Shown piece after piece: positions 1 through 44,410 of a DNA stretch of 44,410 nucleotides. The position numbers were made by a program, and so were the translations under genes. The DNA comes from a virus. Lineage: Duplodnaviria; Caudoviricetes. How positions within the stretch are numbered: position 1 is the stretch's first letter; the number at the start of each line of letters is the position of its first letter. Location: positions 1-44,410 of the IMG/VR virus record IMGVR_UViG_3300042923_000933; one strand, written 5' to 3'. Under the pieces are notes generated by a model. That model did no database searches. It was given only the letters and a program-made list of their open reading frames with translations, and was not told the origin of the DNA.

Positions 1-1422
1 GGGTGTTTTCCCAAGCACCTTTCCTGTAAATTAAAATTAAATATTGGGGAAAATAAGAGACCTTTGGGAGGGTTATTTGTTATGGCAAAAAAGTTTACGA
101 TAGAGCAGATTAAGAAATTTGTAGGAGAAAATTCAAAATGCAAACTGCTGAGCAATGAATATATAAATAACCATATAAATTTAAAATTTCAGTGCAACTG
201 TGGGAATATATTTTATACTACATTTATTAATTTTGCATATGAAAATAAGAAGCACTGTGATGAGTGTGGCAAGAAAATATTGTCTAACTTACACAAGTTT
301 TCATATAAGGATGTAAAAAAATATGTTGAACAGAATTCTAATTGCAAATTGCTAAGTGATTCTTATAAAGACAGTAAAACTAAATTAAAATTTAGATGTT
401 CATGCGGTAATGAGTTCTATACCACTTTTTCTAAATTTAAGAATAGAGATCAAAGACAATGCAATGAATGCGGTAAAGAATTAAGGGCAAAAGAAAGAAG
501 AATTTCTTATGGGGGAGTTAAAAAGTACGTTGAAAACAATTCTGGTTGTAAGTTGTTAAGCACAAATTATAAAAATAATCATTCTATATTAAAATTTAAA
601 TGCTCATGTGGAGACATATTTTATACTACATTCAATAAATTTAAAGATAGAAATAAACGCCAATGCAATAAATGCGGTGGGAAATTAACAGCAAAAGCAA
701 GGAGAAATCATTATGAAGAAGTTAAAAAGTTTGTAGAAGAAAATTCTGATTGTAAGCTATTAAGCTCAAGTTATGAAAATAATCTTGAAAAATTAAAATT
801 GCAATGCTCGTGTGGAAATATATTTTATACAAGCTTTGCAAATTTCAGAACACATAATAAAAATCGTTGCCGTATATGCAGCCATTCAATATCAAAAGCA
901 GAATTAAAAATATCCAAGCTATTAAGTAATATGAATATAAATTATATTTCACAATGTGTATTTAAAGATTGCAAAGATATAAATTCATTGCCGTTTGACT
1001 TCTATTTGCCAGATTACAATATTTGCGTAGAGACAGACGGAGAACAGCATTTTAAACCGGTTGAAATTTTTGGTGGAGAAATGCGGTTAAAAAAACAGCA
1101 AGAGCACGACCAAATAAAAAATCAGTATTGTAAAGAAAATGGTATTAACCTTATCAGGATACCATATACAGAATTTAATAATATAGAAACTATTTTAAAG
1201 AGTGTTTTACCATAGCACTCTTTTTTATTTTAAACAAATATAAATATGCTAATACCGTGCCAAGCTTAGAAATAAGAAGGCGTAACGACTATTCCGAGAG
1301 GAAGTACATTCTATGTGAAATTCATAGTTTGGAAGTGCATGGGTTCTTTTATAAGAATATGAGATAGTCTAATCCGACTATTAAATTAGTGTTAAAGTAT
1401 TCCGAAAGGAACGGTATAAATG
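1..1422 (+). ncRNA. Group I intron (3' part; 5' end lies outside the window) interrupting the tape measure gene
   Basis: Core motifs: Q-like AATACCGTGCCAAGC (1251-1265). P7 pair GACTA 1287-1291 / TAGTC 1365-1369. Hairpin TTCC-GAGA-GGAA (1292-1303), hairpin CTATG..CATAG (1311-1327), P9-like TTCC-GAAA-GGAA (1400-1411). Terminal G inferred at 1422, where the TMP-like frame (TTYQTWMPDF) begins. Confidence 0.85.
82..1215 (+). CDS. Intron-encoded homing endonuclease: four Cys-rich repeats plus C-terminal Vsr/DUF559-like nuclease domain
   Basis: Four tandem VKK.VE.NS.CKLLS..Y...LKF.CSCG..FYT.F..F....C..C repeats. C-terminal FDFYLPDYNICVETDGEQH..HD..K..YC..NGINLIRIPY. GGAGGG RBS favours ATG 82 over TTG 64. 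Confidence 0.8.
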   Translation: MAKKFTIEQIKKFVGENSKCKLLSNEYINNHINLKFQCNCGNIFYTTFINFAYENKKHCDECGKKILSNLHKFSYKDVKKYVEQNSNCKLLSDSYKDSKTKLKFRCSCGNEFYTTFSKFKNRDQRQCNECGKELRAKERRISYGGVKKYVENNSGCKLLSTNYKNNHSILKFKCSCGDIFYTTFNKFKDRNKRQCNKCGGKLTAKARRNHYEEVKKFVEENSDCKLLSSSYENNLEKLKLQCSCGNIFYTSFANFRTHNKNRCRICSHSISKAELKISKLLSNMNINYISQCVFKDCKDINSLPFDFYLPDYNICVETDGEQHFKPVEIFGGEMRLKKQQEHDQIKNQYCKENGINLIRIPYTEFNNIETILKSVLP

Positions 1423-2450
1423 TAACAACATACCAAACGTGGATGCCAGACTTCGTAAATGGAATGACGGCAGGCATGACTTCTACAACACCAAATATAT
1501 GGAAGTCTACAACTAATATGACTACCGGAATGTCCAATAGAGTTAAATCCTATGTTAATACTTGTAAACCTACAGGCATATCTATAGTAAGCCAATTAGC
1601 AGCAGGAATAAGCGATAGTGGGGCTGAAAGTAATATTTTATCTGTAGTAAAAAAATTAACAACAAAAGTTATAGATGCTTTTAAAAATGGTTTTGGAATA
1701 CACTCTCCTTCGAGGGTGTTTTTTAAGTTAGGCGATTATATTGTACAAGGTTTTGTAAATGGACTTAACAATAAAGACATGGGAGGATTTATAAAAAACT
1801 GGGTTGGAGATATGACTTCCATGGCAGGAGGAGCTGTGGGCGGTAATGTAAGTGGATGGCTTACTGCTGCACTCGGAATAGCTGGTGCACCTATGAGTTG
1901 GCTCCCTGCATTAGAGATGTTAACTAGTAGAGAAAGTGGTAATCCTGGCACATTAGGGACAGGAAATCCTAGTCTAGTTAATAGCATTGGTGTAGGGAAT
2001 GAACATGCTACAGGGCTACTACAATTATTACCTAGTACCTATCAGGACATGATGGGAACAAATGTTGGAATAACTAATCCTATACAAAATGCAGTTGCAG
2101 GCATAAAACACATAATGAGTGCATGGCACTCTATTTATAACATACCTGGATTAATGACAGGTGTAGGATATAAAGGCTATGCAACTGGAACCGACTATGC
2201 AGATAAAGGGGTTGCACAAGTAGCAGAAAATGGTATGGAGTTAATTGTAGGTAGACAATTCAGGAAATTTAAAGGTGGAGAAAAAGTTTTAAATAACGCG
2301 CAAACTAAAGCTATGTTAGGAAATAATGGTAACCCTCAAGTATCTGTATTTGTAACAGTCCAAGGGAACATGGTAGGAAATAATGAATACGCCGAATCTT
2401 TAGGCGAGTATATTTACAAGAAAATAACTGACGCAAGGAGAAAATTATAA
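1423..2450 (+). CDS. Tape measure protein, 3' exon, with C-terminal lytic transglycosylase (SLT-like) domain
   Basis: WMPDF and FGIHSPSRVF tape-measure motifs. SLT motifs RESG, ATGLLQ..PST, NPIQNA.A. GYATGT...VAENG.E tail. Directly upstream of baseplate genes. Confidence 0.85.
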
Positions 2451-2974
2451 TGGCTTATGATATATATTTTTCAGACATGGAAGAAAATCAAATTATACAA
2501 GTACCATTTCCTCCCGCCAATATGCCAGAACTTGCGAAAACTTTTGACAATCAGGAATTTAAAGTATGGGGTGATGGATTGAATGTTAATGTATTAGGAA
2601 ATCCAAGTCTTGTTACGTTTAGTTTATCCGGCATACTTCCTGAATATGCAGGGAAATACAACTATGCAAGAAGTCAAATTAATCCATATACGCTTATAAA
2701 TCTATGGAGTGCAGAAGCAACATCACACAAGCCTTTAAGATGTGTAATGTCAAGACCTGATAGGAGCAATATACTAAGCTGGCTTGTTACTGTTGAAGGA
2801 ATGAACTGGTATGAGGAAAAGAATAAAGATATAAATTATAAAGTTGATTTTAAACAATATTCTACAGAATCTACTATGAAGAATTTAGCAATGCAACAAA
2901 TGGTCCAAACAGAAAAGGAACAAATAAAAGAAACGTTGGACATGTTGAATGACTATTTCCACTTTTTGAGGTGA
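2450..2974 (+). CDS. Tail/baseplate protein (XkdP-like position)
   Basis: 174 aa, translationally coupled to TMP; YKVDFKQY motif; synteny. Confidence 0.6.
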   Translation: MAYDIYFSDMEENQIIQVPFPPANMPELAKTFDNQEFKVWGDGLNVNVLGNPSLVTFSLSGILPEYAGKYNYARSQINPYTLINLWSAEATSHKPLRCVMSRPDRSNILSWLVTVEGMNWYEEKNKDINYKVDFKQYSTESTMKNLAMQQMVQTEKEQIKETLDMLNDYFHFLR

Positions 2975-2978
2975 TTAT

Positions 2979-4361
2979 ATGTGGTACTTAATGACAAATT
3001 ATATTATAGGAGAGAATCTAAATAATAAATTAGAGAATATAATTCCTAAGTCCAATAATATGCAGTGGACAAGCGATATAGACTCTATATGTACTACATT
3101 AAACTTTGACAGTGTACTAGATTTAGCAGAAGGCAGGAGCCATATAGAATTAAGATACGGCTCTAGCCCCACAAACTATAATATAGTGTTTCAAGGAGTT
3201 ATCACTCAAAAAGTCAACAAGAAACAATATAATAGCTACACTGTACAAGACTATGGATTCTATTTAAACAAAAATACAGTAATGCATCAAGCTAATAAAG
3301 TTTCAGGCCAAACAGCAATAAATCAACTTATTAAACCTTATGGAATGTCTATGTATGGAGCTACTCTAAAAACAAATATAACACGTTTTTGGAAAAATAA
3401 AACGCCAACAGATATTATAAAAGAAATTCTTGCGTTGTGTCCTGAATTAGGCACAGATTATGTTATGGAGGTACATAAATATCAGCTATATATTCAAAAG
3501 TGCAGTGCTTTAAAATTAACAGATATTAAATACAAACTACAAGATGATTTATCTGTTACTAGAAGTATAGAAGACATGAACAATGCGGTTGTTGTAACTT
3601 CTAATTCTGACACAGACACAAAAGAAATTGCAAAACTTATAGATAGCAAGAATATAAAAACATTTGGATTATTAAGTTATCTTCTAACTGTAGAAAATGC
3701 TACTACAAGCCAAGCAGTGGAACAGGCTAAGAACTGGCTCAAATCACATGACAGTGTATCTTTGGAGATACAAATAAATATAGTAGATGCAGGAGGATGT
3801 TGGCAAGTTAAAGCTGGAAGAATGTTGCCGTTGGTTATAAAGGAATATGGAATAAACGGTACTTATAAAATTAAGAGTGCTCAACATTCCTTAGCTGGAT
3901 ATTGTCACACAATACAAGTAACTTTAGATTGCAGCGTTAATTCTGGAGCAGATACAGCAATATCTTCTAGTTCTGCATTAACCATAAATTCTTCAAGCAG
4001 TTCCAGCAAAGCAGATAAAGTTGTGGCTTATGCACAGAAATTTCTTGGTGTTAAATATGTATGGGGAGGTAAAACTCCAAGTGGATTTGATTGTTCTGGA
4101 TTTGTAAGTTATGTATTTAAGAACAGTGTTGGAGTTAATTTAACAGCTTACACTTACGCAATGGAGAATCAAGGAAAAAGTATATCAAAAGGAAACGCGA
4201 CGAAAGGCGATATAGTATTTTTCTTTAAAGGAGAACATGTTGGCATACTTATAGACGGAGATCATTTCATACATGCACCGCATACAGGAGATGTAGTTAA
4301 GATATCTCAATTCAGTGGGTACTATAGCCAAAATTGCAATAAAATTATAAGGGTATTATAG
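2979..4361 (+). CDS. Baseplate hub (XkdQ-like) fused to an NlpC/P60 peptidoglycan endopeptidase
   Basis: C-terminal YVWGG..PSGFDCSGFV..HVGI..HAP NlpC/P60 motif after a Ser-rich linker. Confidence 0.85.
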   Translation: MWYLMTNYIIGENLNNKLENIIPKSNNMQWTSDIDSICTTLNFDSVLDLAEGRSHIELRYGSSPTNYNIVFQGVITQKVNKKQYNSYTVQDYGFYLNKNTVMHQANKVSGQTAINQLIKPYGMSMYGATLKTNITRFWKNKTPTDIIKEILALCPELGTDYVMEVHKYQLYIQKCSALKLTDIKYKLQDDLSVTRSIEDMNNAVVVTSNSDTDTKEIAKLIDSKNIKTFGLLSYLLTVENATTSQAVEQAKNWLKSHDSVSLEIQINIVDAGGCWQVKAGRMLPLVIKEYGINGTYKIKSAQHSLAGYCHTIQVTLDCSVNSGADTAISSSSALTINSSSSSSKADKVVAYAQKFLGVKYVWGGKTPSGFDCSGFVSYVFKNSVGVNLTAYTYAMENQGKSISKGNATKGDIVFFFKGEHVGILIDGDHFIHAPHTGDVVKISQFSGYYSQNCNKIIRVL

Positions 4362-4371
4362 AGGTGATTTT

Positions 4372-4680
4372 ATGACAAAGTGGGACATAGGAATGGCAAT
4401 GGATTTTAAAGACAGAGAAAATCCAGATTATATTGGTACTACTATTGGTACTGTTACTTCTATTTCTCCATTAACGATAAGTATTTATGGTGGAGCTGGC
4501 GTATTTAGTGGCAGTATTTTAACTATTTCTAAGGCTTGTACAGAATATACAATGCCAGTTACTACTTCTAATGGCAATGGGACAGCTTTACACGAGGGAC
4601 TAAAAATAAATGACCAAGTAATATGTATTGCAGATGAAAGTAATCAGCATTTATACGCTATGGAAAAGGTAGGTGGATAA
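4372..4680 (+). CDS. Baseplate spike-like protein (DUF2577/XkdR-like)
   Basis: IGTVTSISPLTI..LKINDQV motif; synteny. Confidence 0.7.
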   Translation: MTKWDIGMAMDFKDRENPDYIGTTIGTVTSISPLTISIYGGAGVFSGSILTISKACTEYTMPVTTSNGNGTALHEGLKINDQVICIADESNQHLYAMEKVGG

Positions 4681-4681
4681 T

Positions 4682-5179
4682 ATGGCCGATACTATAGATA
4701 TACAAATGTTGCCTAATATTCCTTACGAATTTACAGATACAACAAGTAGTGTAGCAACAGATGTTAATAATATTGTAGATAGTGCAAATACAGTAGAACC
4801 ATATGGATTGAACTTTAAATTTGATTTCGATAAAAATGAATTTGTAATTAAAGATGGTAAGTTAGTAGAACTCTCCACTGTAGATGCTATAAAACAGTGG
4901 ATTATTTTATGCCTTAAAACTCAATTTGAAGAATATAAATCATACTATTTTACTGGCTTTGGAGTAAATACACAACCGTTATTAGGATTAAAAAGGAATG
5001 AATATAAAATAGGTAGAGTTGAAGAAGAAATAAGTACAGCTTTAAAGCAAAATAGATATATAAAAGATGTAACTAATTTCACTGAAACATATGATAAGAA
5101 TACTTTAAATATAAATTTTGATGTGTATTTAAATGATGGAACTGTGCTTGAAAATGAAAGCTACACTTTTGAGGAATAG
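4682..5179 (+). CDS. Baseplate wedge protein (DUF2634/XkdS-like)
   Basis: FDFDKNEF..DG..AIKQWI..L.T motif. ATG 4682 chosen by RBS (track start 4673). Confidence 0.75.
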   Translation: MADTIDIQMLPNIPYEFTDTTSSVATDVNNIVDSANTVEPYGLNFKFDFDKNEFVIKDGKLVELSTVDAIKQWIILCLKTQFEEYKSYYFTGFGVNTQPLLGLKRNEYKIGRVEEEISTALKQNRYIKDVTNFTETYDKNTLNINFDVYLNDGTVLENESYTFEE

Positions 5180-5193
5180 GAGGTGTAATAAAA

Positions 5194-6312
5194 ATGTATG
5201 AAGACCAAACACAAGATGTTATATTAGCAAGACTCCTAAGTAAAATAGACGATAAATATGAAAAGACTCCTGGAAACCTCATTTATGATTTATTAGTTCC
5301 ATGTTCTATAGAAATCTATAGTTTATATCAAATAATAGGAGCATTGCAAGATAAAATAAACGTAGATAATATGGCTTATCCTGAACTAGATGCTTATGTA
5401 TATCAGAGGAAAGGAATTGAGAGAAAAAGTGGAGGATATTCTTCCACGGTATTAGATATACAAGGCAATGGAAGTATAAGCATAGGAGACTTATTTTCTA
5501 CAGGCAATAATATACAGTTCAGTGCTACAGAGAATGTAAATATAAATGGTACAGGGCAGGTGCATGTAATATGCACTCAAATGGGTGTTATAGGGAATGT
5601 ACCTGCTAATTCTATAACTCAAATACCAGTCACTATCACAGGAATAAGTTCTTGTAATAACAGCAGTACTCTTACAGATGGATTCGACACAGAAACTGAC
5701 AATGCTTTGAGAGAAAGGTACTATGAAGCTTTAAAGCAATCTGCCACAAGTAATAACATGGCACATTACAAAGAATGGGCTTTGCAAGTATCTGGCGTAG
5801 GCGATTGCAAGGTGTTCAGCCAGTGGAACGGAGATTTGACAGTAAAAGTTGTAATCGTGGATAGCAATAAAGACATGCCAACAGATGAATTAATAAAACA
5901 AGTACAGGATTATATAGACCCTATGGGAACACAAGACGAAAACGGTAAATGGTCTACCTGGGGAAAAGGATATGGACAATCTAGTTTAGGAGCACTTTGT
6001 ACAGTTTCTGCACCAATTGCTAAGAACATTAATGTAGATGTAAAAGTATCTAAAGATGCAAATTATACAGATGAACAAATTAAACAGAATATAGGAACTT
6101 CTATAAAACAATATTTAGAAAGTATATCTTTAGATGAAACAAATAGCTACGTGAGCTACGCCAAAATAGGTAACTTGGTATTAAATTCTACAGGAGTATT
6201 GGATTATTCAGATTTAAAACTTAATAGTGATACTGCAAACATATCTGTAAATCTAACAGCTAATGATTGTGAGATACCAGTTTTAGGGGTGGTGACCATA
6301 CAAGATGTTTAA
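5194..6312 (+). CDS. Baseplate J-like protein (XkdT-like)
   Basis: G..GNVPANSI, GFDTETD..LRERY, HYKEWA..V.GV, GV.DY motifs. Indicates a contractile tail. Confidence 0.9.
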   Translation: MYEDQTQDVILARLLSKIDDKYEKTPGNLIYDLLVPCSIEIYSLYQIIGALQDKINVDNMAYPELDAYVYQRKGIERKSGGYSSTVLDIQGNGSISIGDLFSTGNNIQFSATENVNINGTGQVHVICTQMGVIGNVPANSITQIPVTITGISSCNNSSTLTDGFDTETDNALRERYYEALKQSATSNNMAHYKEWALQVSGVGDCKVFSQWNGDLTVKVVIVDSNKDMPTDELIKQVQDYIDPMGTQDENGKWSTWGKGYGQSSLGALCTVSAPIAKNINVDVKVSKDANYTDEQIKQNIGTSIKQYLESISLDETNSYVSYAKIGNLVLNSTGVLDYSDLKLNSDTANISVNLTANDCEIPVLGVVTIQDV

Positions 6313-6835
6313 GGAAGATTTATTAAATAGTTCCCATAAAATTTACAGGCAAGACCCTTTGGTAAATAACCTATATGAAGCTATTGGAAGTGAATTTGAA
6401 ACATTAGCGAATGACTTACAGGATAATTTAAACCAATTCGATTTTACTAAAATGACCTGGGGAATACCCATACTAGAAAATCTTCTTGATTTTAAAGTTA
6501 ATAGTAACAACGCCATAGAAGACCAGCGTTCTCAGCTGATGTCTAGATGGAGAAGCAATGGTAAAGTAGATATTTTATTATTACAAAACATAGCTAATAG
6601 TTGGAAAAATGGAGATATACAAGTTCAATTTGTTAATGGTAATATACAAATAAAATTTGTAGGTGAATTAGGTGTTCCACAAGATTTAGATAATTTAAAA
6701 AAAGCATTAGAGGATGTTAAACCAGCACAGTTATTGTTGGTTTATTTATTTAGATATTTTTTAATTCAGGAAATAGACAATGTAATGACATTGAATGATT
6801 TGGAAGTTCAGACACTTGATAAATTTGCTTTTTAG
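6305..6835 (+). CDS. Baseplate protein (DUF2313/XkdU-like)
   Basis: TWGI..LE and LEDVKPAQL motifs; follows baseplate J. Confidence 0.8.
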   Translation: MFKEDLLNSSHKIYRQDPLVNNLYEAIGSEFETLANDLQDNLNQFDFTKMTWGIPILENLLDFKVNSNNAIEDQRSQLMSRWRSNGKVDILLLQNIANSWKNGDIQVQFVNGNIQIKFVGELGVPQDLDNLKKALEDVKPAQLLLVYLFRYFLIQEIDNVMTLNDLEVQTLDKFAF

Positions 6836-6853
6836 ATGGGAGGTAATAAAATT

Positions 6854-8320
6854 ATGGCAAAAAGCACAGAACATTTAGCACTTTATGAAGCTGAAAAGAC
6901 AGATGGAACACTTACTTTTAATATACAAAAAATGATGAACGACAACTGGGACAAGTTGGATGCAGACAGTAAAGCAAAAGATACGAATATAACCAATATA
7001 AATAATGCGATAGGTTCAGCTGTATTGTCTACAACTGATAAGACAGTGAAAGGTGCTATAAATGAAGTGAAAAATAGTATTCCTTCCACTTTACCAGCAA
7101 ATGGAGGACATGCAAATACAACAGATAAATTCCAAACTGCTAGAAATATAGCATTAACGGGAGATGTAACAGGAACTGCATCTTTTGATGGCTCTAAAGA
7201 TGCAAGTATAGATGCTACATTAAAGAATAGCGGGGTAGCAGTAGGTACTTATAGGAGTGTAACTGTAGATGCAAAAGGTAGGGTTACAGCAGGAACAAAT
7301 CCAACAACTAGAGATGGATATGGATTAAGTGATGTGCCTACTAAAGATGAAGTGAATACTACTATAAATGATTTAGAAATTGGTGGAGTTAACTTATGTA
7401 AAGGTACAAAAGATTTTAGTGATAAATATTGGACAATAACTGGAAATGTGACCTGTGTTGATAGTACCGAAAACCTAGGTTCAAAAACAATAAAATATGT
7501 AACTAATACTGTAATAAATAGTATTGATAATACCATTTATAGTTCTACTGCTTCTCAAGGCTTTGATTTTTCAGATACATCTAAAACATGGACTGTTTCT
7601 GCCTATGTAAGGGGTAGTAAAGTGGGGCAAAAAATTGGGATAACTATATCTGCTGCTAGGATTAATTGGCAACCTAAGAATATTATAGTTGATGATAAGA
7701 CACATAGGATGAGTTGGACATTTCAAGGGGATGGTAATTCAGTACAAATGTTTAGATTTGAAATTAATGGAGCTACTTTAGATAATCCTGTGTATATAAG
7801 AAATATACAGGTTGAAGAAGGAGATAAGGCAACTACATGGACACCTGCACCAGAAGACCAACAAGCTTATGTAGATGCACAGATATCTGATATAAATAAC
7901 TTAATAAATAATTTAAGTACAAACGATATAGAAGCAAGAAGAGAAATATTAGACATGAAGCTAAAACTTGACGAAAATGACGTAATGTCCTTTTTAAGTA
8001 AAACAGGTATAGGATTTTATGATTTATTTAAAAATACGGAAAATATAGATACTACAAATTCTACAGCAACTATAGTTAATACAGATACAGTATTTACAGG
8101 AGAACAGTTATTAAAATTTTTAGAGCAACAATTTGATTCATTTAAAACTGTTGAGCTGGCTATTTATGATTCTGAAAGAAAATCTATAAACGTAGATACA
8201 AATGTTGATAATAGCCAAACAATAGAGGCTACTGTCTCTCCTGATAGTATATTGGTTGGCGATAAATTCTATTTTAATGGAGAAATCTATACTGTAGATA
8301 ACGTGCAGTTGGAAGGGTGA
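6854..8320 (+). CDS. Tail fibre / receptor-binding protein with fibre repeat and carbohydrate-binding-like domain
   Basis: TARNIALTGDVTG..FDGS and VTVDAKGRVTAG fibre motifs; GGVNL..QVEEGDKAT.WTPAPED module. RBS GGAGGT before ATG 6854. Confidence 0.8.
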   Translation: MAKSTEHLALYEAEKTDGTLTFNIQKMMNDNWDKLDADSKAKDTNITNINNAIGSAVLSTTDKTVKGAINEVKNSIPSTLPANGGHANTTDKFQTARNIALTGDVTGTASFDGSKDASIDATLKNSGVAVGTYRSVTVDAKGRVTAGTNPTTRDGYGLSDVPTKDEVNTTINDLEIGGVNLCKGTKDFSDKYWTITGNVTCVDSTENLGSKTIKYVTNTVINSIDNTIYSSTASQGFDFSDTSKTWTVSAYVRGSKVGQKIGITISAARINWQPKNIIVDDKTHRMSWTFQGDGNSVQMFRFEINGATLDNPVYIRNIQVEEGDKATTWTPAPEDQQAYVDAQISDINNLINNLSTNDIEARREILDMKLKLDENDVMSFLSKTGIGFYDLFKNTENIDTTNSTATIVNTDTVFTGEQLLKFLEQQFDSFKTVELAIYDSERKSINVDTNVDNSQTIEATVSPDSILVGDKFYFNGEIYTVDNVQLEG

Positions 8321-8323
8321 TAA

Positions 8324-8686
8324 ATGAATAGAAGAAAACAAGACACTGAACTTACTGTTTATAAAAAAGCAAAAGAATTAATAAATTATACTTTTAGTAT
8401 TACCGAAGGCAAGAAATTTCCCAAAAAGGTTAGATTTGTATTTGTTAACAGAATTCAAAACTTGGTTTTAGATATTTATACTGATTTATTAAAAGTAAAT
8501 GAGATTCCTTTAAAGAATAGGAAACATATATTTATTTCCGTTCTAAGCAATATAAAAGTTGTGCTATTCTTAGTAGAAATGTGCTTAAAACAAAAATATA
8601 TATCTTTTCGTCAGTGCGAAATTTGGAGCAAGCATTGTTTAAACGTTAAATATCTTACTGCCGCATGGATGAAAAGCTGTAAATAA
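8324..8686 (+). CDS. avd: DGR accessory variability determinant (Avd-like four-helix bundle)
   Basis: 120 aa basic helical protein (FPKK.RF....RI, W..S) directly upstream of TR and RT. Confidence 0.85.
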   Translation: MNRRKQDTELTVYKKAKELINYTFSITEGKKFPKKVRFVFVNRIQNLVLDIYTDLLKVNEIPLKNRKHIFISVLSNIKVVLFLVEMCLKQKYISFRQCEIWSKHCLNVKYLTAAWMKSCK

Positions 8687-8707
8687 TTTATAGGGTATGG
8701 GTTGCAA

Positions 8708-8805
8708 TCCGAACTCCTCCAACTCGAACAATGTCCGCAATGTGAACACCGACGGTTCTCTGAACAACAGCAATGCCTACAATGGTAACATGGGAGTTCG
8801 CCCCG
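8708..8805 (+). repeat. DGR template repeat (TR)
   Basis: 98-nt ungapped match to 10685-10782 with 13 mismatches, 12 of them at TR adenines. Contains 11 AAY codons. Confidence 0.97.
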
Positions 8806-8953
8806 ATTAGATGGATTCCTCAGACTTAGTAAACTTATGTTGAACACAGTAGACCATCATCCAAGGAACCCGTATCCTTCCGTAAGGTAAATACAAGATT
8901 ATTGATGCAAAAGTTTCTAAGATACTAGAGCTATACACAATAAGGAGATTTTA

Positions 8954-9985
8954 ATGACATTTGATGAAGTCTTTACATTTGAACATTTATATAGATCTTA
9001 TTTAATTGCCAGAAAAGGCAAAAGGAATAAAAATTCTACAGAAAAATATGAAATGAATGCCCTTGAATGTACAAATTATTTATTCTATCAGTTAAAAAAC
9101 AATAAGTATAAAATTGGCAAATACAAAGAATTTTATGTGTATGAACCCAAGAAAAGATTAATTATGAGTCTACCTTTTAAAGACAGAGTTGTACAGCACT
9201 GTTTATGCGATTATTATTTAGGACCATTGCTAGAGAAATCGATGATATATGATAATTATGCAAATAGAGAGAACAAAGGGACCCATAAGGCATTATATAG
9301 ATTAGAAGATTATTTCCATAAATTCTATAGACATTATAGAGATAATGGATATGCATTAAAATGTGATATATCTAAGTACTTCTATTCTATTGACCATAAT
9401 ATTTTAAAAAATATACTTAGTAAATACATTAAGGATATGAAGATATCAAATCTTATATTTCAAATAATTAATAGTACAGAAAATCCTGGATTGCCAATCG
9501 GTAATCAAACTTCACAATGGTTTGCAATATTTTACATGAGTTGTTTAGACCATTTTATAAAAGAAAAATTGCACATAAAATATTACGAAAGGTATATGGA
9601 TGATTTTTTACTTATTCATAACGGCAAAGAATATTTAAAATACTGTAAATCAGAAATATCAAATTATGTTGAAAATGAGTTAAAGCTAAAGCTTAACAAT
9701 AAAACACAAATATTTCCTTTAAAAAATGGAGTAGATTTTTTAGGATTTCATACTTATTTAACTGAAACTGGCAAGGTTATAAGAAAAGTAAGAAGAAATA
9801 GTAAGAAAGAAATGAATAATAAGCTTAAGAAATTTAAAAAGTTATACATTATGGGTAAAATATCTAAAGAACAGATAGATAAATCTTATAAGAGCTGGAT
9901 CGGACACGCAAGCCACAGTAATAGCTACCATTTAATTAAAAATATGAATAAAAAATATAAGAAGATTTTTAAGGAGGATGATTAA
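8954..9985 (+). CDS. DGR reverse transcriptase
   Basis: PFKDRVVQH, KCDISKYF, GLPIGNQTSQ (DGR-type SQ motif), RYMDD, GVDFLGF. 343 aa, no endonuclease domain. Confidence 0.97.
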   Translation: MTFDEVFTFEHLYRSYLIARKGKRNKNSTEKYEMNALECTNYLFYQLKNNKYKIGKYKEFYVYEPKKRLIMSLPFKDRVVQHCLCDYYLGPLLEKSMIYDNYANRENKGTHKALYRLEDYFHKFYRHYRDNGYALKCDISKYFYSIDHNILKNILSKYIKDMKISNLIFQIINSTENPGLPIGNQTSQWFAIFYMSCLDHFIKEKLHIKYYERYMDDFLLIHNGKEYLKYCKSEISNYVENELKLKLNNKTQIFPLKNGVDFLGFHTYLTETGKVIRKVRRNSKKEMNNKLKKFKKLYIMGKISKEQIDKSYKSWIGHASHSNSYHLIKNMNKKYKKIFKEDD

Positions 9986-11081
9986 AATTACACAATCTAT
10001 ATTAAATTTAGCAATAGGAAGCAAAATAAAATTTGGACAATATCAAGTCGAAACAGAGTCTAAGCAACCTATTATATGGCAAATAGCAGACAAAAACCAT
10101 ACAGGATATCCTGATGGGGCAGTTACATTAATAACGGAAAAAATAATAGATTTGCGTGGTTTTGATGGAAAAGAATCTGGAAATGCAGATAGTAACAGGG
10201 CGAGTAATGGAAATAATAGGTATAGAACGTCTAATCTAAGACAATGGCTTAATTCTGGAGGATTGGCAAGTTCGTGGTTTATGACACAAAATTTAACAGA
10301 CGGAGTTGCAAATGCAAACAACCATGATGCTTCTCCAACAGACGGAAACATGAGTACACTGACAGGATATGACGATAAAGATGGATTTCTAAATTGTTTT
10401 AATACACAAGAGTTAGCACACATACTAGATACAAGTTTGACAGTCGCAAAAAATACGGTTACAGATGGTGGTTCAAGTGAATCCATAACAGACAAAATAT
10501 TTCTACCATCTACAACGGAAGTTGGATTAGCAAATGAAAATAGTATAGCTGAAGGCAGTAAACTAACATTATTTTCAGACAATGCCAGCAGGCTTACTTA
10601 TTTAACCCAGCAAGCTTTTTCTAATACTAGAAGTAGTGGCAAACCTTCATCCGTAGCAAATCCGTGGAATTGGTGGCTTAGAACTCCGGACTCCTCCAAC
10701 TCGGGCTATGTCCGCAGTGCGGACACCGACGGTTCTCTGAGCTACCGCAGTGCCTACTATGGTAACTTGGGAGTTCGCCCCGCTTGCAATCTGTCATCTG
10801 ATATTTTGGTATCTGACATAGTGGATGTAGATGGATGTTACACAATAGTTCTTACAAAGAAGTATATTATAACATTGGATAAACCAATAACTGTAAGCAC
10901 GAACGATGCTTTAATGAAATATAAATTTAATCCCAAGATAAATGGGAACGACATGAATCTTACAGAAGTAGACAATGAAAAATTAATTTACAAAGCAGAA
11001 AATGTAGAAGACAACAAAGTTGATTTAGAAATAGATGGTAAAGATGCCAAGATAGATAAAATTGCTTATGTGGTAAGTTAG
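9978..11081 (+). CDS. DGR target protein (C-type-lectin-fold, DUF6273-like) with about 99-aa C-terminal extension
   Basis: SNLRQWLN, DKIFLPS..EVG, WWLRTP..GVRPA motifs. Contains the VR; overlaps the RT stop. Confidence 0.9.
   Translation: MIKITQSILNLAIGSKIKFGQYQVETESKQPIIWQIADKNHTGYPDGAVTLITEKIIDLRGFDGKESGNADSNRASNGNNRYRTSNLRQWLNSGGLASSWFMTQNLTDGVANANNHDASPTDGNMSTLTGYDDKDGFLNCFNTQELAHILDTSLTVAKNTVTDGGSSESITDKIFLPSTTEVGLANENSIAEGSKLTLFSDNASRLTYLTQQAFSNTRSSGKPSSVANPWNWWLRTPDSSNSGYVRSADTDGSLSYRSAYYGNLGVRPACNLSSDILVSDIVDVDGCYTIVLTKKYIITLDKPITVSTNDALMKYKFNPKINGNDMNLTEVDNEKLIYKAENVEDNKVDLEIDGKDAKIDKIAYVVS
10685..10782 (+). repeat. DGR variable repeat (VR)
   Basis: In-frame copy of TR with A-to-N substitutions, encoding PDSSNSGYVRSADTDGSLSYRSAYYGNLGVRP. 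Confidence 0.97.
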
Positions 11082-11092
11082 GAGATGATTTT

Positions 11093-11278
11093 ATGGGAAA
11101 GTATGTAAATATAAACATAGTAAATGAACAACTAGGTAAACAAAATACAGCAAAAGCTATAGCAGATTTAAACGTAGCAAACGCAAAAAAGGATGCATTA
11201 ATACAGCAATTAGCAGGAACAGTGTCTAACTTAAATATAAAAATAGCACAATTACAAGGAGGAAGTACAAATGTTTGA
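11093..11278 (+). CDS. Small coiled-coil tail-fibre-associated protein
   Basis: 61 aa with GGAG RBS, between the DGR target and the XkdX-like gene. Confidence 0.65.
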   Translation: MGKYVNINIVNEQLGKQNTAKAIADLNVANAKKDALIQQLAGTVSNLNIKIAQLQGGSTNV

Positions 11279-11405
11279 TTTTTATAGAATTTTTTATCAG
11301 ATGGGGTATTTAGAAAAGCAAGACGTACATGATGCAGCCCAATGGGGAGTTATAACGTTGCAGGATTACAAAACTATAACAAATGAAGAATATGCTACGC
11401 AATAG
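11271..11405 (+). CDS. xkdX: XkdX family protein (44 aa, not in ORF track)
   Basis: MFDFYRIFYQMGYLEKQDVHDAAQWGVITLQDYKTITNEEYATQ; G.IT...Y..IT.E.Y motif; AGGAGG RBS. Confidence 0.8.
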   Translation: MFDFYRIFYQMGYLEKQDVHDAAQWGVITLQDYKTITNEEYATQ

Positions 11406-11421
11406 AATATTAACGCGAAGT

Positions 11422-11444
11422 AAGGACTAGAGATAGTCTTTTTA
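11422..11444 (+). terminator. Intrinsic terminator
   Basis: GACTA-GAGA-TAGTC followed by a T-run. Confidence 0.65.
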
Positions 11445-11470
11445 TTTTGTCTTAAAACAGGAGGCTAGAC

Positions 11471-11857
11471 ATGAACAAACATGCGTTCAACATTATAGTA
11501 GCAGGGTTAGGAGGTGTGTGTACGTATATTTTTGGTGGGTGGGACACTTCTATAACAGTTTTATTCTATTTTATGGTAATTGATTATATTACAGGGCTTA
11601 TGAGTGCAGCAGTACAAAACAGATTAAACTCCAAGGCGGGATATAAGGGTATTGCCAAGAAAGCATCTATTCTAGTAGTACTTATAGTAGCAGTGCTTTT
11701 GGACAGACTTCTAAGTAATGGATTATGGGTTTTCCGTACTCTTGTTTGTTATTTTTACATAGCAAATGAGGGTATTTCTATTTTAGAAAACTGTGGTAAA
11801 TGTGGACTTCCACTGCCAGAAAAATTATTAAAAGCATTAGAGCAATTAAAAAAATAA
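11471..11857 (+). CDS. Holin (phage holin 4 / toxin secretion-phage lysis family)
   Basis: GGWD, DYITG, GIAKK, YIANEGISILEN..GLPLP motifs; hydrophobic helices. Confidence 0.92.
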   Translation: MNKHAFNIIVAGLGGVCTYIFGGWDTSITVLFYFMVIDYITGLMSAAVQNRLNSKAGYKGIAKKASILVVLIVAVLLDRLLSNGLWVFRTLVCYFYIANEGISILENCGKCGLPLPEKLLKALEQLKK

Positions 11858-11873
11858 GAAGGGAAATGATTAA

Positions 11874-12548
11874 ATGAATATTATTAAAAGCAATATCAAT
11901 TTTGTAACATCCAAATTAGCATATGGAAATAAGCCAGATACTATAGTCCTGCATCATGCAGAGGCTTCACACTGTAGCGTATATGACGTAGACCAGTGGC
12001 ATAAGGCTAATGGCTGGGCCGGTATTGGATATCATTACTTTGTTACCAAGACAGGACAAGTTTACACTGGCAGACCTGAAAATGCAATTGGAGCACATTG
12101 CCCAGGACAAAATGACCACAGCATAGGAATATGTGCTGAAGGTGCATATATGACAGAAACTATGCCAGAAGTACAAAAACAAGCCATTGTGGATTTATGT
12201 AAGTACATCAAAGGTAAATATAAAATAACTAAAATAGGTGGCCATAAGGAATTTTACAGCACTGATTGTCCAGGTACTAAATATCCATTACAGGAGATTA
12301 AAAATCTAGTTACAGCAGTAGCAGCTCCAAAGGTTACAAATGTAGCAGTACCAAAATATGATACCTCTATACCACCTGAAAGTGACTTAATAAAACATTT
12401 TTTAGGTACTTTTTATGTAGAAAAAGGAACAGATGGTGAATTAAGAATACATTTAGATAGAGCTAACTATTTGCATTTAAGAAAAGGTCAGCCACCAAAA
12501 GTATACTGGAACGATAACAAAGGTAATGGCGGATCTAAACAATTGTAA
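11874..12548 (+). CDS. Endolysin, N-acetylmuramoyl-L-alanine amidase (Amidase_2)
   Basis: IVLHH, GWAGIGYHY, GRP..IGAHC, SIGIC.EG, GH....TDCPG. Confidence 0.93.
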   Translation: MNIIKSNINFVTSKLAYGNKPDTIVLHHAEASHCSVYDVDQWHKANGWAGIGYHYFVTKTGQVYTGRPENAIGAHCPGQNDHSIGICAEGAYMTETMPEVQKQAIVDLCKYIKGKYKITKIGGHKEFYSTDCPGTKYPLQEIKNLVTAVAAPKVTNVAVPKYDTSIPPESDLIKHFLGTFYVEKGTDGELRIHLDRANYLHLRKGQPPKVYWNDNKGNGGSKQL

Positions 12549-12611
12549 TTCAAAGGTACTTCTTAATTGAGGTACCTTTTTAATATTAAAAATTTTATGG
12601 AGGATGATAAT

Positions 12612-13040
12612 ATGAACGCAACATTAGTAAATAATATAATAATACCAATAGTAGGTGCAGGAGTTGGAACTATACTAGAAATAGCAAGGAGACAGATAAA
12701 GGCTTTTTTAGATTCCAAGCAGGAGCTTATACAGAAACAGAAAGAATCTGTTAAGCAATCTATGGGAGTAGAACTCTATAATAAAGACAAGCAGTTTGTC
12801 CAGGACATGGTCAAGACAGTTGAACAGATAGGCAAAGAAATGAATTGGGATGGTGCTATAAAACATTCTAAGGTATTAAAGTTTGTAGAAGGGAAAACAG
12901 GGCTTTCAGATACAGAGATTTATAACATTATAAAAGGAGCCGTACTGGAAGTTAATAAATACAAGAGCAATACTCCTGTGACAACTACTGTAGATACTAC
13001 CTTAGATGGTAAACAAATAGCTGAAACTGTACAGAAATAA
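12612..13040 (+). CDS. Putative second holin-like (LL-H-like) membrane protein
   Basis: N-terminal TM helix, V..VEQ..G..K..I...V pattern, follows the endolysin. ATG 12612 chosen by RBS. Confidence 0.55.
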   Translation: MNATLVNNIIIPIVGAGVGTILEIARRQIKAFLDSKQELIQKQKESVKQSMGVELYNKDKQFVQDMVKTVEQIGKEMNWDGAIKHSKVLKFVEGKTGLSDTEIYNIIKGAVLEVNKYKSNTPVTTTVDTTLDGKQIAETVQK

Positions 13041-13223
13041 TTATTGCCCTGGGAGACCAGGCACTATTTTAGAAATTCTATTGTGAATAATTAAAGACTT
13101 AGCACGAAATTAGTCATGCTAGGCCTTTAACCAAGTTTGTTAATACATAAATAAGGAAAAATTATTTATATATGCTTTAATATATGTATTAATATTATGT
13201 CTAAAAATAAAAATTATATTCAT

Positions 13224-14660
13224 TTATCTCCGTTGCTTTCCTTGCCTTTTAAAATCTGACTTTTTGAATTTCCCAGGATAAGTAGTACTTATTGCTTCAA
13301 ACGGACTGTTATGAAATAAAGTGCTAAGCATACCAGATAAAGTATTTTTTCTAAAAACACCAACAGTTAGATTTTTAATTATATCCTCTTTACTCCATTG
13401 CAACCGTTCTTCTATAAGCCATTTAACTGCTTGTTTTCCTGTTCTTTTATTCCAATAATTAGGTGGAACTTTATTAAATTCCCATGGCTTAAATTTGCCA
13501 GGATATATAGCATTTATTAAATCATACTGTCCTATTTTTAAGTTTTTTAGGGAATTAAATTGTATACCATATTTTTTTAATAAAACATATATAGAATTTG
13601 CCTTTATATCCTCTTCTGTCCATTTTTCTTTTTCTAATAAATATCTAAGAACTTTTATGTATTTTTGCTTAGTCCAATATGATTTCCCAGCTCTATTAAG
13701 ATCCAATCTTTTAATTCTATTCGGATATGCAAAATTGAAAACTTCAAAAGGGCTGTTATTAAATATCCATAACATGGAACTTAATTTGTATTTACGGAAA
13801 ATTTCAGCACATAAATCAGTCTTTATAAACTCTGTATTATTAATATCCCAACCTAGGAAGTATTCAAAAAAATATATTAGGAGTCCTTTAAGTTGGGATT
13901 TATTAATATCTTGCCAAAAACAATTTGGAAACCTCTTTCTTTTCTTGTTAAACACCTGTTTCCATACTTTAATTTGTTCATCTGCAATTTTTATATAGAA
14001 TTTCTTATTCTCTTCTAAAAATGGATTAAAAAGTTTCTCCTCTGCTGTTTTCCTGGCTTTTACTGCATCTTCTTTTTTTGCATATCTTCCAAGGAAAAAG
14101 TATTTTTTCTTAAATATTATAGAAGCAAGCCATTTGTTTTTGCTTTTATCCCAAGTAACGCCAGTATTGCCACTAGTGTTGCTTGCTATAACTCCTTTTC
14201 TACTAATAGCAGGAATATTAGTGTTTTCTACTATATTTTCTTTTAAATGTACTTTTAGAGCCTTTTTAATGTTTCTTTTAGAAGTTGGAGATGTTAAACA
14301 GCCGCAACTTTTTATTTTACCAGATATTAAATCCCCGACAGATACATAAGTAATATTTTTACATTCACACTGACATTTCCATATTACAGATCCATTTTTG
14401 GATTTTCTGTTTGTAGGTTCTATTGCTGTTAGCTTATTAAATTTTTTGTTGGTTATATCTTTAGCTTTAAATCTATTTTCTTTATCTAAGCACCCACAAC
14501 TTTTAGTATTGCCAGATGTTAAACAATCGGCACGTACCCATAATTCGTTACCGCATTTACACTTACAATAATAGTACGTACGATTATTTTCTCTTTTCCT
14601 TTTTATAGCAGTTAATCTGCCAAAGTTTTTTCCAATTAAATCTTTAAATCTTTTAACCAT
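13224..14660 (-). CDS. Multi-domain DNA-binding protein: two Cys-rich FGRLT..SCGC repeats, AP2 domain and DUF4046-like repeats
   Basis: FGRLT..CKCKCG..SCGC twice; NTSGNTGV.WDK..KW.ASI..LGRY..A..AR..AE (AP2); repeated NSPF..I...YP.KFK.W. Confidence 0.7.
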   Translation of the reverse strand: MVKRFKDLIGKNFGRLTAIKRKRENNRTYYYCKCKCGNELWVRADCLTSGNTKSCGCLDKENRFKAKDITNKKFNKLTAIEPTNRKSKNGSVIWKCQCECKNITYVSVGDLISGKIKSCGCLTSPTSKRNIKKALKVHLKENIVENTNIPAISRKGVIASNTSGNTGVTWDKSKNKWLASIIFKKKYFFLGRYAKKEDAVKARKTAEEKLFNPFLEENKKFYIKIADEQIKVWKQVFNKKRKRFPNCFWQDINKSQLKGLLIYFFEYFLGWDINNTEFIKTDLCAEIFRKYKLSSMLWIFNNSPFEVFNFAYPNRIKRLDLNRAGKSYWTKQKYIKVLRYLLEKEKWTEEDIKANSIYVLLKKYGIQFNSLKNLKIGQYDLINAIYPGKFKPWEFNKVPPNYWNKRTGKQAVKWLIEERLQWSKEDIIKNLTVGVFRKNTLSGMLSTLFHNSPFEAISTTYPGKFKKSDFKRQGKQRR

Positions 14661-14662
14661 AA

Positions 14663-14908
14663 TTATTCCTCTTTAAGTTTTTCTAATATAATACCACGCA
14701 TCTTAGGAGGTATTGGCAGCTCTATAAGCTTTTCTTTTGTAATAATACCCTCTTTAAGCAAATCCATAATAACAGTTATTGGATTATTTACTTTTCCATT
14801 TACGACAGCTTGCAGGGTTTCCTTTACAGTTATTTTCATTACTCCTTTAGGAGAAAGAAGAATAGGCATTCTAGGGCCTAACCTTCTAAAATCATCTCCT
14901 TCTACCAT
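14663..14908 (-). CDS. Hypothetical protein, probably a 3' fragment cut by the IS
   Basis: ATG lies 2 nt from the IS right end, with no RBS of its own. Confidence 0.45.
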   Translation of the reverse strand: MVEGDDFRRLGPRMPILLSPKGVMKITVKETLQAVVNGKVNNPITVIMDLLKEGIITKEKLIELPIPPKMRGIILEKLKEE

Positions 14909-15023
14909 TGTGAACTACCACCACTTATAGAAGTGGATGGCTTCTTGGTCAATATCTCTAATGAGACAAGTTTACCCAAGCTATCAAGGTTATTCCAACC
15001 TCTCTAGTCAATATATCTTATAT

Positions 15024-16109
15024 TTACATTGCTAGTTTTAATAGATTCTTACTCGCATTTATATCTCTATCCATTATCATTCCACATACTGGACATATAT
15101 AAGTCCTACATCCTAAATCTTTTGTTTGACTTGATTTATTTCCACAATTAGAGCATAATTGGCTACTTGCATAATTAGTAGGAGCAACGATTATTTCTCT
15201 ACCATACCATTTAGCCTTATATTCTAACATTCTTCTAAATTTAGCCCAGCTTACTTCGCTTATTGCTTTTGCTAATTTGTGATTTTGTTTCATATTCTTT
15301 ACTTGTAAATCCTCAATTACTATTGTTTGGTTTTCACGTATTAATTGAGTACTTACTTTATGAAGAAAATCATTTCTTTGATTAGCTATTTTTTCATGTA
15401 TTTTAGCTACTTTTAATCTAGCTTTCCTTCTATTATTACTACCTTTTTTCTTTCTGGATAAACTTCGTTGTGATTTTATTAATTTCTTTTCTGATTTTCT
15501 AAGCCATTTTGGATTATTATAAAATGTTCCATCGCTTGTTATTGCAAATTCCTTTAATCCTAAATCTATTCCTATTTTATTATTTATTTTAGACAATTGA
15601 ATATTTTCAGTATCAACTAAAATAGATATATAATATTTACCACTGGGTACTTGAGATATTGTACAAGACTTAATTAATCCAGTAAATTGTCTGTGTTGTT
15701 TTATCTTAATCATAGATTTCAATTTAGGTAATTTAATATGTTTACTTTCTATAAATATAGTACCTTTTTGATTATTAGTAGTATAGCTATTATAATTAAT
15801 TTTCTTACTTTTAAATTTAGGAAAACCAGTATGCTCTCTGAAGAATTTCTTATAAGCTTTATCTAAATTCAATTGAGCATTAGCAAGTGCCAAACTATCA
15901 ATCTCTTTAAGCCAAATATATTCTTTTTTATATTGAGCAGGCGTAGGATATTTTATTTGTTTAATATCTAAATCTCTGTTTTCATTATAAGATTTAATTC
16001 TATCAGCCAACATTTGATTATAGATAAATCTAGTACAACCAAAAGTTTTAGCTAAATATAATTGTTGTTTTTTATTAGGATATAATCTATATTTATAAGC
16101 TTTTAACAT
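15024..16109 (-). CDS. tnpB: TnpB RNA-guided endonuclease
   Basis: KAYKYRLYP HTH; RuvC GIDLG, IVIEDL, DRDINA; zinc finger CSNCG..CPVCG. Confidence 0.95.
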   Translation of the reverse strand: MLKAYKYRLYPNKKQQLYLAKTFGCTRFIYNQMLADRIKSYNENRDLDIKQIKYPTPAQYKKEYIWLKEIDSLALANAQLNLDKAYKKFFREHTGFPKFKSKKINYNSYTTNNQKGTIFIESKHIKLPKLKSMIKIKQHRQFTGLIKSCTISQVPSGKYYISILVDTENIQLSKINNKIGIDLGLKEFAITSDGTFYNNPKWLRKSEKKLIKSQRSLSRKKKGSNNRRKARLKVAKIHEKIANQRNDFLHKVSTQLIRENQTIVIEDLQVKNMKQNHKLAKAISEVSWAKFRRMLEYKAKWYGREIIVAPTNYASSQLCSNCGNKSSQTKDLGCRTYICPVCGMIMDRDINASKNLLKLAM

Positions 16110-16120
16110 ATTATTTCACC

Positions 16121-16519
16121 TCATTTCTTTCCTTGATTTTCGATATATTTTTTTATAACTTCTATTGGTGCTCCACCTGTAGTTAATAAACAATAACTTC
16201 TTGACCAAAAATATTCTTTCCATAATTGTTTTTGGATTATTGGATATTCTTTTTTTATAAGTCTGCTACTGGCACTTTTGTAAGCATTAATGAATTTTGA
16301 TATTTCTGTATTTGGTTGTGCTTTAAATAAAATATGAATATGGTCTTTATCATGATTCCATTCTTGTAATGTTATATTATAATTAAGCTGAATATACTCA
16401 AATATTTCCTTTAATCTAATAGAAACATCTTCATTTATTACTTTCCTACGATATTTTATGATTAACACAAGATGATAATATAATAAGAATACTGAATGAT
16501 TATTGCTATCTAAATCCAT
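16121..16519 (-). CDS. tnpA: TnpA Y1 (HUH) transposase
   Basis: YHLV...KYRR, DHIHIL (HUH), FWSRSY, KKYIENQ. Confidence 0.95.
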   Translation of the reverse strand: MDLDSNNHSVFLLYYHLVLIIKYRRKVINEDVSIRLKEIFEYIQLNYNITLQEWNHDKDHIHILFKAQPNTEISKFINAYKSASSRLIKKEYPIIQKQLWKEYFWSRSYCLLTTGGAPIEVIKKYIENQGKK

Positions 16520-16636
16520 TGATATTACTCACTTCCTATCTATACTACTGATTATATATTATATAGAATAAAAAGTCAACTACAATTTGCCATTCATCTC
16601 CAACCTAAGAGGATTGGAGACTTCTGGCTTGGGAGG

Positions 16637-16791
16637 TTAAATTCTTTGTGCTCTTTACAAAACTCAGAGAATTGTTTCCACACTGTATCGTTTAATCTAA
16701 CTGTTAGCCTAAAATCAACATTTGCAGAATCAGGTAAATTTATTTTTATGCCCTCGTTAACTTCTATGACATTTGCCTTACCTTTGTCACT
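16637..16791 (-). pseudogene. Decayed ribbon-helix-helix-like gene fragment abutting the IS left end
   Basis: Open frame SDKGKANVIEVNEGIKINLPDSANVDFRLTVRLNDTVWKQFSEFCKEHKEF, preceded by in-frame stops and no usable start. Confidence 0.45.
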
Positions 16792-16912
16792 CTATACTCA
16801 AATCATCAAATTCCATTCTGTTCACTTACATTCCCCCTTTATGACGATTGTAATGCAACTGTCATAATAAATTAATTCTATAAATTTTTCTAAAATCCTT
16901 TATATAAACATA

Positions 16913-16976
16913 TTGACTATTATCATACATTGTATTACAATGGTAATATATTCAAAGCATACAATGTAATACAATT
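16913..16976 (+). promoter_or_regulatory. Sigma-A promoter of the par operon overlapping candidate parC repeats
   Basis: TTGACT(16913)-17-TACAAT(16936). Palindrome CATTGTA-T-TACAATG 16928-16942; more TACAAT copies at 16960-16975. Confidence 0.65.
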
Positions 16977-17004
16977 ATTTTTTATATAAATAGGGAGGTT
17001 TAAA

Positions 17005-17904
17005 ATGAATATTTTAGGAGTTGACTTAGGCAATTATGCTACAAAAACAAGTGAAGGTGTAATACTATCCAGTAGAATAGCAGCAGGCCATAAAGAATTA
17101 AATAAGAAGGATATAAAGGTTGAATATAAGGATAAAAAATACACTGTTGGAGCAGGAAGATTAGAATTAGGTACACATAGATTAAACTCTAAACTATATG
17201 ATTTGTGTTTACTTACAGCTATATCAAAAAGCTATCCTGAATTACAAAATATAGAAGTAAATATAGTAGTAGGTCTTCCTCCACTACAGTATGAATCTAG
17301 TTTAAAAGTAGAACTTGAAGATAGATTAAATAAATTAGATACACAGAAAATAATAATAGACGGGAAACTAATAAGTATAACAATAAATAAGGCTCTTGTA
17401 TTTAGTGAATCTGCTATAGTTTTTGGAAATCCAGAACAATACAGAGATACTAAAACATTAGTAATTGATATAGGAGGAGGTTCTACCGACATGTCTCAAT
17501 TTAAAAGCTTAGAGCTTGTAAAAAATACTACAACTAAATTTGGTATGTTAAGTTTAAGTGAAAGTATGAAACAAGTATTTAATAGTAAAGAAAATACTTC
17601 TTATAATGCAGATGATATGGAAGATTTAATAAATAAAGAAACAGAAACTATTCGTGGAGAAAAAAAGGACATCACATATCTAAATGATGTAGTCACAGAT
17701 CATGTAGCAGAAATTTGTAATGTAATAAATCAAAACTTCGATACAGAAAGTACAGATATAATTCTAATTGGTGGAGGTGCTAAAAAGCTTGTAAAATATT
17801 TCAATAAGCAATATGGAAATGCTAAGGTAGCAGATAATAATCAACTCGTAAATGCAAAAACTTACGCTGCTGTTGGGGAGATGCTATGGAATGACAAAGA
17901 ATAG
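17005..17904 (+). CDS. parM: ParM/StbA actin-like partition ATPase
   Basis: GVDLGNYATK, VVGLP, SES, VIDIGGGSTD, LIGGGA actin-fold motifs. Confidence 0.9.
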   Translation: MNILGVDLGNYATKTSEGVILSSRIAAGHKELNKKDIKVEYKDKKYTVGAGRLELGTHRLNSKLYDLCLLTAISKSYPELQNIEVNIVVGLPPLQYESSLKVELEDRLNKLDTQKIIIDGKLISITINKALVFSESAIVFGNPEQYRDTKTLVIDIGGGSTDMSQFKSLELVKNTTTKFGMLSLSESMKQVFNSKENTSYNADDMEDLINKETETIRGEKKDITYLNDVVTDHVAEICNVINQNFDTESTDIILIGGGAKKLVKYFNKQYGNAKVADNNQLVNAKTYAAVGEMLWNDKE

Positions 17905-18193
17905 AAAGGAAATAATAAGAAAAACAATTCCTTTTGGGCCTGCAGAGCAGGAACTTTATAAATATGCTATAGAGCAATGCAATTTACAAGGTATAAAATT
18001 TGCAACTTATGTTAAGAAATTAATAAGAGATGCTAAAAACAATACATCATTAGATTCTGTACTAGAAAAAAAATTAGATAAATATTTTAAAAATAAAAAT
18101 GTGAGTATCAACAAAAATGATACTGGAGCTAATACTAACACTAAATACAAAAAAGAAGATAAATCTGCATTACTTAATTTTTTAAAAAAATAA
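17891..18193 (+). CDS. ParR-like adaptor (RHH-like DNA-binding protein)
   Basis: Small basic ORF overlapping the parM end; FATYVKKLIRD helix; low-complexity C-tail. Confidence 0.7.
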   Translation: MTKNRKEIIRKTIPFGPAEQELYKYAIEQCNLQGIKFATYVKKLIRDAKNNTSLDSVLEKKLDKYFKNKNVSINKNDTGANTNTKYKKEDKSALLNFLKK

Positions 18194-18233
18194 AAAAGCA
18201 GTTATTGTATTTTTTACAATAACTGCTTTTTTT
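18192..18233. terminator. Bidirectional intrinsic terminator
   Basis: Perfect stem AAAAAAGCAGTTATTGTA / TACAATAACTGCTTTTTT. Confidence 0.85.
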
Positions 18234-18239
18234 ATTGTA

Positions 18240-18266
18240 ACAAATTTCCTACATCTACATATTATA
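18240..18266 (+). promoter_or_regulatory. Sigma-K/sigma-E-like sporulation promoter
   Basis: AC-N16-CATATTATA fits the sigma-K consensus AC-N16-CATANNNTA. Confidence 0.45.
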
Positions 18267-18311
18267 TAGCATAGGTACAACCTAGAGGTATAAAAGGTAT
18301 ATTAAGGAGGT

Positions 18312-18650
18312 ATGATTATGCTACAAATGATAACAAAATTATTACTCAACAAAACTTTTAAAACTAATAAAACAACGGACGCTGCGGATATAATTTGGAA
18401 AAATAAAGTATACCCTATTTATGTCATGGTAAGAAATAAGTTTATATTTTGCATGCAACATAAATTATTAAAAAGACAAGATATATTAAACTTTAAACTC
18501 TTACTAAATAAAAGTATAAATAAGAAAAAATATCTCAGGACCAACTTTAAAAATGATTGCCATGAAATTTACAGTAAACTTAAGGACACTAAGGTTTCAA
18601 AAAAACAGATGTTAGCCTTAAATAAATTTTTAGATCAATTTACAAACTAA
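18312..18650 (+). CDS. Hypothetical basic protein
   Basis: AAGGAGGT RBS; 112 aa; first gene of the FtsK operon. Confidence 0.7.
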   Translation: MIMLQMITKLLLNKTFKTNKTTDAADIIWKNKVYPIYVMVRNKFIFCMQHKLLKRQDILNFKLLLNKSINKKKYLRTNFKNDCHEIYSKLKDTKVSKKQMLALNKFLDQFTN

Positions 18651-18754
18651 CCATAGTTGTATTTTATCCAGGAAAGGAAACTTAAAAAATAAACAACCAT
18701 ATTTATTTTAATTTTCTTTCCTCTCTTACATAATAATTTTATTTGGAGGTTATA

Positions 18755-18892
18755 ATGGAACTATTTTTCTTGGACAAATTAATATTAAATTTTATAAAAA
18801 ATATTGATGCAAGAACTCTATTTTCTCTTTCTATTGGAGTATTAATTTTTACAACAATACTGGATAATAAAAAGAAGGTGAAAAGAAAATGA
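18755..18892 (+). CDS. Small membrane protein (45 aa, not in ORF track)
   Basis: GGAGGT RBS; MELFFLDKLILNFIKNIDARTLFSLSIGVLIFTTILDNKKKVKRK; ATGA overlap with the FtsK gene. Confidence 0.65.
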   Translation: MELFFLDKLILNFIKNIDARTLFSLSIGVLIFTTILDNKKKVKRK

Positions 18893-20103
18893 TTACTGAG
18901 TTTGCTATAGCCACAGGCATAGTTTATGGATTCAACTATTTTAAAAATCCTGCCACGAAAATAAAAAAAGATTTTAATAGAGTTATGTCAAATAACAATT
19001 TAGATTATAAAATAATTAAAATATTAGATAAAAATTATGGGCACAGTTTAATAATTAATTTAGGATATAACGGTTATGAAAAATTAGAAGGTACCAAAGA
19101 TATGTTAGAAACTTCTCTAGGATACATGGTTTATATAGAACAAAACAAAAATTTAAAAACTGCTACTATAGACATGATTAGGCCTATTTCAAATATTAAA
19201 TTTGAGCCTGTTAAAATTCAGCCATATGAGCTGTATATCGGCAAATCATTCACTCAAAGGACAATTATATCAAACATGAATAAATTTCCTCATGCGCTTG
19301 TCTCTGGACAAACTGGATGTGGCAAAACAGAGGAAATAAGAATTATCTTAACTAATCTTATTTATAATTATTCTAAAAGAGATATTAATTTATATTTTTC
19401 AGACTTATCAGATACAAACGACTTTATTATATTTCAACATTGTAGCCAAACAAAATTCTATGCAAGAAACATATATGACAGTTTAAAATTATTCAAATAT
19501 TTAATGCATTTATATACCAAAAGACTCTCTATATTTGCAAAGTTTAATTGTAAAAACATCCTAGAATATAATAAAAAAAATCATGAAAAAAGGACGTCTT
19601 ATGTTTATCTAATTTTAGATGAATTTGCAGACTATTTTCCTGCTAATCAACACATGGTTTATTATAAAGAAAAACAGGAATGCTACAATATTTTACGAGA
19701 ATTAATTAGAAAATCTAGGAAAGCAGGCATATTTCTTATAGTTGGCATCCAAAGACCAGATACTACAGTCCTGGATCCTTCACTAAGAAGTGGCCTATGT
19801 ACTAAAATAGCTTTTAGTCAAAACAATAATGCATCCAGCCTTACAGTATGCGATAGTAATGAACTTACTAATATAGAGAATAGACAAGCTTTGTTTATGG
19901 CAGGAAACAAAAGGGAATGGTTTAGAACCTTAGATGTGAATGATAAAATAATAAAAAAATATGTTGCTAATAGTTATATTATTTCAAAACCATACAAAGA
20001 GAACTCTCCTAACAAGACCACAAATATAGTTGATGTAAAAAAATATACTGAAATTAAAGAGTTACCTTCAAGAAAGAAATCTAAAAGAAGGATAAAATTA
20101 TGA
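18889..20103 (+). CDS. FtsK/SpoIIIE-family ATPase
   Basis: Walker A GQTGCGKT, Walker B LILDEFAD, RKAGI..IQRP; N-terminal hydrophobic segment. Confidence 0.9.
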   Translation: MITEFAIATGIVYGFNYFKNPATKIKKDFNRVMSNNNLDYKIIKILDKNYGHSLIINLGYNGYEKLEGTKDMLETSLGYMVYIEQNKNLKTATIDMIRPISNIKFEPVKIQPYELYIGKSFTQRTIISNMNKFPHALVSGQTGCGKTEEIRIILTNLIYNYSKRDINLYFSDLSDTNDFIIFQHCSQTKFYARNIYDSLKLFKYLMHLYTKRLSIFAKFNCKNILEYNKKNHEKRTSYVYLILDEFADYFPANQHMVYYKEKQECYNILRELIRKSRKAGIFLIVGIQRPDTTVLDPSLRSGLCTKIAFSQNNNASSLTVCDSNELTNIENRQALFMAGNKREWFRTLDVNDKIIKKYVANSYIISKPYKENSPNKTTNIVDVKKYTEIKELPSRKKSKRRIKL

Positions 20104-20705
20104 TATTGATGGAGAGAGATAAAAATATTTTAAGACATATAGAAAAATATAAAAGTATAACTCTTACTCAATGTAGTAAAATATTTTATCGTAATCATAA
20201 ACAAGCATATTACCAGGCTAGAAAAAGATTATCAATTTTATATAAAAATAAATATTTAAAAAAATATAGAAAGGACCCACGTTCTGAAACAATTTATTTC
20301 CTCAATAAACATCTAAGCTACCACGATTTAAAAGTATTTGATATATATGCAGATCTAATAAATATGGGAGCAGATATATTATTTTTTAAAACCAAATACA
20401 GAATTAATAATCCCAGTGGATACAGAGAAATAGACGCACTTATAGAGTGCAAATACAATGGATATTTCTATCCAATAATTTTAGAAATAGATATGTCGCA
20501 TTTTACAACTATAGAAAAACTTAACGATATATACAATTCTAAGCATTTCCAAGATAAATATAAGAAATTAGCACCTGATATATTTCCAACAGTTTTGATA
20601 TTTAGACCATACTTACCACTAGATCCATTGCATAGTGATTTATTTGACATATTGGTAATGCAGTTTAATAACTATAGTCTGGAGTCTCTCTTTGAAGATT
20701 ATTAA
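20100..20705 (+). CDS. Replication-relaxation (Replic_Relax)-like protein
   Basis: N-terminal winged helix (RDK.IL..I..ARKRL..L), H.L, DALI, ILEID; coupled to the FtsK gene. Confidence 0.75.
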   Translation: MILMERDKNILRHIEKYKSITLTQCSKIFYRNHKQAYYQARKRLSILYKNKYLKKYRKDPRSETIYFLNKHLSYHDLKVFDIYADLINMGADILFFKTKYRINNPSGYREIDALIECKYNGYFYPIILEIDMSHFTTIEKLNDIYNSKHFQDKYKKLAPDIFPTVLIFRPYLPLDPLHSDLFDILVMQFNNYSLESLFEDY

Positions 20706-20859
20706 CTAATTACTATAAACCCCTATTACTATATTTATTTCTAATTACTACCGTTAGTTTAAAATCCTTAAAATACTACTATATAGTTACTTAGATTATA
20801 CCTTTTAGGATACGTATTATTCACAGGTATAAAACAAAGGTACATCTGAAAGGTATAAT

Positions 20860-21378
20860 CTACATGAACTGAATAAATATAAAAAATACACTGAATATAA
20901 AAAAATATCCCTCTAGTTTTGTGCTGCTGATTTTAACCATATTCTTGCATGGATAAAACAATTCTACTCCTTCCCAAGTTAACATATCTAAAAATAGATG
21001 CGTAAAATATCCTATAGCAAAGTATAATGCTGCTAATTTAGATATAGGAACTATACAAGCAGTAAAAATTAGAAGGAATAGTAAGCTATGTGCCGCAGTT
21101 CTATGCTCTGTACACACTTTTAAAATAAGCGAAATTACAAACATTATTATCAGAGAGGCAATTATTAAATTATTATGTGTTACAAGTACTATAAGTACGC
21201 TCATTGTAAAATAGAAGCTTATAAATTTAAATGATTGTATTAAACTATAGTCTGCATCAACATCTGGCAACAATGCTCCTAATACGACAAAAGGTAAAAA
21301 TATAATTAGCTTAGGATGCATATGTATCACAGGAGATACTGTTGCAACTCCCACGCTTAAATGAGTTATTCCAGACAT
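20860..21378 (-). CDS. YdjM-like membrane metal-dependent hydrolase
   Basis: TH, GALLPDVD, HRTAAHSL, GY.THL.LD..T..GV.LFYP. Confidence 0.85.
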   Translation of the reverse strand: MSGITHLSVGVATVSPVIHMHPKLIIFLPFVVLGALLPDVDADYSLIQSFKFISFYFTMSVLIVLVTHNNLIIASLIIMFVISLILKVCTEHRTAAHSLLFLLIFTACIVPISKLAALYFAIGYFTHLFLDMLTWEGVELFYPCKNMVKISSTKLEGYFFIFSVFFIFIQFM

Positions 21379-21435
21379 AAAATCACCTCATTTTAGTAAT
21401 TGCCAACTGCTAAAATCTTATACATATAAAAAAGT

Positions 21436-21471
21436 TGTGGATAACTAGAAAAAAATCTAAGGTTATCCACA
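21436..21471. promoter_or_regulatory. Two perfect DnaA boxes in inverted orientation (candidate plasmid origin element)
   Basis: TGTGGATAA 21436-21444 and TTATCCACA 21463-21471 within a longer inverted repeat. Confidence 0.75.
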
Positions 21472-21479
21472 ACTTTTTA

Positions 21480-21508
21480 TTGCAATTTTATTACTTTTAA
21501 GATAAAAT
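21480..21508 (+). promoter_or_regulatory. Sigma-A promoter for rep, with long leader
   Basis: TTGCAA-17-TAAAAT. Confidence 0.6.
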
Positions 21509-21561
21509 ATTATACATAAATAAGAAAATTAATCGAATTTAAATAAAAATAAAAATGAATA

Positions 21562-21673
21562 GCAAAAATCCGTTAAACAGTTAGGTCGGCAAACTTGATG
21601 TTTAACGGATTATGAGAAGCTTTGAATCTCTCATAGAGCTTATAAAATAAGCTTATTTCTTTATTAACTTATG
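21562..21673 (-). ncRNA. Candidate antisense copy-number control RNA (about 110 nt)
   Basis: Minus-strand promoter TTGACT(21708-21703)-17-TATAAT(21685-21680). Ends in a 13-bp hairpin (21567-21579 / 21599-21611) followed by a U-run. Confidence 0.65.
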
Positions 21674-21784
21674 TAAGTAATTATAAATTATTCATACTTT
21701 ATAGTCAATAGTTTTTAACTAATTACTTTACTAAATTATGAAATAATTCAAAGCTTTCTCTGCTACTAAGGGAGGCTTATTTTA

Positions 21785-22594
21785 ATGCAATATAAAGTTA
21801 AACTTACAGAAGAAGAAATAAATAGAATAAATTTAGTAGACAATTCCAATATCAGAAAGAGCCTTATGAGTGTATATGCCTACATGATTAAGACAAACGA
21901 AAAATTAAATAATACATATGCAAATCTTAACTTAAAGAAAGATCCTTTTAAATTACAAATATCTTTCAGAAAACTTTTAGCTGCTTATAAAAGATATCAT
22001 TCAATAAAAAATTTACAGACATTAAAAAACAGAATAGATAAATTAATAAAACTTGGATTACTTGGAGTAGAAAAAATTAAGAATAAATCCTTCTATACTT
22101 TTTGTAGATTTTTACAGTTAGACAAAAAAGTAGACAAAAAGTTAGACAAAAAAAATCCTGCTAAGCCTATTGAAAACACTACACTTAATGAAGATGAGCA
22201 TTTACCTAAATCTAAAAGCTTTAATTCTATTAATAACTTTAACTCTAATACTAAAGCTACAGAAAGAAAAAAAATATCATCTTTGGAAGAAAGTAAAAAA
22301 ATAGTATTTAAAGCTTTTAAGGATTTAAGAGTAAAATCAAAGTGGATAAAGCAAAGGGTACTAAATAAAATAGAACGATACTGGTATAAGCTTTATAAAG
22401 ATGCAGCAATGTCTTACATATACAAAATTATAAATAGTGCTAGAAAGGCTTATTATGCTAATTACAATAAGTATATAAAAAATTCTAATATCTATAAAAA
22501 CGAAGTCGCACAGGAACTTAGTACATTCAATAATTTTCCACAAAGAAATTATAATTTTCAGGAACTGGAAAAAAAGCTTTTGGGATGGGAGTAA
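21785..22594 (+). CDS. Putative plasmid-type replication initiator (Rep)
   Basis: Winged-helix-like N-terminus; internal 12-bp repeats; C-terminal FNNFPQRNYNFQELEKKLLGW motif typical of clostridial initiators; upstream DnaA boxes. Confidence 0.7.
   Translation: MQYKVKLTEEEINRINLVDNSNIRKSLMSVYAYMIKTNEKLNNTYANLNLKKDPFKLQISFRKLLAAYKRYHSIKNLQTLKNRIDKLIKLGLLGVEKIKNKSFYTFCRFLQLDKKVDKKLDKKNPAKPIENTTLNEDEHLPKSKSFNSINNFNSNTKATERKKISSLEESKKIVFKAFKDLRVKSKWIKQRVLNKIERYWYKLYKDAAMSYIYKIINSARKAYYANYNKYIKNSNIYKNEVAQELSTFNNFPQRNYNFQELEKKLLGWE
22118..22153 (+). repeat. Three 12-bp direct repeats (iteron-like) inside rep
   Basis: TTAGACAAAAAA GTAGACAAAAAG TTAGACAAAAAA. Confidence 0.65.
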
Positions 22595-22601
22595 GTATTC
22601 T

Positions 22602-22757
22602 TTATTTATTGTTTTCCTTTATTCCATAATGATCCATAATTATTTTATATACCATATTGCTCACAGAGCGACCTTCGTATTCAGATTCTTCTTTTAATAG
22701 CTCATGCACTTTTTTAGATATTGTCACATTAATTCTGGTGCTTTCTTTTTTAATCAT
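22602..22757 (-). CDS. Ribbon-helix-helix (CopG/Arc-like) protein, 51 aa, not in ORF track
   Basis: MIKKESTRINVTISKKVHELLKEESEYEGRSVSNMVYKIIMDHYGIKENNK; AGAGGT RBS. Confidence 0.75.
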   Translation of the reverse strand: MIKKESTRINVTISKKVHELLKEESEYEGRSVSNMVYKIIMDHYGIKENNK

Positions 22758-22847
22758 ACTAGATACCTCTATATATTTTTTATACTAGTAGTATATATAG
22801 AGTACATCACTGTGTCACAACTTTACATCACATTACATCACTTTTAG

Positions 22848-23174
22848 TTAAAAATAATTCTTGTATTTCTCTTTTATTTTAGCAAAAAAATACATAACCT
22901 CTAATTTGCCATCTATAGGTAGTTTAGAGAACTCAATATATTTGTCTTTATAGTAAACACATTCCTCGTTACATAATCCTAAACTACATCCAACAACAAG
23001 TATTGTGGGACAAATTTTAAGAGCATGTCCAATCCTTTCTATAGTATAAGAACTTGGATCACTTTTAGTTTGTTCTATTTTAGATAAATAACTATAATTT
23101 ATTCCACTTAATTTTGCCAGCCTTCTAAGAGATAACTTTTTTTCTTGTCTATATTTTCTTATATCTAGCAACAT
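22848..23174 (-). CDS. XRE-family HTH regulator with Cys-rich C-terminal part
   Basis: IRKYRQEKKLSLRRLAKLSGINYSYLSKIE; C..GC...C...C; GGAGGT RBS. Confidence 0.85.
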   Translation of the reverse strand: MLLDIRKYRQEKKLSLRRLAKLSGINYSYLSKIEQTKSDPSSYTIERIGHALKICPTILVVGCSLGLCNEECVYYKDKYIEFSKLPIDGKLEVMYFFAKIKEKYKNYF

Positions 23175-23216
23175 TTAAACACCTCCAAACAATCGTTATT
23201 ACATTATATAATATAA

Positions 23217-23223
23217 TTCGACA
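23217..23223 (-). promoter_or_regulatory. Spo0A box
   Basis: TGTCGAA on the minus strand, 43 nt upstream of the XRE gene start. Confidence 0.45.
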
Positions 23224-23327
23224 AAATATAAACTAATTTTACATGGAAAAAATTCAAAATGTTGTAACATATGAAACACTACCTGTATTATAATAAAGAC
23301 ATAGTAGTTAACAAAAAATTAATATTA

Positions 23328-23367
23328 CGAACATGCGTTTGCATAAAATTAAAAAAAGTGGTATTTT
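23328..23367 (+). promoter_or_regulatory. LexA (SOS) box overlapping a sigma-A promoter
   Basis: CGAAC-ATGC-GTTTG (23328-23341) matches CGAAC-RNRY-GTTYG. It overlaps TTGCAT(23339)-17-TATTTT, which has an extended TG. Confidence 0.75.
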
Positions 23368-23536
23368 AAAACTAACAATACACTAATTATGAGTAAAAAT
23401 ATAAAATAAAATTCTAATAAAAAATACAATAAAAGTGGAAGAAATAAGAAATTTTCTTATACATAAATTAGTTTATAATTAATTAACATAAAAATTAAAT
23501 TTAAAAAATAGCTTTAATATCTGTGGAGGTAAGTAT

Positions 23537-23611
23537 ATGAGACAAGATCTAACTGAACTGCTTAAGACATTAGAGGAAGCATTACAAAAAATTGTAAAGA
23601 GCAGGGAATAG
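23537..23611 (+). CDS. 24-aa peptide, candidate SOS-induced antirepressor (not in ORF track)
   Basis: GGAGGT RBS; MRQDLTELLKTLEEALQKIVKSRE; 10 of 13 residues identical to the peptide at 24411. Confidence 0.65.
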   Translation: MRQDLTELLKTLEEALQKIVKSRE

Positions 23612-23612
23612 C

Positions 23613-23990
23613 CTACTCTTTACAATTTTTTTCTTTTAAACATTTAATTTTTAATTTTATTTCCTGTTCTAATACAGAAATAACAATATCCTTATCCTTA
23701 TCTGGAATTTTGCCATCATCTTTAATTAACCCATTCTCGATCATAGCATTTATAAGTACATCTAATGCTTGATAAGATTCGTAAGAAATATCTGAACCAT
23801 CTTTAGCCCAGTAAGTAATTGGTAGATTACTTACTTTGGAGAGCTTATTTATAAATTCTATAGTCCCTTTTATATTTCCTCTCTCTGTTTCAGCTATAGT
23901 CGATCTAGATGTACCTAATTTATCAGCTAATTGTTTTTGAGTTAAATTATTTTCTTTTCTGTATATTTTAAGCTTTTCTTTAAAGTCCAA
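23613..23990 (-). CDS. CI-like immunity repressor (XRE HTH, no S24 peptidase domain)
   Basis: LKIYRKENNLTQKQLADKLGTSRSTIAETERG; 125 aa; divergent from the cro-like gene. Confidence 0.85.
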   Translation of the reverse strand: MDFKEKLKIYRKENNLTQKQLADKLGTSRSTIAETERGNIKGTIEFINKLSKVSNLPITYWAKDGSDISYESYQALDVLINAMIENGLIKDDGKIPDKDKDIVISVLEQEIKLKIKCLKEKNCKE

Positions 23991-24033
23991 ACTTTTTTAC
24001 ACCTCCTTATACATATTATTATACACTATTTGT

Positions 24034-24181
24034 GTCATAAAACAAGACATAAATTATGACAAACAATATAGTAATATTGACATAAATTATGACATATACA
24101 TGTATATTGGACATTCTTAAAGATTTAAACCAATTTCAAGCATAAATGGAATTTGAAAAAGGTCATAAATTATGACATAAT
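24034..24181. promoter_or_regulatory. Immunity operators and lytic promoter
   Basis: 15-bp palindrome GTCATAAATTATGAC at 24162-24176; one-mismatch copies at 24046-24060 and 24079-24093; degenerate copy at 24034-24048. TTGAAA(24153)-17-CATAAT. Confidence 0.8.
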
Positions 24182-24217
24182 AAATTTGTACTTAAGAAAG
24201 GAGGCGCTTAAATAACT

Positions 24218-24427
24218 ATGACACTAAGAGAACTTAGGAAACAAAAAGGATTGTCACCTGGATTTGTTGCAAGCAAATTAAATATTACCTACAGACATTT
24301 TTACAGAATAGAGACAAGTGGCAATTTTTTAACAAGAAAAAGAGCAAAGATATTAGCAAATCTCTATGGTGTCAAGATAGCTGATATTTTAAAATACGGA
24401 GGGGATAAAAATGAAAGAGCTTCTTGA
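24218..24427 (+). CDS. Cro-like HTH protein
   Basis: 69 aa XRE HTH; first rightward early gene. Confidence 0.85.
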   Translation: MTLRELRKQKGLSPGFVASKLNITYRHFYRIETSGNFLTRKRAKILANLYGVKIADILKYGGDKNERAS

Positions 24428-24524
24428 GACGTTAGAAAAAGCATTAGATAAAATACAACAGGAAAGTGAAACTCAAAATGCAAAATCTGATAAAGGATTG
24501 GTAAACACAAATGGATTAGTTTAA
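24411..24524 (+). CDS. 37-aa peptide, paralogue of the 23537 peptide (not in ORF track)
   Basis: GGAGGG RBS; MKELLETLEKALDKIQQESETQNAKSDKGLVNTNGLV; overlaps the cro end. Confidence 0.65.
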   Translation: MKELLETLEKALDKIQQESETQNAKSDKGLVNTNGLV

Positions 24525-24546
24525 ATATAAAGGGGAGACAAGCTAT

Positions 24547-25338
24547 ATGAATGATATACAAATCTTTAAAAATCCAAGTTTTGGCCAAGTAAGAACAGTA
24601 ACTGTAAAAGGGAAAATTCACTTTGTGGCTATAGATATTGCAAAGGCTCTTGGATATAAGAATACGAGAGATGCAATATTAAAGCATTGCAGGTGGGTAG
24701 CAAAATGCGACGTACCTCATCCACAAAGTAAAAATAAGACAATAGAAGTCAATGCAATACCAGAAGGTGACATTTATAGATTAGTAGCAAATTCGGAATT
24801 ACCTGGAGCAGAGAAATTTGAAAGTTGGATATTTGATGAAGTGTTACCACAGATAAATCATACAGGTGGATATATACCATCTAGTGAAAATGATAGTGAA
24901 GAAGATATTATGGCAAAGGCTTTATTGATAGCACACAGAAAAATTGAATTGAAAAATAAAACTATTGCTGAGAAAGAAAGACAATTAGAGGAGCAGAAAC
25001 CTAAAGTAGTATTTGCAGATAGCGTAGCAGTAGCAAGAACTTCAATTCTTGTAGGAGATTTAGCAAAGCTAATAAAGCAAAATGGACACGATATAGGAGC
25101 TAAAAGATTATTTACATGGATGCGTGAAAATGGATATTTAATTAAAAGAAAAGGTACTGATTACAATACTCCAACTCAAAAATCTATGAAATTGAAGCTG
25201 CTTGAAACAAAAGAAACGACTATAAACCACAGTGATGGACATATAAGCATATCACGTACCCCAAAAGTAACAGGAAAAGGGCAGATATACTTTATTAATA
25301 AATTCAAAGACTTATTTAATAAAGAGGAGGTTATATAA
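24547..25338 (+). CDS. Antirepressor, BRO-N plus ANT/KilAC
   Basis: FG.VRT..FVA.DIA.ALGY, WIFDEVLP.I..TGGY, PKV.FAD.V, TPKVTGKGQIYF. Confidence 0.92.
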   Translation: MNDIQIFKNPSFGQVRTVTVKGKIHFVAIDIAKALGYKNTRDAILKHCRWVAKCDVPHPQSKNKTIEVNAIPEGDIYRLVANSELPGAEKFESWIFDEVLPQINHTGGYIPSSENDSEEDIMAKALLIAHRKIELKNKTIAEKERQLEEQKPKVVFADSVAVARTSILVGDLAKLIKQNGHDIGAKRLFTWMRENGYLIKRKGTDYNTPTQKSMKLKLLETKETTINHSDGHISISRTPKVTGKGQIYFINKFKDLFNKEEVI

Positions 25339-25450
25339 ATAAATAAAGAATTAAGAAATCTAGAAGCAACAACAGTTATTGCAAATAGAAAGAAGGAGAG
25401 TGAAGCTAAAAATATAAAGTTTGATATGAAATTCACAGGAGGAGAAAGGC

Positions 25451-26254
25451 ATGAATAATTTAATACCAGTTACATATAACAATGAAAGAATACTTACCAC
25501 TGAACAACTTGCACTGGTTTATGAAACCACCACTGATAATATAAAAAGAAATTTTAGTAATAATAAGGACAGATTTAAAGAAGGAGTACATTATTTTTAC
25601 CTAGAAGGTAGTGAACTTAAGGATTTCAAGAACCAGGTGAATAATATTCCCCTCGTTGGTAAAAGGGCAAGTCACTTATACCTATGGACAGAAAGAGGAG
25701 CAGACCGCCATTGCAAGATTTTAGATACAGATAAAGCATGGGAACAATTCGACCATTTAGAGGATACTTACTTTAGAGTAAAGGAAAATAAAATTAATAC
25801 TGAACAGCTTAGTCCAGAAACTCAATTAATACTTAGATTAAGCGAATCTATTGCAAGAAGTGAACTTGAGAATAAGCAGATAAAAGCTAAGATAACAGCA
25901 GTGGAAAGTAATGTACAAGCTATAAGAGATATCATAGTAATAAATCCAAAAGCTGAATGGAGAAAACAGACAAATAACATTTTAAATAGTGTTGGATTTA
26001 AGACTAAGAAATATCAAGAGGTTAAAGAAGAAGCATATAAAGCACTTGAAGAAAGAGGGAAATGTAAACTTAAGATAAGGCTTGAAAATTTAAAAGGTAG
26101 AGCATTAAGGCAAGGCATGGCACCAAGTAAAGCAGACAAATTAAATTACCTTGATGTTATAGCTAATGATACCAGGCTTAAAGAAATTTATATTGCGATA
26201 GTTAAAGAGATAGCTATAAAAAATGATATCAAAGTAAAGGAGGAGGCTGTTTAA
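25451..26254 (+). CDS. ORF6N (KilA-N-like) domain antirepressor-type protein
   Basis: ILTTEQLA..Y, NF..N..RF.EG.HY, LYLWTERGA.RH.K.L.TD.AW. Confidence 0.88.
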   Translation: MNNLIPVTYNNERILTTEQLALVYETTTDNIKRNFSNNKDRFKEGVHYFYLEGSELKDFKNQVNNIPLVGKRASHLYLWTERGADRHCKILDTDKAWEQFDHLEDTYFRVKENKINTEQLSPETQLILRLSESIARSELENKQIKAKITAVESNVQAIRDIIVINPKAEWRKQTNNILNSVGFKTKKYQEVKEEAYKALEERGKCKLKIRLENLKGRALRQGMAPSKADKLNYLDVIANDTRLKEIYIAIVKEIAIKNDIKVKEEAV

Positions 26255-26506
26255 ATGAAAGCTACAGGAATAGTAAGAAAAGTAGACGATTTAGGAAGAG
26301 TTGTAATTCCAAAAGAATTAAGGAATACATTAAATATTCAGGAAGGTAGCCCATTAGAAATATATACAGATGGTGGACAAATCATATTAAAGAAGTATGA
26401 ACCAGATTGTATATTCTGTGGTGAGGTAGAAGGTGTAGTGAATTGGAAAGGTAAGAATATATGTAAGAAGTGCTTACATGAACTGAGAGCAAAGGTGAGT
26501 AAGTAA
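26255..26506 (+). CDS. AbrB-family transcriptional regulator
   Basis: MKATGIVRKVDDLGRVVIPKELR..I.LKKY.P.CIFCG..C..C. Confidence 0.92.
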   Translation: MKATGIVRKVDDLGRVVIPKELRNTLNIQEGSPLEIYTDGGQIILKKYEPDCIFCGEVEGVVNWKGKNICKKCLHELRAKVSK

Positions 26507-26635
26507 ATGAAAGTACCACCTAGAAAGAGAAAAGAGGTTATCAAACTTCGTGAACAAGGTAAGACCTATACAGCAATAAGCTTGTTTACTGGTGTACCTA
26601 GGGATGATGTACAGGGAATTATAAAAGGTAAATAA
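26507..26635 (+). CDS. Small HTH-like protein (42 aa, not in ORF track)
   Basis: MKVPPRKRKEVIKLREQGKTYTAISLFTGVPRDDVQGIIKGK. Confidence 0.55.
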   Translation: MKVPPRKRKEVIKLREQGKTYTAISLFTGVPRDDVQGIIKGK

Positions 26636-26667
26636 TACAGAATATTTTGAATATAAGGAGAGAAATT

Positions 26668-27675
26668 ATGACAAAGATAAAAGGTTTTAAGGTATTTAAG
26701 CCAGATTGGACATGTAGAGATTTTCAATATAAAGTTGGAAAAACTTACAAAATAGATGGAGAATTACAGATGTGTAACAATGGATTCCACTTTTGTACTA
26801 AACCTGCTGACTGCTTTAATTACTATGGTTTTAATAGCAATAATAAGGTGGCAGAAATAGAAGCTGTAGGAAAAGTTTTAACTAGCAGTGAGGATAGTAA
26901 GTGCGTTACGGACAAAATAAAAATAGTTAGGGAAATAGGCTGGCATGAAGTACTTGACATTGTAAATACAGGCAATAACAACACTGGGCTAAGCAATAGT
27001 GGTGACATGAATAGTGGTAACAGCAATAGTGGTAACAGCAATAGTGGTGACATGAATAGTGGTGACAGGAATAGTGGTTACATGAATAGTGGTTACATGA
27101 ATAGTGGTAACAGCAATAGTGGTAACAGCAATAGTGGTAACAGCAATAGTGGTAACAGCAATAGTGGTAACATGAATAGTGGTAACAGCAATAGTGGTAA
27201 CAGCAATAGTGGTAACAGCAATAGTGGTGACATGAATAGTGGTGACAGGAATAGTGGTGACAGCAATAGTGGTGACATGAATAGTGGTGACAGCAATAGT
27301 GGTTACAGGAATAGTGGTGACTTTAACTCTTGCAATTATTCTAGTGGAGTATTTTGCATCGAAACGCCAAAGCTTCTTATGTTTGACAAACCAACAGATA
27401 TGACTTTAGAAGATTGGAGAAATAGCGAGCCTTGTACTATACTTAGAAAGTTTGCTCTAACAGAATGGATTAATGAAGATGATATGACAGATGAAGAAAA
27501 AGAGCAGCATGAAGAATATAAGACCATTGGTGGTTATTTAAGGACCTACACATACAAAGAAGCATGGGGGAATCTTTGGAACAGCTTAGACATTAAAGAA
27601 AAAGATATTATACAGAGAATACCTAATTTTAGCAAAGACAAATTTTATGAAATTACAGGTATAAAAATAAAGTAA
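26668..27675 (+). CDS. Pentapeptide (NSGxx) repeat protein with conserved phage N-terminal domain
   Basis: KGFKVF..DWTCR.FQY..G..C..GFHFC N-domain; 22 NSGxx repeats; C-terminal IPNF....FYEITGI. Confidence 0.85.
   Translation: MTKIKGFKVFKPDWTCRDFQYKVGKTYKIDGELQMCNNGFHFCTKPADCFNYYGFNSNNKVAEIEAVGKVLTSSEDSKCVTDKIKIVREIGWHEVLDIVNTGNNNTGLSNSGDMNSGNSNSGNSNSGDMNSGDRNSGYMNSGYMNSGNSNSGNSNSGNSNSGNSNSGNMNSGNSNSGNSNSGNSNSGDMNSGDRNSGDSNSGDMNSGDSNSGYRNSGDFNSCNYSSGVFCIETPKLLMFDKPTDMTLEDWRNSEPCTILRKFALTEWINEDDMTDEEKEQHEEYKTIGGYLRTYTYKEAWGNLWNSLDIKEKDIIQRIPNFSKDKFYEITGIKIK
26995..27324 (+). repeat. 15-bp coding tandem repeat, 22 units
   Basis: AATAGTGGT-(A/G/T)AC-(AGC/ATG/AGG); last unit ends TTT. Confidence 0.95.
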
Positions 27676-27694
27676 ATATAATGGAGGGTTTAAT

Positions 27695-27907
27695 ATGGAT
27701 ACAGGATATGTATTTGATATTACTAAAGAAGGAGAAGTTATATTTACAAAGGATGAAGAAGCACAATTTAGTACATTAGAAGAATTAGAATTACAAATAG
27801 CAGAAAGTTTTACATACTCATGTGTAGATGCAGAGGAATATGCTAGGAAATTAAAATATCTGTGTTTGACAGAATATTCAAATAAATTTAAGGAGGCAAA
27901 TATATGA
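27695..27907 (+). CDS. Hypothetical protein
   Basis: GGAGGG RBS; early operon. Confidence 0.65.
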   Translation: MDTGYVFDITKEGEVIFTKDEEAQFSTLEELELQIAESFTYSCVDAEEYARKLKYLCLTEYSNKFKEANI

Positions 27908-28458
27908 TTAAAAAAAGAAAACTAATGGAATTTATAGATGCGGTAGAGAAAAAAGCTGTAGGTAGTGTAGAAAAAAGATACCAAAAGGTTATAGATGAAG
28001 AACAGTCAAGAATATTAAACGATGGTGGTTATACAAATAAGATAGAGGAATTACAGGATATCATTAACTCCTTACTTAGTAAGCATAGAGAATTAATATC
28101 GGATATGCATGACAATAAAATTGTGCATTACACTGGAATTGGATGCTGGGACACTTTGGATTATGAAATTAGAGGATTTGATGGGAAAGGTTATATCAAA
28201 AAAGTTTTAGATAAGTGCATGTTTGACGGAGGTTCTGTAGAAAAGATAAGAAATAAAAGAGACAAAGAGATACAAGCTGTGAAAGATAATTACAACAAAG
28301 TAAGAATTATATGTGATAGAAAAGCAAATGGCTCACAAATAGCTGAATATTTAAAAGGCTTAGGTTTTGACATATCTAGTTTAGAAAAAGATGAAAGCAA
28401 GGCATTAACAGTTGAAATAGACAAATCCAAATTGTTTGTATGTGGTGAAAATAAATAA
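27904..28458 (+). CDS. Hypothetical protein
   Basis: 184 aa, coupled to the upstream gene. Confidence 0.75.
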   Translation: MIKKRKLMEFIDAVEKKAVGSVEKRYQKVIDEEQSRILNDGGYTNKIEELQDIINSLLSKHRELISDMHDNKIVHYTGIGCWDTLDYEIRGFDGKGYIKKVLDKCMFDGGSVEKIRNKRDKEIQAVKDNYNKVRIICDRKANGSQIAEYLKGLGFDISSLEKDESKALTVEIDKSKLFVCGENK

Positions 28459-28471
28459 GGAGGTGAGATAA

Positions 28472-28612
28472 TTGAGACCAAAAACGCACGAAAAGGAGCT
28501 GATAAGAAAATTAGGACTAGCAGTTAAGAATTTTACAATAGTGTATCGAGGATATGACCATATAACTTGCAGGAATAAGAAAACAGGTAGATTACTTGTT
28601 ATTAGATATTAG
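28472..28612 (+). CDS. Small basic hypothetical protein (46 aa, TTG start)
   Basis: AAGGAGGTG RBS; MRPKTHEKELIRKLGL..RNKKTGRLLVIRY. Confidence 0.6.
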   Translation: MRPKTHEKELIRKLGLAVKNFTIVYRGYDHITCRNKKTGRLLVIRY

Positions 28613-28621
28613 GAGGTTGAT

Positions 28622-28777
28622 ATGAAGGTATTAGGGATATGTAGCTTATTAATAGTAGTTGTATTAATTATAGTTACATTTAAGAAATTTAACAAGAAAG
28701 ACGATGCAGAGAATACTTTAACTTTAGTAGGATTAGTAACAGTAGGATTATATATAGCAAAATTAGTTATTGGATAG
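28622..28777 (+). CDS. Small two-TM membrane protein (51 aa)
   Basis: AGGAGGT RBS; two hydrophobic segments. Confidence 0.65.
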   Translation: MKVLGICSLLIVVVLIIVTFKKFNKKDDAENTLTLVGLVTVGLYIAKLVIG

Positions 28778-28782
28778 GAGAG

Positions 28783-29028
28783 ATGGATATGAAATATAGA
28801 ATAAATGTAAATGAAAGAACAGAGTTTAATCATTCAATTATAATTAAATCTGATGCGTCAAATATATATACAGTACTGGATAATGCAGAAGGTCAAGAAT
28901 CTTTAGAAGATACAATTTACAGTTTAAAAGAAAATGGATGCAAAGTTTTGAAAGTAGACAGAGATGAAAGTGGGAGCAATGTTGGAATTGAAATTGACGA
29001 TATGAATGAAATAAAAGAAGGCGAATAA
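28783..29028 (+). CDS. Hypothetical protein
   Basis: ORF with RBS in early operon. Confidence 0.65.
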   Translation: MDMKYRINVNERTEFNHSIIIKSDASNIYTVLDNAEGQESLEDTIYSLKENGCKVLKVDRDESGSNVGIEIDDMNEIKEGE

Positions 29029-29029
29029 C

Positions 29030-29230
29030 ATGGATAAGTCTACAGAAACAGCCTTATATAAAATTCAGGATTTGGTCCAAAACGAAGGACTTAGTATAAA
29101 AGAGGCTACAGAAAAGGTTGAGCATGACTTAAATATTGACAAAGGAGAATTCTATGACGAAGAAACTGGCGAGACTATTGGAGATATAGAACATGCTAAT
29201 GATGCACAGATTAAGAATTTACTTAGATAG
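29030..29230 (+). CDS. Hypothetical protein
   Basis: Tightly packed ORF. Confidence 0.6.
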   Translation: MDKSTETALYKIQDLVQNEGLSIKEATEKVEHDLNIDKGEFYDEETGETIGDIEHANDAQIKNLLR

Positions 29231-29243
29231 GAGATGAAAAATT

Positions 29244-29510
29244 ATGTGGATTAGAACTCAAGATAGTAAAGCTTTAGTTAATGTTAATGCTGTTTTTATC
29301 GAAAGCCCAGAAATAATAATGTCACTTGATGATACACCATCTGTTGATATTATGGGAGGTTACTACACACTTGGATCATACACAAAAGAAAGAGCGATAG
29401 AAGTATTAAATGATATACAAAGACAACTTGTGGTAGGAATTTCTTATGACACACTATACCATGGAAGGAGAGATATACATCAAAAGGTATTTAATATGCC
29501 AGAGAAATAA
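29244..29510 (+). CDS. Hypothetical phage protein (MWIRTQ.. type)
   Basis: MWIRTQD..LV and LG.Y..ERA.EVL.DI motifs, ending MPEK. Confidence 0.7.
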   Translation: MWIRTQDSKALVNVNAVFIESPEIIMSLDDTPSVDIMGGYYTLGSYTKERAIEVLNDIQRQLVVGISYDTLYHGRRDIHQKVFNMPEK

Positions 29511-29592
29511 AAAAGCCCTCGAAAGGGCATACACAAATTACGTTATCTTATTCTAACACATGAATGAGTAATAAATCAAATTGGAGGGAAAT

Positions 29593-29814
29593 ATGGGAGA
29601 TATATCAGAAATGATTATGGAAGGTGTTCTGTGTGAAAGATGTGGATGCTTAATAGAAGATTTAATTCAAAAGGGTACTGATAAATTATTGCCTGGTCCA
29701 GGATATCCGCGCTTATGCGATGATTGCCAAAAGGGGGATGCCGATGAGAATAAGGGAAAAGGTAAAAATAAAAGGCACAGACATAAAAGCAGTAATAATA
29801 CAAATAGGTCCTAA
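29593..29814 (+). CDS. Small zinc-finger protein
   Basis: CERCG..PGYPRLCDDC. Confidence 0.65.
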   Translation: MGDISEMIMEGVLCERCGCLIEDLIQKGTDKLLPGPGYPRLCDDCQKGDADENKGKGKNKRHRHKSSNNTNRS

Positions 29815-29908
29815 AGGATTGTGTATGTTATCTTCCAAAGAATTTGGAGCATTTGATAGAACTGTATATGGACCATGGGAACTTGAAAAAATCGAGGAGG
29901 AAAAATAA
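29744..29908 (+). CDS. Hypothetical protein
   Basis: MRIREKVKIKG..YGPWELEK; coupled to the next gene. Confidence 0.5.
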   Translation: MRIREKVKIKGTDIKAVIIQIGPKGLCMLSSKEFGAFDRTVYGPWELEKIEEEK

Positions 29909-30402
29909 TGGCAAAACTGTATGAGATAAGCGAGAGATATAAGAACTTAGAAAATTTGTTGGACAATCCAGATATCAAGAATTTTAAGCAGGACTTAGAT
30001 AGGTCTCTAAATGAAATAGACGAGGAATTTAATGTTAAAGTTGAGAATATTGCAAAACTTATAAAGTCAACTGAGGCAGATATTGGAGGAATTGACGGAG
30101 AGATAAAAAGATTGCAGCAGCGTAAAAAAACTTATGGCAATATGGTAGCAAATTTGAAAGCTTATATATTTGACCAAATGGTGGCTTTAAAGAAGAAAAG
30201 TATCAAGGGTAATCTATTTACTCTTACGGTCAGAAAAAATCCACCTACGGTTAATATAATGGACGAGGACATCATCCCAGAGAAATATAAGATACCACAG
30301 CCATATAAATTGGACAAAAAAGCTATGCTAGCAGATTTAAAACAAGATATAGAGATAGATGGTGCAGATATTAAACAGAATACAGGACTACAAATTAGAT
30401 AG
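29908..30402 (+). CDS. Siphovirus Gp157-family protein
   Basis: MAKLYEI, K.ENIAK.I, EIKRL, RKNPP.V.I.DE..IP..Y, DKK, GA..L.IR. Confidence 0.88.
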   Translation: MAKLYEISERYKNLENLLDNPDIKNFKQDLDRSLNEIDEEFNVKVENIAKLIKSTEADIGGIDGEIKRLQQRKKTYGNMVANLKAYIFDQMVALKKKSIKGNLFTLTVRKNPPTVNIMDEDIIPEKYKIPQPYKLDKKAMLADLKQDIEIDGADIKQNTGLQIR

Positions 30403-30413
30403 GAGGATAAATA

Positions 30414-31280
30414 ATGGAAAACGCAATAGTACAGCAGGATAACCAAGTTACGAGTTTATTAGATAGTGTAGATATAGGACAGGTTAAAGATATGTTGAGT
30501 AAGATATTACAATTCCAAACAGTAATTCAGAATACATTAAAAGAAGGACATGATTATGGAGAAATTGGGGGAGTAACAAAACCGACTTTACTTAAACCAG
30601 GGGCAGAAAAAATACTTATGCTCATGGGACTTTCAAGTGAATATGACTTCATGGAAAAGATTGAAAATTACGAAAAAGGAATATTTGCTTATACCATAAA
30701 GTGCATATTAAGAAAAAATGGGAACAAGATAACTGAGGGTGTTGGAAGCTGCAATTCGAAAGAGGACAAGTACCGTTGGAGGTGGATAAGAGAAGATGAT
30801 TTACCTGCAGGAGCAGATATAACTACCTTAAAAAGTAAAACAGACAACTGGGGACATACAAAATATAAGATTGAAAATGATGATATATGTAGCCAAGCTA
30901 ATACTATTTTGAAGATGGCAAAGAAAAGAGCACAGATAGATGCGACACTTACAGTAGCAAGCCTTTCAGAGATATTTACGCAGGACATTGAAGATATGTC
31001 ACAGTTCCAAGAAAAAGAGAATATGGACAATATGAAAGCTAATGAAGTAGTAAATATTCAAGTGAGATTTGGTAAGCACAAGGGAAAAACTTTAGGACAG
31101 ATAATGTCTGAAGCTCCTGACTATATAGAATGGTTAGCAAAGAACGCCAAAGAACCTTCTATGAGAAAAGCATGCTCTATGATTTTGAATAACAAAGATA
31201 GCAAACCTGCAAGTAATACTCCACCAGAACCGCCACAAGATGATGTTCCACCTGTAGATGATGCAGACTTACCTTTTTGA
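30414..31280 (+). CDS. Putative single-strand annealing/recombination protein
   Basis: DYG.I...KPTLLKPGAEKI, EGVGSCNSKE, NTILKMAKKRA.IDA; FGKHKGKTL..YIEW domain; acidic DLPF tail. Confidence 0.7.
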   Translation: MENAIVQQDNQVTSLLDSVDIGQVKDMLSKILQFQTVIQNTLKEGHDYGEIGGVTKPTLLKPGAEKILMLMGLSSEYDFMEKIENYEKGIFAYTIKCILRKNGNKITEGVGSCNSKEDKYRWRWIREDDLPAGADITTLKSKTDNWGHTKYKIENDDICSQANTILKMAKKRAQIDATLTVASLSEIFTQDIEDMSQFQEKENMDNMKANEVVNIQVRFGKHKGKTLGQIMSEAPDYIEWLAKNAKEPSMRKACSMILNNKDSKPASNTPPEPPQDDVPPVDDADLPF

Positions 31281-31349
31281 GGAATTAAGACAAATGGAAC
31301 TAGATACCTATAAAGATATATTAATTAGCACTAGATAGAAGGTGAATAG

Positions 31350-32162
31350 ATGGCAAAAAGATACTACTGGCTTAAACTAAATGAAAACTTCTTTGAAAGG
31401 GATGAAATTAAGGTTATAGAAAATAGTTCTAATGGTAAAGACTATATAATTTTCTACTTGAAGCTCTTACTTAAATCTATCTCTAGTGAAGGAAAATTAA
31501 AATTCAGAAATGTTATTCCGTATACTCCTGATATGTTGTCAAGTATTACAGGCACAAATATTGATACTGTCAGGGTTGCAATAAAGATGTTTACAGACTT
31601 GGGACTTATGGAGGTATGGGATGATGGAACAATTTTCATGATGGAAACTCAAAACATGACGGGGTCTGAAACTGAATGGGCTAAAAAGAAGAGAGAATAT
31701 AGAAATAAGATTGAAAATACTAAAATCGAAGGACAAAGTCCTCAACTTGTCCTAGACAAAAAAGACGAAGTCCGACAAGAGAAAGATATAGATATAGATA
31801 TAGATATAGATAAAGAATTAGATAATAAGAGAGAGAGTAAAGAGAAAGATTCTTCTCTCTCAAGCAAAGCAATAGAGTTATGTAAATATTGGCAAGAGTT
31901 AAAGCCTAATGAATCTATAACTAAAGACTTAACTACTCTAAAAACTTTTATAGAACAATATGGATTGGATTGGACTAAAGAAGCTATGCAAATTACAGCA
32001 CAGAAGAAAAACAAATTTATTCCAGGTTACGTTTCTAAGATACTAAAAAATTGGTTAGTAGAAGGAAAGGAGGAAATCCATGAACAAAATACAAATACCA
32101 GCCCTAAAAAGAATAATGCAGGGTGTAAATATGACTTCAACAAACTCGACAGCAACGAATGA
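31350..32162 (+). CDS. Phage replisome organiser (lytic replication initiator)
   Basis: YYWLKL.ENFF..IIFYLKLLL N-domain; (GATATA)n linker; DnaD-like Y..KILKNW. Confidence 0.88.
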   Translation: MAKRYYWLKLNENFFERDEIKVIENSSNGKDYIIFYLKLLLKSISSEGKLKFRNVIPYTPDMLSSITGTNIDTVRVAIKMFTDLGLMEVWDDGTIFMMETQNMTGSETEWAKKKREYRNKIENTKIEGQSPQLVLDKKDEVRQEKDIDIDIDIDKELDNKRESKEKDSSLSSKAIELCKYWQELKPNESITKDLTTLKTFIEQYGLDWTKEAMQITAQKKNKFIPGYVSKILKNWLVEGKEEIHEQNTNTSPKKNNAGCKYDFNKLDSNE

Positions 32163-32895
32163 TGTATGCCCTATATGCAATGGCACGACATGGGTAGAAA
32201 CGAAACAGGGATATAAAAGATGCCAATGTTATAAAAAAGAATTATCCGAAAGACTTTGGAAAGGCTTTGGCGTGGATCCCAGTAAAGTAAAAAAACTAAA
32301 TGACTATAAAGCGTACAAAGAATTACCGGCTACACAAAAAGTTAAAGATAAAGCTTTAAATTATATAAAAAACTTTGAAAAAATAATACTTGAAGAAAAA
32401 AATAGTTTCGGATTATTCGGACAGCCAGGGGCAGGTAAAAGCCATATTGTAATAGCTATAGGAGCAGCACTGTTAAAGAAAAACATACAGGTTATATATA
32501 TGCCTTATCTTGAAGCAATGAGAGAACTGAAAGCTAATACGAATGATGATGAATATTATTTAAAACTTTCAAACAGATACAAAAAAGCTAAAGTATTGAT
32601 TATAGATGATTTATTCAAAGATAAAGTGAGAAATGGACAGCTCCTTAAAGATAGATACGGTAATTATGTAGGACTAACTGAGGCAGATGTTAAACATATA
32701 ATGCCTATCTTGAACTATAGATACTTAAACTACATACCAACATTGATAAGTACTGAATGTACTCCAAGCATACTCGTAGAACTTGATGAAGCGTTATCTG
32801 GAAGAATAGTTGAATCTTGTGGAGACAATAGAGTTGTGTTTAATAAAAGTGAATACAATTACCGAATGAGAGAATTTATGAAAGGGGAAGGTTAA
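32080..32895 (+). CDS. DnaC/IstB-like helicase loader ATPase
   Basis: CPICNG..RCQC; Walker A GQPGAGKSH; LIIDDLFK; NYRY..PT.ISTE. Confidence 0.9.
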   Translation: MNKIQIPALKRIMQGVNMTSTNSTATNDVCPICNGTTWVETKQGYKRCQCYKKELSERLWKGFGVDPSKVKKLNDYKAYKELPATQKVKDKALNYIKNFEKIILEEKNSFGLFGQPGAGKSHIVIAIGAALLKKNIQVIYMPYLEAMRELKANTNDDEYYLKLSNRYKKAKVLIIDDLFKDKVRNGQLLKDRYGNYVGLTEADVKHIMPILNYRYLNYIPTLISTECTPSILVELDEALSGRIVESCGDNRVVFNKSEYNYRMREFMKGEG

Positions 32896-32897
32896 AA

Positions 32898-33398
32898 ATG
32901 CCAGCGAAACTTTGGACAAGATGGACACAATCACAAATTGAATACTTTAAGGCTAATTATTATACTAAAACTAACGTACAAATGTCTGCAATACTTGGGG
33001 TAAGCTATAGTTCTTTAAGATGTAAAGCTAGAGCATTAGGCATGGCAGATAAAAGGAAATTAGGGTTAAGTAAGGGAATCCCAAAAGGGAAATATACTAG
33101 AAAAACAAGTTCAAAAGAGGTATTAAATTATGGACCTGGTCCAGATACAATGTTAGAGGCAAAAGGTAGAAAAAACATTCTCAGTATACAAGATATTAAA
33201 AATAGATTACAAAGAGGCAAGAAAATAAAGCTCCAGTGCAGAGAAATAGGTAAAGTAGGTAGACCTGTGATAAGACATTTTAGAGGGAAACTATTAGATA
33301 AAACAGACTTCTTTCTAGTAGTAAAAGGTAAAAATTATACAGAATGTTTCAAATATTCGGATATACTAATCGGAAAAACTATATTGGAGGAGTATTAA
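32898..33398 (+). CDS. HTH plus Veg-like domain hypothetical protein
   Basis: WT..Q..Y...NY..A.LG HTH; C-terminal G....KT..F..V....Y.ECFKYSD.L. Confidence 0.6.
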   Translation: MPAKLWTRWTQSQIEYFKANYYTKTNVQMSAILGVSYSSLRCKARALGMADKRKLGLSKGIPKGKYTRKTSSKEVLNYGPGPDTMLEAKGRKNILSIQDIKNRLQRGKKIKLQCREIGKVGRPVIRHFRGKLLDKTDFFLVVKGKNYTECFKYSDILIGKTILEEY

Positions 33399-33766
33399 TG
33401 GCTACAGCAGAGCAGTTAAATACAATAAAAGACAATTGGACAAAGCTAACCTTAAAAGAGATAGGAGAACTTACAGGATATAGTCAAAGTAGTGTAAGAA
33501 GATTGGGAAACAAAATGGGACTTGTAAGAGGTAGAAGCTTATCAAGTTGGGATTTTATAAGCAAAGATATTATTCAAGAAATGGCAGACAAGTTTTACAT
33601 AGGGCAGAAATTAAAATTAAAAATGCATGCATCTGCAAGAGAAGAAAAAATAGTACATGGGAAAGTACTCTATAAGACCAGACACTTTATAACAGTAAAA
33701 ATAAATCAATATAAAGAAAGTTTTAAGTATATAGATTTTCTACTGGGAGATATAGAGGTATTATAG
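33398..33766 (+). CDS. Paralogue of the preceding gene
   Basis: HTH LKEIGELTGYSQSSVRR; GKV.YKT.HF.TV...YKESFKY.D.L. Confidence 0.6.
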   Translation: MATAEQLNTIKDNWTKLTLKEIGELTGYSQSSVRRLGNKMGLVRGRSLSSWDFISKDIIQEMADKFYIGQKLKLKMHASAREEKIVHGKVLYKTRHFITVKINQYKESFKYIDFLLGDIEVL

Positions 33767-33878
33767 TTAAATTTTAAGCAAGGACAGGCTGTATTTAATA
33801 AAAATTAACTTAGAGGCATATTTATATGCCTAAAATAAAAAATTGCTTAGAACTGAGATATGGAAGGATGATAAACAA

Positions 33879-34250
33879 ATGCGTGATATTAAGTTTAGAG
33901 TGTGGGATATTTTAAATAAAAAGATGCTTGAATGGGGAGACATATTTGATTTACCTGCATGGGAGATATTTCCGGGAACACCAGAGCAAAGACCGTTTGA
34001 AGTTATGCAGTATACAGGTTTGAAAGATAGGAAAGGAAAAGACATTTTTGAAGGCGATATAGTAGCAGAGGGCACAATTAATTATGTTGTTGCTTTTTAT
34101 GCGGGCTCATGGCGTTTAAAACAAAATATAGACGGTGATACATGGTGGAAATCTTTATATAGATATGTTGCCAACTTTAGGGTAGAAGTTATCGGCAATA
34201 TCTATGAGAATCCAGAATTTTTGAAGGAGGATAAGATAGATGTTAACTGA
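33879..34250 (+). CDS. YopX family protein
   Basis: IKFRVWD, MQYTGLKD..GK.IFEGDIV, EVIGNIYENPE. Confidence 0.9.
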   Translation: MRDIKFRVWDILNKKMLEWGDIFDLPAWEIFPGTPEQRPFEVMQYTGLKDRKGKDIFEGDIVAEGTINYVVAFYAGSWRLKQNIDGDTWWKSLYRYVANFRVEVIGNIYENPEFLKEDKIDVN

Positions 34251-34704
34251 AAAACAAAAATCAGATAGTGAAAAATGTAACTTTGCTGCAGAAAGAGGAG
34301 ATGATATTGATTGTTCCAGTTGTAGTTGCAAATTATGTTTAGCTTATGAAAATCACTTTACTTTAGGAAATTTCTTAGAAATGCAGAAAAAGTTAGGAGA
34401 TACTCTTATAGAGGGACAGCATAAAAGAGAGCCAAATAATCCTGTAGGTGGCAAAGAACTTTTAACAAATACTCTCTTAGGATTGCAAGTGGAAGTGTCT
34501 GAACTAGCACAGGCAACTAGATGCTTTAAATATTGGAGTACAAAGCCACCAGAAAGCAGGGAAAGAATTCTTGAAGAATATGTAGATGTATTCCATATGA
34601 TGTTGTGTTTTGCTAACCAAATGGGATTTACTCAAGAAGAAATAGAAAATGCATATCTAAAGAAAAACAAAGTTAACTATAAAAGGCAACAGGAAGGGTA
34701 CTAG
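34240..34704 (+). CDS. Dimeric dUTPase / all-alpha NTP pyrophosphatase
   Basis: LQVEVSELA..TRCFKYWS, EEYVDVFH, Y..KN.VN..RQ..GY. Confidence 0.8.
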   Translation: MLTEKQKSDSEKCNFAAERGDDIDCSSCSCKLCLAYENHFTLGNFLEMQKKLGDTLIEGQHKREPNNPVGGKELLTNTLLGLQVEVSELAQATRCFKYWSTKPPESRERILEEYVDVFHMMLCFANQMGFTQEEIENAYLKKNKVNYKRQQEGY

Positions 34705-34960
34705 ATTAAGCGAGAACAAGCCTTAAATCGAATAAAAACATAAAGAGATATAATTATACCTTTAAACGTAAGATAGCTTTAAATTAGCTGTATTAGAGTT
34801 TTAGAGTAGTAGAAAAGTAGGAGGGATGTCTATGTATAAGTGTATAAAAGGTTTTTCACTTGAAAAATGCGACGATGATGTATTTATGATATCTACTACA
34901 AAAACAAAGAGAATGTTAAGTGTAGAGAGGATAAATGTAGAGATAGTGGAGGGATAAATA

Positions 34961-35656
34961 TTGAAAATACTTGTAGGGCAAATTAAAAGAGATACCAATT
35001 CGGGTTATAAAAATCTTGCAGGAATGACCATAGCAGGAACTCAACTATATGAAGATGATAATGAATTATGTGCACTACAGCCTCTAACACTTGAAGACAT
35101 GGAGAGATTCTATAAATCAAGCTATGAAGGATTAAAAAATGATATATCAGAAGATTATGACTACTGCATACGGTATTTACTTGACGGTAATTGTGAATTT
35201 GTTTCTAGTATGCCCTTAGATACTTTGAAAAATATAAGAGAATATACAAAAGCAGATGATGAGATATATGCAAAAAACATCAAAGAATTTAAAAAAAGAC
35301 ATAATTTCTATGAAATAGATAAGGCACTTAAAAATGAAGAAGAAGTCCAGAAAAAGGCTAATGAAAAATTTGATAAATTACCTAAGGAAAAAATAACAGT
35401 ACCGATTATAAATGGCAATGAAACTGTAGATGCAGTTACATACAAAGGATTTGCGGTTCACTATCCTCTTAAATGTAAAGGAAGTAAATATAAGGCTGTA
35501 ACTGCCATAGATGGAGAATATAAGGGGCTACTACTAACTGAATGTAAAACAACGGAATATAAAAATCTTATTGATGAAGTAAGAAAAGCTATAGGAGACA
35601 GGCCACCACGAGAAAGTGACAAAGAAAAGTTAATTGAAATCGTGAAGAAATATTAG
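34961..35656 (+). CDS. Hypothetical protein
   Basis: 231 aa; GGAGG RBS; TTG start. Confidence 0.7.
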   Translation: MKILVGQIKRDTNSGYKNLAGMTIAGTQLYEDDNELCALQPLTLEDMERFYKSSYEGLKNDISEDYDYCIRYLLDGNCEFVSSMPLDTLKNIREYTKADDEIYAKNIKEFKKRHNFYEIDKALKNEEEVQKKANEKFDKLPKEKITVPIINGNETVDAVTYKGFAVHYPLKCKGSKYKAVTAIDGEYKGLLLTECKTTEYKNLIDEVRKAIGDRPPRESDKEKLIEIVKKY

Positions 35657-36021
35657 AAAGGGGGATAAGCATTGGATATTAAACCAGATACTAAAGTAGA
35701 ACTAAAAAGTGGGACAAAAGCTAAAGTGATGGGACAATTACAAGATGGTAGATATATGGTACTGGGTAGTAGGAAAGGAGATATATTATATTGCAAAGAG
35801 AAGGACATTGCAAGTGTAAAAGACAAATAGAGTGTGACTTATGTAAGAAAAAGATATCTTATTGTAAAAGAATCGAGATGGTAAACAAGACAAATAACAA
35901 TAAGCTAAATGTTTGTAAAGAATGCTATGACGAATTTTTTAAAAATATTGAAAATTAAGATATATGCAATATAACAACACTAATACAGATAAATATAATC
36001 TAACTGTATTAGTGTAGCCCA

Positions 36022-36180
36022 CTATTTCTCAATAGATTCTAAGAATGATTTGATAGATTTATCTAATAATCGAGAAATTGGTATACCACTTTCCTTAGAA
36101 TATATTTTAAGAGCTTCATACAATTTTTTATCAACTGCACTATTTGGAATTACCCTATTTTTTAGTTTGGGATTTCCCAT
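36022..36180 (-). CDS. Ribbon-helix-helix protein (RHH_3-like), 52 aa, not in ORF track
   Basis: MGNPKLKNRVIPNSAVDKKLYEALKIYSKESGIPISRLLDKSIKSFLESIEK; GAGGTG RBS; divergent from tnpB. Confidence 0.8.
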   Translation of the reverse strand: MGNPKLKNRVIPNSAVDKKLYEALKIYSKESGIPISRLLDKSIKSFLESIEK

Positions 36181-36273
36181 AAATATCACCTCAAAAATAT
36201 TATATTATTTTTACAATTAACTGTCAATTGACGGTCACTTATGATATAATATATGTAGGAGGTGAGATAGAAA

Positions 36274-37473
36274 ATGCTAGTTGATAGGGTGGAAAAACAT
36301 ATTATTAAATCCAATAATTTCTATTATAAAATGCTTGATGAATTTTGTTTTAAATCTAAAAATCTATATAATTATGCAAACTATATAGTAAGGCAAAATT
36401 TTATTAATAACAAGACATGGATTAGATATAATGAATTAGATAAATTAGCTAAAGGCGACGATTATTCTAATTTGCCAGCCAAATCATCACAACAGATACT
36501 TAAAGTATTAGATAGAAATTGGAAATCATTCTTTAAAACCATAAAAGATTGGAGCAAACACAAAGAAAAATATTACGGTAAACCCAAGTTACCTAAATAT
36601 TTAAATAAAGCCCAAGGAAGATTTGAATTAATTTTGACTAACCAGCAATGCAAAATTAAAGATGGATATATTAAATTTCCTAAAATATTTAATAAATTTA
36701 CTATAAAAACTAAAGTAGACAATATACAGCAAGTAAGAATATTGCCCAGAAACAAATGCTTGACAATTGAAGTTGTGTACAGGATCAATATACCACGCGT
36801 GAGGCAAGATAATAGCAAATACTTATCTATTGATATAGGCTTAAACAATTTAGCCGCCATAGTAAATAACTGTAGCATTAAACCCATTATTATATCTGGC
36901 AGAAAAATTAAATCTATCAATCAATATTATAACAAGAAAATGTCACACTATAGGAAAGTAGCTAAACGTATGAATAGCCTTATTTATACAAGCAGGATGA
37001 ACAAACTAACTATTAAAAGAAATAATATGATTACAGATTTGATACACAAAGCAAGTAAAAACATAGTTAAATATGCTTTAAGCTGTGAGACAAATACAAT
37101 AATCATAGGTAATAATAAGAACTGGAAACAGAATAGTAAAATGAACAAAAAAGTTAATCAAAGTTTTATAGGGGTACCACACCAACAATTCATACAAATG
37201 ATACAATATAAAGCTGCAGATGTAGGAATCAATGTAATTTTAACAGAAGAAAGCTATACAAGCGGGACAAGTTTTCTTGATAATGAATCACCTATAAAAG
37301 AAAACTACAATAAGTCAAGAAGGAAATATAGAGGACTATTTATAAGCAACAAAGGGATAAAAATAAATGCTGATATAAATGGAGCATATCAAATAATGAA
37401 AAAAGTATTTCCGAAAGTTTTTACTGACGGGATAGAGGGTGCCGGGTTGCATCCATTTAGAGTAAGCATTTAA
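36274..37473 (+). CDS. tnpB: TnpB-family nuclease without adjacent transposase
   Basis: SKNLYNYANY, SIDIGLNN, IIIGNN..W, TEESYTS, RGLF, INADINGA. Zinc-finger cysteines absent. Confidence 0.9.
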   Translation: MLVDRVEKHIIKSNNFYYKMLDEFCFKSKNLYNYANYIVRQNFINNKTWIRYNELDKLAKGDDYSNLPAKSSQQILKVLDRNWKSFFKTIKDWSKHKEKYYGKPKLPKYLNKAQGRFELILTNQQCKIKDGYIKFPKIFNKFTIKTKVDNIQQVRILPRNKCLTIEVVYRINIPRVRQDNSKYLSIDIGLNNLAAIVNNCSIKPIIISGRKIKSINQYYNKKMSHYRKVAKRMNSLIYTSRMNKLTIKRNNMITDLIHKASKNIVKYALSCETNTIIIGNNKNWKQNSKMNKKVNQSFIGVPHQQFIQMIQYKAADVGINVILTEESYTSGTSFLDNESPIKENYNKSRRKYRGLFISNKGIKINADINGAYQIMKKVFPKVFTDGIEGAGLHPFRVSI

Positions 37474-37663
37474 TAAATGCCGACTAATAAATGTATATTT
37501 TAAAATACATACCTTAGTGTAATAAAAAGGTAATATCTATGGTTATTAAAACAAAGAAAAAGATTAAATTTGGTAATCAGGTAAGTATATGGGATAGAAA
37601 GGCAATTCAACTAGAAATGGGCTTGGATAAACTGATTGAAAATTCAAACAAAGGAGTGAGTAA

Positions 37664-38095
37664 ATGGACAAATACTGTGAAGAATGCTTAAAAAAGGGGA
37701 TATATACTCATGGAGAGTTACATCATGTTGTATTTAAAAGCCAATCGTTGCTACTAAAAAATATAAACTTAAACTTCAAGTATCTGTGCCCTAATCATCA
37801 CAAATATGGAAACGGACCACATAAAAATAGATATGTAGATTTAACTTATAAATTAGAAGTTCAGGACAAGTTATTCCAGTTATTTAGCAAAGAATTTTAT
37901 ACAGAAAAAGAGATACAACATAATCTTAAAACTACACCTACTACAGCTAGGAAGATATGTAGGAAATTAAGAATATATAAAGATGGATATAACAATAGAG
38001 AGCTTGTACAAAGGCTTATGGGAAATAGGCTATATACCAGGGAACAGTTAAAAGAAGTTGAGTATGAAAATCCATGGAAAGGGGTATTGAAATGA
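37664..38095 (+). CDS. HNH-family nuclease
   Basis: CEEC..ELHHVVF..N...LCPNHH..GPH. Confidence 0.75.
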   Translation: MDKYCEECLKKGIYTHGELHHVVFKSQSLLLKNINLNFKYLCPNHHKYGNGPHKNRYVDLTYKLEVQDKLFQLFSKEFYTEKEIQHNLKTTPTTARKICRKLRIYKDGYNNRELVQRLMGNRLYTREQLKEVEYENPWKGVLK

Positions 38096-38517
38096 AAACA
38101 TATAGGACTATAGATTTACTTAATGCAGTATATAACGGAAAGATATTTGAAAATGATTTTAAAAATATTAAAACTGGAGAAGTGATTCATCAAGGGGAAA
38201 ATGCCGATAATTATGGCGACATAGATCAATCAAAAGTCTTTTTTAAACAAACAGGTGGCAATTTTGTATCAGGCAAAGTGGGGACATCCCAAGATTTCAC
38301 ACATTTTCTTGAAGAAGAATGGGAAGAAGTACAAGAACCAGTAAGTTTTATGGAAGCTATAAAAATAGGAAGCAATGGTTATAAAAAAATTAGGTACGAA
38401 AATTGGAATGATTATGTGTATGTAGGCGAAGTACTGGAACGTCTGTCAAGAAAATATCCTAAAACAGCATATGAAATGATGCAGGGTAAATGGTATATAA
38501 AGGAGGATGAAGAATAA
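38092..38517 (+). CDS. Hypothetical protein
   Basis: PVSFMEA..W motif shared with the next gene. Confidence 0.7.
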   Translation: MKTYRTIDLLNAVYNGKIFENDFKNIKTGEVIHQGENADNYGDIDQSKVFFKQTGGNFVSGKVGTSQDFTHFLEEEWEEVQEPVSFMEAIKIGSNGYKKIRYENWNDYVYVGEVLERLSRKYPKTAYEMMQGKWYIKEDEE

Positions 38518-39068
38518 TGAAAAAATATACTTTACTAGAAGCTTTAAATATGCTCAAACAAGACCATGATTTAGTATTTAAAATAGTTCAAGAAGAAGCC
38601 CTTTGCAATCAGATGATTTCATCAAATGTAATTGGAAATGTGATGGTGAGTTGCCAAGGATGTCAAGGACGAACCAATTGTCCATTGCAATTTAAAGATA
38701 TGTGGACTTTAAAGCAAAAGCCAGTAAGCTTTATAGAAGCATTAAATAAAGCACTAGAAGGTAATAAAAAGTTAAAGAACGTAGCATGGGTAGATAAACC
38801 TGTAACATTAGAACATGTCTTTAATCTGTTTGCACAAAAATGTGAAAGTGGCGAGAAAGGGCGACGATGTGTAAAAAGTTGGATTATAGGAGAATGGATC
38901 GTAGAAGAGAATGAAGAAGAAACTACATCTACAGATAAAACAAAATTTATAGAAATAAATTATAAGGATTTAAGAGATAAAGAGAGACATACAAAATATT
39001 TTTCTACGCAAGGAGAATACGAAGAATGGCATGAGGAAAATTGGAATGACGTTGTAATCAATGGTTAG
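38517..39068 (+). CDS. Hypothetical protein, paralogue of the preceding gene
   Basis: PVSFIEA..G.W motif. Confidence 0.7.
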   Translation: MKKYTLLEALNMLKQDHDLVFKIVQEEALCNQMISSNVIGNVMVSCQGCQGRTNCPLQFKDMWTLKQKPVSFIEALNKALEGNKKLKNVAWVDKPVTLEHVFNLFAQKCESGEKGRRCVKSWIIGEWIVEENEEETTSTDKTKFIEINYKDLRDKERHTKYFSTQGEYEEWHEENWNDVVING

Positions 39069-39202
39069 GAGTGCGAAATTGAATGAAAGAAATATATATA
39101 GTATCTAAGGAAGAACGGAAGAAAATGGCAAAAGTAGAAATGGTGGCTGGAATAGCAGCATTAGTATTTATCGGAATATTCAGTCTTATATGGAGGTAGA
39201 AA

Positions 39203-39514
39203 ATGGTTAAAAGAAACGTAGATGATTTTAAGGAAAGAGAAGATGACGAAATAGCAAAGGGAGTTGATAAAATAATGAATATTATAGACAATAAAGAAAC
39301 TGTTAACACAAAGGTATCTAAGACAGTATGCGGACCTAAAACCAAGAAACCCAGGCTTAAGATAGCAAGAGTAGAAGGACAAGTATTAAGCTATGGGATA
39401 GATGAAGATGTTGTTACTATGTATTCTGCAGAAGGTGAACATTTAAACGTAAATAAAAATGCTATAGATGATGTTGTGGAAGAACTAAAAGAGCTAAAAG
39501 AAGTGGTTAAATGA
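39203..39514 (+). CDS. Hypothetical protein
   Basis: GGAGGT RBS. Confidence 0.65.
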   Translation: MVKRNVDDFKEREDDEIAKGVDKIMNIIDNKETVNTKVSKTVCGPKTKKPRLKIARVEGQVLSYGIDEDVVTMYSAEGEHLNVNKNAIDDVVEELKELKEVVK

Positions 39515-39921
39515 TAGAATTGAAAATCCCGGGTCCGCCTGTTGGGAAGCAACGCCCACGGGTGACAAGGCATGGGACATATACACCACAAAAGACGGCA
39601 GATTATGAAAAGCTGGTAAAGGATATATATAAGATAAACAAGTTTCCAAAGCTAGAAGGGTACATTAGTATGTCTGTAAAGGCATACTACCCTATACCTA
39701 AATCTACAAGTAAAAAGAGAAAAGAAATGATGCTGAAAGGCATATTACTTCCAGACAAGAAGCCAGATTGCGATAATATACTCAAGTGTATTGCAGATTC
39801 GTTAAACACTATAGCCTATGATGATGATAAACAGATAGTTCATATGGATATAGAAAAATATTACAGTAAAGAACCTCATGTTTTAATAAGATTAGAAAAA
39901 GCTCATGGAGAAGGTGAGTAA
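39511..39921 (+). CDS. rusA: RusA-like Holliday junction resolvase
   Basis: PVGKQRPR, YTP.KT..YE, KKPDCDNILK...DSLN..Y.DDKQIV. Confidence 0.92.
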   Translation: MIELKIPGPPVGKQRPRVTRHGTYTPQKTADYEKLVKDIYKINKFPKLEGYISMSVKAYYPIPKSTSKKRKEMMLKGILLPDKKPDCDNILKCIADSLNTIAYDDDKQIVHMDIEKYYSKEPHVLIRLEKAHGEGE

Positions 39922-40275
39922 ATGGCTATAAAACCAATAGAAATGCAAGAAGTTACATCTGCTATATGGAATACTGCACAGAGGCTTGAGCATGGTGTAG
40001 ATACTATAGCAAAGAAAGCTAAAGAATACGCTATGGCAGAAAAAGAATACAGAATTGCACTTAGAAAAGAAATAGTCAAGCTTAGAACAGAGAAAATGCC
40101 AGTGACACTCATAAATGATGTTGCTAGAGGGAGCGAAGATGTAGTTGAATTGAAATTTAATCGTGATTTGGCCCTTGAAACATATAAAGCATCAAGGGAT
40201 ATGCTTAGTGCTTTAGGAACAGAAGTAAGTTCTCTACAGAGCATATTAAAAGTACAAACTAATATAGAAAGGTAG
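39922..40275 (+). CDS. Hypothetical coiled-coil phage protein
   Basis: AE..YR.AL, PVTLI.DVARG. Confidence 0.7.
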   Translation: MAIKPIEMQEVTSAIWNTAQRLEHGVDTIAKKAKEYAMAEKEYRIALRKEIVKLRTEKMPVTLINDVARGSEDVVELKFNRDLALETYKASRDMLSALGTEVSSLQSILKVQTNIER

Positions 40276-40283
40276 TATATATC

Positions 40284-40574
40284 ATGGATATTGGGAAACA
40301 TCTAAAAGAATTTAGGCAAGAAAAAGGAGTTTCAAGAGAAAGCTTATCGTCTATACTAGGTATATCAATTCATGCACTAGCTAAATATGAACAAAACCAA
40401 CGAGAACCAAATATAGAAACCTTAAATAAAATAGCTAAAGCTCTTGACACTACTCTAGATAAATTACTACATTTAGGCACCAATAACATAGATTTGTCTC
40501 AATTATCTACCTCAAAACTTATAGAAGAACTTAATAGTAGAGAAGATTTTCCTATAAAGATAGCAATGAAGTAG
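40284..40574 (+). CDS. XRE-family HTH regulator
   Basis: IG..LK..R..KG.S..L...LGIS..YE...REP....L.KIA.AL. Confidence 0.85.
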   Translation: MDIGKHLKEFRQEKGVSRESLSSILGISIHALAKYEQNQREPNIETLNKIAKALDTTLDKLLHLGTNNIDLSQLSTSKLIEELNSREDFPIKIAMK

Positions 40575-40585
40575 GCTGTTTCTGT

Positions 40586-40708
40586 GATAAAAGAATAATT
40601 AATGATAGGAAAGCTTTTAAAATAGTAGAGTGTAATTATGTTATAGATGCAAATAGACCTGTAGAAGAAGTATTTAAAGACATTAAAGATATAATCAAAA
40701 AGTGTTAG
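40586..40708 (+). pseudogene. C-terminal remnant resembling a nucleoside-monophosphate kinase
   Basis: Frame with no start codon: DKRIINDRKAFKIVECNYVIDANRPVEEVFKDIKDIIKKC. Confidence 0.45.
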
Positions 40709-40783
40709 ATATGTTAAAATAATAGTAGTTGGAATATTGGCAATATTACCTCTATTCCTCTGCTAAATGAAAGGGAGGATATT

Positions 40784-41305
40784 ATGGATAAAGGGTTAAA
40801 AGAAATAGAAGAAAAGTTATGCAACTATTTTAATCGGTCAAAGAGGTTACACGCCTTGAATAAAAGATTAAAGTTACTGAAAGACCAAATATCTGAAATA
40901 AATTACAAGTTAGAACATATAGATTATAACCTCCCAGATGAATCTATAGCCGCCGGATACGAAGAAAGGGTACAGACAAGTCCTACAGGCTACAGCTTTG
41001 CAGAAAGAACACTATATAATATAACAGATAGATTACTTAAAAATAAAGGCTTAAAAGAACAACAAATAGCAGATATAGAAGATAGGATTATGCAAATAGA
41101 AGAAGATAATTCTATTATAGAGGACAATATAGAAAGTCTAGATGAAGAATATATCCAATTTTTAAAGATAAAATACAAATCCAAGAAAAAAGATTGGCAG
41201 GTGGCACAAGAGTTAAATATGTCACAACCTAATGCTACTAGAACAAAAAATAAATTAATTGCCAATATAGATAATTGGTTTAGATTTGTGAAATGCGTGC
41301 ATTAA
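40784..41305 (+). CDS. Late transcriptional activator (RinA/ArpU-like)
   Basis: Coiled-coil, ERVQTS, C-terminal sigma-4-like HTH (W.VA.ELNMS); last early gene. Confidence 0.8.
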   Translation: MDKGLKEIEEKLCNYFNRSKRLHALNKRLKLLKDQISEINYKLEHIDYNLPDESIAAGYEERVQTSPTGYSFAERTLYNITDRLLKNKGLKEQQIADIEDRIMQIEEDNSIIEDNIESLDEEYIQFLKIKYKSKKKDWQVAQELNMSQPNATRTKNKLIANIDNWFRFVKCVH

Positions 41306-41351
41306 ACTTGCATTAAAGTTGCATTAAAACATTGTAAAAATAGGATATAAT
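41297..41351 (+). promoter_or_regulatory. Late promoter: three 11-bp-spaced direct repeats plus -10 box
   Basis: GTGCATTAAAC TTGCATTAAAG TTGCATTAAAA, then TATAAT at 41346. Confidence 0.7.
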
Positions 41352-41689
41352 AATATTGTGAGATAATTAAAAACGAGCTAACAACCAGCAGGGATTACTG
41401 GTAACTGCTTGTACAATTACACATTTGTAAAATCTTCCTATAAATATTAACTGACGTGCTATTGGTCGGTGATGCACTTTAAATATAATCTGACCGCAAG
41501 TGTTATTCTAACACACAGCCGGTGTTGTTTATACTAGTCAAAACAATATTCATCTAGTGACCGAACTACACATAAGAAGATGGCAAGGCTAGTTCGGAAT
41601 ACATAGTAACGATGTGCAATAAATAATAAATTTTAGGATATATTCATAGAAATATAATAGGTTCGAAGCCTTTCATATCGTTACAATAT

Positions 41690-41765
41690 GGGAATATAGT
41701 TCAGTTGGTAGAGCAATCGGCTGTTAACCGATTTGTCGTAGGTTCGAGTCCTATTGTTCCCGCCA
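41690..41765 (+). tRNA. tRNA-Asn(GUU)
   Basis: 76 nt. Acceptor GGGAATA/TGTTCCC; D-loop AGTTGGTA; anticodon arm ATCGG-CTGTTAA-CCGAT; T-loop TTCGAGT; discriminator G; encoded CCA. Confidence 0.97.
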
Positions 41766-41806
41766 TACACCGAAAGGTGTAAATAATTTAACACTATATA
41801 TTGCGT

Positions 41807-41837
41807 GAGGCATCTAGGAAACTAGGTGTCTTTTTTA
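41807..41837 (+). terminator. Intrinsic terminator
   Basis: GAGGCATCTAG-GAAA-CTAGGTGTCTT plus T-run. Confidence 0.8.
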
Positions 41838-41908
41838 TGCAATAAGAGGCTATGGAACGTCGCGATGACGTGCTATCCTCCTAAATTAAAACTTAGGAGG
41901 TATTTAAA

Positions 41909-42265
41909 ATGGCGAGGCCATGCAAATGTATATATACAGGAAAAGATATACAAAATATAGAAGAAGTATTAGAGCTTATGGAACTAAATAAAGATACATA
42001 TGAAGAAAAAAAGGTTACCAACATTGTTACATTAAAAGAAGACACTAATTACATAACAAACATAAGATATTATGATAAAAATGTTACTGTAATGCGTAAA
42101 GACAGGGACATTTTTCTTGAAATAATGCTACAGTTAGGTTTTATATCTAACTTGGAGTATGCAATGGAAATAAGAGATAGCAGATACGTATATGAATTAT
42201 GGATTAATGGAGAATGTATAAAACCAGGGACAATTTTTAAATCATGTAAAATACCAAGGAAGTGA
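41909..42265 (+). CDS. Hypothetical protein
   Basis: AGGAGG RBS; 118 aa. Confidence 0.7.
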   Translation: MARPCKCIYTGKDIQNIEEVLELMELNKDTYEEKKVTNIVTLKEDTNYITNIRYYDKNVTVMRKDRDIFLEIMLQLGFISNLEYAMEIRDSRYVYELWINGECIKPGTIFKSCKIPRK

Positions 42266-42269
42266 GAAC

Positions 42270-42470
42270 ATGGAGATAAGATGTAAGTACTGTGGAAAAA
42301 TGTTGGCCAAGGTAGAAGGCAAAGCAGATATAGAAATACAATGCTCTAGATGTAAGAAAATAGATAAGTATAGTGTAAAAGCTAATGATATAGATAGTAA
42401 AGAAGCAGAGGAACTTATGAAAGCTAGAAGTTATAAAAGAGTTAGGGGAGCAATAAGAGAAACGAGGTAA
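42270..42470 (+). CDS. Com-family (Mu Com-like) zinc-finger regulator
   Basis: EIRCKYCGKMLAK..IEIQCSRCK. Confidence 0.75.
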   Translation: MEIRCKYCGKMLAKVEGKADIEIQCSRCKKIDKYSVKANDIDSKEAEELMKARSYKRVRGAIRETR

Positions 42471-42476
42471 TAATAT

Positions 42477-42713
42477 ATGAGAGGTATATTTAAGTTTATC
42501 TTAGATAACATTCAAGATGTCTTAGCGTTAGGATTTAGCAGTAACTTATTATGCATTACTTTGATTTATACCTTATTAACGGAAAGTAGATGGAAGAGAT
42601 TCTTACTTATATTTGCGACAGGTGCTATAATTTATTTTCTTATATTATACACAATGACTATAGTAATAAACTATAAAAATGCATTAGGAGAGTGGAAAAA
42701 TGGAAGAAGATAG
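42477..42713 (+). CDS. Small two-TM membrane protein
   Basis: Two hydrophobic segments; GAGGT RBS. Confidence 0.65.
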   Translation: MRGIFKFILDNIQDVLALGFSSNLLCITLIYTLLTESRWKRFLLIFATGAIIYFLILYTMTIVINYKNALGEWKNGRR

Positions 42714-42790
42714 TTTATCTTTTAAAAATCCAACATTAAAAACGGAGAAAAGGTATCAAGCAAAGAGAACAATAAAATATTAGAGCACCT

Positions 42791-42841
42791 AGAGAGCCAT
42801 GTATTACAGATTAAATTCTGTAGTATGTGGCTCTCTTTTTT
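42791..42841 (+). terminator. Long-stem intrinsic terminator
   Basis: 20-bp stem 42791-42810 / 42817-42836 (3 G-U pairs) plus T-run. Confidence 0.8.
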
Positions 42842-42863
42842 ATTTTATAGGGAGGTTAATCGT

Positions 42864-43154
42864 ATGAAAAAATATTATATATGTGGAAGTGCAAGAGTAG
42901 GATTTAGAATACCTGTTTTTGTGGAAGATGACAGAGAATTGTCTGACCCACAAAAAGTTAAATATTTAATAAATAATAAATTACAAAATCTTGAAGGAGA
43001 TACATGCATGGCACGAGAGTTAGCACATAAAGGAATTAATGTGGAGTCGGGGATTAAACTACAGAATGGTAGTACAGAATACTTCGATAGATTAACAGAT
43101 AAAGCATATGCCACAGATGAAAACGGTGATATTAGATTGGAAAAGGGGTTTTAA
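42864..43154 (+). CDS. Hypothetical protein
   Basis: GGAGGT RBS before ATG 42864. Confidence 0.65.
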   Translation: MKKYYICGSARVGFRIPVFVEDDRELSDPQKVKYLINNKLQNLEGDTCMARELAHKGINVESGIKLQNGSTEYFDRLTDKAYATDENGDIRLEKGF

Positions 43155-43374
43155 TATGGCTAAGCACATAAAATATGACATTGATAAAATAGCAAAGGCT
43201 ATATTTAATCCGGACGGACATACATACAATAGAAAAAACTTTAATGAACTAATAAATTAACTACAGCAATTAATGTGTGACTTGGGTGACATATGTGAAC
43301 AAACAGATAGAGAAGAAACATTTTGGATTATATATACGTTTCTTGACGAATAGAAGCCAAGGGAGGAATGAACA

Positions 43375-43818
43375 ATGAGATATAGAAATAAAAGAAATGG
43401 GAGAGTATGTGAAGCACTAGTAATTACAAATAAAACCATAGGAGATGACATATTACATTTTGCATATCCTAAAATAAAGACAGTGGCATGTGATTATGGT
43501 AATACATTTATTATTAAGCTTAATAATATAAGTGAATATCTTAGTACTGGAGATGTGCTCATAAAGTATAGGACTAATATAGACGTACTTTATAAAGAAG
43601 AATTTGAGGAGAACTTTGAAGAGATACGACCTACATTTATACCGTTTAAAGGTGGAGAAAAAGTATATACCAATAAGGAAACCCAAAAGAAATTAGATGA
43701 TAGAATCTCACTAGATTTAACTTTCAGTGGAGATTTTGATAGTGTAGAATTTACTGATGAAATGAGAGACTTTGCTATAAGGAAAATAACTAAAGCCATA
43801 AGAGAGCAAGGCAGATGA
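43375..43818 (+). CDS. Hypothetical protein
   Basis: GGAGG RBS; GDVLIK..F...FE motif. Confidence 0.7.
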   Translation: MRYRNKRNGRVCEALVITNKTIGDDILHFAYPKIKTVACDYGNTFIIKLNNISEYLSTGDVLIKYRTNIDVLYKEEFEENFEEIRPTFIPFKGGEKVYTNKETQKKLDDRISLDLTFSGDFDSVEFTDEMRDFAIRKITKAIREQGR

Positions 43819-43824
43819 TTATAT

Positions 43825-44265
43825 ATGGCACTAAAGAAGCTGTGCCCTAAGTGTGGAAAGCTAATAGATGCAGGACAAAGATATTGTAATGAATGTACTA
43901 AGAAGTATGAAGCAAGACAGAAGGAAAGATATAAACAATATGACAATAAGAGAAAGAGTAATAAGAATTGGAGATTCTATTCTACTAATGAGTGGAGAAA
44001 GGTAAGAGGATATATAAACGTAAAGTATAAAGGGCTATGCCTATGGTCTTACTATATAGAACATAAGATAGTACAGGCTGATGCGGTACACCACATAGTA
44101 CCAATAGAAGATGACTATAGTAAGAGACTAGAGATAGATAACCTTATACCACTAACTGATATGAACCATAAGTATATACATGAACTATATAAGAAAGATA
44201 AAGCAAAAGCACAAGAACGATTAAAATTTATATTGAATGAATGGAACAAACAGTTTGCAAGTTAG
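43825..44265 (+). CDS. Packaging-associated HNH endonuclease (gp74-like)
   Basis: CPKCG..YC..C, FYST.EWRK.R, VHHIVP..L.IDNLI.L...H..IH; terminal position. Confidence 0.88.
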   Translation: MALKKLCPKCGKLIDAGQRYCNECTKKYEARQKERYKQYDNKRKSNKNWRFYSTNEWRKVRGYINVKYKGLCLWSYYIEHKIVQADAVHHIVPIEDDYSKRLEIDNLIPLTDMNHKYIHELYKKDKAKAQERLKFILNEWNKQFAS

Positions 44266-44410
44266 TATATACAATTATGCAATATTCATACACATAACGG
44301 AAAGCAAAGCAGAAAAAAGGCTTATTACAAAAGTATAAGCAAAAGACATATACTCCTAAAACGTTGATACCAGGGGGATATGATAAAGTTTCAGCTCGTT
44401 GCGTAGCACC

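Follow-up and report, generated by a model that had tools for sequence, protein, structure and literature searches.

A conserved repressor/cro cassette with two paralogous helical micro-genes as a probable LexA-gated antirepressor switch of clostridial phages

Introduction

How can a prophage respond to DNA damage if its repressor cannot be cleaved? This question is raised by the immunity region of a Caudoviricetes virus (IMG/VR record IMGVR_UViG_3300042923_000933), of which the window analysed here is the whole 44,410-base virus record. In Bacillus phages φ106, φW23, Wbeta, BMBtp14 and Waukesha92, an extended arbitrium switch composed of AimX, AimC and AimL has been described (bioRxiv 10.1101/2025.11.23.689978; PDB 9SF2 and 9IAQ), and a 29-aa ORF that follows a LexA site and converges on the gene of a short non-cleavable repressor is reported there to encode a protein antirepressor that blocks oligomerisation. 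In this study, we found that the window contains a real, conserved and unannotated switch module. It is probably a repressor/cro cassette with two paralogous helical micro-genes, one encoding a LexA-gated antirepressor and the other a second antirepressor within the lytic operon.

Results

The repressor/cro cassette and its surroundings

The repressor gene (23613..23990, minus strand) encodes a protein of 125 aa with an HTH, a linker and a two-helix C-terminal domain, which resembles AimC according to family, model, and fold and profile searches. As had been claimed from the sequence alone, it has no autocleavage peptidase domain; Pfam and PHROGs give HTH families only, and no peptidase. The AF2 model (pLDDT 85) places the C-terminal helices at residues 72-85 and 97-120, and the nearest named relative, from Clostridium tyrobutyricum, is 83% identical. 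The best PDB match to the repressor family, both by profile (E 2.5e-17) and by fold (E 9e-5), is 9SF2, the structure of the φ106 repressor with AimX, albeit the matches to 9SF2 and 9IAQ are mostly driven by the HTH, with a TM-score of 0.47 over the whole chain. SinR is also among the top sequence and fold matches. No ImmA-type or metallopeptidase gene adjoining the repressor was found by Pfam and PHROGs among the scanned proteins of the window, a genome from which the head region is missing.

A cro-like HTH gene of 69 aa (24218..24427, plus strand; Pfam/PHROGs), occupying the AimL position, is divergent from the repressor. Four operator-like palindromic repeats lie between the two genes (24034..24176; at 24034, 24046, 24079 and 24162), and the last of them is located inside the spacer of the candidate early lytic promoter TTGAAA-17-CATAAT (24153..24181, plus strand) found by promoter scan.

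Two small ORFs on the plus strand complete the cassette. Peptide 1 (24 aa; ORF 23537-23611, 23525..23611 with its RBS), delineated from the ORF list and its conservation, is convergent with the repressor, and both its GGAGG site and the gap of 1 nt to the repressor stop codon, as previously claimed, were verified. Peptide 2 (37 aa; 24411..24524), delineated from the ORF list and by comparison, overlaps cro by 17 nt. Neither peptide belongs to a known family in Pfam or PHROGs. PDB and Atlas searches with the peptides returned generic helices only (peptide 2 Atlas matches were 0.80 or lower), and none of the 24 weak PDB matches of the peptide profile was an AimX chain, AimX proteins being themselves highly divergent.

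Contigs of an independent study (run X2) cover the cassette, showing 7 differences over 22966-24332 and 3 over 24320-24696, which indicates that it is not an assembly artefact. By Pfam and PHROGs, the window encodes tail, lysis, plasmid-maintenance and early genes and 0 head genes, and because head genes are absent we regard it as a partial phage-plasmid genome. Its plasmid-type module (17005-22757) comprises a ParM-like actin, an FtsK/SpoIIIE protein (weak Replic_Relax match), a YdjM-family membrane protein, a Rep-like protein and an RHH protein. Elsewhere in the window there are a DGR (6836-9985) with Avd (8324-8686) and a reverse transcriptase (8954-9985) adjoining a tail-fibre gene, and an IS200/IS605 element (TnpA and TnpB) together with a second stand-alone TnpB (15024-16519 and 36274-37473).

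Both peptides are conserved with the repressor family

With the repressor alignment, we searched 401 genomes belonging to the same family as a C. perfringens genome. Of the 388 that were scored (13 were not), at least 62 contained a match. Of 73 matches, one duplicate and 11 that were partial were set aside, and the other 61 were combined with viral and annotated loci. The resulting 290 sequences were reduced to 79 by a full-length filter and to 60 by removal of near-duplicates, and 59, the window included, had enough downstream DNA. Single-protein scans gave few relatives, and alignment scans of genome and viral contigs gave mostly HTH-only matches, which were filtered out.

The same arrangement recurs in these clostridial loci. 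A small ORF with an RBS convergent to the repressor was found in 31 of the 59 non-redundant loci, compared with 1.1 expected after shuffling, when peptide 1 was called as an ORF of 15-55 aa with an RBS and an end within 30 nt of the repressor stop. The call is conservative; for example, L290, outside the set, has such an ORF with a weaker RBS. The peptides are amphipathic, the corresponding z lying above 0 in 30 of the 31. The full layout is also present in ΦS63, where both peptides are unannotated. Peptide 1 was undetected in the other 28 loci, and when it was sought in the wider DNA of 20 of these, a displaced copy was found in 1. Many peptide-1-negative loci have a recombinase directly 3' of the repressor. 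In L297, L298, L299 and L300, the repressor and recombinase form an operon, with peptide-2-like ORFs retained in most and peptide 1 not found; their neighbour gene resembles, judging by eye, a split sporulation sigma factor.

Peptide 1 and peptide 2 of the window share the motif ELL.TLE.AL.KI with 10 of 13 residues identical, five of these identical residues using different synonymous codons, as had been noted before; the runner-up match in six frames of the window reaches 6/13. The likeness extends to other loci. In 22 of 31, against 6.3 expected, the ORF most similar to peptide 1 within the locus stands at the beginning of the lytic operon (a few of these are weak), and in two loci it is placed before the cro-like gene. 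Among 17 pairs (L266 was dropped by hand, as its called ORF resembles an excisionase), own-locus peptides score 45.9 on average versus 27.7 for permuted pairs, a value reached in 0 of 20000 permutations, and the own partner ranks first in 11 of 17. The synonymous codons had been taken to point to selection on the peptide. The codon changes are real, but since non-cognate pairs likewise give pN < pS, this argument carries less weight than had been assumed, and pN < pS as such was discarded as proof of selection, being partly an alignment artefact. When cognate are compared with non-cognate pairs, synonymous sites are equally saturated (0.73 vs 0.72) and pN is lower in the former (0.31 vs 0.38); thus, the likeness is kept at the protein level rather than left over from a recent duplication. 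Third copies of the peptide, beyond peptide 1 and on its strand, occur in L254 and L255.

Does peptide 2 share the target of peptide 1? We consider it rather unlikely that peptide 1 is an SOS antirepressor and peptide 2 something else, be it a factor that tunes Cro, a MOR-like co-repressor acting with the repressor as in TP901-1, or a protein used only upon infection. Such a role would fit the overlap or abutment of peptide 2 with cro and the CI:Mor complexes known from other phages (PMC11149083). When scored against peptide 1 of other loci, ORFs like peptide 2 exceed the 95th background percentile in 22 of 31 loci with peptide 1 (a scored peptide 2 is missing in 9) and in 12 of 28 without it, some of them evident false calls, so that peptide 2 can persist alone. 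On the other hand, no HTH was found in peptide 2 by Pfam or PHROGs, and peptide 2 is as similar to its own peptide 1 (44.8) as is the peptide 1 that goes with the nearest repressor (49.6; p 0.44), which fits a common target. It is fairly probable that peptide 2 binds the repressor. Peptide 2 is conserved, and a function in positive feedback is plausible. Taken together, the comparison across loci supports the view that the two peptides are coding features conserved along with the 125-aa HTH repressor family, with a LexA box that tracks peptide 1.

LexA as the input of peptide 1

The predicted LexA operator of the window is a Cheo-type box, GAAC-N4-GTTT (23328..23341, motif 23329-23340, plus strand), which fits the clostridial LexA motif as used in PMC4234289. 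It overlaps, as claimed from the sequence, the -35 element TTGCAT (23339-23344) of a rightward candidate SOS promoter, TTGCAT-17-TATTTT with an extended TG (TGnTATTTT; 23339..23367, plus strand), and L234 has the same box/-35 geometry. This promoter, recognised by sequence, is weak, with 8/12 matching positions, and falls under the cut-off of the promoter scan. One variant relative to the contigs is listed inside the box, in its spacer. Taken alone, the single box of the window is not beyond chance, since three LexA-like motifs were found where 1.6 are expected and 19 of 100 shuffles reach three. The other two (7471-7482 and 11477-11488) are intragenic, one at the start of the holin gene, and are within chance.

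The weight of the box comes from its conservation across loci. A strict box within 400 nt upstream was found in 14 of 31 peptide-1 loci and 0 of 28 others (Fisher p 2e-5), and in 7 of 290 background windows. The p-values given in this study overstate independence, since the loci are not unrelated to one another and linked genes move as a unit. In the window, 197 nt separate the box from the ATG; of the other 13 boxed loci, 12 have a distance of 17-86 nt and one has 255.

Beyond peptide 1 lies a second HTH gene (22848..23174, minus strand; by HTH match), divergent from it. An HTH gene on the repressor strand at this place was seen in at least 12 of 31 loci (the window, L081, L082, L163, L167, L249, L162, L254, L255, L257, L279 and L285), some with a Cys-rich tail, and might provide peptide 1 with a further input. 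Could the box instead serve this divergent gene, or the integrase found there in other loci, while peptide 1 is driven from a nearer promoter by another regulator? In the window, the box is 15 nt past a leftward -35 at 23314 and distant from the peptide-1 ATG, and between the two lies a box-free second candidate promoter, TTTTCT-16-TATAAT (23452-23479, or 23444..23479 with its palindrome; plus strand, by sequence), which carries its own 8-1-8 palindrome over the -35. However, the box accompanies peptide 1 whichever gene is on the far side, the two occurring together past the 3' end of the integrase in L243 and L296, and in other loci it overlaps or adjoins the peptide-1 promoter. We regard this alternative as improbable, and LexA control of peptide 1 at the window locus as likely.

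The strict box is absent within 400 nt in 17 of the 31 peptide-1 loci. In three of these (L266, L268 and L277) a TPR gene and a pro-peptide-like ORF stand in its place, and the upstream input therefore looks interchangeable. These TPR receptor-like genes with signal-peptide-like ORFs (L266, 32-1506; L268, 10-1475; L277, 1897-3351) constitute clostridial arbitrium-like cassettes; L253 contains an ORF of similar size to the TPR genes with no Pfam match.

The junction hairpin and the target of the peptides

Contrary to the sequence-only reading, which saw no terminator between peptide 1 and the repressor, a 19-20 bp hairpin covers both stop codons (23586..23631) and likely acts as a bidirectional terminator. 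It was detected by RNA folding (-21.6 and -25.3 kcal/mol, with z values of -7.1 and -7.9) and is absent from the terminator-scanner list. Among the loci, the median folding energy at the junction is -19.7 kcal/mol with peptide 1 and -7.3 without it. In L082 (3365-3420) and L163 (2830-2870), the hairpin constrains peptide 1 and the repressor to near-identical end residues. A likeness of the peptides to the last, oligomerisation helix of the repressor, as had been proposed, was not above chance against permuted tails, and sequence mimicry was rejected (own versus permuted, trimmed, p 0.72 for peptide 1 and 0.22 for peptide 2, with z of 0.6 and -0.2 in the window); before trimming, the signal (p 0.019) resulted from the end residues forced by the hairpin.

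Similarity among the peptide-1 sequences goes more closely with that of the C-terminal domains of their repressors (partial r 0.20, p 0.0025) than with that of the HTHs (0.10, p 0.08). Moreover, contigs of sister phages from three runs match the window up to 23481, and two of them rejoin it at 24546, so that a block (23482-24545) with the peptides, repressor, operators and cro is swapped while the LexA box and its promoter stay; these contigs were aligned at 80% likeness and are given moderate weight. In four RNA runs, the contigs did not extend over peptide 1, cro or the greater part of the repressor, a result that carries no weight for or against expression.

It seems very improbable that the LexA promoter brings about induction through antisense RNA or transcriptional collision, or that the peptides target a protein of the host, for instance LexA. 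GIL01 gp7, which reportedly acts on host LexA, is a precedent for the latter. The convergent geometry of peptide 1 and repressor would suit the former, and aimX transcripts can run through aimC in some phages (bioRxiv 10.1101/2025.11.23.689978). Yet the junction hairpin is conserved and would likely terminate both transcripts, which therefore leads us to expect action by the protein. In the same preprint, AimX start-codon mutants abolished the response and antisense RNA mattered little, and the previously suggested aid by antisense read-through thus finds no backing. Nor would locus-specific peptides that are swapped with the repressor be expected if their target were a conserved host protein. 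That the ORFs are untranslated by-products and the inducer is the Bro-N/KilAC protein at 24547 (named an anti-repressor by PHROGs, as is 25451) or an ImmA-type protease, in a partial genome whose window has no head genes, is most improbable given the excess of RBS-preceded ORFs, the position of these two genes in the repressed operon, where they are retained when the cassette swaps, and the lack of any ImmA-type family among the scanned window proteins.

Discussion

With the rivals weighed, we favour a pair of antirepressors of which the first is LexA-gated. That peptide 1 acts as an antirepressor of the AimX type is highly probable. In a lysogen, the repressor would oligomerise via its two-helix C-terminal domain and block the cro promoter, and host LexA would hold peptide 1 off. 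Upon DNA damage and cleavage of LexA, peptide 1 would replace the repressor's partner C-terminal domain, and the repressor would leave its operators and allow cro and peptide 2 to be made. Peptide 2 would then titrate the leftover repressor independently of SOS, so that the switch would turn in one direction only and infections would tend towards lysis. Without the second copy, antirepression would be reversed when LexA recovers; with it, the switch would have an inherent positive feedback.

Such a switch could explain how DNA damage is sensed by clostridial prophages whose repressor is non-cleavable. An example is ΦS63, which is induced by UV, in a report (PMC3442830) in which we found no mention of LexA. 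The genes involved encode 17-40 aa and are missed by annotation. We lean, with some reserve, towards a general and widespread clostridial module of twin micro-antirepressors. It would consist of a sensor copy whose input can be exchanged (a LexA box, a quorum cassette like those of the RRNPP type, or a different regulator) together with a lytic copy that is matched to the same repressor and makes the decision irreversible, with AimX arbitrium as one plug-in version. The AimX mechanism would thus be extended beyond Bacillus and arbitrium, with the input suggested to be a swappable part. In industrial clostridia, a short peptide might serve as a specific prophage inducer.

Comparison with known systems

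The locus had been proposed as a new kind of switch, but it matches the AimX-AimC-AimL antirepressor switch of the 2025 preprint, and AimX-AimC of φ106 works as had been proposed for the window. The two have in common a short non-cleavable HTH repressor with a helical C-terminal oligomerisation domain (125 aa in the window; range 80-140 aa), a divergent cro with operators between, a tiny helical ORF convergent with the repressor (24 aa in the window vs 29-80 aa reported) and, in the φ106 family, a LexA site upstream. The window is not a member of extended arbitrium because aimR and aimP are missing; its upstream genes are Rep-like, RHH and HTH, with no TPR among the scanned proteins. Peptide 1 is not detectably homologous to AimX, and the host group is clostridial, whereas the main text of the preprint has 0 matches for 'Clostridi'. 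A further difference is the second copy in the lytic operon: in a check of Bacillus arbitrium phages for a small AimX look-alike after aimL, none was found in 5/5 (a sixth phage without the extended layout was dropped), and no mention of a second aimX copy was found in the main text of the preprint as far as it was accessible. In our literature search, which covered few subscription papers, neither the paired clostridial layout nor the arbitrium-free form with interchangeable inputs nor a second antirepressor copy turned up.

With Tum of 186, AntC of N15, GfoA/GftA of Gifsy (PMC3121763) and Sar of SPβ/φ3T (bioRxiv 10.1101/2025.11.27.690993; see also PMC10432266), the SOS signal enters via LexA control of the antirepressor gene and not via cleavage of the repressor, and the window likewise has a predicted LexA box on the candidate promoter of its putative antirepressor. 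Unlike peptide 1, the antirepressors of Gifsy are encoded away from the immunity region, Tum has 146 aa, and Sar targets the integrase-fold SroF; a paralogue behind cro is not described for these systems in the material available to us, and the window peptides have no homology to known antirepressor families in Pfam or PHROGs.

SinI of Bacillus subtilis is likewise a small helical protein that blocks oligomerisation of an XRE repressor, SinR (PDB 1B0N), but SinI mimics the SinR oligomerisation domain, whereas the window peptides have no measurable sequence likeness to that of their repressor. ImmR-ImmA and IrrE systems differ in the metallopeptidase gene, which was not found beside the window repressor. 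The mor gene heads its lytic operon. MOR of TP901-1 and φ13 is, like the window peptides in our reading, an antirepressor in a lysis-lysogeny switch, but it attaches to CI at the N-terminal domain and is a repressor in its own right (PMC11149083), whereas peptide 2 is predicted to be a single helix without an HTH. The predicted mechanism of peptide 1 is already known, and the new elements would be the clostridial arbitrium-free form, the interchangeable inputs and the lytic paralogue.
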